64,000 bases of DNA. Source: Puia sp. (GTDB taxonomy: Bacteria > Bacteroidota > Bacteroidia > Chitinophagales > Chitinophagaceae). Below the pieces are notes generated by a model. It had not been told where the DNA came from. It was given only the letters and a program-made list of their open reading frames with translations, and ran no database searches. The position numbers and the translations under genes are program-made. Positions 1 through 64,000 of the stretch are shown in pieces; position 1 is the stretch's first letter, and each line of letters begins with the position of its first letter. The stretch is taken from NCBI GenBank assembly GCA_035501395.1, contig DATJWK010000020.1:3851-67850 (forward strand), read 5' to 3'.

Positions 1-184
1 TGGTTGAATAGCCGGAGATAGATTTTACCGGGATATCGAGGGCCAGATCGATCGTGTAGTGCCGGATATCCATATTGGCTTGTTCCGGCTTTAGCGGGCC
101 GCCGTAATCAGGACGAACGATCTGAGCGAAGGCGGGGCATGCAGCGCAGCCGAGAAGCATGCACCAGGTCAGGAATCTTGTCAT
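1..184 (-). CDS. M1 family metallopeptidase, N-terminal part (runs off the left edge)
   Basis: Manual translation from ATG at 184 gives MTRFLTWCMLLGCAACPAFAQIVRPDYGGPLKPEQANMDIRHYTIDLALDIPVKSISGYST: a signal peptide plus an M1-like 'DIRHYTIDL' N-terminal strand. It starts 13 nt after the uxuA stop. The catalytic motif is outside the window. Confidence 0.65.
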   Translation of the reverse strand, partial: MTRFLTWCMLLGCAACPAFAQIVRPDYGGPLKPEQANMDIRHYTIDLALDIPVKSISGYST

Positions 185-197
185 GGTACAATATTAC

Positions 198-1373
198 TTA
201 AAGTCCGGATGCCAGCGCATGCTGTATCCCCCGTAATTCTGCGAGACCGCGGAGGCGGCCGATGGCGCTGTAGCCGGGATAGGTTGTCTTGCGGAGGTCG
301 TCCAACATCTGGTGCCCGTGGTCGGGCCGCATCGGCAGAGAGATCTTCCGGCGGTCCTGAACGTTAAGGAGTTCTCTGATAACAGCTACCATATCGACAT
401 CTCCGTCCAGGTGATCGGCCTCAAAGAAATTGCCCTCCCCGTCTCTTGTGGTGCTCCGCAGGTGAATAAAATGGATGTGGTCGCCCAGCCGCTTCACCAT
501 GCCGACAAGGTCGTTGTCCGGCCGGACGCCATATGAACCCGTACAGAAACATAAGCCGTTCGCAGGCGAAGGCGAGCAGTCCAGGAGTTCGCGGGCATCC
601 TGCTCGGTGCTAACGATCCGGGGCAGCCCGAGGATGGGATAAGGCGGGTCATCAGGGTGGATGGCCAGTTTGAGCCCGTTCGCTTCTGCGGTAGGGACGA
701 TCTGTTGGAGGAAATAAAAAAGATGCTGCTTCAATTTCGCAGCGTCGATCCCCTGGTACTCCTTGAGGGCAGCAAGGATCTGGGCTTCGGTGAATCGTTC
801 CTCGGACCCCGGCAATCCAAGCAATGCATTTCGAAACAGCGTTTCTTTCTCGTTCGCCGTCATCGACGCGAGGCGGCGTTCGGCGGCTGCGATCTCTTTC
901 GCGGTATAGTCCTTGTCGGCGCCGGGTCGTTTGAGGAGGAAGAGATCGAACGCAACAAAGGCCGGCTTTTCGAACCGGAGTGCCTTGCTGCGATCGGGCA
1001 ATTCGTAGGCGATATCGGTCCGCATCCAGTCAAGGATCGGCATGAAGTTATAGGTTACCACCTCGAGGCCTTCTTTTGCCACGTTCTTCAGGCTCTGCTG
1101 ATAGGTACCGATGTATTGCTGGTAGTTGCCCCGTTGTTTCTTTATGTCCTCATGGACCGGCAGGCTTTCGATGACGGTCCAGCGCATGCCCGCGTCTTCA
1201 ATTTCTCTCCGGCGTTTTGCGACCTCTTCGCGTGGCCAGGTTTCGCCGACTGCAATATGATGGAGTGCGGTGACTACGCCGGTGCAGCCTGCCTGGCGGA
1301 TGTCCCAAAGGGTGACCGGATCGTTGGGTCCATACCAGCGCATGGTCTCCTCCATCATATAGGGTCGCTTCAT
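198..1373 (-). CDS. uxuA: Mannonate dehydratase
   Basis: Motifs [52 protein letters not shown]. Confidence 0.95.
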
Positions 1374-1382
1374 ATAATTGTT

Positions 1383-3641
1383 TTATTTCCCAAGCACTTC
1401 GATCTCAGTTACTGCCGGCATTGGCGCACCCAGTTCCTCGCTTCGTCGTGAGGGCAGCGAGCCGGCAATGCTGATCCTGATCTTTCCCGGCAGTTCGACT
1501 TTCATGCCTTTCGAGTCTACAACAGAGAGTTGGTCCGGGGTAAGCGTGAAATGCAGGCGGATCGAATCACCGGGCGCCAAAGATACACGCTGAAATCCTT
1601 TCAATGCAAATAAGGCGGCCGAATCGCCGGCGTTTTCGTGTGTCAGGTACATTTCAGCTACTTCGTCGGAGGCGTATTTACCGGTGTTTGTAAGGGTCAC
1701 CTCCGCAGTCAGGGTTTCGCCGCGGCGGATCTTCGGTTTCGAAACGGTCAGCCCGCTGTAGAAAAAGCTGGTATAGCTTAGGCCAAATCCGAACGGATAC
1801 AAGGGGTCCGTAGTCATAAAACGATACGTTCTGCCCTTCATGGAATAGCTGTCAAATGGCGGCAGCTGGTCATAGGAGCGGGGGAAGGTCACCGGTAGTT
1901 TCCCTGACGGTGCGACTTTTCCGAATAACACGTCCGCCACTGCGTTACCGCCTTCTTCCCCCGGGTACCATACCAGCAGTACGGCATCGGCTATTTGCTG
2001 GACTTCGGCGAGGTTCATGGGGCTGCCGCCGGTGACGACGGCAATGACCGGGTGTTGATTGCCGGCCTTTAGTTTCCGCAGGTAGTCGATCTGGGCGGCA
2101 GGAAGGTTGTAGTCCAGCCGGTCGCCGAATGTCGGGGATGCCAGCGACTCGCCTTCTTCGCCTTCCAGCAGGCCGGTGATACCCATAACATAGATCGTTG
2201 CGTCGGCGCCTTTGGCATTTCCCGATGCCCAGTCGATCGGGTTCACGTTGGGGCGATCCAGCAGAACACCCTGGTTGTAGGTCAGCTGGCTTCCCGCTTG
2301 CACCTGGGATGCGAGACCTTCCATGATCGAGACCAACCGGTTGTTGACCCCATAGTAGTTGCCCAGGAGGATGTCGATGCTGGTCGCGTTGGGGCCGGTT
2401 AGAAAATACTGCTTCAGACCGGGGGAAAGCGGCAGGACGCCGTTGTTTTTTAGCAGCACGATGGATTTCTCCGCCACTTTCCGGGCCAGGGCGCGGTGTT
2501 CGGGGCTATTGATAACGGATTCTGGTATCCGATCGTAGGGGTTGCTCCCGGCAGGATCGAAAAGACCCAGTTTGAATCGCGTGAGAAGCAGTGTGGCGAG
2601 GGAACTGTCGATCTCGCGCTGGGTGATCAGACCCTGCTTTACTGCGTCGGGCAGTGCGAGATAGGTGTCGCCGCAATTCAGGTTGACACCTCGTTGTACG
2701 GCAAGTGCGGCGGCGGCGGCTCTGCTCGTGACAAGCTTGTGCCCGCTATAGATATCGGCGATCGCATCGCAGTCGGAAACGACATGTCCTTTAAATCCCC
2801 ATTGGGTGCGCAGGACCTGATCCAGCAGATAGGTATTTGCGCAGCAGGCCTCGCCGTCGGTCCGGTTGTAAGCGCACATCACCGCCTCTACCTTGGCGTC
2901 GACGACCAGGGCATGGAAAGCCGGAAGGTAGGTGTCCCAGAGATCGTGCTTTGAAACTTCAGCGTCGAACTGATGCCGCAGCCGCTCCGGGCCGCTGTGC
3001 ACGGCGAAATGTTTTGCACACGCCGCCACCTTCAGGTAGCGCGGGTCGTCGCCCTGGAAACCACGCACCAGAGCAACGCCCATACGACCGGTCAGGTAGG
3101 GATCCTCACCATAGGTCTCCTGCCCCCTGCCCCATCGGGGGTCGCGAAAGATATTGATATTGGGTGTCCAGAACGTCAGCCCGCTAAAGCGGTTGCGATA
3201 GTCTTTTTTTACGGATGCATTGTACATCGCCCGGGCCTCATCCGAGATTGCGTCGGCTACCTGGCGGACAAGGCTGTCGTCGAAAGTTGCCGCCATTCCG
3301 ATCGGCTGTGGGAAGATGGTGGCGACGCCGGATCGGGCGACACCGTGCAAGGCTTCGTTCCACCAGTCGTAGGCCGGTATGTGTAACCGGGGAATGGCCG
3401 GAGTGCTGTTCATCATTTGGTAGATCTTTTCTTCCGGCGTGAGGCGCGTGATCAAGTCACGGACGCGGACTTCGAGAGGCAGCGCTGGGTTCTTCCAGGG
3501 TTCGGCTTGGGCCGGCGTTTCAATTTGCGGGGGTTGGGCGGTGGATCGCGCCGGCGGCGGCGCTGGTTGGGCGGTTTGCGCGGTGGTGCGGGCAGATAGC
3601 ACCAAACAGGCGATCGGGGCGAGGAAGAAAAGTCTTTTCAT
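1383..3641 (-). CDS. GH3 beta-xylosidase/glucosidase, secreted
   Basis: WWNEALHGV, WTPNINIFRDPRWGRGQETYGEDP, KHFAVH, nucleophile in VVSDC, C-terminal Fn3-like domain; start chosen at MKRLFFLAPIA (signal peptide). Confidence 0.92.
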   Translation of the reverse strand: MKRLFFLAPIACLVLSARTTAQTAQPAPPPARSTAQPPQIETPAQAEPWKNPALPLEVRVRDLITRLTPEEKIYQMMNSTPAIPRLHIPAYDWWNEALHGVARSGVATIFPQPIGMAATFDDSLVRQVADAISDEARAMYNASVKKDYRNRFSGLTFWTPNINIFRDPRWGRGQETYGEDPYLTGRMGVALVRGFQGDDPRYLKVAACAKHFAVHSGPERLRHQFDAEVSKHDLWDTYLPAFHALVVDAKVEAVMCAYNRTDGEACCANTYLLDQVLRTQWGFKGHVVSDCDAIADIYSGHKLVTSRAAAAALAVQRGVNLNCGDTYLALPDAVKQGLITQREIDSSLATLLLTRFKLGLFDPAGSNPYDRIPESVINSPEHRALARKVAEKSIVLLKNNGVLPLSPGLKQYFLTGPNATSIDILLGNYYGVNNRLVSIMEGLASQVQAGSQLTYNQGVLLDRPNVNPIDWASGNAKGADATIYVMGITGLLEGEEGESLASPTFGDRLDYNLPAAQIDYLRKLKAGNQHPVIAVVTGGSPMNLAEVQQIADAVLLVWYPGEEGGNAVADVLFGKVAPSGKLPVTFPRSYDQLPPFDSYSMKGRTYRFMTTDPLYPFGFGLSYTSFFYSGLTVSKPKIRRGETLTAEVTLTNTGKYASDEVAEMYLTHENAGDSAALFALKGFQRVSLAPGDSIRLHFTLTPDQLSVVDSKGMKVELPGKIRISIAGSLPSRRSEELGAPMPAVTEIEVLGK

Positions 3642-3673
3642 ACTTGAGCAACATTTAAGGCTGCTAATGTAGC

Positions 3674-3681
3674 CAAATTTA
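3674..3681 (-). promoter_or_regulatory. Putative -7 promoter box (TAAATTTG) upstream of GH3-uxuA
   Basis: Matches the Bacteroidota TAnnTTTG consensus, 32 nt upstream of the GH3 ATG. Confidence 0.45.
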
Positions 3682-3779
3682 GCCAGGATGCAACCGATTG
3701 CAGGCATGTCTCATTTTTTTGGCGTTTTGGGGGGCCTTGCCTGGCGGGGCTGTATTCGGGCGGCAGTCGGCTGCGGCAG

Positions 3780-5231
3780 CTATTTAGGTGTCTTTCGCGC
3801 TTGAAAAGGCGAAGCAGGCAATCCATCCTGGAAGAGGCGGTCGCGGTTGATGAGGTTTATTCCCCGGGGATTGTCTGCCCACCCGTACCGCAGGGCGACC
3901 GGATTGGGAACCTGTTCGCAGGTAACGACAACTGTCTTTCCTTCGATGACGGCCTTTGCGGGGTAAAAGTGATTGTCATCGCCCGCCAGAGCGAAGCCGT
4001 GGACTTCGCCACCGCCTTTGACGACCAGCCCGCTTTCGACGGCATCAAAATGCACGGTGACTTTTTCATGTTTGATGTGCATGGCGTGAAATAGCGGACC
4101 GGTATAGATCGTGTTGGCTTTTTCGTATGCTATCCCTTCCGCGGAGGCAAACAGTCGTTTTGCCAGTTCATCCAGATGGCGACATTCGCCGTCACTTCCC
4201 TCTCCCAGGTCGGCCGACACCGCCATCCCGGTCAATGGAACGCTAAGGGTCAGGCGCTGTTGTTCGCGCAGGTCCGCCCAACGGCTTTCTTCGGGCTGGG
4301 TCGACGGGGCGCCGTGTGCCCCCGCCTGAACATATATCCACGGTAAGCCCGGTTGACCCCAGTGCCGCCGCCAGTCTCCGATAAGGGATGCGAAGATTCC
4401 GTGGTAGTCTTCCGGCCTGGCCATATTCGCCTCTCCCTGGAACCACAATACCCCCCGAACGGTATAGAGGCAAGCCGGAGCGATCATGCCATTAAACAAT
4501 CCACCGGTAGCCATCCGGTCGGCCGGCCCGGTCCCGTCCGCAAATGTGCTGTCGGCATAGGGTGCAGCCATGGCGGTGTAAGGTGGGAATAACCGTAACG
4601 CCTCCGGGCTAAGCCATGCTTCCGCGGGAGTACCGGCAACGGTGGCGTCGATAATACCCACTGCCACATGATATTGATCGGCTACCTGCAAAGCGAACAG
4701 GTAGGACAGAGCGGAAAAGGAAAGTACGGAAGAAGGATTGGCCGCCTGCCATCCACTGCCGGAAACGTTTGGGCGGGGACCTTTGAAGTCATAGTGGGTG
4801 GCGATATGATATTGCCGGATAATGGCGTGGTCTGCCGCAGCGATAAAATCGGTGTATTGGTCTTTGACCTTCTCCATACGAAGCTGCATACCGGTCCCGC
4901 CGGAACAAAACCATACTTCGCCAACCATTATGTCCTTTATCCAGATATGATTGATACCGTCGATATCCATCGTGTAGGGTCCGCCGGCCTTCTTTGGTGA
5001 GAGGACCACAAGCCATTTGCCATTGTCCCCGGTGATGCCGCGTACGGTCTCGCCATCGAATTTGACCGCTACTTCTTCACCGGGTGAGCCAAAACCCCAG
5101 ATGCGGATCGGGATATCGCGCTGCAGCACCATTCCGTCACTAACGAGTCGGGGTACTCGCACCTGGCCTTGCGCCTTCCATCCTGATAACAACCATAACC
5201 CGATCCAGACGAAAAGATGTCTACCATGCAT
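3780..5231 (-). CDS. Sialate O-acetylesterase-like SGNH protein with degenerate catalytic motifs
   Basis: Family context GEVWFCSG, PAEAW, RGVLWFQGE, LREQQ, LRYGW; the expected GQSNM reads GGTGM and DIHP reads DGEC. Confidence 0.8.
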   Translation of the reverse strand: MHGRHLFVWIGLWLLSGWKAQGQVRVPRLVSDGMVLQRDIPIRIWGFGSPGEEVAVKFDGETVRGITGDNGKWLVVLSPKKAGGPYTMDIDGINHIWIKDIMVGEVWFCSGGTGMQLRMEKVKDQYTDFIAAADHAIIRQYHIATHYDFKGPRPNVSGSGWQAANPSSVLSFSALSYLFALQVADQYHVAVGIIDATVAGTPAEAWLSPEALRLFPPYTAMAAPYADSTFADGTGPADRMATGGLFNGMIAPACLYTVRGVLWFQGEANMARPEDYHGIFASLIGDWRRHWGQPGLPWIYVQAGAHGAPSTQPEESRWADLREQQRLTLSVPLTGMAVSADLGEGSDGECRHLDELAKRLFASAEGIAYEKANTIYTGPLFHAMHIKHEKVTVHFDAVESGLVVKGGGEVHGFALAGDDNHFYPAKAVIEGKTVVVTCEQVPNPVALRYGWADNPRGINLINRDRLFQDGLPASPFQARKTPK

Positions 5232-5245
5232 GACCGTAAATATTT

Positions 5246-5270
5246 AGGGCGGCCCCTTCGGGGCCGCCCT
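5246..5270. other. Perfect GC-rich hairpin between susD and the SGNH gene
   Basis: AGGGCGGCCCC-TTC-GGGGCCGCCCT (11-bp stem); no clear U-tract on the minus strand. Confidence 0.6.
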
Positions 5271-5297
5271 GCAAATATATTTCTTTATGCCATGTAT

Positions 5298-7151
5298 CTA
5301 ATACCCATTGTTTTGCGGAAAAGTCGGTCCGGTCGTTACTGCGTCGATTTCGGATTGCGGGATCGGGCGGAGTACCATATACGGCTGGAGGTGCGCGCCG
5401 GCTTCGACGGGGTTCCAGGTCTGGACTCTTTCCAGCAGAGATTTGGTACGCACGAGGTCCCACCAGCGGATGCCTTCGCCGTAAAATTCCCTGGTGCGCT
5501 CATCGAGGATGAAGTCGATAGTCACCTGGCCGGGGGTGATATCCATTGCTGCTGCTGCGGCGGCATTTTGTCCCGCATTATTTGCCGGATTATACGCGGC
5601 TCTTTCCCGCACGACATTGATCATCGCCGCTGCATCGGTCGGGTCATTGTTTTCCAGGTATGCTTCGGCGCAAAGAAGGTAAACGTCGGAGAAACGCCAG
5701 AGGATCACCGGTCGCGTGCTGGGGTCATTGAAATCGGGCGCAGGCCGGCTCGGGTCGTCGAATTTGCGATTTGCCGGAAAATAGGAATTGGTCTGCAGGC
5801 TCGGTGGAATGATAATTCCCTTGAATGGCGTTGCGCCGTTGAATTGTGGCGCGCCGGGGACTTCGTAGGGCGGGAACCACACCGCGGTATCGACGTTCAC
5901 ATTCATGGTATAGCTGATCCCGCGGGAATTATTGGTGGCGCCGGCGGTGTTGGAAATGCCGGCGGTGTTGGCGATAAAGACGGTCTGGAATGTTTTCCAG
6001 TAGCGTGTGTCGTTGATCCGGTCCACACTGTCAAACGCCTCGCCGAGAACATAGGCGTTGTTCGGCCGCACACGGATATAGGGCCGGCCGTTCAACACAT
6101 CACGGGTCATCATGGAAGCGCCCGAGTTGGCGAGCTTTCCGGAACCGTTGACATAGGAGTTGATACCGCTGTTTGCCGGATAGTTCCAGCGCTGGAACCA
6201 GGGCAGCAGGTTTTGCGCGGCGCCGCCGGCCAGTCCCTTACCCACCTGGTATTGGCCATACTGGGCATTGCTGCTGTGGTCGCTTACCAATATCGTCTCC
6301 TTACCATAGTCCCAGGTCGCCCGGGATCCGGTGACGGGGTTGACGTTTTCGCCAAAGGCATCGGCATAATCCTGCCACAGTCCGAAGCCATAGGTTGCCT
6401 GGTTGGTTATCAGGTTTTGGAAGACGCTGATTGCCTGTTGGAAGTCGTTCGGTTGCGCGGCGCTCGACCACCCGCGGGTGAGGTAGGTCTTACCCAGCAG
6501 ATAAAGCGCGGCTCCCTGGGCGGCCGCTTTTCCCCCGAAAGGCGCTTGGGCGGTGGCATTTACCGGCGAGGTCACCTGCAGGAAGGCTGCCGCATAGTTC
6601 AGGTCGGAAATGATCGTGTCGTATACCTGGGCCATCGGCTGCCGCGAATCCGTCGTGCTGGCCGACGTGATGAACGTGGTGTGGAGCGGCACGTCGCCGA
6701 AATCGATCACCAGGTAGAAATACCAGAATGCCCGAAGGAAGTGGGCTTGAGCGACACATTGGTTAACGATCGTATCGGGCGGCAAAGCTTTGGCATACTG
6801 CAAGACACCGTTCAGCGTATTGATATCCTGATAGGCGATGTTCCACCACCCGTTGGATTCGTCGGCGCTGTTCATCGGGTTATACGTAAAGAAATCCGTG
6901 CTGGTGGCGCTTGCCCCTTCGAGTGTCTCATCCGTCCCGCCGAGACACTGCATCGAAAATCCTTCGGTACCCCAGAGACTGCGCAGATCGTTGTATACAC
7001 CGCCAACCCCACCCACCAGTCCGATCTCGGTGTTAAAGACACTGGGCGGAATGGAAGCCTCTGGTTTCTCCTGGAGGATCTTTTGACAGCTGATGGTACT
7101 CAGCAGAAGCGCCAGGAGGCTCGCAATACCAATTTTCTTAAATTGTTCCAT
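5298..7151 (-). CDS. RagB/SusD family nutrient-binding lipoprotein
   Basis: Lipobox in MEQFKKIGIASLLALLLSTISC; AHFLRAFWYF, FGDVPL, RFSDVYLLCAEA, ERTREFYGEGIRWWDLVR. Confidence 0.95.
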   Translation of the reverse strand: MEQFKKIGIASLLALLLSTISCQKILQEKPEASIPPSVFNTEIGLVGGVGGVYNDLRSLWGTEGFSMQCLGGTDETLEGASATSTDFFTYNPMNSADESNGWWNIAYQDINTLNGVLQYAKALPPDTIVNQCVAQAHFLRAFWYFYLVIDFGDVPLHTTFITSASTTDSRQPMAQVYDTIISDLNYAAAFLQVTSPVNATAQAPFGGKAAAQGAALYLLGKTYLTRGWSSAAQPNDFQQAISVFQNLITNQATYGFGLWQDYADAFGENVNPVTGSRATWDYGKETILVSDHSSNAQYGQYQVGKGLAGGAAQNLLPWFQRWNYPANSGINSYVNGSGKLANSGASMMTRDVLNGRPYIRVRPNNAYVLGEAFDSVDRINDTRYWKTFQTVFIANTAGISNTAGATNNSRGISYTMNVNVDTAVWFPPYEVPGAPQFNGATPFKGIIIPPSLQTNSYFPANRKFDDPSRPAPDFNDPSTRPVILWRFSDVYLLCAEAYLENNDPTDAAAMINVVRERAAYNPANNAGQNAAAAAAMDITPGQVTIDFILDERTREFYGEGIRWWDLVRTKSLLERVQTWNPVEAGAHLQPYMVLRPIPQSEIDAVTTGPTFPQNNGY

Positions 7152-7170
7152 ATGCAAAATTTTTATTGAA

Positions 7171-10100
7171 TTAGAATTGGAGGTTAACGCCGATGTTGAA
7201 AGCGCGGGTGGATGGGTTGTTGGCATTGACGGTGATCTGCCGGCTTTGACCGTTCGTCCCCCCCGCGCCCACGCTGCCGCCTGCCGCCGTCGATGCAACC
7301 GCGCCGCCGTAGCCGTTGCCTTCCGGATCGGGCCCATAACCTGCTTTTACAAAAGGGGAATACAGGATAAAGGGATTTAATGCCGTCAGATAGACGCGAA
7401 GATTGGTGATGCCGGATCTGCCCAGGGCCCTTGCCGGAATGGTATAGCCGAGGTTGATGCTGCGCATTTTTATAAAGGAGCCATCCATATATCCCAGGGT
7501 CGATGCAAAGGGAAAGGATTGAAGACTGGCATCCGGTCTGGGGAAGGCGTTTGTCGGATTGCTGCGGGTCCAGTAGTCCACTTTCATCTGGTTGACGCGG
7601 CTCTGCATGAAAAAGTCATAGCCGTTTGCCGAACCATCCGTCTGCAGGTAAGGAACAACCATCTTCATGCCCATGCGCGCGAAGATCACGAAGTTCAGGT
7701 CGAATCCCCTATAGGTCATGGTACTGCTAAATCCGCCTTCCCACTTTGGCTGGAAATTGCCGAGGATCTGCCGGTCGTTCTGGTCGATCTTTCCGTCGGG
7801 TTTGCCATTCGGTCCGCTGATGTCCTGCACGTGGATATTTCCAGGTAATTGCGCCGGCGAAGTCTGTGCCTGTAATTTGCCGTCGACGGAGTCCGCGGTC
7901 TGCCAGATCCCCACCTTCTTTACGTCGTAGATGACGGTCAGTGGCTGTCCTACGAACCAGCCGTCATTGATGTCCTTCGTTACGCCAGGGATGATTTGGG
8001 TGATCTTTTCACGGCTCAGGAAGAAATTGAAGTCGGTCGTCCAACCGAAACCGCCGGGCGAAGAAGGCTTGATATTGACGGTCGTCAGATTGATCTCGAC
8101 TCCTTTGCCGGTGGTTTTACCCAGGTTGCTGACAATGCTGCTCGCACCGTTGCTCGCCGGGAGGGTTTGCTGCAGGAGGATGTCCTTCGTATTTTGCTGA
8201 TAGACGTCGATCGTACCGAAGATCCGGTTCTGGATAAGACCGAAGTCGAAGCCGAAATTTGTCTGTGCCGTTTGTTCCCAATGAAGGTGCGGATTGGCCA
8301 GTTGGGTCACCAGGAATGTCCCGACCCCACCCGCGGATGCCTGGCCGAAGTTATAGGTGCTGGTGGTCAGCAGACCCAGGGTACTATAAGGCCCGACGCC
8401 CTGGTTGGATGTGACGCCCCAGCCTGCTCTCAATTTCAGGTTGCTCAGCCAGGCGAATCCCTTCATAAATTCTTCGTTCATCATATTCCAGCCCAGTGCG
8501 AAGGCCGGATACGTAAAGTAGCGGTTACCCGGTGAAAGAACGGAAGCTCCGTCTGTTCGCACGGTTGCCGTCAGCAGGTATTTCTCGTTAAAGGCGTAAT
8601 TCACGCGTCCCATATACGAGATAAGTCCACGTTCATAGAAGTTGCTTGGATTGTTTGGGTCCACCCCAAGTGTCGTTGCGAGGGCAAGGTTGCCGTCCAG
8701 TACGGAATTTGCGGGGAATCCGGTTCCCTGGAAACCGCTATTTTGGAAATGGTCTTTTTGGGCGCTGTATAACCCGGTGATAGTAATGTGGTGCTTCTCC
8801 GCAAAGGTCTTGTCATAGGTCAGCACGTTTTCCCAAACCCATGAATAGGTTTCGGTATTGGCGACCGTTGCCGTTGCGCTCGCCAGCGAAGTATTGGCGT
8901 TTACAAACGTCTGCGGACCGCTGTAGCTACCGGTATAATTTTGTGCATAATTCAACCCGATATTCATCCGGTAACGCAAACCGGGCAGGATATACCATTC
9001 GCCGTATAGGCTATTAAAAGTCTGCAGCCGGCGGGTGCGGTTCAGGATCTCGCTCTTGGCTGTCTTCAGCGTCAGCGGGTTGACATAGGTGGTCGCGTCG
9101 ATGGAACCGGCCAGGGGGTAGAGGTTGAGTGTTCCGTTCGGATTATAAGGTGCATCGAGCGGGCTCAAACGCATAAGGGTCCCTGTGACACCCGTACCGC
9201 CGGGTAGATTGGTATAAGCCAGTGAATTGATCGTGTTGATCCCTATCTTCAGGTGGCTGCTTACCTTATGATCGATAGTCGTGCGAAGCGCAAACCGTTC
9301 GAAGTTTTGGTTGGGAATGATCCCTTGCTGGTCGTAATAAGAAGCGCCTATGCCGAATTGGGTCGTCTCGGTGCCGCCGGAAAGACTCAAATTATTGCTT
9401 GTAGTCATTGCGTTCCGGTAGATCAGCTTCTGCCAGTCCGTATTTACTCCTGCGTTCAGACCGGAGTCTTCAAGCGGCGTCAATCCGTAAACCGTTGTAT
9501 TCGGTGTGGCGGAATTCAGGGCAGCGGCATCCGCCTTAAATTGCGCATACTCTTTTCCATTAAATACCCGCAGTTCTTTAAGGATGCTTGAAATACCATA
9601 GTATCCATTGTAGGTCATCTGTGATTTCCCTACCCGTCCCCGCTTGGTGGTGATGATGATAACGCCGCCGGAGCCCCGGGAACCATAGATAGCCGTCGCC
9701 GAAGCGTCCTTTAATATATCAAGGTTGGCGATATCATTCGGGTCGATGTCGTTCACGCTGCCCGAGAATGGGATCCCGTCAAGTACCACCAGCGGCTGGT
9801 CGAGGCCGTCGCTGACGGAGTTGGCATTCCCGGTGCCGGTTATGGGATTGGTATATGAAGAGGTCGCCATCGACCGGTTTCCCCGGATGCGGATCTGGCC
9901 GCCGCCACCCGGTGAAGCGCTGTTGGTTACAATATCCACGCCGGCTGTCCGGCCCTGCAACTGGTTGATGAAGTTTGGTTCAGGCACCTGCGCCAGCGTG
10001 TTTGCGGATACCCTTGCAACCGAGCCCGTAACGTCACTTTTCCGCTGTGACCCATACCCGACGACAATCACCTGGTCCAACGAGCTGCTGGCTGAGGGTA

Positions 10101-10437
10101 AAACGATCTGGATGGAATTGCGCCCGCCAACTTTGACGGAAGTGGTAATATAACCGACGGAAGAGACGATCAGGGTCGCGTTGGGCGGAACGGAAATGGC
10201 AAAATTCCCGTTGTCGTCGCTGCTGACACCCTGTTTGCCTCCCTTAACCCCGATGGTCGCTTTTGCTACGGTCTGGCCGCTGTCGGAGACGACATGCCCG
10301 ACGACATGGATGTCCTGGGCGTACAAGCGGGGGGCGGCCAGGACAAGCCCGCAGCAGATGAGGAGAAATGATCTTTTCAACGGCCACCCGGTCGGCGGCA
10401 GTCCCCGGGGGACCCGATGCTCGAACGAAACTCTCAT
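7171..10437 (-). CDS. SusC/RagA TonB-dependent outer-membrane transporter
   Basis: VVVGYG, plug motif ILKDASATAIYGSRGSGGVIIITTK, LKLRAGWG, C-terminal GVNLQF. Confidence 0.97.
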   Translation of the reverse strand: MRVSFEHRVPRGLPPTGWPLKRSFLLICCGLVLAAPRLYAQDIHVVGHVVSDSGQTVAKATIGVKGGKQGVSSDDNGNFAISVPPNATLIVSSVGYITTSVKVGGRNSIQIVLPSASSSLDQVIVVGYGSQRKSDVTGSVARVSANTLAQVPEPNFINQLQGRTAGVDIVTNSASPGGGGQIRIRGNRSMATSSYTNPITGTGNANSVSDGLDQPLVVLDGIPFSGSVNDIDPNDIANLDILKDASATAIYGSRGSGGVIIITTKRGRVGKSQMTYNGYYGISSILKELRVFNGKEYAQFKADAAALNSATPNTTVYGLTPLEDSGLNAGVNTDWQKLIYRNAMTTSNNLSLSGGTETTQFGIGASYYDQQGIIPNQNFERFALRTTIDHKVSSHLKIGINTINSLAYTNLPGGTGVTGTLMRLSPLDAPYNPNGTLNLYPLAGSIDATTYVNPLTLKTAKSEILNRTRRLQTFNSLYGEWYILPGLRYRMNIGLNYAQNYTGSYSGPQTFVNANTSLASATATVANTETYSWVWENVLTYDKTFAEKHHITITGLYSAQKDHFQNSGFQGTGFPANSVLDGNLALATTLGVDPNNPSNFYERGLISYMGRVNYAFNEKYLLTATVRTDGASVLSPGNRYFTYPAFALGWNMMNEEFMKGFAWLSNLKLRAGWGVTSNQGVGPYSTLGLLTTSTYNFGQASAGGVGTFLVTQLANPHLHWEQTAQTNFGFDFGLIQNRIFGTIDVYQQNTKDILLQQTLPASNGASSIVSNLGKTTGKGVEINLTTVNIKPSSPGGFGWTTDFNFFLSREKITQIIPGVTKDINDGWFVGQPLTVIYDVKKVGIWQTADSVDGKLQAQTSPAQLPGNIHVQDISGPNGKPDGKIDQNDRQILGNFQPKWEGGFSSTMTYRGFDLNFVIFARMGMKMVVPYLQTDGSANGYDFFMQSRVNQMKVDYWTRSNPTNAFPRPDASLQSFPFASTLGYMDGSFIKMRSINLGYTIPARALGRSGITNLRVYLTALNPFILYSPFVKAGYGPDPEGNGYGGAVASTAAGGSVGAGGTNGQSRQITVNANNPSTRAFNIGVNLQF

Positions 10438-10650
10438 AAGTGATCGGTTTTAGTTTTGAAGCTTTGGTAATTAATATGTGCTGTACAGCATGGTCACCGC
10501 GTTGCCGGCTTTGGGCATACGAGAGAATATTGGCAGCGAAGGGAGTGGAAAATAGTTCTGGCTGCATGAGATCAATCGTTGTTTTTTTGGCATGGCAAGA
10601 ATGCAGTGTGCTGCGTTGACGAGGCTAAAATAGTGAAAATTCCAAAAAAA

Positions 10651-10664
10651 TGTAACCGATTACA
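10651..10664. promoter_or_regulatory. LacI-type operator 1 (TGTAACCGATTACA, flanked by A7/T7)
   Basis: Fits the LacI/CcpA-type TGWAANCGNTTWCA palindrome; lies in the divergent susC/lacI intergenic region. Confidence 0.8.
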
Positions 10665-10707
10665 TTTTTTTTTAAAAAATAAAGTACATTTACCTCTGTC
10701 TAAGGGA

Positions 10708-10721
10708 TGTAAACGATTGCC
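10708..10721. promoter_or_regulatory. LacI-type operator 2 (TGTAAACGATTGCC)
   Basis: Second near-match, abutting the lacI ATG. Confidence 0.65.
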
Positions 10722-11762
10722 ATGAGCTACCAGAAAGAAGTTACTATTTATGATTTAGCCCGAAGGCTTGACCTCTCTATCGCAACCGTCAGCCGGGCAT
10801 TGAAGGACGACCCCGTTGTAAGCAAAAAGACAAAGAAACGGATCTCGGATCTCGCCCAGGAGCTGGGGTACCGTAGCAATCATTTTGCCCGTAATTTGCG
10901 CACCCGTCGAACGATGACGATCGGCGTGATCATTCCGCGTATCAACAGTTATTTCATGTCCGCCGTGATCGCCGGGATGGAAAACATCGCCAATCATGAA
11001 GGCTATAACCTTATTATCAGCCAATCCTCCGAATCAGTGGAAAAGGAGCGCGCCAACGCCACTACCCTTTTTAACAACCGGGTAGACGGTTTGCTGGTTT
11101 CGCTCGCCTACGATACCACCAACCTGCTTCATTTCGAGCCTTTTTTTTCAAAGAAGATCCCGCTTATCTTCTTCGATCGTGTCGCCGAGCACAAGGATTG
11201 CACTTGTATTTTGATCGACAATCAAAAGGCCGCCTATGACGCCACCACCCATCTCATTAGTCTTGGACGGCGCAGGATCGTTCATATCACCGCCCCTTCC
11301 CGGCGAAACGTATACACCGACCGGCTGAAGGGCTATAAGGAAGCGCTTGCCGATAATCACATCGCCTATCGGGAAGATTACGTCATTGCCGGCAACCTTA
11401 GCCAGGAAGCCGGCGCCGAAGCTGCCGCCCAGATTCGTGGCATGTCACCGCTGCCGGACGCTGTATTTGTAGCCAACGACAATTGCGCGGTTGGTTGTAT
11501 GGTGGCCATCCGCCAGATGGGGATTCGGATACCCGGCGACATCGCATTCGTTGGTTTTAACAACGATCCCGTAACCACGGTGGTCGAACCGAATCTCACC
11601 ACGATCAGTTATCCTGGTTATGAGATGGGTCAGCTAGCGGCACGCAGCCTTATTGAACATCTGAACGGTACATCCAACATTCATTCGACCAATACCATCC
11701 TTCTTCGTTCCGAACTGATCGTCCGCGACTCGTCGGCCGAAAAAAAACCCGCTGCGTCATGA
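10722..11762 (+). CDS. LacI family transcriptional regulator
   Basis: N-terminal HTH VTIYDLARRLDLSIATVSRAL, hinge YRSNHFARNL, periplasmic-binding-like domain. Confidence 0.95.
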   Translation: MSYQKEVTIYDLARRLDLSIATVSRALKDDPVVSKKTKKRISDLAQELGYRSNHFARNLRTRRTMTIGVIIPRINSYFMSAVIAGMENIANHEGYNLIISQSSESVEKERANATTLFNNRVDGLLVSLAYDTTNLLHFEPFFSKKIPLIFFDRVAEHKDCTCILIDNQKAAYDATTHLISLGRRRIVHITAPSRRNVYTDRLKGYKEALADNHIAYREDYVIAGNLSQEAGAEAAAQIRGMSPLPDAVFVANDNCAVGCMVAIRQMGIRIPGDIAFVGFNNDPVTTVVEPNLTTISYPGYEMGQLAARSLIEHLNGTSNIHSTNTILLRSELIVRDSSAEKKPAAS

Positions 11763-13864
11763 GAACGGCTGCGTTGATCCTGCTATTACTCGGCAGGCTG
11801 GGCGCTACTCAAGCAGAAAATGGCTATCGGCTGTGGCTGCGTTACGACCGCATCGAAGATCAGCGCTTACTTCGCGAATACCGGCTGGCTATTCCGTCTC
11901 TTGATTTTCCCGGTTCCGACCCCATCATCAGCGCTGCGCGAACCGAGCTGCTCAATGGCCTCCAGGGTCTTTTCGGTGAACCCGGCTGGCTTCCTTCGGT
12001 GAATGGCGTCGTCATCATTGGTACACCGGCAAGCTCGCCGTTCGTGGCTCAATTGCCCGGCGCAGATACGCTTTCGCGGCTCGGCGACGAAGGCTTTACC
12101 ATTCGGGAGATGAACCTGAAGGGCCGATACCATCTTGTAATCGCGGCCTTTACCAGTAAAGGTATCCTATACGGGGTCTTCCGTTTTCTCCGGGTCCTTC
12201 AGACGCATCAGCCGCTTAGGAACCTGAATATCTCGGAGGCTCCCGCCTATCGGTACCGTATCCTCGACCATTGGGACAATCTGAACCGGGTCGTCGAGCG
12301 GGGATATGCCGGGCTCTCGCTTTGGGATTGGTGGACTCTGCCCGCATATCGTGATCCACGGTATGCAGACTATGCGAGGGCAAATGCATCGGTAGGAATT
12401 AACGGGACGGTACTGAATAACGTAAATGCCAGTCCGATCATCCTCCTGCCGGAATGGTTGAGTAAGGCTGCGGCACTGGCGGATATTTTCCGGCCTTATG
12501 GTATCCGCGTCTATCTCTCGGTAAAATGGAGCTCGCCTATCGAGATCGGCGGGCTAAAGACGGCCGATCCCCTTGACACAGCTGTCCGGAGGTGGTGGAA
12601 AGATAAAGTAGCGGAGATCTATCGGTATATCCCCGACTTTGGCGGGCTGCTTGTCAAAGCCAACTCGGAAGGACAGCCCGGCCCGCAAAATTATGGAAGG
12701 ACCCATGCGGACGGCGCCAATATGCTAGCGGCTGCGATCGCCCCCTATCATGGGATCGTGATCTGGCGGGCTTTTGTTTACAGCACATCCGGTGAGGACA
12801 GGGCAAAACAGGCGTATGATGAGTTTAAGCCGCTTGACGGCCGCTTTTCGGCAAATGTCCTTGTACAAATAAAGAACGGTCCCATCGACTTTCAGCCGCG
12901 TGAACCTTTTCATCCGTTGTTTGGCGCTATGCCGCGTACGCCGCTTCTGCTTGAGGTGCAGCTGACCCAGGAGTATCTTGGTTTTTCAAACCACCTTGTC
13001 TATCTCGCGCCGTTGTTCGCAGAATGCCTGAATGCCGATACGCATACACAGGGCACAGGACCCGTGGTAGCGTCGACGATTTCCGGCATCGCAGGCGTCG
13101 CCAATACCGGCAATGACATTAATTGGTGCGGTCATCCCTTTGCTGCTGCCAACTGGTATGCCTTTGGCCGGCTGGCATGGAATCCCCGGACAGCCGCCGC
13201 TGAAATCGCGGATGACTGGATCCGCCAGACATTCACCAATGACCCCGGGTTTGTCGCGCCCGTCAGCCGGATGATGCTGGCTTCCCGGGAGATTGCGGTC
13301 GATTACATGACACCGCTGGGGCTTCATCACATCATGGGGTATGGGCATCATTATGGCCCCGCGCCGTGGTATGACAAGGCTCCCCGCGCAGATTGGAACC
13401 CGGTATACTTTCACCGCGCGGACAGCGTAGGTCTCGGATTTGACCGGACGGTAACGGGCTCCAATGCGCTGGAGCAGTATGCCCCGGGCGCCCGTTCGCT
13501 GTGGGAAGACGCGCGGACCTGCCCGGATACCTGGCTGCTCTGGTTTCACCATGTACCGTGGAACTGGCGGATGCATTCGGGCCGGACACTCTGGGAGGAA
13601 CTCTGTTACCGGTATTATGCGGGTGTTGATTCGGTCCGCTGGATGCAGCGGACATGGGATTCGCTCCGGGGCCGGATCGACGAGGAGCGCTGGTCGCAGG
13701 TCTCCATGCTGCTGGGGATCCAGGAGCATGACGCCGTCTGGTGGCGAAATGCCTGCCTGCTGTATTTTCAGACTTTTTCACGCCTGCCGCTGCCCCCGGG
13801 TCGTGAGGTCCCGGACCATACCCTGAGTGACTACGAAAATATTCAGCTATATTTTGCACCATGA
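11759..13864 (+). CDS. GH67 alpha-glucuronidase
   Basis: ENGYRLWLRY, RILDHWDN, GINGTVLNNVNA, VKANSEGQPGP, KNGPIDFQPREP, TQEYLG. Confidence 0.95.
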   Translation: MRTAALILLLLGRLGATQAENGYRLWLRYDRIEDQRLLREYRLAIPSLDFPGSDPIISAARTELLNGLQGLFGEPGWLPSVNGVVIIGTPASSPFVAQLPGADTLSRLGDEGFTIREMNLKGRYHLVIAAFTSKGILYGVFRFLRVLQTHQPLRNLNISEAPAYRYRILDHWDNLNRVVERGYAGLSLWDWWTLPAYRDPRYADYARANASVGINGTVLNNVNASPIILLPEWLSKAAALADIFRPYGIRVYLSVKWSSPIEIGGLKTADPLDTAVRRWWKDKVAEIYRYIPDFGGLLVKANSEGQPGPQNYGRTHADGANMLAAAIAPYHGIVIWRAFVYSTSGEDRAKQAYDEFKPLDGRFSANVLVQIKNGPIDFQPREPFHPLFGAMPRTPLLLEVQLTQEYLGFSNHLVYLAPLFAECLNADTHTQGTGPVVASTISGIAGVANTGNDINWCGHPFAAANWYAFGRLAWNPRTAAAEIADDWIRQTFTNDPGFVAPVSRMMLASREIAVDYMTPLGLHHIMGYGHHYGPAPWYDKAPRADWNPVYFHRADSVGLGFDRTVTGSNALEQYAPGARSLWEDARTCPDTWLLWFHHVPWNWRMHSGRTLWEELCYRYYAGVDSVRWMQRTWDSLRGRIDEERWSQVSMLLGIQEHDAVWWRNACLLYFQTFSRLPLPPGREVPDHTLSDYENIQLYFAP

Positions 13865-14604
13865 AAATGAAACGAACAGCCATCATCACCGGCGGCGGCT
13901 CCGGAATCGGCCTGGCCATCGCGGATCGCTTTGTTGCCGCGGGTATCTGCACCATTATTATCGGTCGCGACCCGCAGAAACTGGCGACAGCCAGCGAGCA
14001 GCTGGGGGAAGATTGTCATCCGGTCGCGCACGATCTGAACGATCTTCCTTCCTTGCCCGGTCTTGTCGGTCAACTGGTCACTCGATTCGGTCAGATCGAT
14101 ATCCTCGTCAACAACGCCGGGATCAACCTGAAAAAGGAATTCACGGACGTGACCGACGAAGAATTCGACTATATCCTTCACACCAATGTAAAGGCGGTAT
14201 TCGCCTTGTCGAGGGAAGTGGTCAAGACGATGCTGCCCCGCCGGATGGGCCATATCATCCATATCAGCAGCATGGCTTCCCAATATGGTATCCCCAAGGT
14301 GATCGCTTATACGGCATCCAAAGCTGCTATAGAAGGGATGACGAGGGCGATGGCTGTAGAACTTTCCCCTGATGGCATCCTCGTCAATTGCATCGCACCT
14401 GGGTTTATCGCCACGGATATGTCGGCCAGGGCGCTGAATAGTGATCCGGAGCGCCGGCAAAAGGTATTTGCCCGGACGCCGATGGGCAGACTGGGTGAGC
14501 CGGCCGAAGTCGCTGATGCAGCGCTTTTCCTGGCGTCCGATCAGGCCAGCTATCTCACCGGTGTGGTGCTGCCGGTCGACGGCGGCAATTCCATCGGCTT
14601 TTGA
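13861..14604 (+). CDS. SDR family oxidoreductase (sugar-acid dehydrogenase-like)
   Basis: TGGGSGIG, NNAG, YTASK catalytic motif. Confidence 0.9.
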   Translation: MKMKRTAIITGGGSGIGLAIADRFVAAGICTIIIGRDPQKLATASEQLGEDCHPVAHDLNDLPSLPGLVGQLVTRFGQIDILVNNAGINLKKEFTDVTDEEFDYILHTNVKAVFALSREVVKTMLPRRMGHIIHISSMASQYGIPKVIAYTASKAAIEGMTRAMAVELSPDGILVNCIAPGFIATDMSARALNSDPERRQKVFARTPMGRLGEPAEVADAALFLASDQASYLTGVVLPVDGGNSIGF

Positions 14605-14615
14605 ATTTTCATCGT

Positions 14616-15722
14616 ATGAAGCGATCTTTTTTCTGCCTACTGTATGTACTTATCGCATTGCCCGCCTTGTCCCGGGACATGGCTGCCGAAAGGCGTGAAG
14701 ATACAATTGGCAAGGGTCTCAAAGACTATTACCGCGATTATTTCCCCGTTGGCGTTGCCGTCGGCGGCCGCTCGGTTTTCGGGCCGGATACGGCGCTGAT
14801 CATAAAGGAATTCAATAGCGTGACGCCGGAAAACGCAATGAAAATGGGGCCGATACACCCTCAGGAAAACCGTTACAACTGGAAGGAAGCCGACGCAATC
14901 GTTGATTTTGCCACCACACACGGGATGCGTATCCGTGGTCATAACCTTTGTTGGCATGAACAGACACCCGCATGGCTTTTTGTCGACTCCGTGGGGGACA
15001 CGGTCAGCAAGGCCATTTTGCTAAAACGGTTAAGGGAGCACATCACAGCCGTGGTCAGCCGTTACAAGGGCCGCATCTACGCCTGGGATGCCGTCAACGA
15101 AGCCGTCGCTGACGAAAACAGCGATGACACCACCAGGGTCCTCCGCAACTCTCCGTGGTACCGGATCTGCGGCGACGAATTCGTCGCCAGGGCATTTGAA
15201 TTTGCGCATGCCGCCGACCCGGAGGCCCAGTTGTTCTACAATGACTACAATACGGAGCGGCCGGAGAAGCGGGAGCGGGTTTATCGTTTGCTCAGGAAGC
15301 TCGTGGCGGCCGGCGTACCCATCACGGGAGTCGGTATCCAGGCTCACTGGTCTATCTACGAGCCGTCGGCAACGGACCTGCGCGCGTCGATCGACCGATT
15401 CTCCAGCCTCGGGCTAAAAGTGCAGATCACGGAACTGGACATTTCAATCTACCCCTGGGAAAAGAACCGGCGGGCGCGCAGGCCGGGGGATTCGGATGAC
15501 TATACGCCCGAACTGCAGCAGCGCCAGACGGAGCAGTATAAGAATGTATTTGGCATTTTTCGCGATTATAAAGGAATTATCAACGGCGTGACCTTCTGGA
15601 ATATCACCGACAAACATACCTGGCTGGATAATTACCCGGTACCGGGGAGAAAAAATTATCCGCTTCTATTTGACACGGCGGGACAACGGAAAAAAGCCTA
15701 TTGGGAGGTGGTTCATTTTTAA
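14616..15722 (+). CDS. GH10 endo-1,4-beta-xylanase
   Basis: TPENAMK, RGHNLCWH, WDAVNEA (acid/base), YNDYN, ITELD (nucleophile); signal peptide. Confidence 0.95.
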   Translation: MKRSFFCLLYVLIALPALSRDMAAERREDTIGKGLKDYYRDYFPVGVAVGGRSVFGPDTALIIKEFNSVTPENAMKMGPIHPQENRYNWKEADAIVDFATTHGMRIRGHNLCWHEQTPAWLFVDSVGDTVSKAILLKRLREHITAVVSRYKGRIYAWDAVNEAVADENSDDTTRVLRNSPWYRICGDEFVARAFEFAHAADPEAQLFYNDYNTERPEKRERVYRLLRKLVAAGVPITGVGIQAHWSIYEPSATDLRASIDRFSSLGLKVQITELDISIYPWEKNRRARRPGDSDDYTPELQQRQTEQYKNVFGIFRDYKGIINGVTFWNITDKHTWLDNYPVPGRKNYPLLFDTAGQRKKAYWEVVHF

Positions 15723-15924
15723 TTATTTCCCGTAACTTTAATGGGAGAGAGAATTCCCTGCGTCAGGGACTTTGCTGTCCGCCATTCAAAACGATTGCTT
15801 GTGACTCCCCGGGGATCTTCAACGCCCGGGGGGTTCCACTGTCTGTGGTTCTACCGTTTGTCCGAATTTACCACTCGCGAACAGCCAAACTTCCTACCTT
15901 CCTGCCGAACAAATTATTCGGCGT

Positions 15925-17835
15925 ATGTCACGTTTCAACATGGTTGTCCTGCTTGTCGGATTAATGAGTCATCCGGCTTTTTGCCAACCACTTTATGTTC
16001 CCCGCGATGTCCAGCGCGCCTATCAAAAGGGGACCCGCTCCGCCGATGGGCGGCCCGGTCCGAACTACTGGCAGAACAGCGGCCGGTATGACATCAGCAT
16101 CGAGGCCTCACCGCCGGATCGGTTGGTCCGCGGATCGGAAAAAATCACTTATTTCAACAACAGCCCGGACACCTTACGGATCATCGTCTTCCGGCTGACC
16201 ATCAATGTCCACAAACCAGGGGCGGTTCGATTGGGTACGGAGGATTCCAGTTATCTCAACCCCGGGATCCACATAGACAGCTATGCGGAGAACGGGCAAC
16301 CGAGACCCTGGCGAAATCAGGAGTTTGACGGCACCTGGAGAAATATCCGGCTTGCCAACCCGCTCCTCCCGCACGATTCTCTTCGTCTTGATGTCAGTTG
16401 GCATTACGTCGCTTCCCTAAAGAGCAACAGGGAGGGGATGATTGATTCCACGTCCTGGTTTCTCGCCTATTCATACCCGCGCGTCGCCGTGTATGACGAC
16501 TACAACGGATGGGACCGGATGGATTTCACGGATACGCAGGAATTCTACAATGATTTTAACGACTATGTCCTTCATGTCCGTGTCCCGAAAAACTTTGTCG
16601 TTTGGGCAACCGGCGATCTGCTCAATCCCGATGAGGTGCTGCAACAGCCCTATGCCAAACAACTGGCCGCTTCGTATCGTTCAGATGCGATCACCCGGAT
16701 AGCCTCACCCGCGGACATTTCCGGCGGGTCGGTAACCGCGCAGCAGGCGGTCAATACATGGACCTGGCAAGCAAACCATATCACGGATATGACTTTTGCC
16801 ATAAGCAACCATTTCGCCTGGGATGCTTCGAGCGTGGTGGTCGATGACGGGACCGGACGCCGCGCCAGCGTGCAAGCGGCGTATAATGACACGGCCCGGG
16901 ACTATCACCGTATGGTCGAGATCGGGCGGCACGCGCTCGACTGGCTTTCACATAACTGGCCGGGTGTCTCCTATCCTTTCCCAAAAACGACGATCGTTCA
17001 GGGCTACGCCGATATGGAATACCCGATGATGGTCAATGACAATACGACGGAAGACTTCAATTTTTCCCGTTTTGTAGCCGAACATGAGATCGCGCACAGC
17101 TGGTTTCCATTTTACATGGGTATCAATGAATCAAGATATGGGTTTATGGATGAGGGATGGGCAACGACCTTCGAGCTACTGATCAGCCAGGCCGATCTCG
17201 GCAAGGACAAGGCCGAAGACAATTATAAAAACTTCCGGATCAACTATTATACATATGATCCTTCCGCGGAAGAAGATATTCCGATCATTACACCGGCGAA
17301 TGCGCTGAAAGGTATTGCATATGGAACAAATGCCTATGGCAAACCTTCATTGGCATATCTGGCCGTCAAGGACATGCTTGGTGATGAATTGTTTCGCAAA
17401 TGTCTGCATACGTATATGGATAGATGGAATGGCCGTCATCCGATACCCTGGGACTTCTTTTATTCCTTTAATGACGCCGCCGGCAAGGATCTGGACTGGT
17501 TCTGGAATAATTGGTTTTTTACCACTAATTATCTTGATATCGGGATCGACTCGGTGTCACCGGCCAAATTCGCCATCGGCAACCAATTTCATACGGGCGT
17601 AAATATTTATATCAAGAACCCGGGCGGCTTTGCGATTCCCTTTGATATTGTGTTGCACTATACGGACGGAAGCTCGTCCAGTGAACACCTTAAGCCGGAT
17701 GTCTGGCAACATGATCAGCGGCGGGTCGCAGTCATAGTTGATGTGCAAAAGGCGAAAACACTCGTGTCCGTGCAGCTAAGAACGGGCATCTACGTGGATG
17801 CAAATCCGAAAGACAATGTTTGGAAGGCGAATTAG
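15925..17835 (+). CDS. M1 family metallopeptidase, secreted
   Basis: ADMEYP, then HEIAH with the third ligand in MDEG; signal peptide. Confidence 0.9.
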   Translation: MSRFNMVVLLVGLMSHPAFCQPLYVPRDVQRAYQKGTRSADGRPGPNYWQNSGRYDISIEASPPDRLVRGSEKITYFNNSPDTLRIIVFRLTINVHKPGAVRLGTEDSSYLNPGIHIDSYAENGQPRPWRNQEFDGTWRNIRLANPLLPHDSLRLDVSWHYVASLKSNREGMIDSTSWFLAYSYPRVAVYDDYNGWDRMDFTDTQEFYNDFNDYVLHVRVPKNFVVWATGDLLNPDEVLQQPYAKQLAASYRSDAITRIASPADISGGSVTAQQAVNTWTWQANHITDMTFAISNHFAWDASSVVVDDGTGRRASVQAAYNDTARDYHRMVEIGRHALDWLSHNWPGVSYPFPKTTIVQGYADMEYPMMVNDNTTEDFNFSRFVAEHEIAHSWFPFYMGINESRYGFMDEGWATTFELLISQADLGKDKAEDNYKNFRINYYTYDPSAEEDIPIITPANALKGIAYGTNAYGKPSLAYLAVKDMLGDELFRKCLHTYMDRWNGRHPIPWDFFYSFNDAAGKDLDWFWNNWFFTTNYLDIGIDSVSPAKFAIGNQFHTGVNIYIKNPGGFAIPFDIVLHYTDGSSSSEHLKPDVWQHDQRRVAVIVDVQKAKTLVSVQLRTGIYVDANPKDNVWKAN

Positions 17836-18251
17836 AAATTCATTTCCTCTATAACGGGAGGGGCATTGAAATTACTGTAGCGGATCCAGGATGGCCGGAT
17901 GACAAAATGCGTCAACCCTGCCCATTCCGCCGCGCGTTGCCTGCCGTCCGGAAAGACCGAATAGTACGTCTCCTTGTATTCAGCGCCCTCGCCGGACAAC
18001 AATTCGATGGCCCTGCCTTCATATTGGACGGAGGTTTCGTGGGACCAGCCGATCACGAGTGCTACTCGCGGATTGGCGCAGAGATTGCTGTATTTGCGGG
18101 AACTCCGAACCGTGTCGAAAACGATCTCCAGCCCGGGCGTTACGGCAAACCCTACGAGAGCAGCCTGAGGCTGGTTCGCATCGCCGGCAAGTGTGGCCAG
18201 AACGGCCAGCTGATGTCGGCGCAGGAAGGAATAGCAAAATTCTTTGGTCAT
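17832..18251 (-). CDS. Pyridoxamine 5'-phosphate oxidase-like FMN-binding split-barrel protein
   Basis: LAVLAT, PQAALV, SRKYSNLCANPRVALVI pattern. Confidence 0.75.
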   Translation of the reverse strand: MTKEFCYSFLRRHQLAVLATLAGDANQPQAALVGFAVTPGLEIVFDTVRSSRKYSNLCANPRVALVIGWSHETSVQYEGRAIELLSGEGAEYKETYYSVFPDGRQRAAEWAGLTHFVIRPSWIRYSNFNAPPVIEEMNF

Positions 18252-18302
18252 AGCTTTTGTATCCTTTTGAATATGATTAAATCCCGTGGTGACCGGCAGT
18301 GC

Positions 18303-19535
18303 CTAAACCGACAGTCTGAATTTTCGCTTCTCGAGCCATCCAGTCAGCATTACGATCAGGAGCGAAAAAAGCAGCGATTTCAGGAGGCCAATGTTTCCGG
18401 TGCGTAGCGATTCCGGCAACCGCCAGCTTTCCGGCAGCATTTTCAGGATGGAAAAATGGATATAGGTCAGCAGGTAACACATCAGCGTGCTGGTACCCGC
18501 TGGCCGGATCAGCGCGTACCAGGTTTGGCAACCACGCAGGTCTACCACATAAGCCAGTACAGAAAATACGATCATGCTGATGGCGGTACAGATCAGAACC
18601 CAGGATGGCGTGTCACCCAGCTTGGCGATTCCACCCAGGGGACGCAAGGCAAATCCCGCCGCCAGCAACAGGGGCGTCAGCAGCAGCATTCGCCAGAGAC
18701 TTTGGGCCGCCCGGCCACGCCCCGTCCAACGGCTATAGAAGACGGCGGTCAGTACTCCGGCCAGCGTGAAGGCAACAAGACCCCCGCCGTCGATAAACCA
18801 CATTCCTTCATGGTAGGTCATTATTTTCGATAGCCAGCCCGCGCTGTTTGCGATCGACAAACCGAGAAACAACAAAGCCGCAGCCGCCAGCGGCAGCAAG
18901 CGGTCCCCGATATACAGGTACAACAGTGCCCCGCAAAGATACGCCCAGCCGATCAGACCCAGGATACCGTACCAATGGGTCTTCATCCAGCTCGGATGTA
19001 TCGGTGTGCCTCCCTTATAGATGATCGCCAGAAAGATCAGCAACAGGATACCGACTGACCGGATCCGCCATTTCCCTGTGGCGGACCAATTGCCCGGAAA
19101 ATTGAACCAGATAAGGAAAAAAGCGATCGTCGCGATCAGCAGCCAGGCAAATTGACTGATCAAAGCGGCCCCGGTGGTATATTCTTCGTAGTTGACCGCG
19201 TAGACGCCCATGACCAGTAAGGCGAAGGAGCGGCTGAGGATGTGGCCAAACAACGCCTTTTTTGACATCCCTTTTGATTCCCATCGGCGAATGGCAAATG
19301 GAATGGAAAGGCCCACAATGAAAAGAAAGGCGGGGAACACGGTATCGGCCAGGCCCAGCCGATCCTCGCCTTCTGCGGCATGCTCCAGCCAGCGTGGGAC
19401 TTTTTCGTCGAGTATCAGGTCATTTACAAAGATCATCAGTAGCATCGTGATGGCGCGGAAGACGTCGATGGAAGCGAGGCGACGGGACCTTCCGCCGTTC
19501 ACGGGCCCCGGCGATGCGGAGGGGGAGATGGTCAT
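18303..19535 (-). CDS. DUF5009 / HGSNAT-like multi-pass membrane protein
   Basis: RLASIDVFRAITMLLMIFVN, LADTVFPAFLFIVGLSIP, GILGLIGWAY. Confidence 0.8.
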   Translation of the reverse strand: MTISPSASPGPVNGGRSRRLASIDVFRAITMLLMIFVNDLILDEKVPRWLEHAAEGEDRLGLADTVFPAFLFIVGLSIPFAIRRWESKGMSKKALFGHILSRSFALLVMGVYAVNYEEYTTGAALISQFAWLLIATIAFFLIWFNFPGNWSATGKWRIRSVGILLLIFLAIIYKGGTPIHPSWMKTHWYGILGLIGWAYLCGALLYLYIGDRLLPLAAAALLFLGLSIANSAGWLSKIMTYHEGMWFIDGGGLVAFTLAGVLTAVFYSRWTGRGRAAQSLWRMLLLTPLLLAAGFALRPLGGIAKLGDTPSWVLICTAISMIVFSVLAYVVDLRGCQTWYALIRPAGTSTLMCYLLTYIHFSILKMLPESWRLPESLRTGNIGLLKSLLFSLLIVMLTGWLEKRKFRLSV

Positions 19536-19541
19536 ATTGTA

Positions 19542-20525
19542 TCAGTTTGTCCAGTAATGAAGCCAATCGATCATCCGGCTCGTGTATCCATATTCGTTAT
19601 CGAACCAGGCGATGATCTTTACCAGCCTGCCCGCAGCCGAGGTCAGCGTTCCATCCACTACGCAAGAGTTCGTGTTGCCCTTTATATCCTGCGACACCAG
19701 GCCATCTTCGTTGAAACCTAGGATTCCCTTGTATGCATCCGCCGCCGCTTTCCGGAAAAGGTCGTTGATTTCGGCAGGATCGGCTTCCGAACGAAGTCCG
19801 ACGGTAAAATCGGCCATCGCCCCATTGGCTACGGGAACCCGGGTTGAGACGGTGGCGATGCGGCCCTTGATTGCAGGCATCAATCGTTCCAACGAGAAAG
19901 CAAGGTCTATCTCAACCGGGATGATCGATTCGGCTGCCGCGCGTCCCCTGCGGAACTGCCGGTTTGGCGCGTCGACCAATTCCTGCCGGGAAGTATAGGA
20001 ATGCAGGATGTTGACCTGCACCGATTCGATCCCGACCTTTTCCAATATATGAAGCAGGGGAGTAGAGCAATTGGTCATGCAACCGCCTGGCGAGAAGATA
20101 GTGATGTCCGTTGACAGCAAATGCTGGTTATATCCATAGATCAGCAGCGGGATATCCGCTGAACCGGTCGTTGACAGCATCACCTTCCTCGCGCCGGCTG
20201 ACAGGTGGATCGCAGCGCGCTCCTTGCTGGCAAACCGGCCTGTGCATTCCAGCACGACGTCAATATCCAATGCTGCCCAGGGAAGCAACGCGGGGTCTTC
20301 GCGACGATACACAGCGAAGGACCGAGCTCCAATAGTAAAGCAGCCTTTGCCGATCTCTAAGGGCTCCGGCAACGGGCCATAAATAGAATCGTAGCGCAAG
20401 AGGTAGGCCAGGTTGTCTTCCTCCATGACATCATTGACCGCTACCAATTCGATCCCCTTCAATCCCAGTAATCGCCTGGCAAGCAACCGACCTATCCGCC
20501 CCATCCCGTTTATTGCAATTCGCAT
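19542..20525 (-). CDS. Divergent type I GAPDH / erythrose-4-phosphate dehydrogenase-like protein
   Basis: RIAINGMGRIGR, VLECTG, GGCMTNC, LHSYT, RVP, WFDNEYGY. Confidence 0.85.
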   Translation of the reverse strand: MRIAINGMGRIGRLLARRLLGLKGIELVAVNDVMEEDNLAYLLRYDSIYGPLPEPLEIGKGCFTIGARSFAVYRREDPALLPWAALDIDVVLECTGRFASKERAAIHLSAGARKVMLSTTGSADIPLLIYGYNQHLLSTDITIFSPGGCMTNCSTPLLHILEKVGIESVQVNILHSYTSRQELVDAPNRQFRRGRAAAESIIPVEIDLAFSLERLMPAIKGRIATVSTRVPVANGAMADFTVGLRSEADPAEINDLFRKAAADAYKGILGFNEDGLVSQDIKGNTNSCVVDGTLTSAAGRLVKIIAWFDNEYGYTSRMIDWLHYWTN

Positions 20526-20531
20526 AAGATG

Positions 20532-20539
20532 CAAATATA
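20532..20539 (-). promoter_or_regulatory. -7 box TATATTTG, 6 nt upstream of the GAPDH-like ATG
   Basis: Exact TAnnTTTG match. Confidence 0.6.
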
Positions 20540-20567
20540 AAAAAAGCTGCCCTGGGATCAGGACAGC
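20538..20567 (-). terminator. Intrinsic terminator of the small lipoprotein gene
   Basis: GCTGTCCTG-ATCC-CAGGGCAGC followed by T7. Confidence 0.75.
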
Positions 20568-20591
20568 CTCTAACGATTGCTTGCCTAAAAA

Positions 20592-20777
20592 CTATTTCTT
20601 GGTCATCGTGTCTTTCTTGGTAGTGTCGGCAGCCATCTTAGCCGTTGTATCGGCAGACATCTTAGCCGTGGTGTCGGCAGACATCTTGGCGGTCGTGTCG
20701 GCAGCCTTAGTGTCAGAGCCAGAGTTGTTACAAGCAGCGAAAGCGGCGATTGCGCATACGAACAAGAACTTTTTCAT
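20592..20777 (-). CDS. Small repeat-containing lipoprotein (61 aa)
   Basis: Lipobox in MKKFLFVCAIAAFAAC; followed by a terminator. Confidence 0.85.
   Translation of the reverse strand: MKKFLFVCAIAAFAACNNSGSDTKAADTTAKMSADTTAKMSADTTAKMAADTTKKDTMTKK
20623..20708 (-). repeat. About 3.5 copies of a 24-bp coding repeat (ADTTAKMS)
   Basis: Units start at 20623, 20647, 20671 and 20695 (last one partial). Confidence 0.9.
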
Positions 20778-20986
20778 TTGAGATTGTTTTTAACGTTAAA
20801 TTGAATGGTTCCGGGCTTAATACGACAGCAATCAAAAAGTAACCCGATAAAATCAATGCTTTTTGCATATTTTTTTTACTAATGTGTATTTATTGGTTCT
20901 TGAGGCATTGAGACCGATCTTTTGAAATTTTTGCCCTTCATTTGGGTTACGAATCATTAATTTGGGTATTAAACAAGGTTATCAGC

Positions 20987-21544
20987 GTGAGGACTGACAC
21001 GACCGAACAACAGTTATTGGAAGGCTTGGCGCTCAACGACAGAAAGGCCATAGAGACCATTTATAAGCGACATTATAGTATGGTGCAAGCGCTGATTCTC
21101 AACAATAGCGGCTACCCGGATGACGCCCGGGACATTTTCCAGGAGGCCATGATCGTACTCTACGAAAAGGTCAAATCCGGTTCCTTCGAATTGAATTGTC
21201 AACTGAAAACCTACCTTTATTCCGTATGCCGTCGCCTTTGGTTAAAGCGCCTCGGGCAGTTGAATCGAACTTTTTCGGAGGTGGAGAATCTGCAGGATAC
21301 GGTACCCGTAGAAGACGAATTGGAGCGCCATGAGCAACGAAACAGGGATTTCCAGGTTATGGAGCTATCGTTAAACAGCCTTGGTGAGCCCTGCAGGAGT
21401 TTACTCAAGGCCTATTACCTGGAAATGAAAAGCATGGTGGAGATTGCGGGCGACTTCGGTTACACCAATGCCGACAATGCAAAGAATCAAAAATATAAGT
21501 GCCTGATGAGGCTTAAAAAAATATTCAATCAGCAGATCAAATAG
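20987..21544 (+). CDS. ECF sigma-70 factor
   Basis: DARDIFQEAMIVLYEK (region 2), TYLYSVCRRLW, region-4 HTH; GTG start assumed. Confidence 0.9.
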   Translation: MRTDTTEQQLLEGLALNDRKAIETIYKRHYSMVQALILNNSGYPDDARDIFQEAMIVLYEKVKSGSFELNCQLKTYLYSVCRRLWLKRLGQLNRTFSEVENLQDTVPVEDELERHEQRNRDFQVMELSLNSLGEPCRSLLKAYYLEMKSMVEIAGDFGYTNADNAKNQKYKCLMRLKKIFNQQIK

Positions 21545-21552
21545 TGTGAAAG

Positions 21553-22653
21553 ATGCAAGATAATAATACGCTTTTGGACGCCGTCGAACGCTATATCCGG
21601 GGGGAAATGCTCCCGGAGGAAAGGCGCTTCTTCGAGCATGTGCGCACCAGCAACCCGGAAGTTGATCAATTGGTGATCGAACATACGTTATTCCTTAAGC
21701 AGTTTACGCAATATGGCGAAATGTCGCGGCTGAAGGCCAAATTACACGATGTTCATGAAGAGTTGTCTGAGACGGGTGAGATCGGCGAAGGACGGCCGGC
21801 GCTCGTGGTGACCCTTTGGAAGAAATATAAGCGGGTGGTTTTTGTCGCCGCATCGATTGCGGGTATCACAGCGTTGTTTATCAGCGTCTTGGTCTCCTTG
21901 CTGTCACCCAAGCTGACAGAGCCTAAGTTCGAACAGTTATACAAGGATATTCGAAATACGAGGAACGATCTTAATAATCTCAAAAATAAGATCAACTCCG
22001 TACAACCTCCCATGGTCCCCTTCAACCGCGGCGGTACAGGTTTTCTGATCGACCCTGCGGGCTATCTGATCACCAATGCCCACGTCGTTAAGAACGCCAC
22101 CGCTGTGGACGTACAAAATACGCTCGGTGAGTACCGCGCCAGGATCATCCAGTTGGATCGCCAGGCGGATTTGGCGCTGCTCAAGATCGACGATACCACC
22201 TATCACGCGTTTAACGGACTGCCCTATGGTATCAGCAAGACGGACGGCGAATTGGGTGAAGAGCTGTTTACGCTCGGGTATCCTCGCCCGGAGATCGTCT
22301 ATAATAAAGGCTATCTTAGCGCGGCGACGGGATTTCAGGGCGACACCACCGCTTTTCAGCTGACCATTGCGGCCAACCCGGGAAACAGCGGTACTCCGGT
22401 TCTGAACAATGAAGGAGAGGTAATTGGCATCGTTACCGGTAGCCAGCAAAATGCGGAAGGGATGGTCTTTGCCGTCCGGTCAAGAAATATCTTCCAGGCG
22501 GTCGATACCATGAAGGCGGACAGCACGCTTCAGAAAAGTGACAGCACGCTGTCCCACCTGAGAATGCCGTTGTCGTCCGCGCTAAAGGGAATGGACCGGC
22601 GTCAGCAGATCAAACGACTGAAAGACTATATTTTTATCGTAAAATCGAATTGA
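21553..22653 (+). CDS. Trypsin-like (S1) serine protease with an anti-sigma-like N-terminus and one TM helix
   Basis: Triad motifs TNAHVV, DLALL, GNSGTP; TM segment VVFVAASIAGITALFISVLVSLL; no PDZ domain. Confidence 0.85.
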   Translation: MQDNNTLLDAVERYIRGEMLPEERRFFEHVRTSNPEVDQLVIEHTLFLKQFTQYGEMSRLKAKLHDVHEELSETGEIGEGRPALVVTLWKKYKRVVFVAASIAGITALFISVLVSLLSPKLTEPKFEQLYKDIRNTRNDLNNLKNKINSVQPPMVPFNRGGTGFLIDPAGYLITNAHVVKNATAVDVQNTLGEYRARIIQLDRQADLALLKIDDTTYHAFNGLPYGISKTDGELGEELFTLGYPRPEIVYNKGYLSAATGFQGDTTAFQLTIAANPGNSGTPVLNNEGEVIGIVTGSQQNAEGMVFAVRSRNIFQAVDTMKADSTLQKSDSTLSHLRMPLSSALKGMDRRQQIKRLKDYIFIVKSN

Positions 22654-22694
22654 GAAAGACCCGCCACTTTCGCATCCTTCGGTTGGGCGGGATT

Positions 22695-23594
22695 TTATTT
22701 CCAGAGTCGTTGCGGATATTCCCCCTTATTGATCAACGCATTCAGGCTGGCCTGCACGCCCGGGGCATCTTCCTTATAGGTCACGCCAAACCACTGTGCG
22801 GAAGTTGGGATCACGCGGATATTGCCTTTTCCCTCCTTGATTAGCTTGTCACCGATGATCGGAATAAAGAACTCAGCCTTTGGATCGGTGCCCCGTTCCT
22901 TTAGAAATTCCCTGAAGATCTTTTCGGTATAAGTAAAGACAGACGGGTCAAACCCCCAGAAATTCATCGACACTTTTGAGTCAAAAGGAACATCGAACTT
23001 CTTACCATCTTCTTCATAGGTGATCCGCTCGCCGTCCTGGTATATCTTGGTCCGTTCAGCGATCGACACCAGGTTGCCCGACGCATCGACCACGCAAACG
23101 CCCCGGCTGACGGTTCCATTTTCGGACAGCGTTTTTTTCAACTCGTACCCGATGATACAATACAGTGAAGGGCGAACGTTGCTCGTGAGAAATTTAAAAG
23201 CCTTCTCAAACGCATCCCTTCCATAAAAGTCATCGGCGTTGATGACCGCAAACGGCTCGCGGATCGCGTCTTTGGCGCAAAGCACTGCATGCGCGGTCCC
23301 CCATGGCTTCGTCCGGTCGGCAGGAACGGCAAAGCCGCCGGTGTATGAATGCAGATCCTGGTACACATAGTCGGTCGCTATCTTGCCGTTCAGCTTTGGT
23401 TCGAAGATGTTTTTAAAGTCTTCGGCAAAGTCCTTACGAATAATGAAAACTACTTTTTTGAACCCCGCGCGGATCGCGTCGAAGATCGAGTAGTCCATGA
23501 TCGTCTCGCCGCCCGGGCCAAAGCCTTGAATCTGTTTCATACTTCCATATCGGGAGGCCATTCCTGCAGCCAGGATCAGAAGGGTTGGTTGCAT
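22695..23594 (-). CDS. Sugar-phosphate nucleotidyltransferase family protein
   Basis: LILAAGMASRYGSMKQ, KPWGTAHA, VINADDFYG, SMNFWGF, WFGVTY. Confidence 0.9.
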   Translation of the reverse strand: MQPTLLILAAGMASRYGSMKQIQGFGPGGETIMDYSIFDAIRAGFKKVVFIIRKDFAEDFKNIFEPKLNGKIATDYVYQDLHSYTGGFAVPADRTKPWGTAHAVLCAKDAIREPFAVINADDFYGRDAFEKAFKFLTSNVRPSLYCIIGYELKKTLSENGTVSRGVCVVDASGNLVSIAERTKIYQDGERITYEEDGKKFDVPFDSKVSMNFWGFDPSVFTYTEKIFREFLKERGTDPKAEFFIPIIGDKLIKEGKGNIRVIPTSAQWFGVTYKEDAPGVQASLNALINKGEYPQRLWK

Positions 23595-23639
23595 TATCGT
23601 AATTTTAATTTTTTCAGGACACGAAAATAAAACAATTTG

Positions 23640-24491
23640 ATGACGCAACCGCCAGATGGTATTTCCCTGTTGCAGCCGATCGAATTCCCCGAGTCGCTCG
23701 GGCTCGGAATTCATATCGACGTGTTGCGTCTTGACCGTCTGCATCCGATCGTCTCCGGAAACAAATGGTTTAAGTTAAAGGGTCATCTCGACCAGGCGGT
23801 TCTGTCGTCTTCCGATACGATCGTCACGTTTGGCGGCGCATGGTCCAATCACCTCGTCGCAACGGCCTACGCCGCCGGCGAGGCCGGACTGCGCGCGATC
23901 GGGATCGTTCGGGGCGAACGGCCTGCCGTCTTGTCTCCTACCCTGACCGATGCGTTACGGCACGGGATGACGCTTGAATTCATCTCCCGCCATCAGTATG
24001 CCAAAAAAGAGATTGCCCTTTTTTCCCAACGTTATCCCGGCGCATATATCATCCCGGAAGGAGGGGCGGGGCCGCCTGGCGCCCGGGGCAGCGGGGAAAT
24101 CCTGCGGATGATCGACAGCACGGAGTATAGCCATATTTTATGTGCGGTAGGCACCGGAACGATGTTCGAGGGCCTGGTCCACGCTGTCCGGCCTGGACAG
24201 GTTGTCATTGGTGTCCCGGCGCTCAAAGGATTCGAACCGCGGGATAATTGGTGGACGGACTATCATTTCGGGGGTTACGCCAGACATCCGCCGGAACTGC
24301 TGGTCTTTATGAATGAATTCTATCGGGAAACGGGTGTGCCGACGGATATTGTTTATACGGGGAAATTGATGTATGCGCTGCGCGATGGCTTGCGAAAGGA
24401 ATGTTTTAGGCCTGCGGCTCGCCTGCTGGTGATCCACAGCGGCGGTTTGCAGGGCAACCGGTCTTTGCCACCGGGGACGTTATTATTTTAG
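23640..24491 (+). CDS. ACC deaminase / D-cysteine desulfhydrase family PLP enzyme
   Basis: SGNKWFKL, TFGGAWSNH, IPEGG, GTGT, VYTGK, IHSGGLQG. Confidence 0.85.
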   Translation: MTQPPDGISLLQPIEFPESLGLGIHIDVLRLDRLHPIVSGNKWFKLKGHLDQAVLSSSDTIVTFGGAWSNHLVATAYAAGEAGLRAIGIVRGERPAVLSPTLTDALRHGMTLEFISRHQYAKKEIALFSQRYPGAYIIPEGGAGPPGARGSGEILRMIDSTEYSHILCAVGTGTMFEGLVHAVRPGQVVIGVPALKGFEPRDNWWTDYHFGGYARHPPELLVFMNEFYRETGVPTDIVYTGKLMYALRDGLRKECFRPAARLLVIHSGGLQGNRSLPPGTLLF

Positions 24492-24567
24492 GCCCGGAAT
24501 TTGGTTCAATTTTAGCGCAATTTCTAATGCCAGTAAAACATCTTTTTAATAGCTTCGTTTAACACCT

Positions 24568-25494
24568 ATGCAGCGCAACTTTGGAATCTTGTTGGTCTGC
24601 CTTCTCGCTTCAGTAAGCCTAAAAGGGCAGGACACGCTTCCCCGGTTCACTGTCACCGCCCGTGGCCCGGGGAAAATACTCATCAGTTGGCACAACAGGT
24701 ACCCGGTCGTTACCCAGATCAGTATCCAGCGCTCCAGTGACAGTCTTAGAGATTTTACAACGCTTCTAACGGTACCCGATCCTACACTTCCGGAAAATGG
24801 GGCCGTCGACAGCAAGGCCCCCCACCCCAATTTCTTTTACCGGCTTTTTGTCGTCTTCAACAATGGACAGTATCTTTTCACCGGTTCGCACCGGCCACAG
24901 TCCAATCCGGTCGAGAGCGAAGTCGTTGTTCGGGAAGACAAGGCCGCGGAGAAGGTGCTGGCAAAGGCGGTGGAGCCGCGGATTGTATTTGTCGACCCCG
25001 GCGGGGCGCGCAAACCCGCTTCGATTAAAAATCCGGTCGCCGCGCGCGGGAGTGTTCCTATTTCGGATATGGCATTTACGAGCATCTATGTTCGCCGGGG
25101 AGACAAGGTGATCGGCCAGATCTCCAGCCGCCAGATCCAGTCTTTCCGAGACTCGGTTCTCAACCGAACCCGGGATACGCTTGTATTCATCGATGGCGAT
25201 ACGCTGATGATCAAACCGTTTGTTGCGCCGGAGGTTTATAAGGTTTCAACGTATGTATATACCGGTCGATATGGCAATATTCACGTGTCCTTGCCGGAGG
25301 CCGCCAGGAGGCACTATTCGGTGCGATTCTTTGACGAGAGTAACAGGCTGCTCTTCGAATTGGCGGATATTAAGGATCCGGCGCTTATCCTGGATAAAAC
25401 CAATTTCCATCACGCCGGCTGGTTCCGGTTTGAATTGTATGACGGAGATCAATTGAAGGAAAAAAATAAGCTGTTTATTCCAAAGGATTTTTAA
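24568..25494 (+). CDS. Hypothetical secreted protein (N-terminal Fn3-like beta domain)
   Basis: Signal peptide; ILISW..ISIQRS..FFYRL pattern. Confidence 0.7.
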   Translation: MQRNFGILLVCLLASVSLKGQDTLPRFTVTARGPGKILISWHNRYPVVTQISIQRSSDSLRDFTTLLTVPDPTLPENGAVDSKAPHPNFFYRLFVVFNNGQYLFTGSHRPQSNPVESEVVVREDKAAEKVLAKAVEPRIVFVDPGGARKPASIKNPVAARGSVPISDMAFTSIYVRRGDKVIGQISSRQIQSFRDSVLNRTRDTLVFIDGDTLMIKPFVAPEVYKVSTYVYTGRYGNIHVSLPEAARRHYSVRFFDESNRLLFELADIKDPALILDKTNFHHAGWFRFELYDGDQLKEKNKLFIPKDF

Positions 25495-25507
25495 TGAGGG
25501 GACGCCG

Positions 25508-26209
25508 TCAGGCGCCGGTTACCTCGCAGTTGAATACTTCGGCAAAGGCGGAGCGCAAGACAGATTTAACCTCCCCTATTTCCACCTGTCTGCCCAGTTC
25601 CCTTTCCAGTGACGTAACCTGTTTCTGCGGGATGCCACAGGGGACGATATCGCCGAACCAGGACAGATCCGTATTGACATTTAGTGCAAAACCATGCATG
25701 GTGATCCACCGGCTGCAGCGGACGCCGATCGCACAGATCTTACGCTCCAGACCTTTTACGCCCGGGTCGATCCAGACCCCGGTTTCCCCTTTCGACCGAT
25801 CCCCCTTGAGCCCATAGGCGGCGAGCACGCGAATGTTCACTTCTTCGAGATTCCGCAGGTAGAGCCCGATATCGGTAAAAAATTCCTCCAGGTCGAGGAT
25901 GGGGTACCCCACCAATTGTCCCGGACCGTGAAAGGTGATATCGCCGCCGCGATTAGTGCGGAATAGCTGGGCGCCCTTCTCGCGCATGCGTGCTTCCCCG
26001 ATCAGCACGTTTTCCTCGTGGCCGCTTTTACCCAGTGTATAGACAGGGGGATGCTCGACAAATAGCAGGTGATGGATCGTGCGTTCGTGTCCCGTCCCTT
26101 CACGGGCAGCCGCCTTGATCTGAAGATTTTGTTGCAGTAACTTCTCCTGGTAGCCCCACGCCTGTTGATATTCCATCCGGCCCAGATCTTCAAATACTAC
26201 CTTTCGCAT
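25508..26209 (-). CDS. lipB: Lipoyl(octanoyl) transferase
   Basis: EHPPVYTLGK, RGGDITFHGPGQLVGYPI, KICAIG, HGFALN, IVPCG. Confidence 0.95.
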   Translation of the reverse strand: MRKVVFEDLGRMEYQQAWGYQEKLLQQNLQIKAAAREGTGHERTIHHLLFVEHPPVYTLGKSGHEENVLIGEARMREKGAQLFRTNRGGDITFHGPGQLVGYPILDLEEFFTDIGLYLRNLEEVNIRVLAAYGLKGDRSKGETGVWIDPGVKGLERKICAIGVRCSRWITMHGFALNVNTDLSWFGDIVPCGIPQKQVTSLERELGRQVEIGEVKSVLRSAFAEVFNCEVTGA

Positions 26210-26215
26210 AAGGCG

Positions 26216-26232
26216 CAAAGGTAATAACTTTG
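26216..26232. promoter_or_regulatory. Back-to-back divergent -7 boxes: TACCTTTG on minus (26216-26223) and TAACTTTG on plus (26225-26232)
   Basis: Both exact TAnnTTTG matches inside a 28-nt gap between the lipB and rluD start codons. Confidence 0.75.
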
Positions 26233-26237
26233 CAAAT

Positions 26238-27272
26238 ATGGAGACAATGTACGATGGGTCGGAGGAGCTTTATGAGCGGCTCAACCTGAAGGTAGACAGA
26301 GGGCAGGAGCCGGTGCGTATCGATAAGTTCCTGGTCCGGCGGATCGAAAGCGTGTCCCGCAACAAGATCCAGAAGGCACTGGAGGCGGGAATGGTGCTCG
26401 TCAACAACAAGCAGGTCCAGCCCAACTACAAGATACGGCCGCTTGATGAGATCGTGCTGTATTCCGACAAGGAGGCGCACGGAGAAGAGATCGTACCCGA
26501 GGAACTTCCGCTAAACATCCGGTATGAAGATGAGGAGGTGATGATCATCAACAAACCGCCCGGGATGGTTGTCCATCCGGCCAGCGGCAACTATACCGGG
26601 ACCCTGATCAATGGGATCGCCTGGTATCTGCAGCAAAAAAATGCAGCGATCAACGAACAAACCTTGCCGCGTTTTGGTCTTGTTCACCGGATCGACAAGA
26701 ATACAAGCGGGCTGATGGTCCTTGCCAAAACGGAGCGGGCCGTCCGCAGCCTGGCCAGGCAATTTTTCGATCATACGGTCCGTCGACAGTATATGGCCCT
26801 GGTTTGGGGCGACCTCACGGAGGATACAGGAACGATCGTGGCGCACGTGGGAAGACACCGGCGTTTTCGCAAGCTGTTTGACGCTTATCCCGAAGGGGAG
26901 CACGGGAAAGAGGCCATCACACATTATAAGGTCCTGGAGCGGTTTGGCTATGTTACGCTGGTCCAGTGTGTGCTGGAGACGGGGCGGACCCACCAGATCC
27001 GTGTCCACATGCAGCATATCGGACATCCCCTGTTCAACGACGACACCTATGGCGGAGATAAGATCGTAAAGGGAACGGTATTTTCCAGGTACCGGCAATT
27101 TGTGGACAATTGTTTTGAGATCTGTCCGAGGCAAGCGCTGCATGCGAAGACTATCGGCTTTATCCACCCGGCAACGGGAGAGGATGTGCTGTTTGAAAGC
27201 GAGCTGCCGGAGGATATGCAACAGCTGATCCGGAAATGGCGGTCTTATACAAACGGGAACATGCTCCGTTAA
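26238..27272 (+). CDS. rluD: RluA/RluD family 23S rRNA pseudouridine synthase
   Basis: S4-like N-terminus, NKPPGMVVHP, HRIDKNTSGL, ETGRTHQIRVH. Confidence 0.9.
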   Translation: METMYDGSEELYERLNLKVDRGQEPVRIDKFLVRRIESVSRNKIQKALEAGMVLVNNKQVQPNYKIRPLDEIVLYSDKEAHGEEIVPEELPLNIRYEDEEVMIINKPPGMVVHPASGNYTGTLINGIAWYLQQKNAAINEQTLPRFGLVHRIDKNTSGLMVLAKTERAVRSLARQFFDHTVRRQYMALVWGDLTEDTGTIVAHVGRHRRFRKLFDAYPEGEHGKEAITHYKVLERFGYVTLVQCVLETGRTHQIRVHMQHIGHPLFNDDTYGGDKIVKGTVFSRYRQFVDNCFEICPRQALHAKTIGFIHPATGEDVLFESELPEDMQQLIRKWRSYTNGNMLR

Positions 27273-27283
27273 AATTCAGGGTT

Positions 27284-27556
27284 ATGCCAACAGTTAAATT
27301 CACATATGCGCTTCGAAGGTTCTTTCCCGGGCTGAAAGATACGCCGGCCAGGGCAACAAGCCTTGCGGCTGTGCTCGCTGAGCTGGAGGACCGCTATCCC
27401 GGAGTAAGAAGTTATATTCTCGACGAACAGGGGCAGCTTCGGCGTCATGTCAATATCTTTATAGACGGGGTCGTGATCAGTGACCGGAATAAACTGAGCG
27501 ATCCGTTTGGAGAAAATAGCGAAATTTATATCATGCAGGCGCTTTCGGGCGGATAA
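27284..27556 (+). CDS. MoaD/ThiS-like ubiquitin-fold protein ending in a free Gly-Gly
   Basis: 90 aa, RHVNIFIDG, C-terminus IMQALSGG*. Confidence 0.9.
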   Translation: MPTVKFTYALRRFFPGLKDTPARATSLAAVLAELEDRYPGVRSYILDEQGQLRRHVNIFIDGVVISDRNKLSDPFGENSEIYIMQALSGG

Positions 27557-27572
27557 CCATTTCAAAAGATTT

Positions 27573-28652
27573 ATGCAACCGACGCTTCTATTAGGAACAA
27601 GAAAAGGCCTTATCGCCTATCATGCGAACGGCAGGGGCTGGAAGATGGAAAATCTTTCCTTCGAGGGACAGCCGGTATCCATTGCGTATTCCGATCCCAG
27701 GAATCAAACCTGGTGGGCATGCCTCGATCATGGCCACTGGGGCGTTAAATTACATCGGTCTGCCGACCGGGGAAGGACCTGGGAGGAAGTGCCGGCTCCG
27801 GCATATCCGGAAGGAGAAGAGGTCAAGGACGGCGTCCCTGCCGCTACCCGATATATCTGGTCCATGTCGCAAGGTGGCCGGGAGCTGTCGAAACTCTGGA
27901 TCGGTACCGATCCGGGCGGACTTTTTCTTAGCAACGACGGCGGAGCCAGCTTTCGCCTTGTCGAATCGCTGTGGCAGCATCCTACCCGCAAGACCGGCTG
28001 GTTCGGCGGGGGCAGGGATCAGCCTGGAATTCATTCTATCGTCATCGATCCACGCAACGACGATCACCTCTACGTGGGGATCAGCTGTGCAGGCGTATTT
28101 GAAACGACGGATGGTGGTCGCCATTGGTCTATCCGGAACAAAGGGCTGAAAGCTGAATTCTTGCCAAACCCCGATACAGAAGTGGGATATGATCCGCATA
28201 TCCTTGTCGCCGCTCCCACGAATCCCGAAATCCTCTGGCAACAAAATCATTGCGGTATTTTCCGGTCCGCCGACGGCGGTTTGAGCTGGCAAGACGTCAG
28301 CCAGCCGAATGGCCCGGCCCGGTTTGGATTCGCCATTGCCGTCGCCGATGACAACCCCGACCAGGCCTGGGTTGCTCCCGCAGACAGCGATGTCACCCGA
28401 ACAGCCATCAAAGGAGCACTTTGTATCTGTCGCACCGACGACGGTGGAAAGAATTGGAAGGAGTACCGAACGGGGTTGCCGCAAAAGGATTGCTTCGACA
28501 TCGTCTATCGTCATGCACTGGCTTGTTCCGGAAATGGTGTTGCGTTTGGGACGACGACAGGGAATCTCTTCTTTTCACCGGACAGAGGGGAAAACTGGCA
28601 GGCAATCAACAACTACCTGCCCATGGTTTATTCGGTTCAATTCACGAATTAG
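27573..28652 (+). CDS. Cytoplasmic Asp-box (BNR) beta-propeller protein
   Basis: Six Asp-boxes (SADRGRTW, SNDGGASF, TTDGGRHW, SADGGLSW, TDDGGKNW, SPDRGENW); no signal peptide. Confidence 0.88.
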   Translation: MQPTLLLGTRKGLIAYHANGRGWKMENLSFEGQPVSIAYSDPRNQTWWACLDHGHWGVKLHRSADRGRTWEEVPAPAYPEGEEVKDGVPAATRYIWSMSQGGRELSKLWIGTDPGGLFLSNDGGASFRLVESLWQHPTRKTGWFGGGRDQPGIHSIVIDPRNDDHLYVGISCAGVFETTDGGRHWSIRNKGLKAEFLPNPDTEVGYDPHILVAAPTNPEILWQQNHCGIFRSADGGLSWQDVSQPNGPARFGFAIAVADDNPDQAWVAPADSDVTRTAIKGALCICRTDDGGKNWKEYRTGLPQKDCFDIVYRHALACSGNGVAFGTTTGNLFFSPDRGENWQAINNYLPMVYSVQFTN

Positions 28653-29227
28653 CGCGGGAAACTCATTTTATAGTCGACGCTGATCTTTCCTTTGGTGATA
28701 TCGTCCAGCTTGCTCTTTAAAAGCTTCCTTTTCAGCGGTTTCAGATAATCTATAAACAGTTTCCCTTCGATATGATCGTATTCGTGCAGGATGATGCGGG
28801 CGGTAATACCATTGTATGTTTGGGTGTGCGGTTCGAAATTCTCATCGACAAAGCTCAGCGTCACTTCTTCGTGCCGGATAATGTCTTCTCGGATCTTCGG
28901 GATGCTCAGACAGCCTTCATTATAGGACCATTCTTCGCCGTTGAGGCCGGTCACGTGGGCGTTGATAAAGACTTGCTTTGTGCCGGGGCCGTCCGGATAC
29001 TTATCCCGTTCATTTTCTTCGAGGTTGTCAAAGACCTGGTGGGAATCGATGACAAAAAGCCGGATGTCCCGGTTGACCTGCGGCGCTGCCAGCCCTACTC
29101 CGTTGCTCGAGTACATCGTGTCCCACATATCTTCGATCAATTTGGCCAGTTCGGGGTAACCGGGAGTTATGTCTTTTGCTACTTGCCGTAGCACCGGTGT
29201 GCCATAGGCCACAATGGGTAAAATCAT
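28649..29227 (-). CDS. def: Peptide deformylase
   Basis: GVGLAAPQ, EGCLS, HEYDH. Confidence 0.97.
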   Translation of the reverse strand: MILPIVAYGTPVLRQVAKDITPGYPELAKLIEDMWDTMYSSNGVGLAAPQVNRDIRLFVIDSHQVFDNLEENERDKYPDGPGTKQVFINAHVTGLNGEEWSYNEGCLSIPKIREDIIRHEEVTLSFVDENFEPHTQTYNGITARIILHEYDHIEGKLFIDYLKPLKRKLLKSKLDDITKGKISVDYKMSFPR

Positions 29228-29234
29228 ATTCGTC

Positions 29235-29648
29235 TTATTTTGACCTTTCTAAATATTCCTGTAATAGTATTGTTGCGGCTATCTCGTCGACAAGCGCCTT
29301 ATTTTGGCGCTGTTTTTTTTTCATTCCCATATCGATCATCGCGCGGCTCGCCATTTTTGACGTGAACCGCTCATCCACCGGTTTTAGCGGCAGGGCGGGA
29401 AATTCGCGTTGCAGCTGTATAATAATATCGCGGACCAGGGGTGTTGCGTGGGTGTCGCTGTCGTCCCAATTCTTCGGTTCCCCGATCAGTATCAGTTCAA
29501 CCGGTTCTTTTTTGATGTAGTCCTTCAGAAAAGGGACCAGCTTCGGGGATTCAATGGTGGTCAATCCCGTTGCAATGATCTGCAGGGGGTCGGTTACCGC
29601 GATGCCGGTACGTTTGAGGCCGTAATCTATTGCGAGGATACGTGCCAT
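29235..29648 (-). CDS. ruvX: Holliday junction resolvase-like RuvX/YqgF
   Basis: ILAIDYGLKRTGIA, DERFTS, VDEIAA. Confidence 0.95.
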   Translation of the reverse strand: MARILAIDYGLKRTGIAVTDPLQIIATGLTTIESPKLVPFLKDYIKKEPVELILIGEPKNWDDSDTHATPLVRDIIIQLQREFPALPLKPVDERFTSKMASRAMIDMGMKKKQRQNKALVDEIAATILLQEYLERSK

Positions 29649-29650
29649 AG

Positions 29651-30091
29651 TCAATATATTTTAGCCAGCTGCGCGCCGTGTTTGTTGAGGAAATCGATTG
29701 GTGTAGTCACCGGCAGTGCCGGGGTGTCCAGCGGGAAAAGCGGGTAACTCCAGGTAATGAAATAGTCCAGGCGATGATGGAGGGCCGTATAGTAGGAAAT
29801 CGCGCCGGGGATGTCCTCGATCTTTGATTGTAAGGCGATGACAGTGGTTTCCAGCCCTGCATCGATGATCTGCACGGACGCGATCAAGGTGAGCAGCAGT
29901 TGTTTCGCCACCTTCGTTCCATATGCTTTTTGCAATGCCGGCCCGATGTCCCGCAAAATTGCGGAGGAAACAAAGACCTGAACCCGCCCGGCGACCGCCC
30001 ATTGTACCAGATCCCTGGTCATTCCATAGCTACTGCCTTTTAGCAAATAGTCTAGCAACACATCCGTGCCGAAAAAGATCCTAAATGCCAT
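29651..30091 (-). CDS. PIN-domain (VapC-like) toxin, degenerate active site
   Basis: IFFGTDVLLD, SKIED, LDYFIT pattern; downstream of and overlapping a small RHH gene. Confidence 0.7.
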   Translation of the reverse strand: MAFRIFFGTDVLLDYLLKGSSYGMTRDLVQWAVAGRVQVFVSSAILRDIGPALQKAYGTKVAKQLLLTLIASVQIIDAGLETTVIALQSKIEDIPGAISYYTALHHRLDYFITWSYPLFPLDTPALPVTTPIDFLNKHGAQLAKIY

Positions 30092-30302
30092 CTGGCTCTT
30101 TTATGATTGCATTTGTCTTTTTGGTTACCCGCGGCTCTAACCGATCCATGTACTCAAGAATATTGTTATGTTTAACCGGCTCAGTAACAATACGAAAATA
30201 ATTTTCCACCAACTCGGAAACACTCATATTCTTGCGGGCGGCATAGGCTTTGACGGCTTCCAGGAGGGCGCCGTCGATAGTGAGGTTTAGTCTTTCCTTC
30301 AT
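30081..30302 (-). CDS. Ribbon-helix-helix antitoxin (DUF6364-like)
   Basis: RLNLTIDGALLEAVKAYAARKNMSVSELVENYF. Confidence 0.8.
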   Translation of the reverse strand: MKERLNLTIDGALLEAVKAYAARKNMSVSELVENYFRIVTEPVKHNNILEYMDRLEPRVTKKTNAIIKEPDGI

Positions 30303-30309
30303 GCTGGGG

Positions 30310-30340
30310 CAAAGATACGCATGATTTCAAATTATGCGCA
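30310..30340 (-). promoter_or_regulatory. TA promoter: -7 box TATCTTTG (30310-30317) plus imperfect palindrome TACGCATGATT-TCA-AATTATGCGCA (30316-30340)
   Basis: Exact -7 match; 9 of 11 arm positions are complementary. Confidence 0.6.
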
Positions 30341-30373
30341 TAAACTTAACGGGAACCCGGGATACACTGGACT

Positions 30374-31282
30374 CTACCGCCTTGTCAGGACACATAGATC
30401 GGTGATTACAAACACGGCAAAAACTGCGCTGGCGATACCATTTGCCGTCATAAAGGCAAGATTGACTCGGCTTAAGTCATTGGGCTTGACGATCATATGC
30501 TGATAGATCAGCATTCCCATAAAAACCGCCACGCCGCCCCAGTAAAGCCACCCGAAGCCCCCATAAATCCCCGCGATAACCACGCAAACCGTCGATAACA
30601 GATGCAGGAATTCAGAGACCCGGAGCGCCTTCGCCTTGCCCAGCCAGGAAGGCATGGAATAGAGGCGTTGCGATCTGTCAAATTCCTCGTCCTGCAAAGC
30701 ATAGATGATGTCGAATCCGCTTACCCAAAAGATGACGGTCAGTGAAAAAAGGATTGGAAGAAGGTCGAATCGGCCGGCGACCGCAAGGTAGGCGCCAATG
30801 GGTGCAAGCGATAAGCCTAGCCCGAGAACCAGGTGACAGAGGGGGGTAAAACGTTTCGTATAGCTATAGCCCAGCACGACAGCCAATGCGACAAAGGAAA
30901 GCACGAAGCACAGGGGATTAATAAACCAGGTGCAAAGAATGAAGAGCAGGCAGTTGACAACCACGAATCTCAAAGCGCTGTTCCTGGAAATGATACCTCG
31001 GGGGATCTCGCGGATCGCAGTCCGCGGATTCAACGCGTCGAATTTGACGTCGAGCCAGCGGTTGAACGCCATGGCGGCGCTGCGCGCGAAGATCATGCAG
31101 AGGAGGACCTCGATCAAGCGACCAGCGATGAAATCTTTTCCCAAATAAACAAAATTCCACCCCGGGCCGACATTCAATGGGGAATGCGCCAACCCCAGAA
31201 AAAACCCGATCATCGCAAACGGCATCGCAAAGATCGTGTGCGAGAACCGGATCAAACTCAAATAACTCTTTACTGTACTCAT
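30374..31282 (-). CDS. UbiA-family polyprenyltransferase (MqnP/UbiA-like)
   Basis: FSHTIFAMPFA, ARSAAMAFNRWLD..D..NPRTA.R, YSYTKRF, GFDIIYALQD. Confidence 0.9.
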   Translation of the reverse strand: MSTVKSYLSLIRFSHTIFAMPFAMIGFFLGLAHSPLNVGPGWNFVYLGKDFIAGRLIEVLLCMIFARSAAMAFNRWLDVKFDALNPRTAIREIPRGIISRNSALRFVVVNCLLFILCTWFINPLCFVLSFVALAVVLGYSYTKRFTPLCHLVLGLGLSLAPIGAYLAVAGRFDLLPILFSLTVIFWVSGFDIIYALQDEEFDRSQRLYSMPSWLGKAKALRVSEFLHLLSTVCVVIAGIYGGFGWLYWGGVAVFMGMLIYQHMIVKPNDLSRVNLAFMTANGIASAVFAVFVITDLCVLTRR

Positions 31283-31291
31283 TCTATTTTT

Positions 31292-31834
31292 TTATTTCGA
31301 GTCGGCCGGGAGCCGCGTGCGGGCCAATTCCCAAAGGACAATGCCCGCGGCAATCGACACATTCAGCGAATGTTTCATCCCCCATTGCGGGATCTCGACA
31401 CTCCCGTCGCACAAGGCCAGGGCGGCACTATCCACTCCCGTCACCTCGTTGCCGAATACTACGGCCAGCGGACCCGATACAACCGCCGGTAGCGTATTCA
31501 GGCGCATACTCCCCTCCGTTTGCTCCACCGCGAGCACCGTATACCCTTCCTCCTTCAGGGACAGAATCGCGTCGGCGGTCGCCGGGAAATGGCGCCATTC
31601 GACTGTCTCCGTCGCGCCAAGGGCTGTCTTGTGGATATCGCGATGAGGCGGCTGCGGCGTATACCCGCAGAGATATATCCCGCGGATAAGAAAGGCATCA
31701 CCGGACCGAAAGACACTTCCCACATTATGCATGCTCCGGATATTGTCCAGAACGACGATCACCGGCATTTTCTCCGATTGTCGAAACTCATTCACCGATT
31801 TACGGCCCAACTCATCCATCACCAATTTGCGCAT
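31292..31834 (-). CDS. TrmH/SpoU family RNA methyltransferase
   Basis: VLDNIRSMHNVGSVFR, VFGNEVTG, IPQWGMKHSLNVS. Confidence 0.92.
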   Translation of the reverse strand: MRKLVMDELGRKSVNEFRQSEKMPVIVVLDNIRSMHNVGSVFRSGDAFLIRGIYLCGYTPQPPHRDIHKTALGATETVEWRHFPATADAILSLKEEGYTVLAVEQTEGSMRLNTLPAVVSGPLAVVFGNEVTGVDSAALALCDGSVEIPQWGMKHSLNVSIAAGIVLWELARTRLPADSK

Positions 31835-31936
31835 AGACAATGGTAATTCACTGCTGATACATTTATGCCCCGCTTACCCGATTTTATTTGCCGATTTCCC
31901 TGCAATCTTTCGCATCGCCATTTGTCTGTGCTTTCT

Positions 31937-31944
31937 TACATTTG
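31937..31944 (+). promoter_or_regulatory. -7 box TACATTTG, 5 nt upstream of the mutS ATG
   Basis: Exact TAnnTTTG match. Confidence 0.6.
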
Positions 31945-31949
31945 TTGAA

Positions 31950-34628
31950 ATGGCTAGTGCAAAAAGCCGCGCAAAAAGCGGCGCAAAAAGCGGCGCAAAA
32001 AGCGGCGCAAACAGCGGCGCGGATACTCCGCTGATGCAGCAACATCGGGCGATCAAACAACGATATCCCGACGCGATCCTGCTTTTCCGCGTCGGTGATT
32101 TTTATGAGACGTTTGGCGAAGACGCGATCACCGCTTCCGGGATCCTCGGGATCACGCTCACGAAACGGAACAACGGCGCGGCGGCTTCGAGCGAATTAGC
32201 CGGCTTTCCCTATCACGCCCTGGACACCTATTTGCACAAGCTTGTCAAAGCCGGTCATCGCGTCGCCGTCTGCGACCAGCTGGAGGACCCCAAGTCGGTG
32301 AAAGGGATCGTGAAGCGGGGGGTGACGGAGATGGTGACGCCGGGGGTGGCTATGAACGACAAGCTTCTGGAGGGCAACCAGAACAATTTCCTCGCAGGAA
32401 TTTTCTTCCCGGAGAACTGGCCGGGGCAAGATAGCGGAAAGATCGGTATCTCCTTCCTCGATATCTCGACCGGCGAATTTTTTCTGGCAGAGGGCGACAC
32501 CGAGTACATCGATAAATTACTCCAGACGTTCCGGCCCGCAGAGGTCATCTTTCAACGATCCTTCCAACGGGCATTCAAAGAGGTGTTCGGCCAGAAGTTC
32601 TATACCTATACCCTGGAAAGCTGGCTGTTCGAAGAAGGTTTTGCCAGGGAGACCATCCTCCGGCATTTCCAGACCCATTCGCTAAAAGGGTTTGGGATCG
32701 ATGACAGAAAGGCCGCCGTGATCTCAGCCGGAGCCGTCCTGCATTACCTGAAAGACACCGAGCATCCCAACCTTCAACATATTTCGTCCATCCAGCGAAT
32801 CGACCGCGAAGAATACCTCTGGATGGATAAATGGACGGTCCGCAACCTTGAGCTGCTGGGATCTTCCTATGACGGCGAACAGCGACATTCGCTGTTGAAC
32901 GTGCTTGACAACACCGTTTCGCCGATGGGGGCGCGGCTGCTAAAGCGATGGCTGCTCATGCCGCTAAAGGACCGGGCCGCCATCGAGAGGCGGCTTGACG
33001 CGGTGGAGCTTCTCATCAAGGAGCCTGACGGGCGCGCTGCGCTGACACAACGCATCCGCCATTGCGGGGATGTCGAAAGGCTGGTGGCCCGCATCCCGGT
33101 CCGCAAGACCGGTCCGCGCGAACTGATCCAACTGGCCCGCGGACTGGAAGAGATCGTACATATCCGGGCGGCCGCACAGCGCTTTCCGGAGGGATGGCTG
33201 AAGGATCGTTGTCTTTCGCTCGACCCTTGCCCGCAGGTGGCGGAACGGATCGTACGGACGATAGCGGAGAATCCGCCGGCTGCCGCCGCCAAGGGCGATT
33301 TCGTGCGCCCTGGGGTGCATGCCGAACTGGATCGGCTTCGCCGGATCGCCAGCGGTGGAAAGGAATATGTGGCCGGCCTACAGCAAAAGGAAGCGGGCCG
33401 TTCGGGGATTTCGACCCTCAAGGTCGGCTTCAACAGCGTATTCGGCTACTACCTCGAAGTCACCAACTCGCACAGGAATAAAGTACCCGCCGACTGGATC
33501 CGCAAGCAAACGCTTGCCGGCGCCGAACGGTATATCACGCCGGAACTGAAAGAGTACGAAGAGCAGATCACCGGGGCCGAGGACAAGATCAGGACACTCG
33601 AAATGGAAATTTATGAGCAGCTGTTGGTTTTCCTGCAACAAACCCTTGCACCGCTGCAAGCGAATGGCCACCAGCTCGCGATACTTGATTGCCTGTTGTG
33701 TTTCGCGCAAAATGCGTTGCAATACAATTATAAGAAACCGCAACTGCACGAAGGAGGAGAGCTCGAGCTGAAAGGGAGCCGTCATCCGGTGATCGAACGC
33801 CGGCTTCCCGCCGGCGAGCCGTATATCGCCAACGACGTGCTGCTCGACCCGGCGTCGCAACAGATCATCATTCTTACCGGACCCAACATGAGCGGCAAAA
33901 GCGCCTTGCTCCGGCAGACCGCTCTTATTACGCTCATGGCGCATATCGGCAGCTTTGTCCCCTGCGACAGCGCAAGGGTCCCGCTGACCGACAAGATCTT
34001 TACCCGGGTCGGAGCGTCCGACAACCTGAGCGGCGGGGAGTCGACATTTATGGTGGAAATGAACGAAACCGCCAGCATTCTCAATAACCTGAGCGAAGGA
34101 AGCCTGATCCTGCTCGACGAGATCGGCCGGGGCACGTCCACTTACGACGGAATTTCCATTGCCTGGAGCATCGCCGAGTACCTTCACCGGTCGCCTTTCA
34201 AACCAAAGACTTTGTTTGCCACCCACTACCACGAACTCAACGAGCTCGAGACCAAATTCCCCGGCATTCTCAACTTTCATATTACCAACAAGGAGGTCGG
34301 CAATAGGGTCATCTTCCTTCGCAAGCTTGCACCGGGCGGCAGCACGCATAGTTTTGGCATCCATGTCGCGAAAATGGCCGGTATGCCCCTTTCGCTTATA
34401 CAACGGGCGGAAGAGATCCTTCGTCAGCTCGAAGAGAAACATGTCGGATCGCCCGTCGGGGAATCGCTGAAAAAGATCGCCGCACCGAAAATGCAGCTTT
34501 CGATATTCGATGCGCATACCGAAACGTTCGGGCGGATCCGGAAATTACTGGAGGCAACGGATATCAACCGGCTCACACCGGTAGAAGCGCTGCTGAAGTT
34601 ACAGGAAATCAAAAACGAGCTGAGGTGA
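31950..34628 (+). CDS. mutS: DNA mismatch repair protein MutS
   Basis: TPLMQQH, FRVGDFYETF, GPNMSGKS, DEIGRGTST, FATHYHEL. Confidence 0.97.
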   Translation: MASAKSRAKSGAKSGAKSGANSGADTPLMQQHRAIKQRYPDAILLFRVGDFYETFGEDAITASGILGITLTKRNNGAAASSELAGFPYHALDTYLHKLVKAGHRVAVCDQLEDPKSVKGIVKRGVTEMVTPGVAMNDKLLEGNQNNFLAGIFFPENWPGQDSGKIGISFLDISTGEFFLAEGDTEYIDKLLQTFRPAEVIFQRSFQRAFKEVFGQKFYTYTLESWLFEEGFARETILRHFQTHSLKGFGIDDRKAAVISAGAVLHYLKDTEHPNLQHISSIQRIDREEYLWMDKWTVRNLELLGSSYDGEQRHSLLNVLDNTVSPMGARLLKRWLLMPLKDRAAIERRLDAVELLIKEPDGRAALTQRIRHCGDVERLVARIPVRKTGPRELIQLARGLEEIVHIRAAAQRFPEGWLKDRCLSLDPCPQVAERIVRTIAENPPAAAAKGDFVRPGVHAELDRLRRIASGGKEYVAGLQQKEAGRSGISTLKVGFNSVFGYYLEVTNSHRNKVPADWIRKQTLAGAERYITPELKEYEEQITGAEDKIRTLEMEIYEQLLVFLQQTLAPLQANGHQLAILDCLLCFAQNALQYNYKKPQLHEGGELELKGSRHPVIERRLPAGEPYIANDVLLDPASQQIIILTGPNMSGKSALLRQTALITLMAHIGSFVPCDSARVPLTDKIFTRVGASDNLSGGESTFMVEMNETASILNNLSEGSLILLDEIGRGTSTYDGISIAWSIAEYLHRSPFKPKTLFATHYHELNELETKFPGILNFHITNKEVGNRVIFLRKLAPGGSTHSFGIHVAKMAGMPLSLIQRAEEILRQLEEKHVGSPVGESLKKIAAPKMQLSIFDAHTETFGRIRKLLEATDINRLTPVEALLKLQEIKNELR
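31959..32018 (+). repeat. Five 12-bp tandem units (GCAAAAAGCGGC) in the first codons of mutS
   Basis: Units at 31959, 31971, 31983, 31995, 32007 encode AKSR-AKSG-AKSG-AKSG-ANSG. Confidence 0.95.
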
Positions 34629-34747
34629 TCCACGGTGACCTTTATCAATCTCCAACAGCATTTTATCCGGCGGATCGTCCTGTATGTCCCATAAAGTAAC
34701 CGGGATCGGCGGCGTTTGTTACTTTACGTTAGCAGACCGCTGAATAA

Positions 34748-35644
34748 ATGATCAGATACGCTTATGAGTTAAACGATTTCCGCCGTTGGGCCGGCGGGTT
34801 CCGCAAATTAGTTCCCCAACCTGTCCTCCGCACAGGCCATTTGTATGCCGGTATCTCCTGGATGGTGATCGATGTGACGCTTCGCGAAGACCTTGTTCTC
34901 CTCATGCAGCCCGCCGCCGCTCCCTCCCTTTTGTTGCAGTTCGATCTGGAAACCAACCACCCGACACTCCGCCTTTCTTCCACCGGCAATGGCCGGGAGT
35001 CCACGCATCTCCGAAATACGCGGCTAAAGAAGATCGCGCTGCTTGTTGCGCCGGCCTTTCTCCGGCATCACATTCGCGCCGGCATTCACGACGATCTGTT
35101 GAGGCAGGCATCCCGGATGCCGCATCCATACACCGAGCCTGTCCCTTTCGACTACCGGCCGCTGCTCGAAGAGATCTTTCACTCGGATCCCACCGCGCCC
35201 CTCCACCATCTGCTCTTGCACAACCGCATGCTGCTGCTGGCGGAGAAGTTCCTGTACGCGTTTATCCATAAGACTCCCCAACCGCAGCCCGGCAGTATCA
35301 ATTGGGCGAAGGCAAAGGAAAAAGATGTCGAAGCGCTGCGCGAGGTCATGAACATGCTCAGCGATACGCAACTGCACAAATTTCCCTCTATCGAAGCGCT
35401 CTCCAAAACGGCCATGATGAGTTCGACGAAGCTCAAGACCAGGTTCAAGCAGATCTATGGGATGAAACTCTACGAATTCTACAATCACCACCGGCTGCTC
35501 TACGCCAAAGAAATGCTCCGGACCGGCAATTATTCGGTCAAACAGGTTGGAGTCAATATAGGGTTTTCCAATCTGAGTAATTTTGCGAAGGCATTTAAAA
35601 AGGAATTTGGGGTATTACCCCGTGAAATCATTAAGAGTAAGTGA
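34748..35644 (+). CDS. AraC family transcriptional regulator (paralogue 1)
   Basis: C-terminal double HTH: MSSTKLKTRFKQIYG, GFSNLSNFAKAFKKEFG. Confidence 0.9.
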   Translation: MIRYAYELNDFRRWAGGFRKLVPQPVLRTGHLYAGISWMVIDVTLREDLVLLMQPAAAPSLLLQFDLETNHPTLRLSSTGNGRESTHLRNTRLKKIALLVAPAFLRHHIRAGIHDDLLRQASRMPHPYTEPVPFDYRPLLEEIFHSDPTAPLHHLLLHNRMLLLAEKFLYAFIHKTPQPQPGSINWAKAKEKDVEALREVMNMLSDTQLHKFPSIEALSKTAMMSSTKLKTRFKQIYGMKLYEFYNHHRLLYAKEMLRTGNYSVKQVGVNIGFSNLSNFAKAFKKEFGVLPREIIKSK

Positions 35645-35840
35645 TTAATTTTGTGAAAAGGAATGTTAAATAGCCTTTTCAGGTAATAAAACGATCCCAA
35701 CAGCTAAGCTTCCTGCGGCTATTTTCTTTAATTTTGCGCTTTTGCGACGCCCGATCCTTCCCCTCCCCACCGCGACTATTGCCGATGAGACTGTTGAGTG
35801 CTGCCTTGAATTTTTCATTAAACTATCAAAATCAGTGATT

Positions 35841-36824
35841 ATGGTAACGTATTCTTTTCAACTGGAAGATTTTGAAAAATGGCTCGCCGGTTTCGCCACA
35901 AAGCTGGACACCACCGTCAACGACCACATCCTTAGTTTGCCATCCCGCCTGGGCGACGGGACCATCATGGCCCGCAACGTGAACCCGCATTTTTCCTATT
36001 CGATCATGAATTTCAAGCTGACCGACGACCTGGAATTGCGTCGTGAGACCGGTGCGAAGGGTTTTGTCGTCACGTTTAACCAGGTAGAAACGCAAAAAGA
36101 AGGTCTTGTCGGACTTCCGCCGCAACCGATCTCCGAAAAGAAAGCCTTCTTCCGGAACGATATTTTCCTGACGGAGTCTAGCAACCCCGCCAGCCTGAGG
36201 CTTACCGCCGGAACTACGGTTAAACGACTGCTGATCTATTGTTCGCATGAACTGGCAAATCAATATCTGCCGGCCGACCTCCACGAAAAGCTTGCCGCGT
36301 TTGCCAGAGCCAACAGCGGGGCCGATAGCCCGCTGTTTATCAATCTGACACATCGTACCATGCTGAAGGAGTTGTTCGAGATCAACAACAATGATCCGGT
36401 CAGCCAGATCAAGCGGCTAAGTGTCGTCATTCACCTGATCGAACGCTCGTTGCATTCGTTCCTTCGCCAGGAGCAGGCCATGCTTCCCCGTACGGTCAAG
36501 AAGACCGATCTCGAGAGCATGCAGCATATCGAACAGATCCTCAGCAGCCGGCTGGAAGGTTTCCCTTCGCTGGAATCGCTTGCTCACGAGGTGTATATGA
36601 GCACCAGCAAGCTGAAGAACCTCTTCAAGCAGGTATACGGTGACACGCTGTATGACTATTATAACAAAAGCAGGCTGCAACGCGCCAGGGAACTGCTGCT
36701 CAACGGGCAGGTCTCCATCAAGCAGGCGGGAAGCGAGATCGGATTTTCCAATCTCAGCCATTTTGCCAAAGCGTTCCGGAAGGAATTCGGGATATTACCG
36801 CGCGATTTGGTGAAGGGGCGCTAG
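35841..36824 (+). CDS. AraC family transcriptional regulator (paralogue 2)
   Basis: MSTSKLKNLFKQVYG, GFSNLSHFAKAFRKEFG. Confidence 0.9.
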   Translation: MVTYSFQLEDFEKWLAGFATKLDTTVNDHILSLPSRLGDGTIMARNVNPHFSYSIMNFKLTDDLELRRETGAKGFVVTFNQVETQKEGLVGLPPQPISEKKAFFRNDIFLTESSNPASLRLTAGTTVKRLLIYCSHELANQYLPADLHEKLAAFARANSGADSPLFINLTHRTMLKELFEINNNDPVSQIKRLSVVIHLIERSLHSFLRQEQAMLPRTVKKTDLESMQHIEQILSSRLEGFPSLESLAHEVYMSTSKLKNLFKQVYGDTLYDYYNKSRLQRARELLLNGQVSIKQAGSEIGFSNLSHFAKAFRKEFGILPRDLVKGR

Positions 36825-36872
36825 CGCGCCGAGGATGCCGCCCGGAGAGGATGCCGCGAGGTGCGGGCGAAG

Positions 36873-38318
36873 TTATCGCGAAGTAGAAAGGTCATGGAGA
36901 CGAGGATAGAGCAGGGTAAAGATCCGAAAGTTCTGCTGATAGGCGGCATGTCGCGCCGCATCGGGTTTGAAGGTTTTTACAACGTGTACCAGGTCTTTCA
37001 CCGCATCGAGATCATCGATCAATCCCAGTGCATAGAGACCCATGATGGCGGCGCCGACTGCCGAGGCGTCTGCCGTGCCGGTCAGGTGCACCGGTTTGTC
37101 GAACACGTCGGCGATCATTTGCAACCAAACCGTCGAACGCGTAAACCCGCCGGTGGCGACGATGTGCGCTATCGGGTTTAGTGACGAGCCGATCTGGCAC
37201 AATGCAAAGCTGACGCCTTCCAGGCAGGCCCGGGTAAAATGTCGATGGTCATGGCCGGACCTTACGCCGAAAAAGACGCCGCTGGCATCTGCGTCCCATA
37301 CCGGCGCCCGTTCTCCCTGTAAGTAGGGCAGGAAGATAAGCCCTTCGGATCCCGGCGTTACCGTATCTGCTTCGTTAACCCGGCGCTGCCATTCTTCTTC
37401 GCCGTCGCCGGCCGAAAAGATTTTTTCGAAGAGCCATTTCAGGACATTGCCGCCGTTGTTGGTGGCGCCTCCGCAGGCATAGCGGTTTTCCGACAATATA
37501 TACGTGAAGACACTTCCATTCGGGTCGTCTGCCGGTGTACCGGCCGTCATCCGGATCGCTCCGCTTGTCCCGATGGTCAGTGCGGTCTCGCCGGGGCGGA
37601 TGGCGCCGCTTCCCAGGTTGGCGAGGCACCCATCGCCGCCGCCAATGACGTAGCGAACGTTCGCTTTTGTTTCTTCCACATGCGTGCAGGGAACCGGCTC
37701 GGATAGTTTTGAAGCGTCGATCCCCGCGAGGGCAAGGCTTTCGGCATACCATTCCAGGCGCCGGATATCAAAAAGTCCGGTGGCGGAGGCGACGCTATGG
37801 TCGACCTGGTACTTGTGGGTCAGGCGCCACCAGATATATTCCTTTATTCCGATGAAGCGCGCAGCACGCCGAAAGATTTCGGGTTGGGTCTCTTTAAGCC
37901 AGATCAATTTGCATAGCGGCGACATGGCGTGGATCGGCGTTCCGGTACGCTGATAGATGCGTTGGGCGGATTCGGATGCTTTCAATGCTTTTGCCTGCGC
38001 CGACGGGCGGAGGTCTGCCCAGGTCATGGCGAGGGTGAGTGGTTTGCCGTTTGCGTCGACGGCGATCAGACTATGAAAAGCGCAGCTAAAGCTGATGCAT
38101 TCCGGTTCGTTATGGTTCAAACCGGCTGTTTGGCCCAATGTCCGGAGGACGGCAATGACCGCATCCATCAGTTGATCGGGGTCGAGTTCGTGACGACCCC
38201 CGGCATCGGTGAATACCGGGTAGCTTGCGCCGGCGGTTCCCAATAGCTGTCCGTCCGTGGTAAAGGCGACGGCCTTGGTATTGGTCGTCCCGATATCCAT
38301 ACCGATCACATACTTCAT
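36873..38318 (-). CDS. gntK: FGGY carbohydrate kinase, gluconokinase-like
   Basis: IGMDIGTTNTKA, TGTPIHAMSPLCKL, DGCLANLG, PYLQGERAP. Confidence 0.85.
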   Translation of the reverse strand: MKYVIGMDIGTTNTKAVAFTTDGQLLGTAGASYPVFTDAGGRHELDPDQLMDAVIAVLRTLGQTAGLNHNEPECISFSCAFHSLIAVDANGKPLTLAMTWADLRPSAQAKALKASESAQRIYQRTGTPIHAMSPLCKLIWLKETQPEIFRRAARFIGIKEYIWWRLTHKYQVDHSVASATGLFDIRRLEWYAESLALAGIDASKLSEPVPCTHVEETKANVRYVIGGGDGCLANLGSGAIRPGETALTIGTSGAIRMTAGTPADDPNGSVFTYILSENRYACGGATNNGGNVLKWLFEKIFSAGDGEEEWQRRVNEADTVTPGSEGLIFLPYLQGERAPVWDADASGVFFGVRSGHDHRHFTRACLEGVSFALCQIGSSLNPIAHIVATGGFTRSTVWLQMIADVFDKPVHLTGTADASAVGAAIMGLYALGLIDDLDAVKDLVHVVKTFKPDAARHAAYQQNFRIFTLLYPRLHDLSTSR

Positions 38319-38325
38319 ACGCTTG

Positions 38326-39453
38326 TTATATCAGCTCTTTCAGTGCGGTTACCACCTGGTCTATCTGTTCACGCGTGTTGTGCTTGCAGAAGGAAAACCG
38401 GACCGTGACCTGGTTGGGGTTATTGTTGATCGCCCGGATGACATGTGATCCCTGCTCTACGCCGCTCGTGCAGGCGCTGCCGCCGGAGGCGCAGATATGA
38501 TGAATATCCAGGTTGAAGAGCAACATTTCGGACTTTTCCGTTTTGGGGAATGAAACGCTAAGCACGGTGTAAAGGCTCCGGCCGGCAGGGTCCCCGTTAA
38601 AAGAGATGCCGTTGAGCTGGTGGCTGAGCTGCTGCATCATGTAGTGTTTCAGGTCCGTTATATATGCGCTGTCGGCCTCGTAGCCTGCCGTGGCGAGCTC
38701 GAGGGCCTTTGCAAATCCCACGATACCGTAGACGTTTTCCGTCCCGGCCCGCATGTTCCGCTCCTGGGCGCCGCCATGGATCAGCGGGTGGATGCGGACG
38801 TTCTCGTTGATGTACAGCAGCCCCACGCCTTTGGGGCCGTGGAATTTATGACTGGCGCCGGTAATAAAGTGAACCGGCGTATTGCGCAGATCAAAGGGGA
38901 AGTGTCCCACCGTCTGAACGGTATCGGAATGAAAGATCGCTCCATACCGTTTGCACAGGTCGCCCACCGAGTGGATGTCCAGGATATTGCCGATCTCGTT
39001 ATTGGCGTGCATGAGACTAACCAGCATTTTTTCCGTACCGGCCGCTAATTGCTGTTCGAGGTCTTCCATATCGATATGCCCGTTTGGCAGCACGCGTACA
39101 TAACCCACGGATGCTTCGCCGCGCTTGTGCAAATGTTCGACCGAATGGAGCGTGGCATGATGTTCCAGGGGCGAAGTAATGATATGGGTGCAGCCCAGAT
39201 CGCGAACTGCCGCGGTGATCGCGGTATTCGAGCTCTCGGTGCCGCCAGAGGTGAAAAAGATTTCTGCCGGGTGAGCGTTGAGGATCTTCGCGACAGATTT
39301 GCGGGCGCTTTCGATGGCGAGGCGAGATTCGCGGCCGTAGGAGTAAATGGAAGACGGATTCCCGAATCGCTCGGTCAGGTAAGGCATCATTGCTTCCAGG
39401 ACGAGCGGGTCAAGGCCTGTAGTAGCGGCGTTATCAAAGTAAATTCTCTCCAT
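38326..39453 (-). CDS. iscS: Cysteine desulfurase (IscS/NifS class)
   Basis: IYFDNAATT, GNPSS, FTSGGTES, SHKFHGPKG, SGGSACTS. Confidence 0.9.
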   Translation of the reverse strand: MERIYFDNAATTGLDPLVLEAMMPYLTERFGNPSSIYSYGRESRLAIESARKSVAKILNAHPAEIFFTSGGTESSNTAITAAVRDLGCTHIITSPLEHHATLHSVEHLHKRGEASVGYVRVLPNGHIDMEDLEQQLAAGTEKMLVSLMHANNEIGNILDIHSVGDLCKRYGAIFHSDTVQTVGHFPFDLRNTPVHFITGASHKFHGPKGVGLLYINENVRIHPLIHGGAQERNMRAGTENVYGIVGFAKALELATAGYEADSAYITDLKHYMMQQLSHQLNGISFNGDPAGRSLYTVLSVSFPKTEKSEMLLFNLDIHHICASGGSACTSGVEQGSHVIRAINNNPNQVTVRFSFCKHNTREQIDQVVTALKELI

Positions 39454-39459
39454 GGGGGG

Positions 39460-39467
39460 CAAAAGTA
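39460..39467 (-). promoter_or_regulatory. -7 box TACTTTTG, 6 nt upstream of the cysteine desulfurase ATG
   Basis: Exact TAnnTTTG match. Confidence 0.6.
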
Positions 39468-39486
39468 CGAATTCCCGGTCAGGCGA

Positions 39487-39554
39487 CAATCGGTCAGGGC
39501 GCGTTCGCCAGGGGCAGCTTCCGCCAGAGCTGCAATCGGTCAGGGCGCGATCGC
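39487..39554. repeat. Direct repeat CAATCGGTCAGGGCGCG(T/A)TCGC at 39487-39508 and 39533-39554
   Basis: 21 of 22 positions identical; the second copy contains the last codons and stop of glmM. Confidence 0.85.
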
Positions 39555-40925
39555 TTCTTTGATATCCTGCATCAGTCGGAGCGCGATATTATTCGCCGTC
39601 GTTTCGAAATTGCTTTCGGCGTAGATACGAATGATCGGTTCGGTATTGGAAGAACGAAGATGGACCCAATCGTTATCGAACTCTATTTTCAGCCCATCGT
39701 CCGTATTGACCGGATGGTTCTTGTATTTCTTTTTTATTTTCTCCAGTACCGCCGGCACATCGATCCCCTGACGAAGCTCGATCTTGTTCTTGGAAATGAA
39801 ATAATCCGGATATTTTTTTCGCAGCGATTTCACCCCGCCCCGATGATGGGACAAGGCGCTAAGGAAAAGACCGATGCCGACCAACGCGTCGCGGCCGTAG
39901 TGCAGGTCCGGCACGATGATCCCGCCGTTCCCTTCGCCGCCGATCACCGCATCCACGGCCTTCATCGCGCTGACGACGTTGACCTCGCCGACCGCAGATG
40001 GAAAATACCGGCCACCGTGCCCTTCCGTGATCTCTTTCAGCGCCTTGGTGCTGCTCATGTTGCTCACCGTGTTCCCGGGGCGACGGCTCAGCACATAATC
40101 GGCCACGGCCACCAGGGTGTATTCTTCGCCGAACATGCTGCCGTCTTCGCAGACAAAACAAAGTCTGTCCACATCGGGGTCGACGGCTATGCCGAGGTCA
40201 GCCCTCGATTTCTTCACCTGTGCGCTGAGACCGACCAGGTTTTCCGGTAACGGTTCGGGGTTGTGGGCAAAGCGGCCATTGACTTCGTCGTTTAACAGCT
40301 GGATGTCTTCCACTCCGAGGGCCTTTAGCAGGGGTGGGATGAATATGGCGCCGGTCGAGTTGATCACATCCACCACCACCTTTAGTTTTCGCTCGCGGAT
40401 AGCCGTCACATCCACCAGCGGATAATATACCACGGCCTCTATATGCCGCTGCAACCATGCATTCGAGAGCTGATATTCTCCGAGCCTGTCAACAGGAGCG
40501 AATATAAAGTCTTCCTTTTGGGCCTTTTCCAAAATGGCGGCACCCTCCGGCGCGCTGATAAATTCACCTTCGTTGTTTAGCAATTTGAGTGCATTCCATT
40601 CCTGGGGATTGTGGCTCGCGGTCAGGATGATCCCGCCGGCGGCCTTTTCGCCCGCGACTGCGAGTTCCACGGTTGGGGTAGTCGAAAGGCCGAGATCGAT
40701 CACATCCAGGCCAAGTCCTCTCAACGTATTGACCACCAGAGCATTTACCATTTCCCCACTCATCCGCCCGTCCCGGCCGACGACGATTTTTCTGCCCTTG
40801 CCCAATTGAAGGATCCTGCTGCCGTAGGCGGCCGTGAACTTTACGATGTCCAACGGAGACAGGTTATCTCCCGGCTTCCCCCCGATCGTCCCCCGGATAC
40901 CGGAAATACTCTTTATCAATGCCAC
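39540..40925 (-). CDS. glmM: Phosphoglucosamine mutase
   Basis: SISGIRG, LTASHNP, DPDVDR, GEGNGG, RSSNTEPIIRIYAE. Confidence 0.92.
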   Translation of the reverse strand: MALIKSISGIRGTIGGKPGDNLSPLDIVKFTAAYGSRILQLGKGRKIVVGRDGRMSGEMVNALVVNTLRGLGLDVIDLGLSTTPTVELAVAGEKAAGGIILTASHNPQEWNALKLLNNEGEFISAPEGAAILEKAQKEDFIFAPVDRLGEYQLSNAWLQRHIEAVVYYPLVDVTAIRERKLKVVVDVINSTGAIFIPPLLKALGVEDIQLLNDEVNGRFAHNPEPLPENLVGLSAQVKKSRADLGIAVDPDVDRLCFVCEDGSMFGEEYTLVAVADYVLSRRPGNTVSNMSSTKALKEITEGHGGRYFPSAVGEVNVVSAMKAVDAVIGGEGNGGIIVPDLHYGRDALVGIGLFLSALSHHRGGVKSLRKKYPDYFISKNKIELRQGIDVPAVLEKIKKKYKNHPVNTDDGLKIEFDNDWVHLRSSNTEPIIRIYAESNFETTANNIALRLMQDIKEAIAP

Positions 40926-41219
40926 GAAATGCTAGTTTTAAATGACCACAAAAATAAGGTTTTCCGACCGGCGGCCGGCGATTATTCCGGCCTATGGTGG
41001 GTGATCATCCCGCCTCCGCCCGGCGTTGCCGGGGACACAAATAAAATGGCCGCTCCCCGAACGGAAACGGCCAATGCAATAGAATAGGGTTTAACCGGAT
41101 ATCTTAGAGCGCCGGGACCGGCCCGGCGCATTTGATCTTCAACAAAGATACCGCCGCGACCGACCGGAAACAATAGTATTTACCCCCATTCCGCCCGGCT
41201 TTTATCAGCCGGAAATCTA

Positions 41220-43256
41220 CTATTTCCGATTCTTCAACAGCATATACCGGGCGGTTTCGTACAGGCCTTCGGTGAGCTGTTCCAGTTGTTGCCTGACCGG
41301 TCCGGTCATCAGTTGAGGGGATACCGGGTTGTTATCCGTAACCGATGCCATCTCTACGTTTCCCGTGATGAGACCGCGACGATAGAAAAGACCGTCCTTT
41401 AGTAGTCCGATGTATGCCTGGTCGGGGTCGTAGATAAACGCGAATTCTTTCCCCCGGTTACGCACGGTATCCAGGATGTCCCTGCCCAATGTGGTATTGC
41501 GGTATGGGATGTGGCAAAGGCCGGCGAGTGTGGGTAGTACATCGAGCTGGCTGCAATCGAAGGGGAATCGTCGCCCGGCTTTCCTGCCGGGCGCATAGAT
41601 CAGCAGCGGCACATGTTCCGCCGTCAGGCGGTCTGTGGTCCAGGCCCTTGGGAAAAGATTGCCGGCATCTCCGGGTATCCCGTGGTCGCCGACAAAAAGG
41701 AAGATCGTGTTGGAAAAGAATTTCTCTTTTGATGCAGCCTCTATAAATGTTCGATAGCCAAAATCGGTGTACCGAAAGGCATTCATTTCGTCGTCGCTGG
41801 TAAATCCGAACCTTTGCAGTGAGTCGCCGGATACATGGATCGAATGAAATGCGGCCTGATCTTCTTTTGGGATGGTGTAGGGGCGATGATTGTCGGCGGT
41901 CTGGATGACGGCAAAAAAGGGATGGTCGCGGGTCCGCAGGACTTTTGTCGCCTCAAGAAAGAGGTTCTTATCGCTAATGCCCCACACGTCTACTTTTGGC
42001 GCCTGGTAGTCCTGTTGTTCGTACAGGTGAAGGCCGCGGATATTATTGGTCAGCAACCCCCGGATATTAGCCCAACTGGTGCTGCCGCCGAGGAAATAGA
42101 ATTTGTCGTATCCTTGGAAATCGTTGATGATCGTGTGCTGATCGACCGCCGCGGGATTGCGGCTCGAGGTGCTCGTCGCAGGCGACACATCCGGGATACC
42201 GGTGACCACCGCCCAAACGCCTCTCGCAGTTCCATAGGAAGGCGTAAAGCAATGGTCGAAGAACAATCCTTCGCGGCAAAGGCTGTCGAAGAAAGGCGTC
42301 GTGTTCAGCGGGTTTCCCCACATCGAGCTTTTGTAGGCGCTAAAAGATTCGCAGATCACAACGATCACATTCGGTCGGGTGCCCGGGGAAAGATGGTCGG
42401 GCGGCGGCGTGCCCGGAATGATCCGCGTATAACCGCTATCCCAACCAAAATAGGGCGCGAGGATGGGGTATGCCGCTTTAACTTTTGCTTCATCGTAGGT
42501 CGAATGACGGAACTTCAGGCTGCTAAAGAAGGACTGGAACGGATTCAGGGAGAGGTTCGCCTGATAGTCGCCACCTTCCGCAAACGCGTCGCTCCAGCGC
42601 AGCGGGTATTGGCCGATGCGGCCGAAGATACCAAGACCGAGAAGAAGAAAGGTCGCCGCGAACCAGACCACCCGCGCACGGCGGGAAAGCGGGGCGCCGG
42701 AGGATGCGGGGACGTAGGATGCGGTGCTGTCATGGTCCCTGATCCGCCCGAATGTCCACCGGATGATCCGGCGGATCGCCCATGTGCCGGCAATCAGGAT
42801 CAGGACGATGCGCAACACGGGATAGGTCTGCCAAACTACGCCCGCCGAGATGCTCGTATCGGTCAGATAGTTCAGCACGCTGGCGCTCAGGCGTTGGGAG
42901 AGATAGGCGTAGTATGCGAAGTCCACGCAATAAAAGAAGACTACCCACAACCCCGCTAGTGAGGTGAGGAAGAAAAGCCATTTTCGCCCTGCATTGCGCC
43001 GGAACGGATCGAGGATCGGCCAGCTCGAGCCGATCAGTATCAGGACCCCGAGGATGCCCGCGTAGCGCAGGTCAAAGCGAACGCCCAGCCCGAAGCAAGA
43101 CAGGAGCGAGAAAAAGGAATGTCCCTGTGAAGAAAAAACGATGTACAAGGCCAGTCGTAACAGGCTCATGATCAACAAAAAAATAATAGTAATAGCCAAA
43201 ACCAAACGCACCGATTTTGGTATATTTGGTAAATTTGCCGCTGATCTGTTTAACAT
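41220..43256 (-). CDS. LTA synthase family / sulfatase-like membrane protein
   Basis: N-terminal TM helices; NVIVVICESF, GTARG, FVGDHG, SQLDVLPTL. Confidence 0.88.
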   Translation of the reverse strand: MLNRSAANLPNIPKSVRLVLAITIIFLLIMSLLRLALYIVFSSQGHSFFSLLSCFGLGVRFDLRYAGILGVLILIGSSWPILDPFRRNAGRKWLFFLTSLAGLWVVFFYCVDFAYYAYLSQRLSASVLNYLTDTSISAGVVWQTYPVLRIVLILIAGTWAIRRIIRWTFGRIRDHDSTASYVPASSGAPLSRRARVVWFAATFLLLGLGIFGRIGQYPLRWSDAFAEGGDYQANLSLNPFQSFFSSLKFRHSTYDEAKVKAAYPILAPYFGWDSGYTRIIPGTPPPDHLSPGTRPNVIVVICESFSAYKSSMWGNPLNTTPFFDSLCREGLFFDHCFTPSYGTARGVWAVVTGIPDVSPATSTSSRNPAAVDQHTIINDFQGYDKFYFLGGSTSWANIRGLLTNNIRGLHLYEQQDYQAPKVDVWGISDKNLFLEATKVLRTRDHPFFAVIQTADNHRPYTIPKEDQAAFHSIHVSGDSLQRFGFTSDDEMNAFRYTDFGYRTFIEAASKEKFFSNTIFLFVGDHGIPGDAGNLFPRAWTTDRLTAEHVPLLIYAPGRKAGRRFPFDCSQLDVLPTLAGLCHIPYRNTTLGRDILDTVRNRGKEFAFIYDPDQAYIGLLKDGLFYRRGLITGNVEMASVTDNNPVSPQLMTGPVRQQLEQLTEGLYETARYMLLKNRK

Positions 43257-43374
43257 GTCCGAGTCGAATTTTGCAGTGGCCGGCGCCCCGGGGCGCTACG
43301 GCCGGGTTTAAAGTCTGCAACAGGTTATCAACCCGTTGCAGGGGGCATAAAATTAGATCAAATATATTGAAACC

Positions 43375-44004
43375 ATGATTTTACTCGACACCGGTGCTCC
43401 TCCGGCTTTCTTACACAAGATTTTGCAGGGTGACTACTGGCTCTTTTCCCATATCAACCAGCGGTGGACAGCTCCTTTCCTGGACAGCGTCCTGTTATTT
43501 ATGCGGGAAGCGGAATTCTGGGTTCCTTTTTATCTTTTCCTGCTCGTCTTTATCACCATGAATTTTGGCAAGAAGGGCTGGTTGTGGTCGTTCTACCTGA
43601 TCATGGCCGTGATCGTCAGCGATCTTATCAGCAGCCATCTCATCAAGGACCGGCTCGTCAACCGCTTACGCCCCTGCGGCAATCCGTTTTGGGCCGATTC
43701 CATCCGTTTCCTTGCCAATTACTGTCCGGTGAGTTCCGGTTTCACGTCCTCTCATGCCAGTAACCATTTTGCGATGGCCGTCTTTATATACCGGACGCTA
43801 AAGCCGGTCAGCCGCTGGTGGTCGCTCGTGCTGCTCTGGGCCTTCCTTATCAGTTATGCGCAGGTTTATGTCGGTGTTCATTACCCGCTGGATGTGATTT
43901 CCGGCGGTCTTCTCGGTTCGCTGATCGGGTGGCTGGTCAGTTTTGTTTTCCGGCGTCAGGTCGGAATGCTTCCTTTACCAACCAATTCGATCTCCCATGC
44001 TTGA
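43375..44004 (+). CDS. PAP2 family phosphatase
   Basis: K..VNRLRP, FTSSHASN, QVYVGVHYPLD. Confidence 0.9.
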   Translation: MILLDTGAPPAFLHKILQGDYWLFSHINQRWTAPFLDSVLLFMREAEFWVPFYLFLLVFITMNFGKKGWLWSFYLIMAVIVSDLISSHLIKDRLVNRLRPCGNPFWADSIRFLANYCPVSSGFTSSHASNHFAMAVFIYRTLKPVSRWWSLVLLWAFLISYAQVYVGVHYPLDVISGGLLGSLIGWLVSFVFRRQVGMLPLPTNSISHA

Positions 44005-45313
44005 ACTGATCATCCTCATCTTCCTGATCTTTCTTAACGGGCTTTTCGTCATGGCGGAGATCGCCCTGGTGTCGGCGAGGAAGACGCGGCTGGAGACGCT
44101 TGCCGACGACGGCGATGACCGGGCCCGATCGGCGCTCCGGCTATCGGAGCACCCCGAGCTTTTTCTTTCGACGGCACAGATCTTCATCACGCTGATCGCG
44201 ATCCTGACCGGTTTCTATTCCGGTGAAAAATTCAGCGGCGACCTTCAGCCTTATCTCGAAAAGATACCCTATATCCGGCATGCCGCCGCCGATATCTCTA
44301 CGGGGCTTATTCTTGTCTTCGTCACGCTGGCGTCCATCATCTTCGGAGAACTGATCCCGAAGCGCATCGGCCTCCTGCGGGCCGAGCAGATCGCCCGTTT
44401 TGTCGCACGTCCGGTCAGGACGCTCTCACGGATCACCTATCCGCTTGTCTGGCTGTTGAACAATACCAGCAACCTCTTTTTCAAGATCTTTCCCGTCAAT
44501 CCTTCCACGGACAGCGCAGTCACGGAAGACGAGATCAAGGCTATCATCAATGAAGGCACGGAGCAAGGCGCGATAGAGGAAGTCGAACAGGATATCATCG
44601 AACGGGTATTCCATCTGGGAGACCGGAATATTACCTCCCTGATGACACACCGAAGCGATATCATCTGGTTTGACCTCAACGAGAACGAAGAGACCATGAA
44701 GGAAAAGATCATCCGCGAGCCTCATTCGGTTTACCCGATCTGTGACGGGGATATCGACAATATCAAGGGGGTGGTCACGATCAAGGATCTCTATGTCACG
44801 CCCGATGATGTGCTTTTCAGGGACATCATGACCCCCGCGTTGTTCATCCCCGAAAATAACACGGCGTACATGGTGCTCGAGAAGTTCAAGCAAAGCGGCA
44901 TCCATTGTTGTTTTATCGTCGATGAGTATGGCAGCCTGCTTGGCCTGATCACGATAAACGATATCCTGGAGGCGATCGTCGGCGATATCACGCAGCCGGA
45001 CGCTCCGCCGGATTACGAGATCAAGGAACGGGAGGATGGCAGTTATCTTGTCGACGCACAGGTGCCTTTTTATGACTTCCTTACGCATTTCCATAAGACC
45101 GAGTGGATGAATGAAGGCGATCATGAATTCGATACCCTGGCCGGATTTATTCTGAACCAGCTGGAACATATTCCCACAACGGGCGAAAAGATGCAATGGC
45201 GCGGAATGACTTTCGAGATCGCCGACATGGATGCGGCAAGAATCGACAAGGTGCTGGTGTCGTTGTCCCCGCAGTTGAAGGCCGAGGTGAAAGCGGAGGA
45301 CGACGCGCATTGA
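43997..45313 (+). CDS. Hemolysin-family (CNNM/DUF21-CBS-CorC) protein
   Basis: FVMAEIALVS, FGELIPK, CBS pair, VDEYG, TLAGF. Confidence 0.92.
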   Translation: MLELIILIFLIFLNGLFVMAEIALVSARKTRLETLADDGDDRARSALRLSEHPELFLSTAQIFITLIAILTGFYSGEKFSGDLQPYLEKIPYIRHAAADISTGLILVFVTLASIIFGELIPKRIGLLRAEQIARFVARPVRTLSRITYPLVWLLNNTSNLFFKIFPVNPSTDSAVTEDEIKAIINEGTEQGAIEEVEQDIIERVFHLGDRNITSLMTHRSDIIWFDLNENEETMKEKIIREPHSVYPICDGDIDNIKGVVTIKDLYVTPDDVLFRDIMTPALFIPENNTAYMVLEKFKQSGIHCCFIVDEYGSLLGLITINDILEAIVGDITQPDAPPDYEIKEREDGSYLVDAQVPFYDFLTHFHKTEWMNEGDHEFDTLAGFILNQLEHIPTTGEKMQWRGMTFEIADMDAARIDKVLVSLSPQLKAEVKAEDDAH

Positions 45314-45338
45314 CGGCACGCAGCCGGGTAGGACGGGA

Positions 45339-45872
45339 TCAGAACTGAAAACTCGCAGCGGCAGCGGGACAATCCAGTCTTGTACTTTGTCGCTGGCCGC
45401 CCACCGTTACGTGCATGATATTTATCTCCTGGGGAAAACCGTCGTACAGCAGGTCGTTGGCGACATCGATTCGTCTGACCGCGGGCACGTCGTCGACCTG
45501 GAAATAGCTCCAGGTGCCGTCTTCTTCCTTTTCACTGCCGACGAAATGCAGCTGGGCCGGCTTCCCGTCCACTTTTAGCCGAAGGTGACGCCCGACGTAT
45601 GCTGCGATCAGCTTGTCCGTGGCCGGCTTATCTTTTGCCGCCGAAAGGTCGACCCTGGTGCCGGCGGCTTTCTCCAGCACGGTCTCGAAATCATTCGTAA
45701 ACATCTTGCAGCTGACTTCCAGGATCTTGTCCTTAGGGTTGTGGTTGATCTCGGTGACGGTGATATACAGCGGGTGCCGCGAGGTGTTCGGGCCGGACAC
45801 CCCGGTTAGAGGCCACGCGGAAACGGCGAATAAAATCGGGCCAGCCAACCACTTAAATAGCGATGGAGCCAT
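45339..45872 (-). CDS. DUF6702-like secreted protein
   Basis: Signal peptide, then HPLYITVTEI, KMFTNDFE, NIMHV. Confidence 0.75.
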   Translation of the reverse strand: MAPSLFKWLAGPILFAVSAWPLTGVSGPNTSRHPLYITVTEINHNPKDKILEVSCKMFTNDFETVLEKAAGTRVDLSAAKDKPATDKLIAAYVGRHLRLKVDGKPAQLHFVGSEKEEDGTWSYFQVDDVPAVRRIDVANDLLYDGFPQEINIMHVTVGGQRQSTRLDCPAAAASFQF

Positions 45873-45952
45873 TTAAAAAGTAAATTTTTGTACTACAAAA
45901 GTCTGAATAATTTTACAAAGCCGGGCATTGCCCGGCGCACTTTCTGCGCAAT

Positions 45953-46573
45953 ATGGAGGATTTCAGGCTCTATTTCGGATTGGGAACGGAACATATCCTC
46001 ACGTGGGAAGCCATGGACCATATCCTGTTCGTGGCGGCCCTTTGTTTGCGTTACCTGATCAGGGACTGGAGAAAAGTGGTAGTGCTGGTGACGGCCTTTA
46101 CGATCGGTCATTCCGTTACGCTGGCTCTCAGCGCGCTGCATCTTGTGCATGTCAATACCCGACTGATCGAATTCCTGATCCCGTTGACGATCGTAGCCAC
46201 TGCCTGCAATAACCTCTTTCAACGGACAGGGCAGGTCGAGCATCCATCGCGTTTACCGCTTATCTATTTTTTCGCGCTGTTCTTCGGCCTTATCCATGGC
46301 CTTGCCTTCGCGAGCACGTTTCTGAGCCTGGAAGGCCGGGAGGGGTTAGTGTTGCATTTGTTTGCCTTCAACCTGGGTATCGAAGCCGCCCAACTACTGG
46401 TGGTAGCGATCATCCTTGTCATTTCCTTTGTTTTTGTCCAGCTGATCCGATTGAAGCGCACGTGGTGGGTCTGGGGGATCTCCGCGCTTGTGCTGGTTGC
46501 GTCGGTTAAAATGGCGGTCGATCGCTGGCCCGGCTCCGGTATTTTCAACTTTTCACATAAAACCAACACATGA
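45953..46573 (+). CDS. HupE/UreJ-like membrane protein
   Basis: GTEHIL, DHILF, TAFTIGHSVTL, FFGLIHG, FNLGIE. Confidence 0.85.
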   Translation: MEDFRLYFGLGTEHILTWEAMDHILFVAALCLRYLIRDWRKVVVLVTAFTIGHSVTLALSALHLVHVNTRLIEFLIPLTIVATACNNLFQRTGQVEHPSRLPLIYFFALFFGLIHGLAFASTFLSLEGREGLVLHLFAFNLGIEAAQLLVVAIILVISFVFVQLIRLKRTWWVWGISALVLVASVKMAVDRWPGSGIFNFSHKTNT

Positions 46574-49005
46574 GTAAATTACTGCTTCTGCCGGGATGGG
46601 CCCGGTTCACGCTGTTCGTCCTTTGTTCCTGTTCGGTTGGGGTCCTTTCGGGCCAGGACATTAAAAACAATCCGACTTCCAACCACGGCAACAAATTCGA
46701 GGCGTTGGGAACGATCCTCCCGTCACCAAACGAATATCGCACCGCCAGCGGAGCCCCGGGGCCCAAGTACTGGCAGCAACGGTGCGACTATGATATCACC
46801 GCCGACCTCGATGAGGACAAGCTTCTGCTCACCGGTTCGGAGACGATCACCTATTTCAACAACTCTCCCACCGAGCTCACCTATCTCTGGATGCAGCTCG
46901 ACGAGAATCAGCACAGTTCCAAGTACAATGCCAACTACCAGGACGGCAGTTCGCTTCCTCACGTGGTCAGCGACCAGAACCTCCGCCGCCTGGAAAACGA
47001 ATCGACGCCAAACGATTTTGGAGATCATATCGTCAAGATGACCGACGCCCTCGGCAAACCGCTCCAGTACATGATCAACAAGACGATGATGCGGGTAGAG
47101 CTCCCGACGCCCCTCAAGCCCGGAATGAAATTCATTTTCAAGGTCGACTGGAATTACAGGATCACCGATCGCAAGTCCGTAGGTGGCCGCGGCGGTTACG
47201 AATACTTTCCCGATGACGGCAACTATCTGTTCACGATGACCCAATGGTACCCCCGTCTTTGTGTGTACAGCGATTTCCAGGGCTGGCAGAACAACCAGTT
47301 CACCGGTCGCGGGGAATTTGCGCTGACATTCGGAAATTTCAACGTCAGGATGACCGTGCCGGCCGATCATATTATCGGTGCCACCGGGCAGTGCCAGAAC
47401 TATCAGCAGGTGCTGACACCGGCGCAGTATGCGCGCTGGCAGCAGGCGCAGACGGCGAAGGAACCGGTTGAGATCGTCACGCTTGCTGAGGCCAAGGCGT
47501 CGGAAGCGAAGAAGAACAAGGCTAAAAAGACCTGGATCTTCAAAGCCGATAATGTCCGGGACTTTGCCTGGGGTTCTTCACGGAAATTCGTCATGGATGC
47601 GATGCCCACATATGTCGAAGGAAAGAAAGTGATGTGTATGAGCTACTATGGCAAGGAAGCGTATAACCTCTACCGCCGCTTTTCCACCAAGGTCGTAGCG
47701 CATACGATCAAGACGTATTCGCATTTTACGATACCGTTCCCGTATCCCGTCGCGCAGAGCGTAGAGGCGTCCAACGGCATGGAATATCCGATGATCTGCT
47801 TCAATTTCGGCCGGACGGAAGCGGATGGCACCTATAGCGAGGCCACGAAATATGGAATGCTCGGGGTGGTCATCCATGAGGTAGGCCACAACTTCTTCCC
47901 GATGATCGTCAACAGCGACGAGCGCCAGTGGAGCTGGATGGATGAAGGTCTTAATTCCTTTGTCGAATACCTCACCGAGGAGCTTTGGGACAATCATTTC
48001 CCGGTTCGCGGCAAGGGACCCGCCTGGGCCATCGTAGACTATATGAAGCTCCCCAAGGATCAACTGGAACCCATTATGACCAATTCGGAGAACATCAACC
48101 AATTCGGCCCGAACGCCTATACCAAGCCCGCCACGGCCCTGAATATCCTTCGCGAGACGATCATGGGCCGCGAGCTATTCGACTATGCGTTCAAGGAATA
48201 TGCGCGTCGCTGGGCGTTCAAACATCCTACGCCCGCCGATTTTTTCCGGACGATGAATGATGCCAGCGCAGAGAATCTCGATTGGTTCTGGCGCGGCTGG
48301 TTTTACGGCATCGAACCCGTGGATATCGCATTGGACAGCGTCAAGCACCTGGTGCCCGACTTCGATAACCCGCCCGCACGAAGGGACACGACCGTGATGG
48401 CCAGTATCGACAAGCCGCTTCCGGATGGCAAGTTCCCGACCGATGTATCGAAGGTTCGCAACCGCGAGGACAAGAACATCGTGTTCCCGACCGATGCCGA
48501 TACGACGCTGCATGATTTCTACTGGAAATATACCCGCGGCCAGATCCCGTATGATACGACAAAATATCCGCAGCATACCGAAGGGATTCCCATGGGTCGC
48601 TTTGTCGCGCCGGATGAACCGATGGACGATGCTACCCGCGAAGCGATCAAAAAGAAACAGTTCTATGAGCTGCAGTTCAGCAATAAGGGCGGGCTGGTGA
48701 TGCCGATCATTATCGAGTGGACGTTCAAGGACGGTACCAAGGAGGTGGAACGGATCCCCGCGCAGGTCTGGCGGAAGAATGAGGCGCACCTGACGAAGGT
48801 CTTCGCGAAGGACAAGGAGGTGGCCAGCATCAAGCTCGACCCCAACCGCGAGACCGCGGATATCGACGAGAGCAATAACAGCTATCCGGTGGTACAGACG
48901 GAAAGTAAGTTCCAGGTCTTCAAATCGCGGCAGGCCGCGCCACGCGCGATCCCGCAAGGCAACAATCCGATGCAGCTGACCGGAAAGGAAAAGAAGGCGT
49001 TCTAG
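46570..49005 (+). CDS. M1 family metallopeptidase, secreted
   Basis: NGMEYP, HEVGH followed by MDEG; GTGA overlap with the HupE/UreJ gene. Confidence 0.9.
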   Translation: MSKLLLLPGWARFTLFVLCSCSVGVLSGQDIKNNPTSNHGNKFEALGTILPSPNEYRTASGAPGPKYWQQRCDYDITADLDEDKLLLTGSETITYFNNSPTELTYLWMQLDENQHSSKYNANYQDGSSLPHVVSDQNLRRLENESTPNDFGDHIVKMTDALGKPLQYMINKTMMRVELPTPLKPGMKFIFKVDWNYRITDRKSVGGRGGYEYFPDDGNYLFTMTQWYPRLCVYSDFQGWQNNQFTGRGEFALTFGNFNVRMTVPADHIIGATGQCQNYQQVLTPAQYARWQQAQTAKEPVEIVTLAEAKASEAKKNKAKKTWIFKADNVRDFAWGSSRKFVMDAMPTYVEGKKVMCMSYYGKEAYNLYRRFSTKVVAHTIKTYSHFTIPFPYPVAQSVEASNGMEYPMICFNFGRTEADGTYSEATKYGMLGVVIHEVGHNFFPMIVNSDERQWSWMDEGLNSFVEYLTEELWDNHFPVRGKGPAWAIVDYMKLPKDQLEPIMTNSENINQFGPNAYTKPATALNILRETIMGRELFDYAFKEYARRWAFKHPTPADFFRTMNDASAENLDWFWRGWFYGIEPVDIALDSVKHLVPDFDNPPARRDTTVMASIDKPLPDGKFPTDVSKVRNREDKNIVFPTDADTTLHDFYWKYTRGQIPYDTTKYPQHTEGIPMGRFVAPDEPMDDATREAIKKKQFYELQFSNKGGLVMPIIIEWTFKDGTKEVERIPAQVWRKNEAHLTKVFAKDKEVASIKLDPNRETADIDESNNSYPVVQTESKFQVFKSRQAAPRAIPQGNNPMQLTGKEKKAF

Positions 49006-49943
49006 GACCCTTTCAATAGGGCCACGACGTCTTCCACTTCGAACAGCAGGCTGGAGGAAAAGATCTCCTTCAGGAAGGACACATGACCCGAGCCGATATA
49101 TAGCAGGATCGCCTTGTCGTGCGCAAAGTCGATCCGGCGCAGGACGTTCGTATAGATCCGCATATTGCGGCGATAAAAATCGCTGGCCAGGTCGGCGCCG
49201 GGATAGTCTTGTCCCTCCCCCACCCTGGCATAGACCAGGTTGTACAGGTCGGCGCCAGAGGCGATGACCTCCGGGGTGTTATTGGAAATGATGACGTCGG
49301 TCAGCGTATGGCCGGGCGGCGACTGATAGTAGGAGTAGATCGCGCTGATCCGCGCGGTGATCGATCTGGCGATGCTATCCTTTGGATGATTGAGGTCGGT
49401 GAGGATATCCGTCTGATGATGCTGGACGGCATAGGCCATCAGGGAATCGTAGTCGAAGTCTCCCCCCGCATCGGCGCAATAGATATGCGGGAGTTTCAGC
49501 CATTTCCCCAGGCGATAGCCAACCTGGTAAACTTCATTATTCCCCAGTTCGAATTCATTCCGCAAATATAGCGGATAGGTGGTATCGACGTATCCCTGTC
49601 TGTCCGTGGTCCATTCGACAAACACGCGGTCGGGGGAGGCCGAAGCCAGCCGGCGGACGAGGTCATCCAGTTCGCGTTGCCTTTCGGGTGTTTTCATATC
49701 CACTTTTGCCGTCTTGTAGACGTCGCCTGAGGCTCCGTCAAAATGAAAGGTGCCGACAATGTACACTTTGATCTTTTGCGCGATGGGCGTAGAGACCGGA
49801 AGCGGCGGAGCGGGAGTTTGCGCACGCGTAAGGAAGGATGCGAGCAGGAGAAAGAGAATTCCGCACCGGGCTTTTGAGAAATGGGAGCGGCTTTGCGGGA
49901 AATGGCGGCCGGCTTTCAGATTGCGGCGATTGGACCTTTGCAT
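49002..49943 (-). CDS. DUF5694-like exported protein (TraB/GumN-like motifs)
   Basis: IVGTFHF, FVEW, NEVYQVG, RRNMRI, IGSGH; start uncertain. Confidence 0.65.
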   Translation of the reverse strand: MQRSNRRNLKAGRHFPQSRSHFSKARCGILFLLLASFLTRAQTPAPPLPVSTPIAQKIKVYIVGTFHFDGASGDVYKTAKVDMKTPERQRELDDLVRRLASASPDRVFVEWTTDRQGYVDTTYPLYLRNEFELGNNEVYQVGYRLGKWLKLPHIYCADAGGDFDYDSLMAYAVQHHQTDILTDLNHPKDSIARSITARISAIYSYYQSPPGHTLTDVIISNNTPEVIASGADLYNLVYARVGEGQDYPGADLASDFYRRNMRIYTNVLRRIDFAHDKAILLYIGSGHVSFLKEIFSSSLLFEVEDVVALLKGS

Positions 49944-49956
49944 TTCGCAATATACG

Positions 49957-50613
49957 TCAATGAACGCTACCGTCCTGCACTTTAATCTTATGTTTGCCGG
50001 CTTTTTTCTCGAATTCGAGCACTTCCTTTGGCTTGGCGACCGCCTGGGTGGAATCGGGCATCGCCCGCTGGCCGGCTTGCGATTTTTCCAGTTTCCCCAG
50101 ATCCCAGGTTTCTGTCCGGATAACGGTTCCGGTAAACGCATCATAGAATTTCCAGGTTCCGTCCTTTATGGCGGCGCCCGTATTCTTAATGATCACCGTC
50201 CTGTATTTGTCAAGGTGCTCGACGTCTTCTACGACAAGCGTATCGTAAAGCTTGTTCGGGTTAAGCGCGACCCAGCTTTCTTCGCGCTGCAAGGTGCCGT
50301 TGATACCAAAGTATTGGCAAATCCCGGCTTTGTTGCCCCATTTGTATTGTTCGATCCCGATCAGATCGCCCTGCAGGCTGAACAACTTCCAGACACCTTC
50401 TTTTTTGTCGTCCTTGTAAATGCCTTGTTCTTCAAATCCCGGTTCACCGCGGATCTCGTCGTAATGGTTCACCCATTTCCCCTGCTTCCGGTTTTGCTGG
50501 TCGACGCCGTTCAGCGTATCGCCATGCGGACCGATCGTATAGTCTTTCAACTGGGACCGGGCGCTAAGGCCGGCGAGTTGAGCGATAATGAGGAAGAAGA
50601 GGATCTGACGCAT
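49957..50613 (-). CDS. Hypothetical exported protein with MORN-variant/YwqK-like repeats
   Basis: KQGKWV, KKEGVWKLF, KDGTWKFY repeats; signal peptide. Confidence 0.7.
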   Translation of the reverse strand: MRQILFFLIIAQLAGLSARSQLKDYTIGPHGDTLNGVDQQNRKQGKWVNHYDEIRGEPGFEEQGIYKDDKKEGVWKLFSLQGDLIGIEQYKWGNKAGICQYFGINGTLQREESWVALNPNKLYDTLVVEDVEHLDKYRTVIIKNTGAAIKDGTWKFYDAFTGTVIRTETWDLGKLEKSQAGQRAMPDSTQAVAKPKEVLEFEKKAGKHKIKVQDGSVH

Positions 50614-50681
50614 ACCGTAAATCTAACGAAAATCGTTCCAATTTATTGAGTAGCTTATATTTGCGTACTCAATTGATTGAC

Positions 50682-51317
50682 ATGAAAATATACATTGGGC
50701 TCATGATGGTTGTTTTTTTTGGGTTTAGGGCCGGGGCGCAAATGACGATTCGCCAGATGAAAGACGAATTGGAAAAGTCGCCGAACCCGATCCTGTATGC
50801 AAAGGAAGTGCTCAAAAAACGCTTTAAGATCGACACGATCACGATTAGCCAAACCGCGCATTTTGGCGGCCTGGCAGATAGTCTGGCGTATCGCGGAAAG
50901 GAGAGAAAGGTTTATGGGCCTTATGGTCCGAAGGATGGCCGGTTCCTCGTCCAGGTGCTGAGTAAAGCGCCCAATACCTTCTATCACATCAGTCAGATCT
51001 TTATCGACACGTCGGTCTTTAGCTACCGGATCGCCGACTCCATCGGGAATGTCATCCTGAAAAAGTTGAAGGATGGGACGGCGACCTTTGAGGATATGGC
51101 GAGGACCTATGCGATCGGCCGCGATGCCGCGTCCGGCGGAGATGTGGGATGGGTGGCGCGGGGCGCAATGTTCCCGGTAGTGGAGCATGAGATCGCCACG
51201 CACAAAAAAGGGGAGGCTTTCAAGCTGTGGACGAGGGCAGGGCTGAATATTATGCGAAAGGATGACGACGCCCGGCAGGACGCGGGGTTTGCGCTGATGA
51301 TGCAGGTTTTTTTGTAG
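50682..51317 (+). CDS. Parvulin-like peptidyl-prolyl isomerase domain protein
   Basis: TFEDMARTYA..SGGDVGWV...M pattern; signal peptide. Confidence 0.7.
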   Translation: MKIYIGLMMVVFFGFRAGAQMTIRQMKDELEKSPNPILYAKEVLKKRFKIDTITISQTAHFGGLADSLAYRGKERKVYGPYGPKDGRFLVQVLSKAPNTFYHISQIFIDTSVFSYRIADSIGNVILKKLKDGTATFEDMARTYAIGRDAASGGDVGWVARGAMFPVVEHEIATHKKGEAFKLWTRAGLNIMRKDDDARQDAGFALMMQVFL

Positions 51318-51330
51318 GATGACCTGCGTT

Positions 51331-52044
51331 CTATTTCATCAGCAGTTTGACCGCCAGTCCGGTGAAAATGGCGATGCCTATACTCAGCAAGGTCCCGATC
51401 ACCAGGTATTCCGTTTTTATTTCCTGCCGGTCTTTTTCGCTAAACCGGATGATACCCTTTGCGGTGACGAGCAGACCGATCGCGGAATACTGGCCCTGCA
51501 GGACGAGTACCAGGACGATAATCCGTTCGGCGATCCCGATCCATTTACCCGCATTGACAAGGCTGTTCTCCGGATCATCGATCCTTCTGCTCCATTGTCT
51601 GGTTAGTTCGCCGATAAGAATACCCGCGGGAGCCGTTACAAAAACAAAACCTGCCGTTATCAGCCAGGCATTGCTGTCGGTATCCAGCCGCCGGCGCAAA
51701 TCATCCCAAATTCCGGGGTACCGGAATGTCAGGAACCAGCAGACGCCGATAACGCCGAGGTGTAGCAGCTGATCGATCAGGAAATAACGGATCGTGCGGG
51801 GCCGGTAGGATTTCCAGACGTCGATAAAAAAGTGCGTGACGAGAATAGTGAGGGCAACCGCCCAATAACGCCAGCCGATGAAGATGTAAGCCAGCCCGGC
51901 GGTCAGAAGCGCATGCACGTAGAGTTTTGGGGAAGCAAAATGCTTCCTGCAACGCTCGTCGACCCATGCTGCAGGCTGCAGGATAAAGTCGGTCAGCAGA
52001 TGGGACAGGATCAGCCTGATCAGCCATATGGTTCCGGGTATCAT
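51331..52044 (-). CDS. DUF3307-family multi-pass membrane protein
   Basis: HLLTDFILQP, LYVH, THFFID, IDQLLH; C-terminal GKWIGIAER, AKGIIRF, EYLVIGTLLS; ATGA overlap with the upstream gene. Confidence 0.85.
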   Translation of the reverse strand: MIPGTIWLIRLILSHLLTDFILQPAAWVDERCRKHFASPKLYVHALLTAGLAYIFIGWRYWAVALTILVTHFFIDVWKSYRPRTIRYFLIDQLLHLGVIGVCWFLTFRYPGIWDDLRRRLDTDSNAWLITAGFVFVTAPAGILIGELTRQWSRRIDDPENSLVNAGKWIGIAERIIVLVLVLQGQYSAIGLLVTAKGIIRFSEKDRQEIKTEYLVIGTLLSIGIAIFTGLAVKLLMK

Positions 52045-52682
52045 GATAGTAGTTCGGTCATTTTCGTGTATTGCTGAAGTATCCTTTCGATCGCCGGCCA
52101 CCTTCCGGCATTTGCCAGCTCGGATATGGTGCTCTTGGCTTTCTCGAGCGACAGCGCCAGTTGCTGCTGCGTCACTCCCTTTAACAGGTTTGCGATGACA
52201 TCGGCCTGCTTCGCGGTCATTTCCTGGAAAATGCTGTCGAGATAGTCCGCCATGGTCTGAAACCCGATATCCGCCATTTGGTTGCCGCTGACGATGGAAA
52301 GACGGCGTTCCGTTGCCTGCAGCTTGTCCAGTTCCCTGCCGGATAGCACAAAGGCCTCGCCCTTTGCAGATCCTGGTGCATGAACAGGCGCGGTTACCTC
52401 GCCGATTCCGATGGCGATCCGGATATCCCCCCGGGCCGCTCCGTCTTCCCTGGTGGTTATTTCGATTGCCACGGCCCTGCAGGCCAGCGCCAGCTGCAGC
52501 GCTTTTGAAGGCTCTTTTACATACGCCTGAAAACTGTCACCGCGGTAGAATTCGTGCGGATGCTCCTGCAGAAGCCCGGCCAGCACTTCCAGCAGCCTGG
52601 CTTCCTGCGGCGGAGACAGGCTGGTTGAATTTACAATATCGCCGGTCAGGACGGCGCCGGGGATTCCCTTCGGTCTGCTCAT
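52041..52682 (-). CDS. SatD-family protein (class III cyclase-like core plus C-terminal HTH)
   Basis: LTGDIVNST, YRGDSFQ, IRIAIGIG, GEAFVLSGR; HTH TQQQLALSLEKAKSTISE. Confidence 0.8.
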   Translation of the reverse strand: MSRPKGIPGAVLTGDIVNSTSLSPPQEARLLEVLAGLLQEHPHEFYRGDSFQAYVKEPSKALQLALACRAVAIEITTREDGAARGDIRIAIGIGEVTAPVHAPGSAKGEAFVLSGRELDKLQATERRLSIVSGNQMADIGFQTMADYLDSIFQEMTAKQADVIANLLKGVTQQQLALSLEKAKSTISELANAGRWPAIERILQQYTKMTELLS

Positions 52683-52688
52683 AGCTCT

Positions 52689-52794
52689 GTTCGGTTGTTT
52701 CACCGAATTTGGTCAAAGTTCGGTATTTTTACCGAATATTGCAAGAGTTCGCCAATTTTACCGAATTTTTATACAGTTCGCCATTTTTACCGAA
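52689..52794. repeat. Four 19-bp palindromic direct repeats, 29-bp period, 10-bp variable spacers
   Basis: GTTCGGTTGTTTCACCGAA (52689), GTTCGGTATTTTTACCGAA (52718), GTTCGCCAATTTTACCGAA (52747), GTTCGCCATTTTTACCGAA (52776). Confidence 0.95.
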
Positions 52795-53214
52795 CTAGTC
52801 GCCGATAAAGAACCGAAGCGCCAGTTCGTATCCTTTCAGGCCCAGGCCGGCGATCGTACCCTTTGCCTTCGCCGATACATACGAGAGGCGGCGGAATTCT
52901 TCCCGCGCGTTGACATTGCTGATGTGAACTTCGATAACCGGCGCTTTGATGGCCGCAATGGCATCGCCGATCGCAACGGAAGTATGGGTATAGCCACCGG
53001 GGTTCAGGAGAATACCGTCCGAGGAAAATCCGACGCGCTGCAGCTCATCGATCAGTTCGCCTTCGACGTTACTCTGGAAATAACTAAAGGTGATCGAGGC
53101 GTATTTCCTGACAAGCTCCGCATAGTATTGCTCGAAGGTCTGGCTGCCATATACTTCAGGTTCCCGCGTACCCAGCAGGTTCAGATTCGGACCGTTGATG
53201 ATGGCAATACGCAT
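52795..53214 (-). CDS. aroQ: Type II 3-dehydroquinate dehydratase
   Basis: INGPNLNLLGTREPEVYG, QSNVEG, NPGGYTHTS, EVHISN. Confidence 0.97.
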   Translation of the reverse strand: MRIAIINGPNLNLLGTREPEVYGSQTFEQYYAELVRKYASITFSYFQSNVEGELIDELQRVGFSSDGILLNPGGYTHTSVAIGDAIAAIKAPVIEVHISNVNAREEFRRLSYVSAKAKGTIAGLGLKGYELALRFFIGD

Positions 53215-53219
53215 GGCGG

Positions 53220-54320
53220 TCAGGAGTTGGCTTTTATCAATTGGATGAATTCGTCGAACAGGTAGCGGCTATCGTGGGGCCCGGGGGTGGCTTCGGGGTG
53301 ATATTGCACGGAAAAGGCGGGGCGGTCTTTCAACCGGATGCCTTCGATCGACTCGTCGTTCAGGTTAACATGGGTGATCTCCACATTGGCGGTTTTCCGG
53401 ACAGCTGTCGGGTCAACGCCAAATCCGTGATTTTGGGTGGTAATTTCGCAACGACCGGTGACCAGGTTCTTTACCGGATGGTTTAGCCCGCGATGACCGT
53501 GGTGCATCTTAAAGGTCGGGATATCGTTTGCCAGCGCCAGCAGCTGATGTCCAAGGCAGATGCCGAATAGCGGCTTCTTCTCTTTCAGGATCTCTTTTAC
53601 GGTAGGGATAGCGTAGTCCATCGGTGCAGGGTCGCCGGGGCCGTTGGACAGAAAGTAGCCGCTCGGGCGGAATTCCCGGAGCCGGGATAGCGGCGTTCTG
53701 GCCGGAAAGACTTTTACGTATGCTCCTCTTTCGATCATGCACTGCAGGATATGCTGTTTGACGCCATAATCCAGCACGGCAATCCGGAGGGGCGACGCGG
53801 GATCGCCGAGTTCGTATTCCTTGTCGGTGCTGACGACGGACGCCAGTTCCAGTCCGTCCATGCACGGCGTGGCGGCGAGGACGGACCTTAGTTCCTGCAG
53901 GTCGGTGATCTCCGAGGAGATCACGCAGTTCATGGCTCCTTTGACCCGCACATGGGCGACAAGCGAGCGGGTGTCCACTTCTTCGATGCAGACGATATGG
54001 TTGGATTTCAAATACTCGTCGAGGCTGCCTTTCGCCATCAGCCGCGAGAACTGGTCTTCCAGGTTCCGGCCGATCAGGCCCCGGATCTTTACGCCCGCCG
54101 ATTCGACGTCGGTGTCCCTGACGCCATAGTTACCGATGTGCACGCTGTTCATGATCAGCACCTGCCCGTAATAGCTCGGGTCGGTGAAGACCTCCTGGTA
54201 TCCCGTCATGCCGGTATTGAAACAAATCTCGCCGGAGGTGGTGCCGCGTTTGCCAAAGGCTTTACCATAATGAACGGTGCCATCTTCGAGCATCAGGATG
54301 GCGGGAGACGTGGTAGACAT
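53220..54320 (-). CDS. carA: Carbamoyl-phosphate synthase small subunit
   Basis: FNTGMTGYQE, SNGPGDP, GICLGHQ, SVQYHPEA. Confidence 0.97.
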   Translation of the reverse strand: MSTTSPAILMLEDGTVHYGKAFGKRGTTSGEICFNTGMTGYQEVFTDPSYYGQVLIMNSVHIGNYGVRDTDVESAGVKIRGLIGRNLEDQFSRLMAKGSLDEYLKSNHIVCIEEVDTRSLVAHVRVKGAMNCVISSEITDLQELRSVLAATPCMDGLELASVVSTDKEYELGDPASPLRIAVLDYGVKQHILQCMIERGAYVKVFPARTPLSRLREFRPSGYFLSNGPGDPAPMDYAIPTVKEILKEKKPLFGICLGHQLLALANDIPTFKMHHGHRGLNHPVKNLVTGRCEITTQNHGFGVDPTAVRKTANVEITHVNLNDESIEGIRLKDRPAFSVQYHPEATPGPHDSRYLFDEFIQLIKANS

Positions 54321-54349
54321 GGAAGATGAAAAATTTGGCGAAATTACGT

Positions 54350-54380
54350 AAAAAGGCCGGACTTTTTGCAAGGTCCGGCC
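54350..54380 (-). terminator. Intrinsic terminator after rplQ
   Basis: GGCCGGACC-loop-AGTCCGGCC followed by TTTTT. Confidence 0.8.
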
Positions 54381-54403
54381 AAAGATATGGTTGTTGCGAG
54401 AAC

Positions 54404-54886
54404 TTATTTCGATTCTTTCTCTTCGGTTTTTTCCTCCTTCGGCGCGGCGGTCTTCTTTTTGCCACCTGCGCGGCGGGTACGTTTAGCTGTTGCCTCCTTG
54501 GCTTCGCCCTTGCCTTTGCCATAAATCTCGTTGAAGTCCACCAGTTCGATCAGTGCGGTCTCGGCGTTGTCGCCGACGCGGGTACCCAACTTGATGATCC
54601 GGGTGTATCCGCCCGGCCGGCCGCCAACTTTTGCGGCGACGGTGGTGAACAATTCGGTAATGGCCTCCTTGTCGTTGAGATAGCTGAATACGACGCGGCG
54701 CTGATGGGTGGTGTTGTCCTTTGATTTTGTGATCAGCGGCTCTATATAAGTCCGCAGGGCTTTGGCTTTTGCCAGCGTGGTAACGATCCGCTTGTGCGCG
54801 ATCAGCTGGCAGGCCAGGTTGCTCAGCAGCGCACCGCGGTGAGCGGCGGTCCGGCCGAGATTTTTGATTTTGTCTCCGTGACGCAT
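54404..54886 (-). CDS. rplQ: 50S ribosomal protein L17
   Basis: [25 protein letters not shown]; Lys-rich C-terminal tail. Confidence 0.97.
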
Positions 54887-54942
54887 GACTGTTGATTTGA
54901 ACCCCACACCGTGTCAGGAATTGTGGGGTTTTATTAATAAAA

Positions 54943-55938
54943 TTATTCGTCGTCTACCTTAAGTTTGCCGAGGTCCATGCCGAAATGCAGGCCTCTTTCG
55001 CCCAGCACCTGTTCGATCTCCGCCAGCGACTTCTGGCCGAAGTTGCGGAACTTCATCAGGTCTTCCTGCTCGTAGGTTACGAGTTCGCTAAGACTGTTGA
55101 TCTTGGCTGCTTTCAGACAGTTGAACGCGCGAACGGAAAGATCGAGGTCTTCCAGCGGGGTCTTCAGGATCTTGCGAAGCTGGAGGGTTTGCTCGTCCAC
55201 GAGGTCTTCCTTCTTCTCTTCCTTATTGTCAAAGGTGATGTTCTCGTCGGTGATGATCATCAGATGCTGGATCAGGATCCGGGAAGCTTGTTTGACAGCC
55301 TCTTCGGGGTGGATCGTGCCATCCGTCGACACTTCCATGATCAGCTTTTCGAAGTCGGTGCGCTGCTCGACACGGGTATTCTCGATAGAATACTTCACGT
55401 TCTTTATCGGGGTAAATATCGCGTCGGTCGGGATATAACCAAATGGCGCATCTTTCGGCTTGTTGTCTTCCGCGGGAACGTACCCACGGCCTTTGCCGAT
55501 GGTGATCTCGATGTCCAGCTTCGCGGAGTTGTCCAGGGTACAGATCAGGAGGCCCGGGTTCATGACCTCAAAGCTGGCCGTAGCTTCACCCAGGGTACCT
55601 GCCGTGAATTCGGTCCTGTTCTTCAGGCTCAACGTTATCTTTTCCTGTGTCACTTCATGCTCCACCTTCTTTTTGAAACGGACTTGTTTCAGGTTAAGGA
55701 TGATTTCCACCACGTCTTCCGTAACTCCCTTCAGGGTAGCAAATTCATGATCCGCTCCCTCGATCTTCACCCCGATGATCGCGTAACCTTCGAGCGAACT
55801 CAGCAATACCCTGCGCAAAGCATTGCCGATGGTGACGCCATAACCCGGCTCCAAAGGACGGAACTCGAATTGTGCTTCAAAGTCGGTCGCCTTTTGAAGA
55901 ATGATCTTGTCTGGTTTCTGAAAATTTAAAATGGCCAT
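54943..55938 (-). CDS. rpoA: RNA polymerase alpha subunit
   Basis: PLEPGYGVTIGNALRRVLLSS, GRGYVPA, LSVRAFNCLK. Confidence 0.98.
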   Translation of the reverse strand: MAILNFQKPDKIILQKATDFEAQFEFRPLEPGYGVTIGNALRRVLLSSLEGYAIIGVKIEGADHEFATLKGVTEDVVEIILNLKQVRFKKKVEHEVTQEKITLSLKNRTEFTAGTLGEATASFEVMNPGLLICTLDNSAKLDIEITIGKGRGYVPAEDNKPKDAPFGYIPTDAIFTPIKNVKYSIENTRVEQRTDFEKLIMEVSTDGTIHPEEAVKQASRILIQHLMIITDENITFDNKEEKKEDLVDEQTLQLRKILKTPLEDLDLSVRAFNCLKAAKINSLSELVTYEQEDLMKFRNFGQKSLAEIEQVLGERGLHFGMDLGKLKVDDE

Positions 55939-56004
55939 ATTTAAATTTACGATTTAGCTTTTTTACAACCGCGAACCCGCTGTTGGGGCGGGCGCTATGG
56001 TTCC

Positions 56005-56610
56005 TTACTTGGAATACAACTCAACAATCAACTGCTCCTTTATGTTCTCCGGTACGCTTTCCCGCTCGGGCCAGGTGATGAACGTTCCTTTGAATTCGGC
56101 TTCCGACCAATCCAGCCAGTTGAATTTGGCGTTCTTCCCGCGCATCTGGCTGGTCAGCGCCGTATTGCCGCGCGAAGACTCCTTGAGGCTGATGATGTCA
56201 CCCGGACGCAACTGGAAAGAGGGCACGTTGACCACTTCCCCGTTGACGGTGATATGTTTGTGGGCAACGAGCTGACGTGCGGCGGGACGGGAAGGGGCGA
56301 TACCCAGACGAAAGACGGTATTGTCGAGGCGGCTCTCCAGCAGCTTGATGAGGGTCTCACCGGTAACGCCTTTCCGCCGGTTCGCTTCATCGAATGTCTT
56401 GCGGAACTGGCGCTCGAGCACTCCGTAAGTGTACTTCGCCTTCTGTTTTTCCTTTAGCTGTAGAGCGTATTCTCCGGGAGCCTTGCGTTTCTTTGTACCG
56501 CCGTGTTGGCCGGGAGGATTGCTGGTCTTTGTTAAATACTTGCCATTTCCCAGGATGGGTTCGCCAAAAATGCGGGAAATTCTGGTCTTTGGACCGGTGT
56601 AACGTGCCAT
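56005..56610 (-). CDS. rpsD: 30S ribosomal protein S4
   Basis: MARYTGP, QLKEKQK, LESRLDN, ARQLVAH. Confidence 0.98.
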   Translation of the reverse strand: MARYTGPKTRISRIFGEPILGNGKYLTKTSNPPGQHGGTKKRKAPGEYALQLKEKQKAKYTYGVLERQFRKTFDEANRRKGVTGETLIKLLESRLDNTVFRLGIAPSRPAARQLVAHKHITVNGEVVNVPSFQLRPGDIISLKESSRGNTALTSQMRGKNAKFNWLDWSEAEFKGTFITWPERESVPENIKEQLIVELYSK

Positions 56611-56702
56611 AACGTACTTGTTAGATTTTTAAGTTCCCGGGCTAAGCTTATCTAAAAATCTAAAAATTGAAGCTTATCCGGCTTATCATTATTGATCGAT
56701 TA

Positions 56703-57110
56703 CTATACCCTGCGTTTTTTCGGCGGACGGCAGCCGTTGTGCGGCAGCGGCGTCACGTCCTTTATCATCACCACTTCGAGGCCGTTGTTGGCGAGGGCGC
56801 GAATGGCGCTTTCGCGTCCGGAGCCCGGTCCTTTTACATAAACGTCCACTTTTTTCAACCCGGCGTCGAAGGCGGTCTTTGCCGCATCCGAGGAGGCCAT
56901 CTGGGCAGCATAGGGGGTGTTCTTCTTGGAACCCTTGAATCCCATTTTGCCGGCGCTGCTCCAGGAGATGACCTGGCCGTTCTTGTTGGTGAGGCTGATG
57001 ATGATATTGTTGAAGCTCGCGGTGATATGGGCATCCCCATAGTTGTCCACCTTGACGATCCGTTTTTTTGCAGCTGTCTTTGCGCTGCTTGTTGCCTGTG
57101 CTTTTGCCAT
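56703..57110 (-). CDS. rpsK: 30S ribosomal protein S11
   Basis: [32 protein letters not shown]. Confidence 0.98.
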
Positions 57111-57136
57111 ACGCTTTAAATGAGGTAGAGTATCGT

Positions 57137-57517
57137 TTATTTCTTTGCTATTTTCTTCTTCCCGGCAACGGTCTTCCGCTTGCCTTTACGCGTCCGGCTG
57201 TTGGTGCGCGTACGCTGACCGCGGACCGGCAGACCTTTCCGGTGGCGAAGACCGCGATAGCAGGCGATATCCAACAACCGCTTGATGTTCAACTGCACTT
57301 CGGAACGCAGGGCGCCTTCCACCTTGAATTCATTGGTAATGATGTTCCGGATGGCGTTCAGCTCTTCGTCGTTCCACTGGTTCACTTTCTTGTCCAAATC
57401 GATCCCAGCGGTTTTCAGAATATACTGAGCGGAGGAACGACCGATTCCGAAGATATAGGTCAGTCCTATCTCTCCTCTTTTATTTTTTGGTAAGTCAACA
57501 CCGGCAATACGAGCCAT
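57137..57517 (-). CDS. rpsM: 30S ribosomal protein S13
   Basis: [26 protein letters not shown]. Confidence 0.98.
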
Positions 57518-57620
57518 ATTCTTTTATTATATTTTTTCAATTTCCTGCTTTCGGCGGAAAAGCCGTGAATGATCGGGACCTTCGTCGGAGCTGCTTGGCC
57601 ACACTCCTCCTCCGGCCCGT

Positions 57621-57737
57621 TTAGCCTTGCCGCTGCTTGAAACGGGGGTTCTTCTTGTTGATGACATAGAGCTTCCCCTTCCTCCTCACGATCTTGCAAT
57701 CGGCGCTACGCTTTTTAATGGATGCACGAACTTTCAT
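57621..57737 (-). CDS. rpmJ: 50S ribosomal protein L36 (absent from the ORF track; lacks the full Zn-ribbon ligand set)
   Basis: Manual translation [38 protein letters not shown]. Confidence 0.97.
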
Positions 57738-57744
57738 ACTTTGT

Positions 57745-57963
57745 TTATTTATACCTGAATATGATCCTTCCCCTTGTCAGATCGTACGGGCTCATTTCCA
57801 CTCCCACTTTATCTCCCGGCAAGATCCGTATATAGTTCATCCTCATTTTCCCCGAGATGGTGGCCAGTATTTCGTGACCGTTTTCCAATTTTACCTTGAA
57901 CATAGCGTTGGACAAGGCTTCCAGGATAATGCCATCTTGTTTGATGAGTGCTTGTTTCGCCAT
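57745..57963 (-). CDS. infA: Translation initiation factor IF-1
   Basis: [36 protein letters not shown]. Confidence 0.98.
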
Positions 57964-57979
57964 ACAGTTTTTGGGAGCG

Positions 57980-58010
57980 CAAAGATAGGAATAAATTGAA
58001 TTACATCAAA
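57980..58010 (-). promoter_or_regulatory. Full promoter TTTG-N19-TATCTTTG upstream of infA
   Basis: -33 box at 58007-58010 and -7 box at 57980-57987. Confidence 0.8.
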
Positions 58011-58141
58011 AAATAACTCGATCTCCGGCTCTTTTTAGTAAGAACGGGACAAAACCCGAACCGGCCCGGAAAACGTCTCTTCCGGCCGGAAAATTAGAAA
58101 ATCGGCAAAAATTACTTCAAATTATAATATGAAACCGCCGG

Positions 58142-58558
58142 CTAATGGGCCGAAACGTCCGAAGGGCGGGCCAAATCCACTTTTGTCATCTGGTGATAAT
58201 AGTTCTGAAGCTCGTGTACGGCCAGTTCCCGGGTGATATGACGCCTGTCCTCCCGATACCACATCTCAAAATTCGAGAAATTCCCATTTTGGGAAAGAAG
58301 GATGCGGAAAGGCCCTTTCAGGTACTTCACCTTGCCATCCGGCATATTCTGGCGCTCGAACCCGAATTGCAGCAGTTGGTTCTCGTCTACGGCGATGCCG
58401 TCCAACTCCTTTGGGCTGTACCAGAAGTCCTGGGCGCTCGTCTGCACGTCGACTTGTTTGTCATCGCCATTCAGTCCGATTACTTCCCCCTCTATCCGCT
58501 GGCCGTTAAATTCGACAAGGACGAGGTCCCCCATCCGCAGGTCATGAAACTGGATCAT
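58142..58558 (-). CDS. Hypothetical cytoplasmic protein with an SH3/KOW-like N-terminus
   Basis: DLRMGDLVLV..G..GEV beta pattern; no signal peptide. Confidence 0.7.
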   Translation of the reverse strand: MIQFHDLRMGDLVLVEFNGQRIEGEVIGLNGDDKQVDVQTSAQDFWYSPKELDGIAVDENQLLQFGFERQNMPDGKVKYLKGPFRILLSQNGNFSNFEMWYREDRRHITRELAVHELQNYYHQMTKVDLARPSDVSAH

Positions 58559-58601
58559 ATGGAATCGTTTTTTTGTTTTTCCCAATTTACGGTTTTTCCG
58601 C

Positions 58602-60257
58602 CTAATTTTTGCCCGGTATCGAATACAATACCTTTCCCCCTGAATAGGTGGCTACCACCCGGGTTTGCAGGACGTCCGGCGCGCCAACGGTCATCAGGTC
58701 GTGGTCGAGAATGACGAAATCGGCTTGTTTGCCGGGTTCGAGACTGCCGACCTCTTTTTCCAGGCAGTCCGCTTTGGCGGCCCAAATGGTCATCCCACGG
58801 ATCGCCTGCTCGCGGGACAAGGCATTCTCCGGCTGAAAACCGCCCGCCGGGTATCCTTTGGCGTCGACCCGGAAGACGGCCGCGAGGAACGTTTTAAACG
58901 GGCTGATATCTTCTACCGGGAAATCGGTCCCCAGCGGCAGCCAGCCGTTCTCGGCCAGCAGCCGTTTAAAGGCGTAGGCGCCCTTTATCCGGACGGGACC
59001 CAAACGTTCCTCCGCCCAGTACATATCGCTTGTCGCGTGGGTTGGTTGGACCGACGGGATAACGGAGGCTTTGCCGAACAAGTCGAAATCGGCGTCGGCG
59101 ATCACCTGCGCGTGCTCTACCCGCCAGCGCTTGTCATTCTTTCCTTTCAGGTATTTGTTGTAAACCGTCAGGATCATCCGGTTGCCGGAGTCGCCGATCG
59201 CGTGGGTACACAATTGAAAGTCGGTGGTGGCGAGCCGGGCGGCCAGGGAATCGAAGTGCGCTATCGGGCTTTTCAGGAAACCGTACCAGCCGGGTTTGTC
59301 GCTGTACGGTTGAAGCAGGCAGGCACCGCGGCTGCCCAATGCGCCGTCGGCATATGTTTTTACCCCTTTCACGTAGAGCAGGTCTGTTTTGTAAGGACCT
59401 TTCGGCAGATAATGATCGAGATCGGCCTTATTGTCGCTAACCATCACAAAAATGCGCATCTTCAGGATGCCTGCCTTTTGCAGCGAATCGAGGCCTTCGA
59501 TGGCGCGCCGCCCGAGGCCGGGCTCGGTCACCGTCGTCAGGCCCTGGCTGAAGCATTCCAGCTGTGCGGAATCAACCTGATCCTTGAATTCCGCGGGGGT
59601 CGGCCCGGGTATTGCGCCGTAGACCCGGCCCATGGCGTTATCGATAAGGATTCCCGTTAGTTTCCCATTTTTTGTCTCCACCACACCGCCGTCGACTTTA
59701 TCACCCGGATGGATACCCGCCAGCTCGAGCGCCTTTGCGTTGGCGACCAGGGCGTGGCCGTCGACACGGACAAGCGCCGCCGGGGTCGAAGGGAACGCTG
59801 CGTTCAGCAGGGAATTGTCGGGGAATATTTTGCCGGGGAATTTGTTTTGGTCCCAGCCGCGGCCGATGATCCAGGGCAGGCCGGGGTGACCGGCCGAGAA
59901 GTCTTTTACCCGCTGAACCACCGCTTCAAAGCTCGTGCTGCCATAAAGGGAGGCGGTGAACAAAGAGTTTCCATATTCCACGAAGTGGGCGTGGGCGTCG
60001 ATAAAACCCGGATAAACGGGTTTACCCCCGAGATCGATGGTATTCGCGGCGGTATACTCGTTCCGGATGTCGGCGTCTTTGCCCACGGCGATGATCTTTC
60101 CGGCTTTGACGGCCATTGCCTCCGCTACGGAAAAGGCGCTGTCCACGGTATATATTTTCCCGTTATGAACGATCAGGTCGGCAGGCTGTGCGGAGTGGCA
60201 GGAGATGGCGAGGATCGCCGCGAAAAAAAGGAGCGGGGATGCGGGGGATATTTTCAT
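58602..60257 (-). CDS. Amidohydrolase (YtcJ-like), probable lipoprotein
   Basis: PGFIDAHAH, DGALGSRGA, THAIGD, RVEHAQ, GTDFPV, GSLEPGKQADFVIL. Confidence 0.9.
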   Translation of the reverse strand: MKISPASPLLFFAAILAISCHSAQPADLIVHNGKIYTVDSAFSVAEAMAVKAGKIIAVGKDADIRNEYTAANTIDLGGKPVYPGFIDAHAHFVEYGNSLFTASLYGSTSFEAVVQRVKDFSAGHPGLPWIIGRGWDQNKFPGKIFPDNSLLNAAFPSTPAALVRVDGHALVANAKALELAGIHPGDKVDGGVVETKNGKLTGILIDNAMGRVYGAIPGPTPAEFKDQVDSAQLECFSQGLTTVTEPGLGRRAIEGLDSLQKAGILKMRIFVMVSDNKADLDHYLPKGPYKTDLLYVKGVKTYADGALGSRGACLLQPYSDKPGWYGFLKSPIAHFDSLAARLATTDFQLCTHAIGDSGNRMILTVYNKYLKGKNDKRWRVEHAQVIADADFDLFGKASVIPSVQPTHATSDMYWAEERLGPVRIKGAYAFKRLLAENGWLPLGTDFPVEDISPFKTFLAAVFRVDAKGYPAGGFQPENALSREQAIRGMTIWAAKADCLEKEVGSLEPGKQADFVILDHDLMTVGAPDVLQTRVVATYSGGKVLYSIPGKN

Positions 60258-60269
60258 GCGTAGTTTGTT

Positions 60270-61427
60270 TTATTCCGCCCAACTCATGGTGTAGCCGGGA
60301 TTCTCGATCTCGAGCGCTTCCGCGGTGAGCATCAGCGGATGGAAGGTGTCCACCATTACCGCCAGTTCCTTCGTCTCTTTTGCGCCGATACTCCGCTGGA
60401 CCGCGCCGGGATGGGGTCCGTGCGGGATACCGCCGGGGTGGAGGGTTATCATGCCTTTCGTGACATTCTTCCGGCTCATAAAATCGCCGTCCACATAATA
60501 GAGGACCTCATCGCTGTCGATGTTGCTGTGGTTATACGGAGCGGGGATCGCCAGCGGATGATAATCGAACAACCGCGGACAAAATGAGCATACGACGAAG
60601 TTCCGGCCCTCAAAGGTTTGGTGGACGGGCGGCGGCTGGTGCACCCGGCCGGTGATCGGCTCAAAGTCATGGATGCTAAACGCAAACGGATAGCAGTAAC
60701 CATCCCACCCGATCACGTCGAAGGGATGATGTCCGTAGTGAATGCCGTAGATCCGGCCCTTCTTTTTTGTCAGGATAGGAAAATCGCCTTTTTCATCCCT
60801 GGTCGGCAGCGATTGCGGGCCGCGGATGTCACGTTCGCAATACGGGGAATGTTCCAGCAGCTGGCCGTAAGGGCTGAGGTATTTTTTCGGGTAACGGATC
60901 GGGCTGAAGGATTCGACGATGAACAGGCGGTTATCGCTATCGTCGAAGTTGATGCGATAGATCGTCCCGCGCGGTACGAGGAGGTAGTCGCCATAGCCGA
61001 AGGAGAGTTCGCCGTACATCGTTTCCAGCACGCCTTTGCCGCGGTGTACAAAGATCAGCTCGTCGGCGTCGGCGTTCTTATAGAAGTAACCGTCCATACT
61101 CTTCGTAGGAGCGGCCAGAACGATATGGCAGTCGTTATTTACCAGCACCGGTTTCCGGCTTTTCAGATAGTCTTCGGCCGGCTGAACCTTGAAGCCCTCG
61201 AAGCTGCGGTGTTTCAGCATGCGTTCTTCTGCGACCCGCGGCTGAACATCATAGGGATCTTCGGTATGGATGATCCCGGTCGGCGGATGACAGTGATATA
61301 ACAGCGAATAATCGTTTGAAAAACCTTCCGTGGAGAAAAGCTGCTCGGAATACAGCGAACCGTCTTCCTGCCGGAATTGTGTGTGCCGTTTATGAGGGAT
61401 CTTTCCGAGGGAATAATAATGAGGCAT
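60270..61427 (-). CDS. hmgA: Homogentisate 1,2-dioxygenase
   Basis: KNADADEL, YYGHHPFDV-like segment, HQPPPVH, HSNIDSDEV, HPGGIPHGP. Confidence 0.88.
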   Translation of the reverse strand: MPHYYSLGKIPHKRHTQFRQEDGSLYSEQLFSTEGFSNDYSLLYHCHPPTGIIHTEDPYDVQPRVAEERMLKHRSFEGFKVQPAEDYLKSRKPVLVNNDCHIVLAAPTKSMDGYFYKNADADELIFVHRGKGVLETMYGELSFGYGDYLLVPRGTIYRINFDDSDNRLFIVESFSPIRYPKKYLSPYGQLLEHSPYCERDIRGPQSLPTRDEKGDFPILTKKKGRIYGIHYGHHPFDVIGWDGYCYPFAFSIHDFEPITGRVHQPPPVHQTFEGRNFVVCSFCPRLFDYHPLAIPAPYNHSNIDSDEVLYYVDGDFMSRKNVTKGMITLHPGGIPHGPHPGAVQRSIGAKETKELAVMVDTFHPLMLTAEALEIENPGYTMSWAE

Positions 61428-61481
61428 GCCTTAAATTTATGGCTTTATTACCATTACCTTTATGAAAATTTCTTTTTTCCG

Positions 61482-62327
61482 GTGCCTGCCCGATTGCTGT
61501 GTCTTTGCCTTGTCATTTCACTGGCCTCCTGCCAGGAGCGATCCAAAACCATGAGCTTTTACTTTTGGGATACCAGTTTTGTCCTCGACAGCGTGGAACG
61601 CAATATCCTTCGCGATAACCAGGTGCGCACGTTGTATGTTCGTTATTTCGATATCGATTGGCCCACGGCGGACACGGCTCCGCTCCCGGAGGACCTTTTT
61701 TCTTATGGATCGTCGCCCGCCGGCTATACGATAGTACCGGTCGTCTGCATCCGGAACCGCGTTTTTGAACGGCTCCGCCCGGCGGAAGTCCGGACATTCG
61801 CAGCCGATGTATATGCCCGTGTCAGGCTCATCAACGAGACCCGGCACATCACGAACCAGGAAATCCAGTTTGACTGCGACTGGACCGGGAAGACACGACA
61901 GAACTACTTCGCCTTCCTTCGGGAATATTACGCTGTTTCGGTGCAAACCGTTTCTTCGGCGATCCGGATGTTCCAGCTTCGGTATTCCGAAAAGACGGGT
62001 GTCCCGCCGGTCGACCATGGCGTATTATTCTATTTCAACCTCGAAGCAAGCGATACCGGCGACAAGCGTTCGGTGTATGAGCGAGCCGTTGCCCATCGTT
62101 ATACCCCCTCCCTCCGGTCCTATCCGCTGACACTCGATGTCGCGCTGCCGCTTTTTTCTACCGGCAAGGAAAAGCGCGATGGCGAGGACCTGCTCGAGAT
62201 CGTGACCGACATAAACCGTCATTCCAATCACCACATCCGCAACCTGATCTTTTTTGATCTGGACCGTCGATATTTGTCCCGTTACGATCCCAATGTTTTC
62301 AAAGAAACGCTTGCCCGGTTCGACTAA
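61482..62327 (+). CDS. Hypothetical lipoprotein (TIM-barrel-like)
   Basis: GTG start gives MPARLLCLCLVISLASC (lipobox); LYVRYFD, EIQFDCDW, DVALP motifs. Confidence 0.65.
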   Translation: MPARLLCLCLVISLASCQERSKTMSFYFWDTSFVLDSVERNILRDNQVRTLYVRYFDIDWPTADTAPLPEDLFSYGSSPAGYTIVPVVCIRNRVFERLRPAEVRTFAADVYARVRLINETRHITNQEIQFDCDWTGKTRQNYFAFLREYYAVSVQTVSSAIRMFQLRYSEKTGVPPVDHGVLFYFNLEASDTGDKRSVYERAVAHRYTPSLRSYPLTLDVALPLFSTGKEKRDGEDLLEIVTDINRHSNHHIRNLIFFDLDRRYLSRYDPNVFKETLARFD

Positions 62328-62343
62328 CAGCTAATCTATCGTT

Positions 62344-62838
62344 ATGGTCCGGATCGGTCTGCTATCCGATACACATCATTTTCTTGACGACGCCATTTTC
62401 CGTCACTTCGAATCATGCGACGAGGTTTGGCATGCCGGCGACTTCGGCGCCGCGGATCTGGCGCAGCGGCTTGCCGGTTTCCGGCCTTTGCGCGGGGTAT
62501 ACGGGAACATAGACGGCCAGGATATCCGCGCAGTTTACCCGGAAAAGCTACGCTGGCAGTCGGAAGGAGTACGCGTGCTGATGACGCATATCGGCGGCTA
62601 TCCGCCGCGGTACAATCCGGCCGTGCTTCGGGAGTTGACGGTTGATCCGCCGCAGCTTTTCATCTGCGGACATTCGCATATTCTCAAGATCATATATGAC
62701 GATCGATTGCGCTGCCTTCACATGAATCCGGGTGCGGCGGGGAAGCAGGGCTGGCACTTGGTGCGGACGGTGGTGCGATTTACCATCGACGGGCCGGACA
62801 TGAGGGATTGCGAGGTGATCGAATTAGGAAAGCGATAG
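62344..62838 (+). CDS. YfcE-like metallophosphoesterase
   Basis: LLSDTH, HAGD, VYGNID, THIG, GHSH, NPGA. Confidence 0.9.
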   Translation: MVRIGLLSDTHHFLDDAIFRHFESCDEVWHAGDFGAADLAQRLAGFRPLRGVYGNIDGQDIRAVYPEKLRWQSEGVRVLMTHIGGYPPRYNPAVLRELTVDPPQLFICGHSHILKIIYDDRLRCLHMNPGAAGKQGWHLVRTVVRFTIDGPDMRDCEVIELGKR

Positions 62839-62947
62839 GTCGTATCGCCGCTCATGCCCGACGAATAAGCACTCTTGCCTCCGGGAAGATCAACTAAAAT
62901 AGACCAAAATACGGAATGTCGTAGTTTTAGCTCAACGCGCGTGCGCT

Positions 62948-63457
62948 ATGCCGAATACATTTTCCCAATCGAGTTTTCATTCCCGGTGTGATGAGCTGGC
63001 CCGCACCGACGCTCAGCTGGCGGCCATCCTCCGAACCCATGGCTATCCGCCGATGTGGAATCGGCCGAATACGTTCGAAACCCTCGTCCATTTTATTCTC
63101 GAGCAGCAGGTTTCGCTGGCTGCCGCGTTGGCGGCGCTGAACAAATTAAGGGAGCGGGTAAAAGAGGTTACGCCGGCGACCATCCTTGCGCTTTCCGATG
63201 AGGAAATGAAAGCCTGCTATTTCAGCCGGCAAAAGATGGGATACGTGCGATCCCTCGCGGGATCGCTGGCGGATGGGCATCTCCGGCTCGATGCGTTTGT
63301 GGCGATGCCGAATGAGGAAGTGCGGTCACGGACCCATCGCGACCAGCTCTTGCCGGTGATCGACCGCTGGAGGCCGAACCGGACGATTGCGACGATGCTG
63401 TTGTGGCACTATTATTTGTCGACGCCGGCCAGGGGGCGGGGAGATGATCGATCCTAG
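62948..63457 (+). pseudogene. AlkA-like DNA-3-methyladenine glycosylase with an in-frame internal deletion
   Basis: FETLVHFILEQQVS, RQK..Y and WRP.RT motifs are present; the HhH (GIG.WT) and catalytic Asp segment between EEVR and WRP is absent. Confidence 0.6.
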
Positions 63458-64000
63458 AGGTATTCGAGGATCTTGGCGCGAAGCTCGTTTGGCTTGAAGG
63501 GTTTGCTTACGAAATCGTTCATCCCGCAGGAGATGATCTCATTTATAATCTCGTTCTTCGGCGACGCGGTCACCGCAATGATCGGGATATCCTTAAAGTG
63601 TTTCCGGATCTTCCTCGTGCAGGAGAAGCCGTCGAGGAGCGGCATCTGGACGTCCATCAGGATCAAGTCATATTTTGTGCGGGCGACGAATTCCAGCGCC
63701 TGTCGGCCGTCCACGACCAGGTCGATCTCGCCGCCCCAGCCGGTGATAAAGCGCCGGGCGATATTGGCGTTAAAGAGATTGTCTTCCGCCAGCAGGATCC
63801 GTTTGTTCCTGAACTGTTCGTTGGTCCGCGACACCGCTTTCGGCGCGGGTGTTGCGGCAACCGGGCCGACGGTCTCGCCGCGCTGAAGCGTCATGCTGAA
63901 ATGGAAGGTCGAGCCTTTGCCGGGCGCACTGTCCAGCAGGATAGTACTCCCCATCAATTCCACGAGCTTTGTGGAAATGGACAATCCAAGCCCGGTACCG
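63454..64000 (-). CDS. Hybrid sensor histidine kinase/response regulator, C-terminal part (runs off the right edge)
   Basis: [22 protein letters not shown], receiver motifs LAEDN, LMDVQMP, KPF. Confidence 0.9.

Follow-up and report, generated by a model that had tools for sequence, protein, structure and literature searches.

A 29-bp-period palindrome array upstream of a SatD-like/DUF3307 gene pair in Puia sp., a probable private autoregulatory operator

Described tandem operators and how the Puia locus compares

The hipBA operon of Escherichia coli carries four operators of the form TATCC-N8-GGATA that are recognised by an Xre-type HTH dimer, and HipB binds these operators cooperatively and thereby represses its own two-gene operon (PMC3920265). 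In E. coli K-12, the hipBA operators start at positions 365, 393, 432 and 460 of the locus that we compared (L124), which gives spacings of 28, 39 and 28 bp. HipB at hipBA is the closest characterised case for the locus described here, in which four palindromes lie in the gap between aroQ and a regulator gene within a 64,000-nt stretch of Puia sp. DNA (hereafter the window). In both cases, an Xre/Cro-type HTH protein is encoded by the first gene of a two-gene operon (a predicted one in Puia), and multiple palindromes made of 5-6 nt, N8 and 5-6 nt lie over its own promoter, again predicted in Puia. The 28-bp operator pairs of hipBA also match the 28-29-bp period found here, and some of the distant SatD-like loci use TATCGG-N8-CCGATA. 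The two systems differ in that HipB is an 88-aa antitoxin, whereas the HTH protein here has an additional cyclase-like domain of 155 aa, and in that HipB is partnered by HipA, a kinase that serves as both toxin and co-repressor, whereas the partner here is a DUF3307 membrane protein. The hipBA operators are arranged as two pairs with a 39-bp gap, while the sites here form one unbroken run of up to six at a constant period; and the regulator-DUF3307 pair is not known to behave as a toxin and antitoxin.

Lambda CI, NrdR and Lrp are looser analogies than HipB. The lambda CI/Cro system has three 17-bp sites, OR1-OR2-OR3, with a spacing of 23-24 bp and two divergent promoters; it resembles the Puia locus in its tandem palindromic operators over its own promoter, and resembles the model proposed for Puia in the cooperativity of neighbouring dimers and in autoregulation. 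In lambda, however, cooperativity is mediated by a C-terminal domain unrelated to cyclases, and arrays of differing length with one strict period are not seen. The spacing is ~31-32 bp for NrdR boxes and ~30 bp for Lrp palindromes, and in NrdR and Lrp/AsnC proteins, as would be the case for the Puia regulator, a nucleotide- or ligand-sensing oligomer engages at least two palindromes ~30 bp apart. Their DNA-binding domains are different (zinc ribbon plus ATP-cone in NrdR, winged HTH plus RAM domain in Lrp), their spacing is near three full turns of DNA rather than 2.7 as here, and they act globally or regulon-wide, whereas the array here is private to a single locus. The SatD (PF16264)/DUF3307 (PF11750) pair is named after the sat operon of Streptococcus mutans; at the Puia locus the PF11750 partner is present, and the order is the regulator gene followed by the DUF3307 gene. 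A literature search found no functional work for the SatD (PF16264) or DUF3307 families.

The array and the genes around it

The minus strand of positions 52689-52797 reads TAG(aroQ stop)-TTCGGTAAAAATGGCGAAC-tgtataaaaa-TTCGGTAAAATTGGCGAAC-tcttgcaata-TTCGGTAAAAATACCGAAC-tttgaccaaa-TTCGGTGAAACAACCGAAC-agagct-ATG, where the upstream gene aroQ encodes a type II dehydroquinase (PF01220, E 1e-54) and agagct represents the 6 nt that separate the proximal copy 4 from the ATG at 52682. Four 19-mers of the form TTCGGT-N7-SCGAAC are found on this strand, at 52776-52794, 52747-52765, 52718-52736 and 52689-52707, with start-to-start distances of 29, 29 and 29 bp, and Tandem Repeats Finder reports a period of 29 with 3.4 copies. 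The sequence-only reading, which had described four palindromes at an exact 29-bp period in the aroQ-to-satD gap, was therefore borne out in sequence and spacing, as it was in the left half-site TTCGGT being the same in all four copies and in copy 3 being a perfect palindrome (Table 1). It had taken the palindromic unit to be 19 bp long; the palindromes stand, but the symmetric unit is 20 bp, because each 19-mer together with its preceding base forms the near-palindrome GTTCG-N10-CGAAC, separated from the next by 9 nt (10 nt between the 19-mers). With this 20-bp unit, the array not only starts directly after the aroQ stop, as had been stated, but takes in its last base: the G of the TAG doubles as base 1 of the distal palindrome. 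The spacers are, as claimed, unrelated to each other, since pairs of them agree at just 4 of 9 positions, which is about the background for such A/T-rich spacers. A candidate fifth half-site in the 3' end of aroQ (TTCGGTTCTTT, 52807-52817) was rejected because it is 6 nt off the 29-bp register and lies within conserved aroQ coding sequence.

Table 1. Genes, palindromes and predicted promoter elements at the Puia locus (window positions)
Feature	Position	Strand	Remarks
Regulator gene (213 aa)	52041..52682	-	Residues 1-155 cyclase/GGDEF-like; residues 157-212 Xre-type HTH; recognition helix ~183-192 (KSTISELANA)
DUF3307 membrane-protein gene	51331..52044	-	Pfam PF11750, E 9e-24
Palindrome copy 1 (distal)	52776..52795	-	gTTCGGTAAAAATGGCGAAC; PWM score 26.7, second best genome-wide
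Palindrome copy 2	52747..52766	-	aTTCGGTAAAATTGGCGAAC; PWM score 24.6
Palindrome copy 3	52718..52737	-	aTTCGGTAAAAATACCGAAC; perfect palindrome (7+4+7); between the predicted -33 and -7 elements; PWM score 27.5, best genome-wide
Palindrome copy 4 (proximal)	52689..52708	-	aTTCGGTGAAACAACCGAAC; PWM score 21.0
Predicted -33 element TTG	52742..52744	-	In spacer 2; direct sequence reading and recurrence in the Puia clade
Predicted -7-like box GAACTTTG	52714..52721	-	Last 4 bases of copy 3 plus TTTG of spacer 3

The array is real, statistically unexpected and unique to one locus in this genome. When one mismatch was allowed, the pattern had 6 matches in the window vs 1.0 expected, a count not attained in any of 100 shuffled versions. 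In the whole genome (5.39 Mb), the exact pattern is confined to this locus, apart from two matches with G/C-rich centres. A position weight matrix (PWM) was built from 29 sites of 7 other genomes, with the window left out; in a scan of the 5.39-Mb genome with this matrix, the four copies occupy ranks 1-4, with scores from 27.5 down to 21.0 (Table 1), and the next match scores 18.2. A dispersed repeat of the REP, BIME or MITE type was rejected, as the motif is confined to this locus and has no scattered intergenic copies.

The start of the regulator gene is the ATG at 52682, which is set by the alignment of the protein family (A1); a GTG further upstream, at 52703, lies inside copy 4. The sole direct Pfam signal of the regulator is a weak match to HTH_3 at residues 167-202 (E 7.7e-4). 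Its AlphaFold2 model has a pLDDT of 93.6, and Foldseek searches with the model return adenylyl, guanylyl and diguanylate cyclases with a best E of 4e-5, the top matches being photoactivated and mycobacterial adenylyl cyclases. A profile search of the PDB with the regulator gives 3mr7 (E 0.025), and hhalign aligns the HTH of the regulator family with residues 15-50 of E. coli HipB at a probability of 66%. As judged from the predicted structure, the regulator is a class III nucleotidyl-cyclase/GGDEF-like fold fused to an Xre-type HTH. D15 and D49, the two metal-binding Asp of the cyclase fold, are invariant in A1. As to the transition-state Asn/Arg pair of active class III cyclases, R116 is near-invariant in A1 and is replaced by K, E or Q at the equivalent position of distant homologues; no equivalent of the Asn is apparent.

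The name SatD, which the sequence-only reading had given to the regulator, holds through intermediate homologues but not through a direct Pfam match. PF16264 (cut-off 29 bits) matches neither the regulator, even at E up to 10, nor any other protein of the genome, and NCBIfam has no match for the regulator or the DUF3307 protein. The family profile A1, however, retrieves two loci, L098 and L104, whose proteins match PF16264 over its full length and above the cut-off (31.9 bits, E 1.3e-7 and 35.9 bits, E 7.8e-9, respectively). Sequence comparison places the regulator in a divergent Chitinophagaceae branch of the SatD-like family, with a membership in SatD that is transitive only. Near-identical database proteins carry names from within or close to Puia (Chitinophagaceae). 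The ATG of the DUF3307 gene overlaps the TGA of the regulator gene (ATGA), which makes it the second gene of the operon that the array would control, and a DUF3307-like ORF is found directly downstream of the regulator in ~109 of 110 loci. PADLOC returned only insignificant HTH or CARF fragments (E > 0.02) and no tie to a known defence system, and no homologue of the regulator was found in the phage collection searched.

Conservation of the array with the regulator family

A query with the single protein found no related loci, whereas a query with alignment A1 retrieved them, including 80 loci of Chitinophagaceae from Puia, Ferruginibacter, Hanamia, Ginsengibacter, Sediminibacterium, Flavitalea and Chitinophaga. 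In these 80 loci, 177 of the 198 adjacent spacings are exactly 29 bp, and the remainder include 7 of 28 bp, 3 of 30 bp and 2 of 27 bp; the number of full palindromes per array ranges from 1 to 6, is mostly 2-6, and is most commonly 3. The sequence-only reading had named the absence of the array from close relatives that keep the genes as evidence against its proposal; the orthologues of the same genus carry 3, 4 or 5 copies at the 29-bp period. At L009/L010 and L016/L021, aroQ is replaced as the neighbour by a homologue of the window gene at 49957-50613, and 3-5 copies at 29 bp still precede the ATG of the regulator gene. The persistence of the array with another upstream gene indicates that it travels with the regulator gene. 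In ~40 of 97 loci, the ORF on the upstream side is divergently oriented, which indicates that the array is independent of upstream read-through. Intrinsic terminators of the upstream gene were rejected on this ground, and also because the minus strand has no terminator-like site. The centres of the sites are polar, the promoter-proximal site being T-rich in 60 of 81 arrays; beyond this bias of the proximal site, no rule was found for the order of T-rich and A-rich centres along the arrays.

The spacers are A/T-rich and otherwise near random, with an identity of 0.58 within arrays vs 0.45 between them. Their sequence has drifted yet their length is constant, which points to selection on spacing rather than recent slippage, as had been suggested from the window alone. 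Pairs with the look of recent duplicates do occur: agreement at 8 or 9 of the 9 positions is seen for 18 of the 140 spacer pairs (e.g., in L020 and L027). The number of copies therefore changes as 29-bp units are duplicated. Such units and such changes in copy number would also be produced by neutral replication slippage of a 29-bp unit that has no function, but across families, classes and two phyla the half-sites and their exact distances are kept, although the spacers have diverged to background, and neutral repeats would gather indels and decay; we therefore regard neutral slippage as extremely improbable.

At the level of the phylum, searches with the family profile detected homologues in 59 of the 301 Bacteroidota genomes sampled. 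For 29 distant Bacteroidota loci, the 260 nt upstream of the gene were analysed by autocorrelation in a 60-nt window, and the top lag is 28 or 29 bp in 22 of the 29 loci, with 32-50 matches per 60; control segments of the same loci have at most 33 matches and no favoured lag. In 6-7 of the 29 loci no clear array was detected by autocorrelation, the higher count including L097, where the peak is at 58 bp, i.e., twice 29. The half-sites of the distant loci are different from those in Puia and include TATAAGC, TTAGTCT, TATCTGC, TATCGG, TATATGC and TTCGAT. Where the period is 28 bp, the stretches that separate the palindromes have dyad symmetry too, so that the true pattern is a half-site that flips every 14 bp (15 and 14 bp in the 29-bp arrays).

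Similar recognition helices are found with similar half-sites: ISQSAVNQRSR occurs with TATAAGS and KSQSN[IV]SE[GA]LKRG with TATCTGC, while in Chitinophagaceae helices with SQL/SEL mostly go with TTCGGT and those with QH mostly with TTCGTA/TT. L085 and L038, in which QH helices go with TTCGGT sites, are exceptions. The co-variation of the repeat with the HTH recognition helix, which the sequence-only reading had raised, is thus seen among orthologues, with these exceptions and with confounding by phylogeny; on both grounds we rejected a one-residue code from helix to base (L vs H after STIS-Q/E).

By tblastn, the module was also found in Proteobacteria, on plasmids or chromids of four genera: in Vibrio, Salinivibrio and Sphingomonas the records show an annotated DUF3307 gene downstream, and the Pseudoalteromonas record is unannotated there. 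On plasmid p1 of Vibrio lentus, the homologue and DUF3307 are preceded by three TTAGCC-N7-GGCTAA sites with a period of 28 bp; pairs of sites with the 28-bp distance are present in Pseudoalteromonas and in Salinivibrio, while no clear array was seen upstream of the homologue on the Sphingomonas plasmid. Taken across these sequences, the 28-29-bp array is conserved with the gene family in two phyla, and its sequence co-varies with that of the protein.

A binding site for another factor, or a structural role of the DNA (e.g., an iteron- or centromere-like element, curved DNA or a site of recombination), with a link to the cassette that has nothing to do with its own regulation, would fit the even repeats and A/T-rich spacers, which resemble plasmid iterons and ParR centromeres. 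It would also fit the patchy distribution of the cassette, which is present in 6 of 41 relatives in addition to the phylum-wide count given above, and its changes of neighbours and occurrence on plasmids, by which it behaves like a mobile unit. However, the only constant DNA-binding companion of the array is the HTH protein encoded directly downstream, the array is always at the 5' end of the regulator gene, in a single orientation and over promoter-like elements, the half-sites diverge together with the regulator, and there is no conserved replication, partition or recombinase gene nearby. We consider such a role very unlikely.

Predicted promoter layout and the proposed mode of regulation

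The promoter consensus of Bacteroidota is TTG (-33) ... TAnnTTTG (-7). In the window, TTG-N20-GAACTTTG brackets copy 3; GAACTTTG differs from TAnnTTTG at its first base. This weak bracket had been pointed out in the sequence-only reading, and we found its arrangement to be conserved in the Puia clade, where TTG, 19-20 nt and GAAYTTTG surround the penultimate palindrome (L013, L014, L016, L019 and L021). In most Chitinophagaceae, the slot after the last full palindrome is occupied by RTTCG-TATATTTA/G, 25-35 nt before the ATG, which by its sequence joins a left half-site to a -7 box of the Bacteroidota type in the 29-bp register. Several of the distant lineages have a last palindrome whose right half-site merges into TATATTTG a few nt before the ATG. 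A sigma-70 promoter scan gave no match, as expected for Bacteroidota. These promoter elements are predictions, i.e., consensus matches backed by conservation. From the positions of the two elements (Table 1), copy 3 would fill the interval between -33 and -7, and copy 4 is predicted from the -7-like box to cover about +1 to +20 of the transcript, as an operator over the start site and the early leader.

Based on the arrangement and conservation of the sites, we consider it likely that the array is a private cooperative operator through which the downstream SatD-like regulator controls its own expression. We propose that a dimer of the regulator may sit on each 20-bp palindrome, with one HTH per GTTCG half-site, and that the fixed 28-29-bp register may permit contacts between adjacent dimers and hence their cooperative occupancy. 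As the promoter would lie inside the array, a fully occupied array would silence the gene of the regulator together with the DUF3307 gene that is translationally coupled to it, i.e., negative autoregulation. The cyclase-like domain may serve as a module for dimerisation and sensing, and a ligand or nucleotide bound there would presumably set the occupancy. Comparison with relatives lends strong support to the sequence-only reading of a cooperative operator array for the HTH protein encoded downstream, and we infer binding itself, along with the regulator as the binder, the stoichiometry of dimers, their cooperativity, the direction of control and the role of a ligand.

The geometry of the array bears on the form that such a complex may take. 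A period of 28-29 bp corresponds to ~2.7 turns of B-DNA, which is no whole number, so that adjacent dimers would be off the common face of straight B-DNA, and the centres of the half-sites are 14-15 bp apart, a large distance for an HTH dimer of the classical kind. Regulator and array probably form a complex with bent or wrapped DNA or with a helical chain of protein.

The same protein and sites might instead serve as an upstream activating platform, in which dimers near -39, -68 and -97 recruit or stabilise RNA polymerase at a promoter with a weak -33 element, so that autoregulation would be positive. The layout is not that of a repressor only, in that sites centred near -39 and -68 would equally suit an activator; most Chitinophagaceae are without a canonical TTG/TTTG at -33 and have a full palindrome at the position of a class II activator, and the arrays extend solely upstream of the -7 box, with up to six copies. 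In nearly all lineages, however, a site or half-site lies over the -7 box or the predicted start, which is the usual position of a repressor, and the Puia clade has a TTG at -33 with the operator between -33 and -7. HipB, the closest characterised analogue, is also a repressor (PMC3920265). We consider an activating platform unlikely, and within the operator reading we moderately favour repression over activation.

Repeats upstream of a gene may also act as RNA. ToxI consists of 36-nt direct repeats whose transcript is cleaved by ToxN, an endoribonuclease encoded downstream, and the Puia locus resembles ToxI/ToxN in having short tandem repeats directly upstream of a protein-coding gene. The palindromes could accordingly be an array of hairpins in a 5' leader or in the 3' region of aroQ, which is cut to ~29-nt units as a ToxI-like or other small RNA or which acts as stacked terminators or stabilisers. 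Each copy can form a hairpin of 5-7 bp, copy 4 is probably transcribed in the leader, the array begins right at the aroQ stop here, and the 141-nt region folds better than its shuffles, with a z of -2.7, as is to be expected of any set of palindromes. The sites themselves, however, do not look like RNA stems. At symmetric positions of 268 sites, an excess of G:U-type pairs is absent (e.g., 5 GT/TG at pair 6/15 vs 11.3 expected), and the central two positions are TT in 130 sites or AA in 70, while they are complementary in 41 vs 111 expected, which indicates a polar A/T tract rather than a stem or structured loop. Copies 1 and 2 also carry uncompensated G-G mismatches that would break a stem.

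The setting of the array likewise speaks against RNA. The protein encoded downstream is a DNA-binding protein with a cyclase fold and an HTH and is without a ToxN-like or other RNase domain; the promoter-like elements are within the array or at its 3' end and not upstream of it; and the gene upstream is often divergent, as described above. Only the palindromic core is conserved and not the whole repeat units, and between lineages the motif is fully replaced while the geometry is kept, as expected of a site that co-evolves with a protein. Searches of Rfam gave no match up to E 10 except for two chance matches in the coding region, and the only terminator-like site, on the non-coding strand, is at chance level, with none on the coding (minus) strand. 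The ToxI-like repeat RNA that had been offered as a second reading of the locus is not supported by these features, and we regard an RNA function of the repeats in general as highly improbable.

A further reading, which goes beyond autoregulation and is drawn by analogy with HipA bridging HipB at 28 bp, is that the array may be a DNA template that pairs the cyclase-like domains of adjacent dimers. With half-sites that alternate every 14-14.5 bp, the regulator could form a continuous chain, and the assembly and disassembly of this chain could switch a nucleotide-binding or nucleotide-forming activity that acts over the DUF3307 protein. This reading is quite improbable in our estimate; if it were true, the cassette would be an undescribed mobile, DNA-scaffolded module, which may serve in signalling, in defence or in a toxin-antitoxin-like way.

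For the preferred reading as a private autoregulatory operator, the principle is a known one, as autoregulation by tandem operators has long been familiar, while the regulator family is uncharacterised. The result is accordingly not surprising in itself, and its value is that of a helpful annotation and a starting point for work on this gene pair. The 28-bp match to hipBA hints, by analogy, that Xre-type regulators may share one structural way of bridging operators that lie side by side. The family is broad (2278 protein clusters at 50% identity in the profile search), and the SatD-like/DUF3307 pair is widespread, both in the Bacteroidota genomes sampled and on Proteobacterial plasmids. For this family, the array provides a testable regulatory model, in which each lineage has its own predicted cognate operator, the spacing strictly follows a 28-29-bp rule and the promoter layout is predicted, and it may offer a route toward the signal that acts through the cyclase-like domain.

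Gene boundaries around the array

The stop codon of the SatD-like regulator gene overlaps the start codon of the DUF3307 gene as ATGA, which suggests translational coupling of the two genes. Two longer open reading frames predicted from GTG codons are over-extended versions of these genes, the longer being the DUF3307 gene and the shorter the regulator gene, which in that form reaches into the proximal palindrome, copy 4. The half-site look-alike TTCGGTTCTTT, which lies inside the 3' end of aroQ, is judged a chance occurrence because it is 6 nt off the register of the array and falls within conserved aroQ coding sequence.

Coordinates of the features discussed
Feature	Location	Position	Remark
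MORN-like gene	window	49957-50613
DUF3307 gene	window	51331-52044 (-)
Stop/start overlap	window	52041-52044	ATGA, regulator TGA
Regulator gene	window	52041-52682 (-)	213 aa
Over-extended DUF3307 gene	window	from GTG 52101	256 aa
Over-extended regulator gene	window	from GTG 52703	220 aa
TTCGGTTCTTT	window	52807-52817	rejected
Four HipB operators	L124, E. coli K-12 hipBA promoter	365-477	TATCC-N8-GGATA; starts 365, 393, 432, 460

Centre and geometry of the putative operator sites

Positions 10-11 of the 268 20-bp sites from the Chitinophagaceae orthologue loci (L013-L092) and the window are TT in 130 and AA in 70 and rarely form a complementary pair, so every site carries a polar A/T tract at its centre. 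In 60 of 81 arrays the site nearest the promoter is T-rich, and the remaining array positions are mixed; the sole explanation offered for this pattern of polarity is the resemblance of TATATTTA to the -7 box. In the 28-bp-period arrays upstream of the distantly related loci L095, L103, L105, L106 and L117, the segment separating two palindromes is also palindromic, and the orientation of the half-sites flips every 14 bp, so that dyad axes of two types occur in these arrays. The HipB operators of the hipBA promoter are spaced by 28, 39 and 28 bp, and their pairs share the 28-bp spacing of many SatD-like arrays.

Mobility and distribution of the cassette

The cassette of array, regulator gene and DUF3307 gene is patchily distributed, being found in 6 of 41 relatives and in 59 of 301 genomes of the phylum. 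In several genomes of the same genus (L009, L010, L016 and L021), a homologue of the MORN-like gene replaces aroQ directly upstream of the cassette, so the array, regulator and DUF3307 gene have relocated together as one unit. On plasmid unnamed3 of Sphingomonas insulae (L126), an additional small open reading frame precedes the regulator homologue and DUF3307 gene, a 28-29-bp array is not visible in the 300 nt upstream, and the neighbours are genes for an ImmA/IrrE-family peptidase and an annotated Pycsar system effector. The conjugative plasmid p1 of Vibrio lentus (L125) contains a cassette whose three TTAGCC-N7-GGCTAA sites follow a 28-bp period, flanked by an AAA ATPase gene on one side and a gene for an Rpn-family recombination-promoting nuclease/transposase on the other; its presence on this plasmid shows that mobile DNA carries the module.
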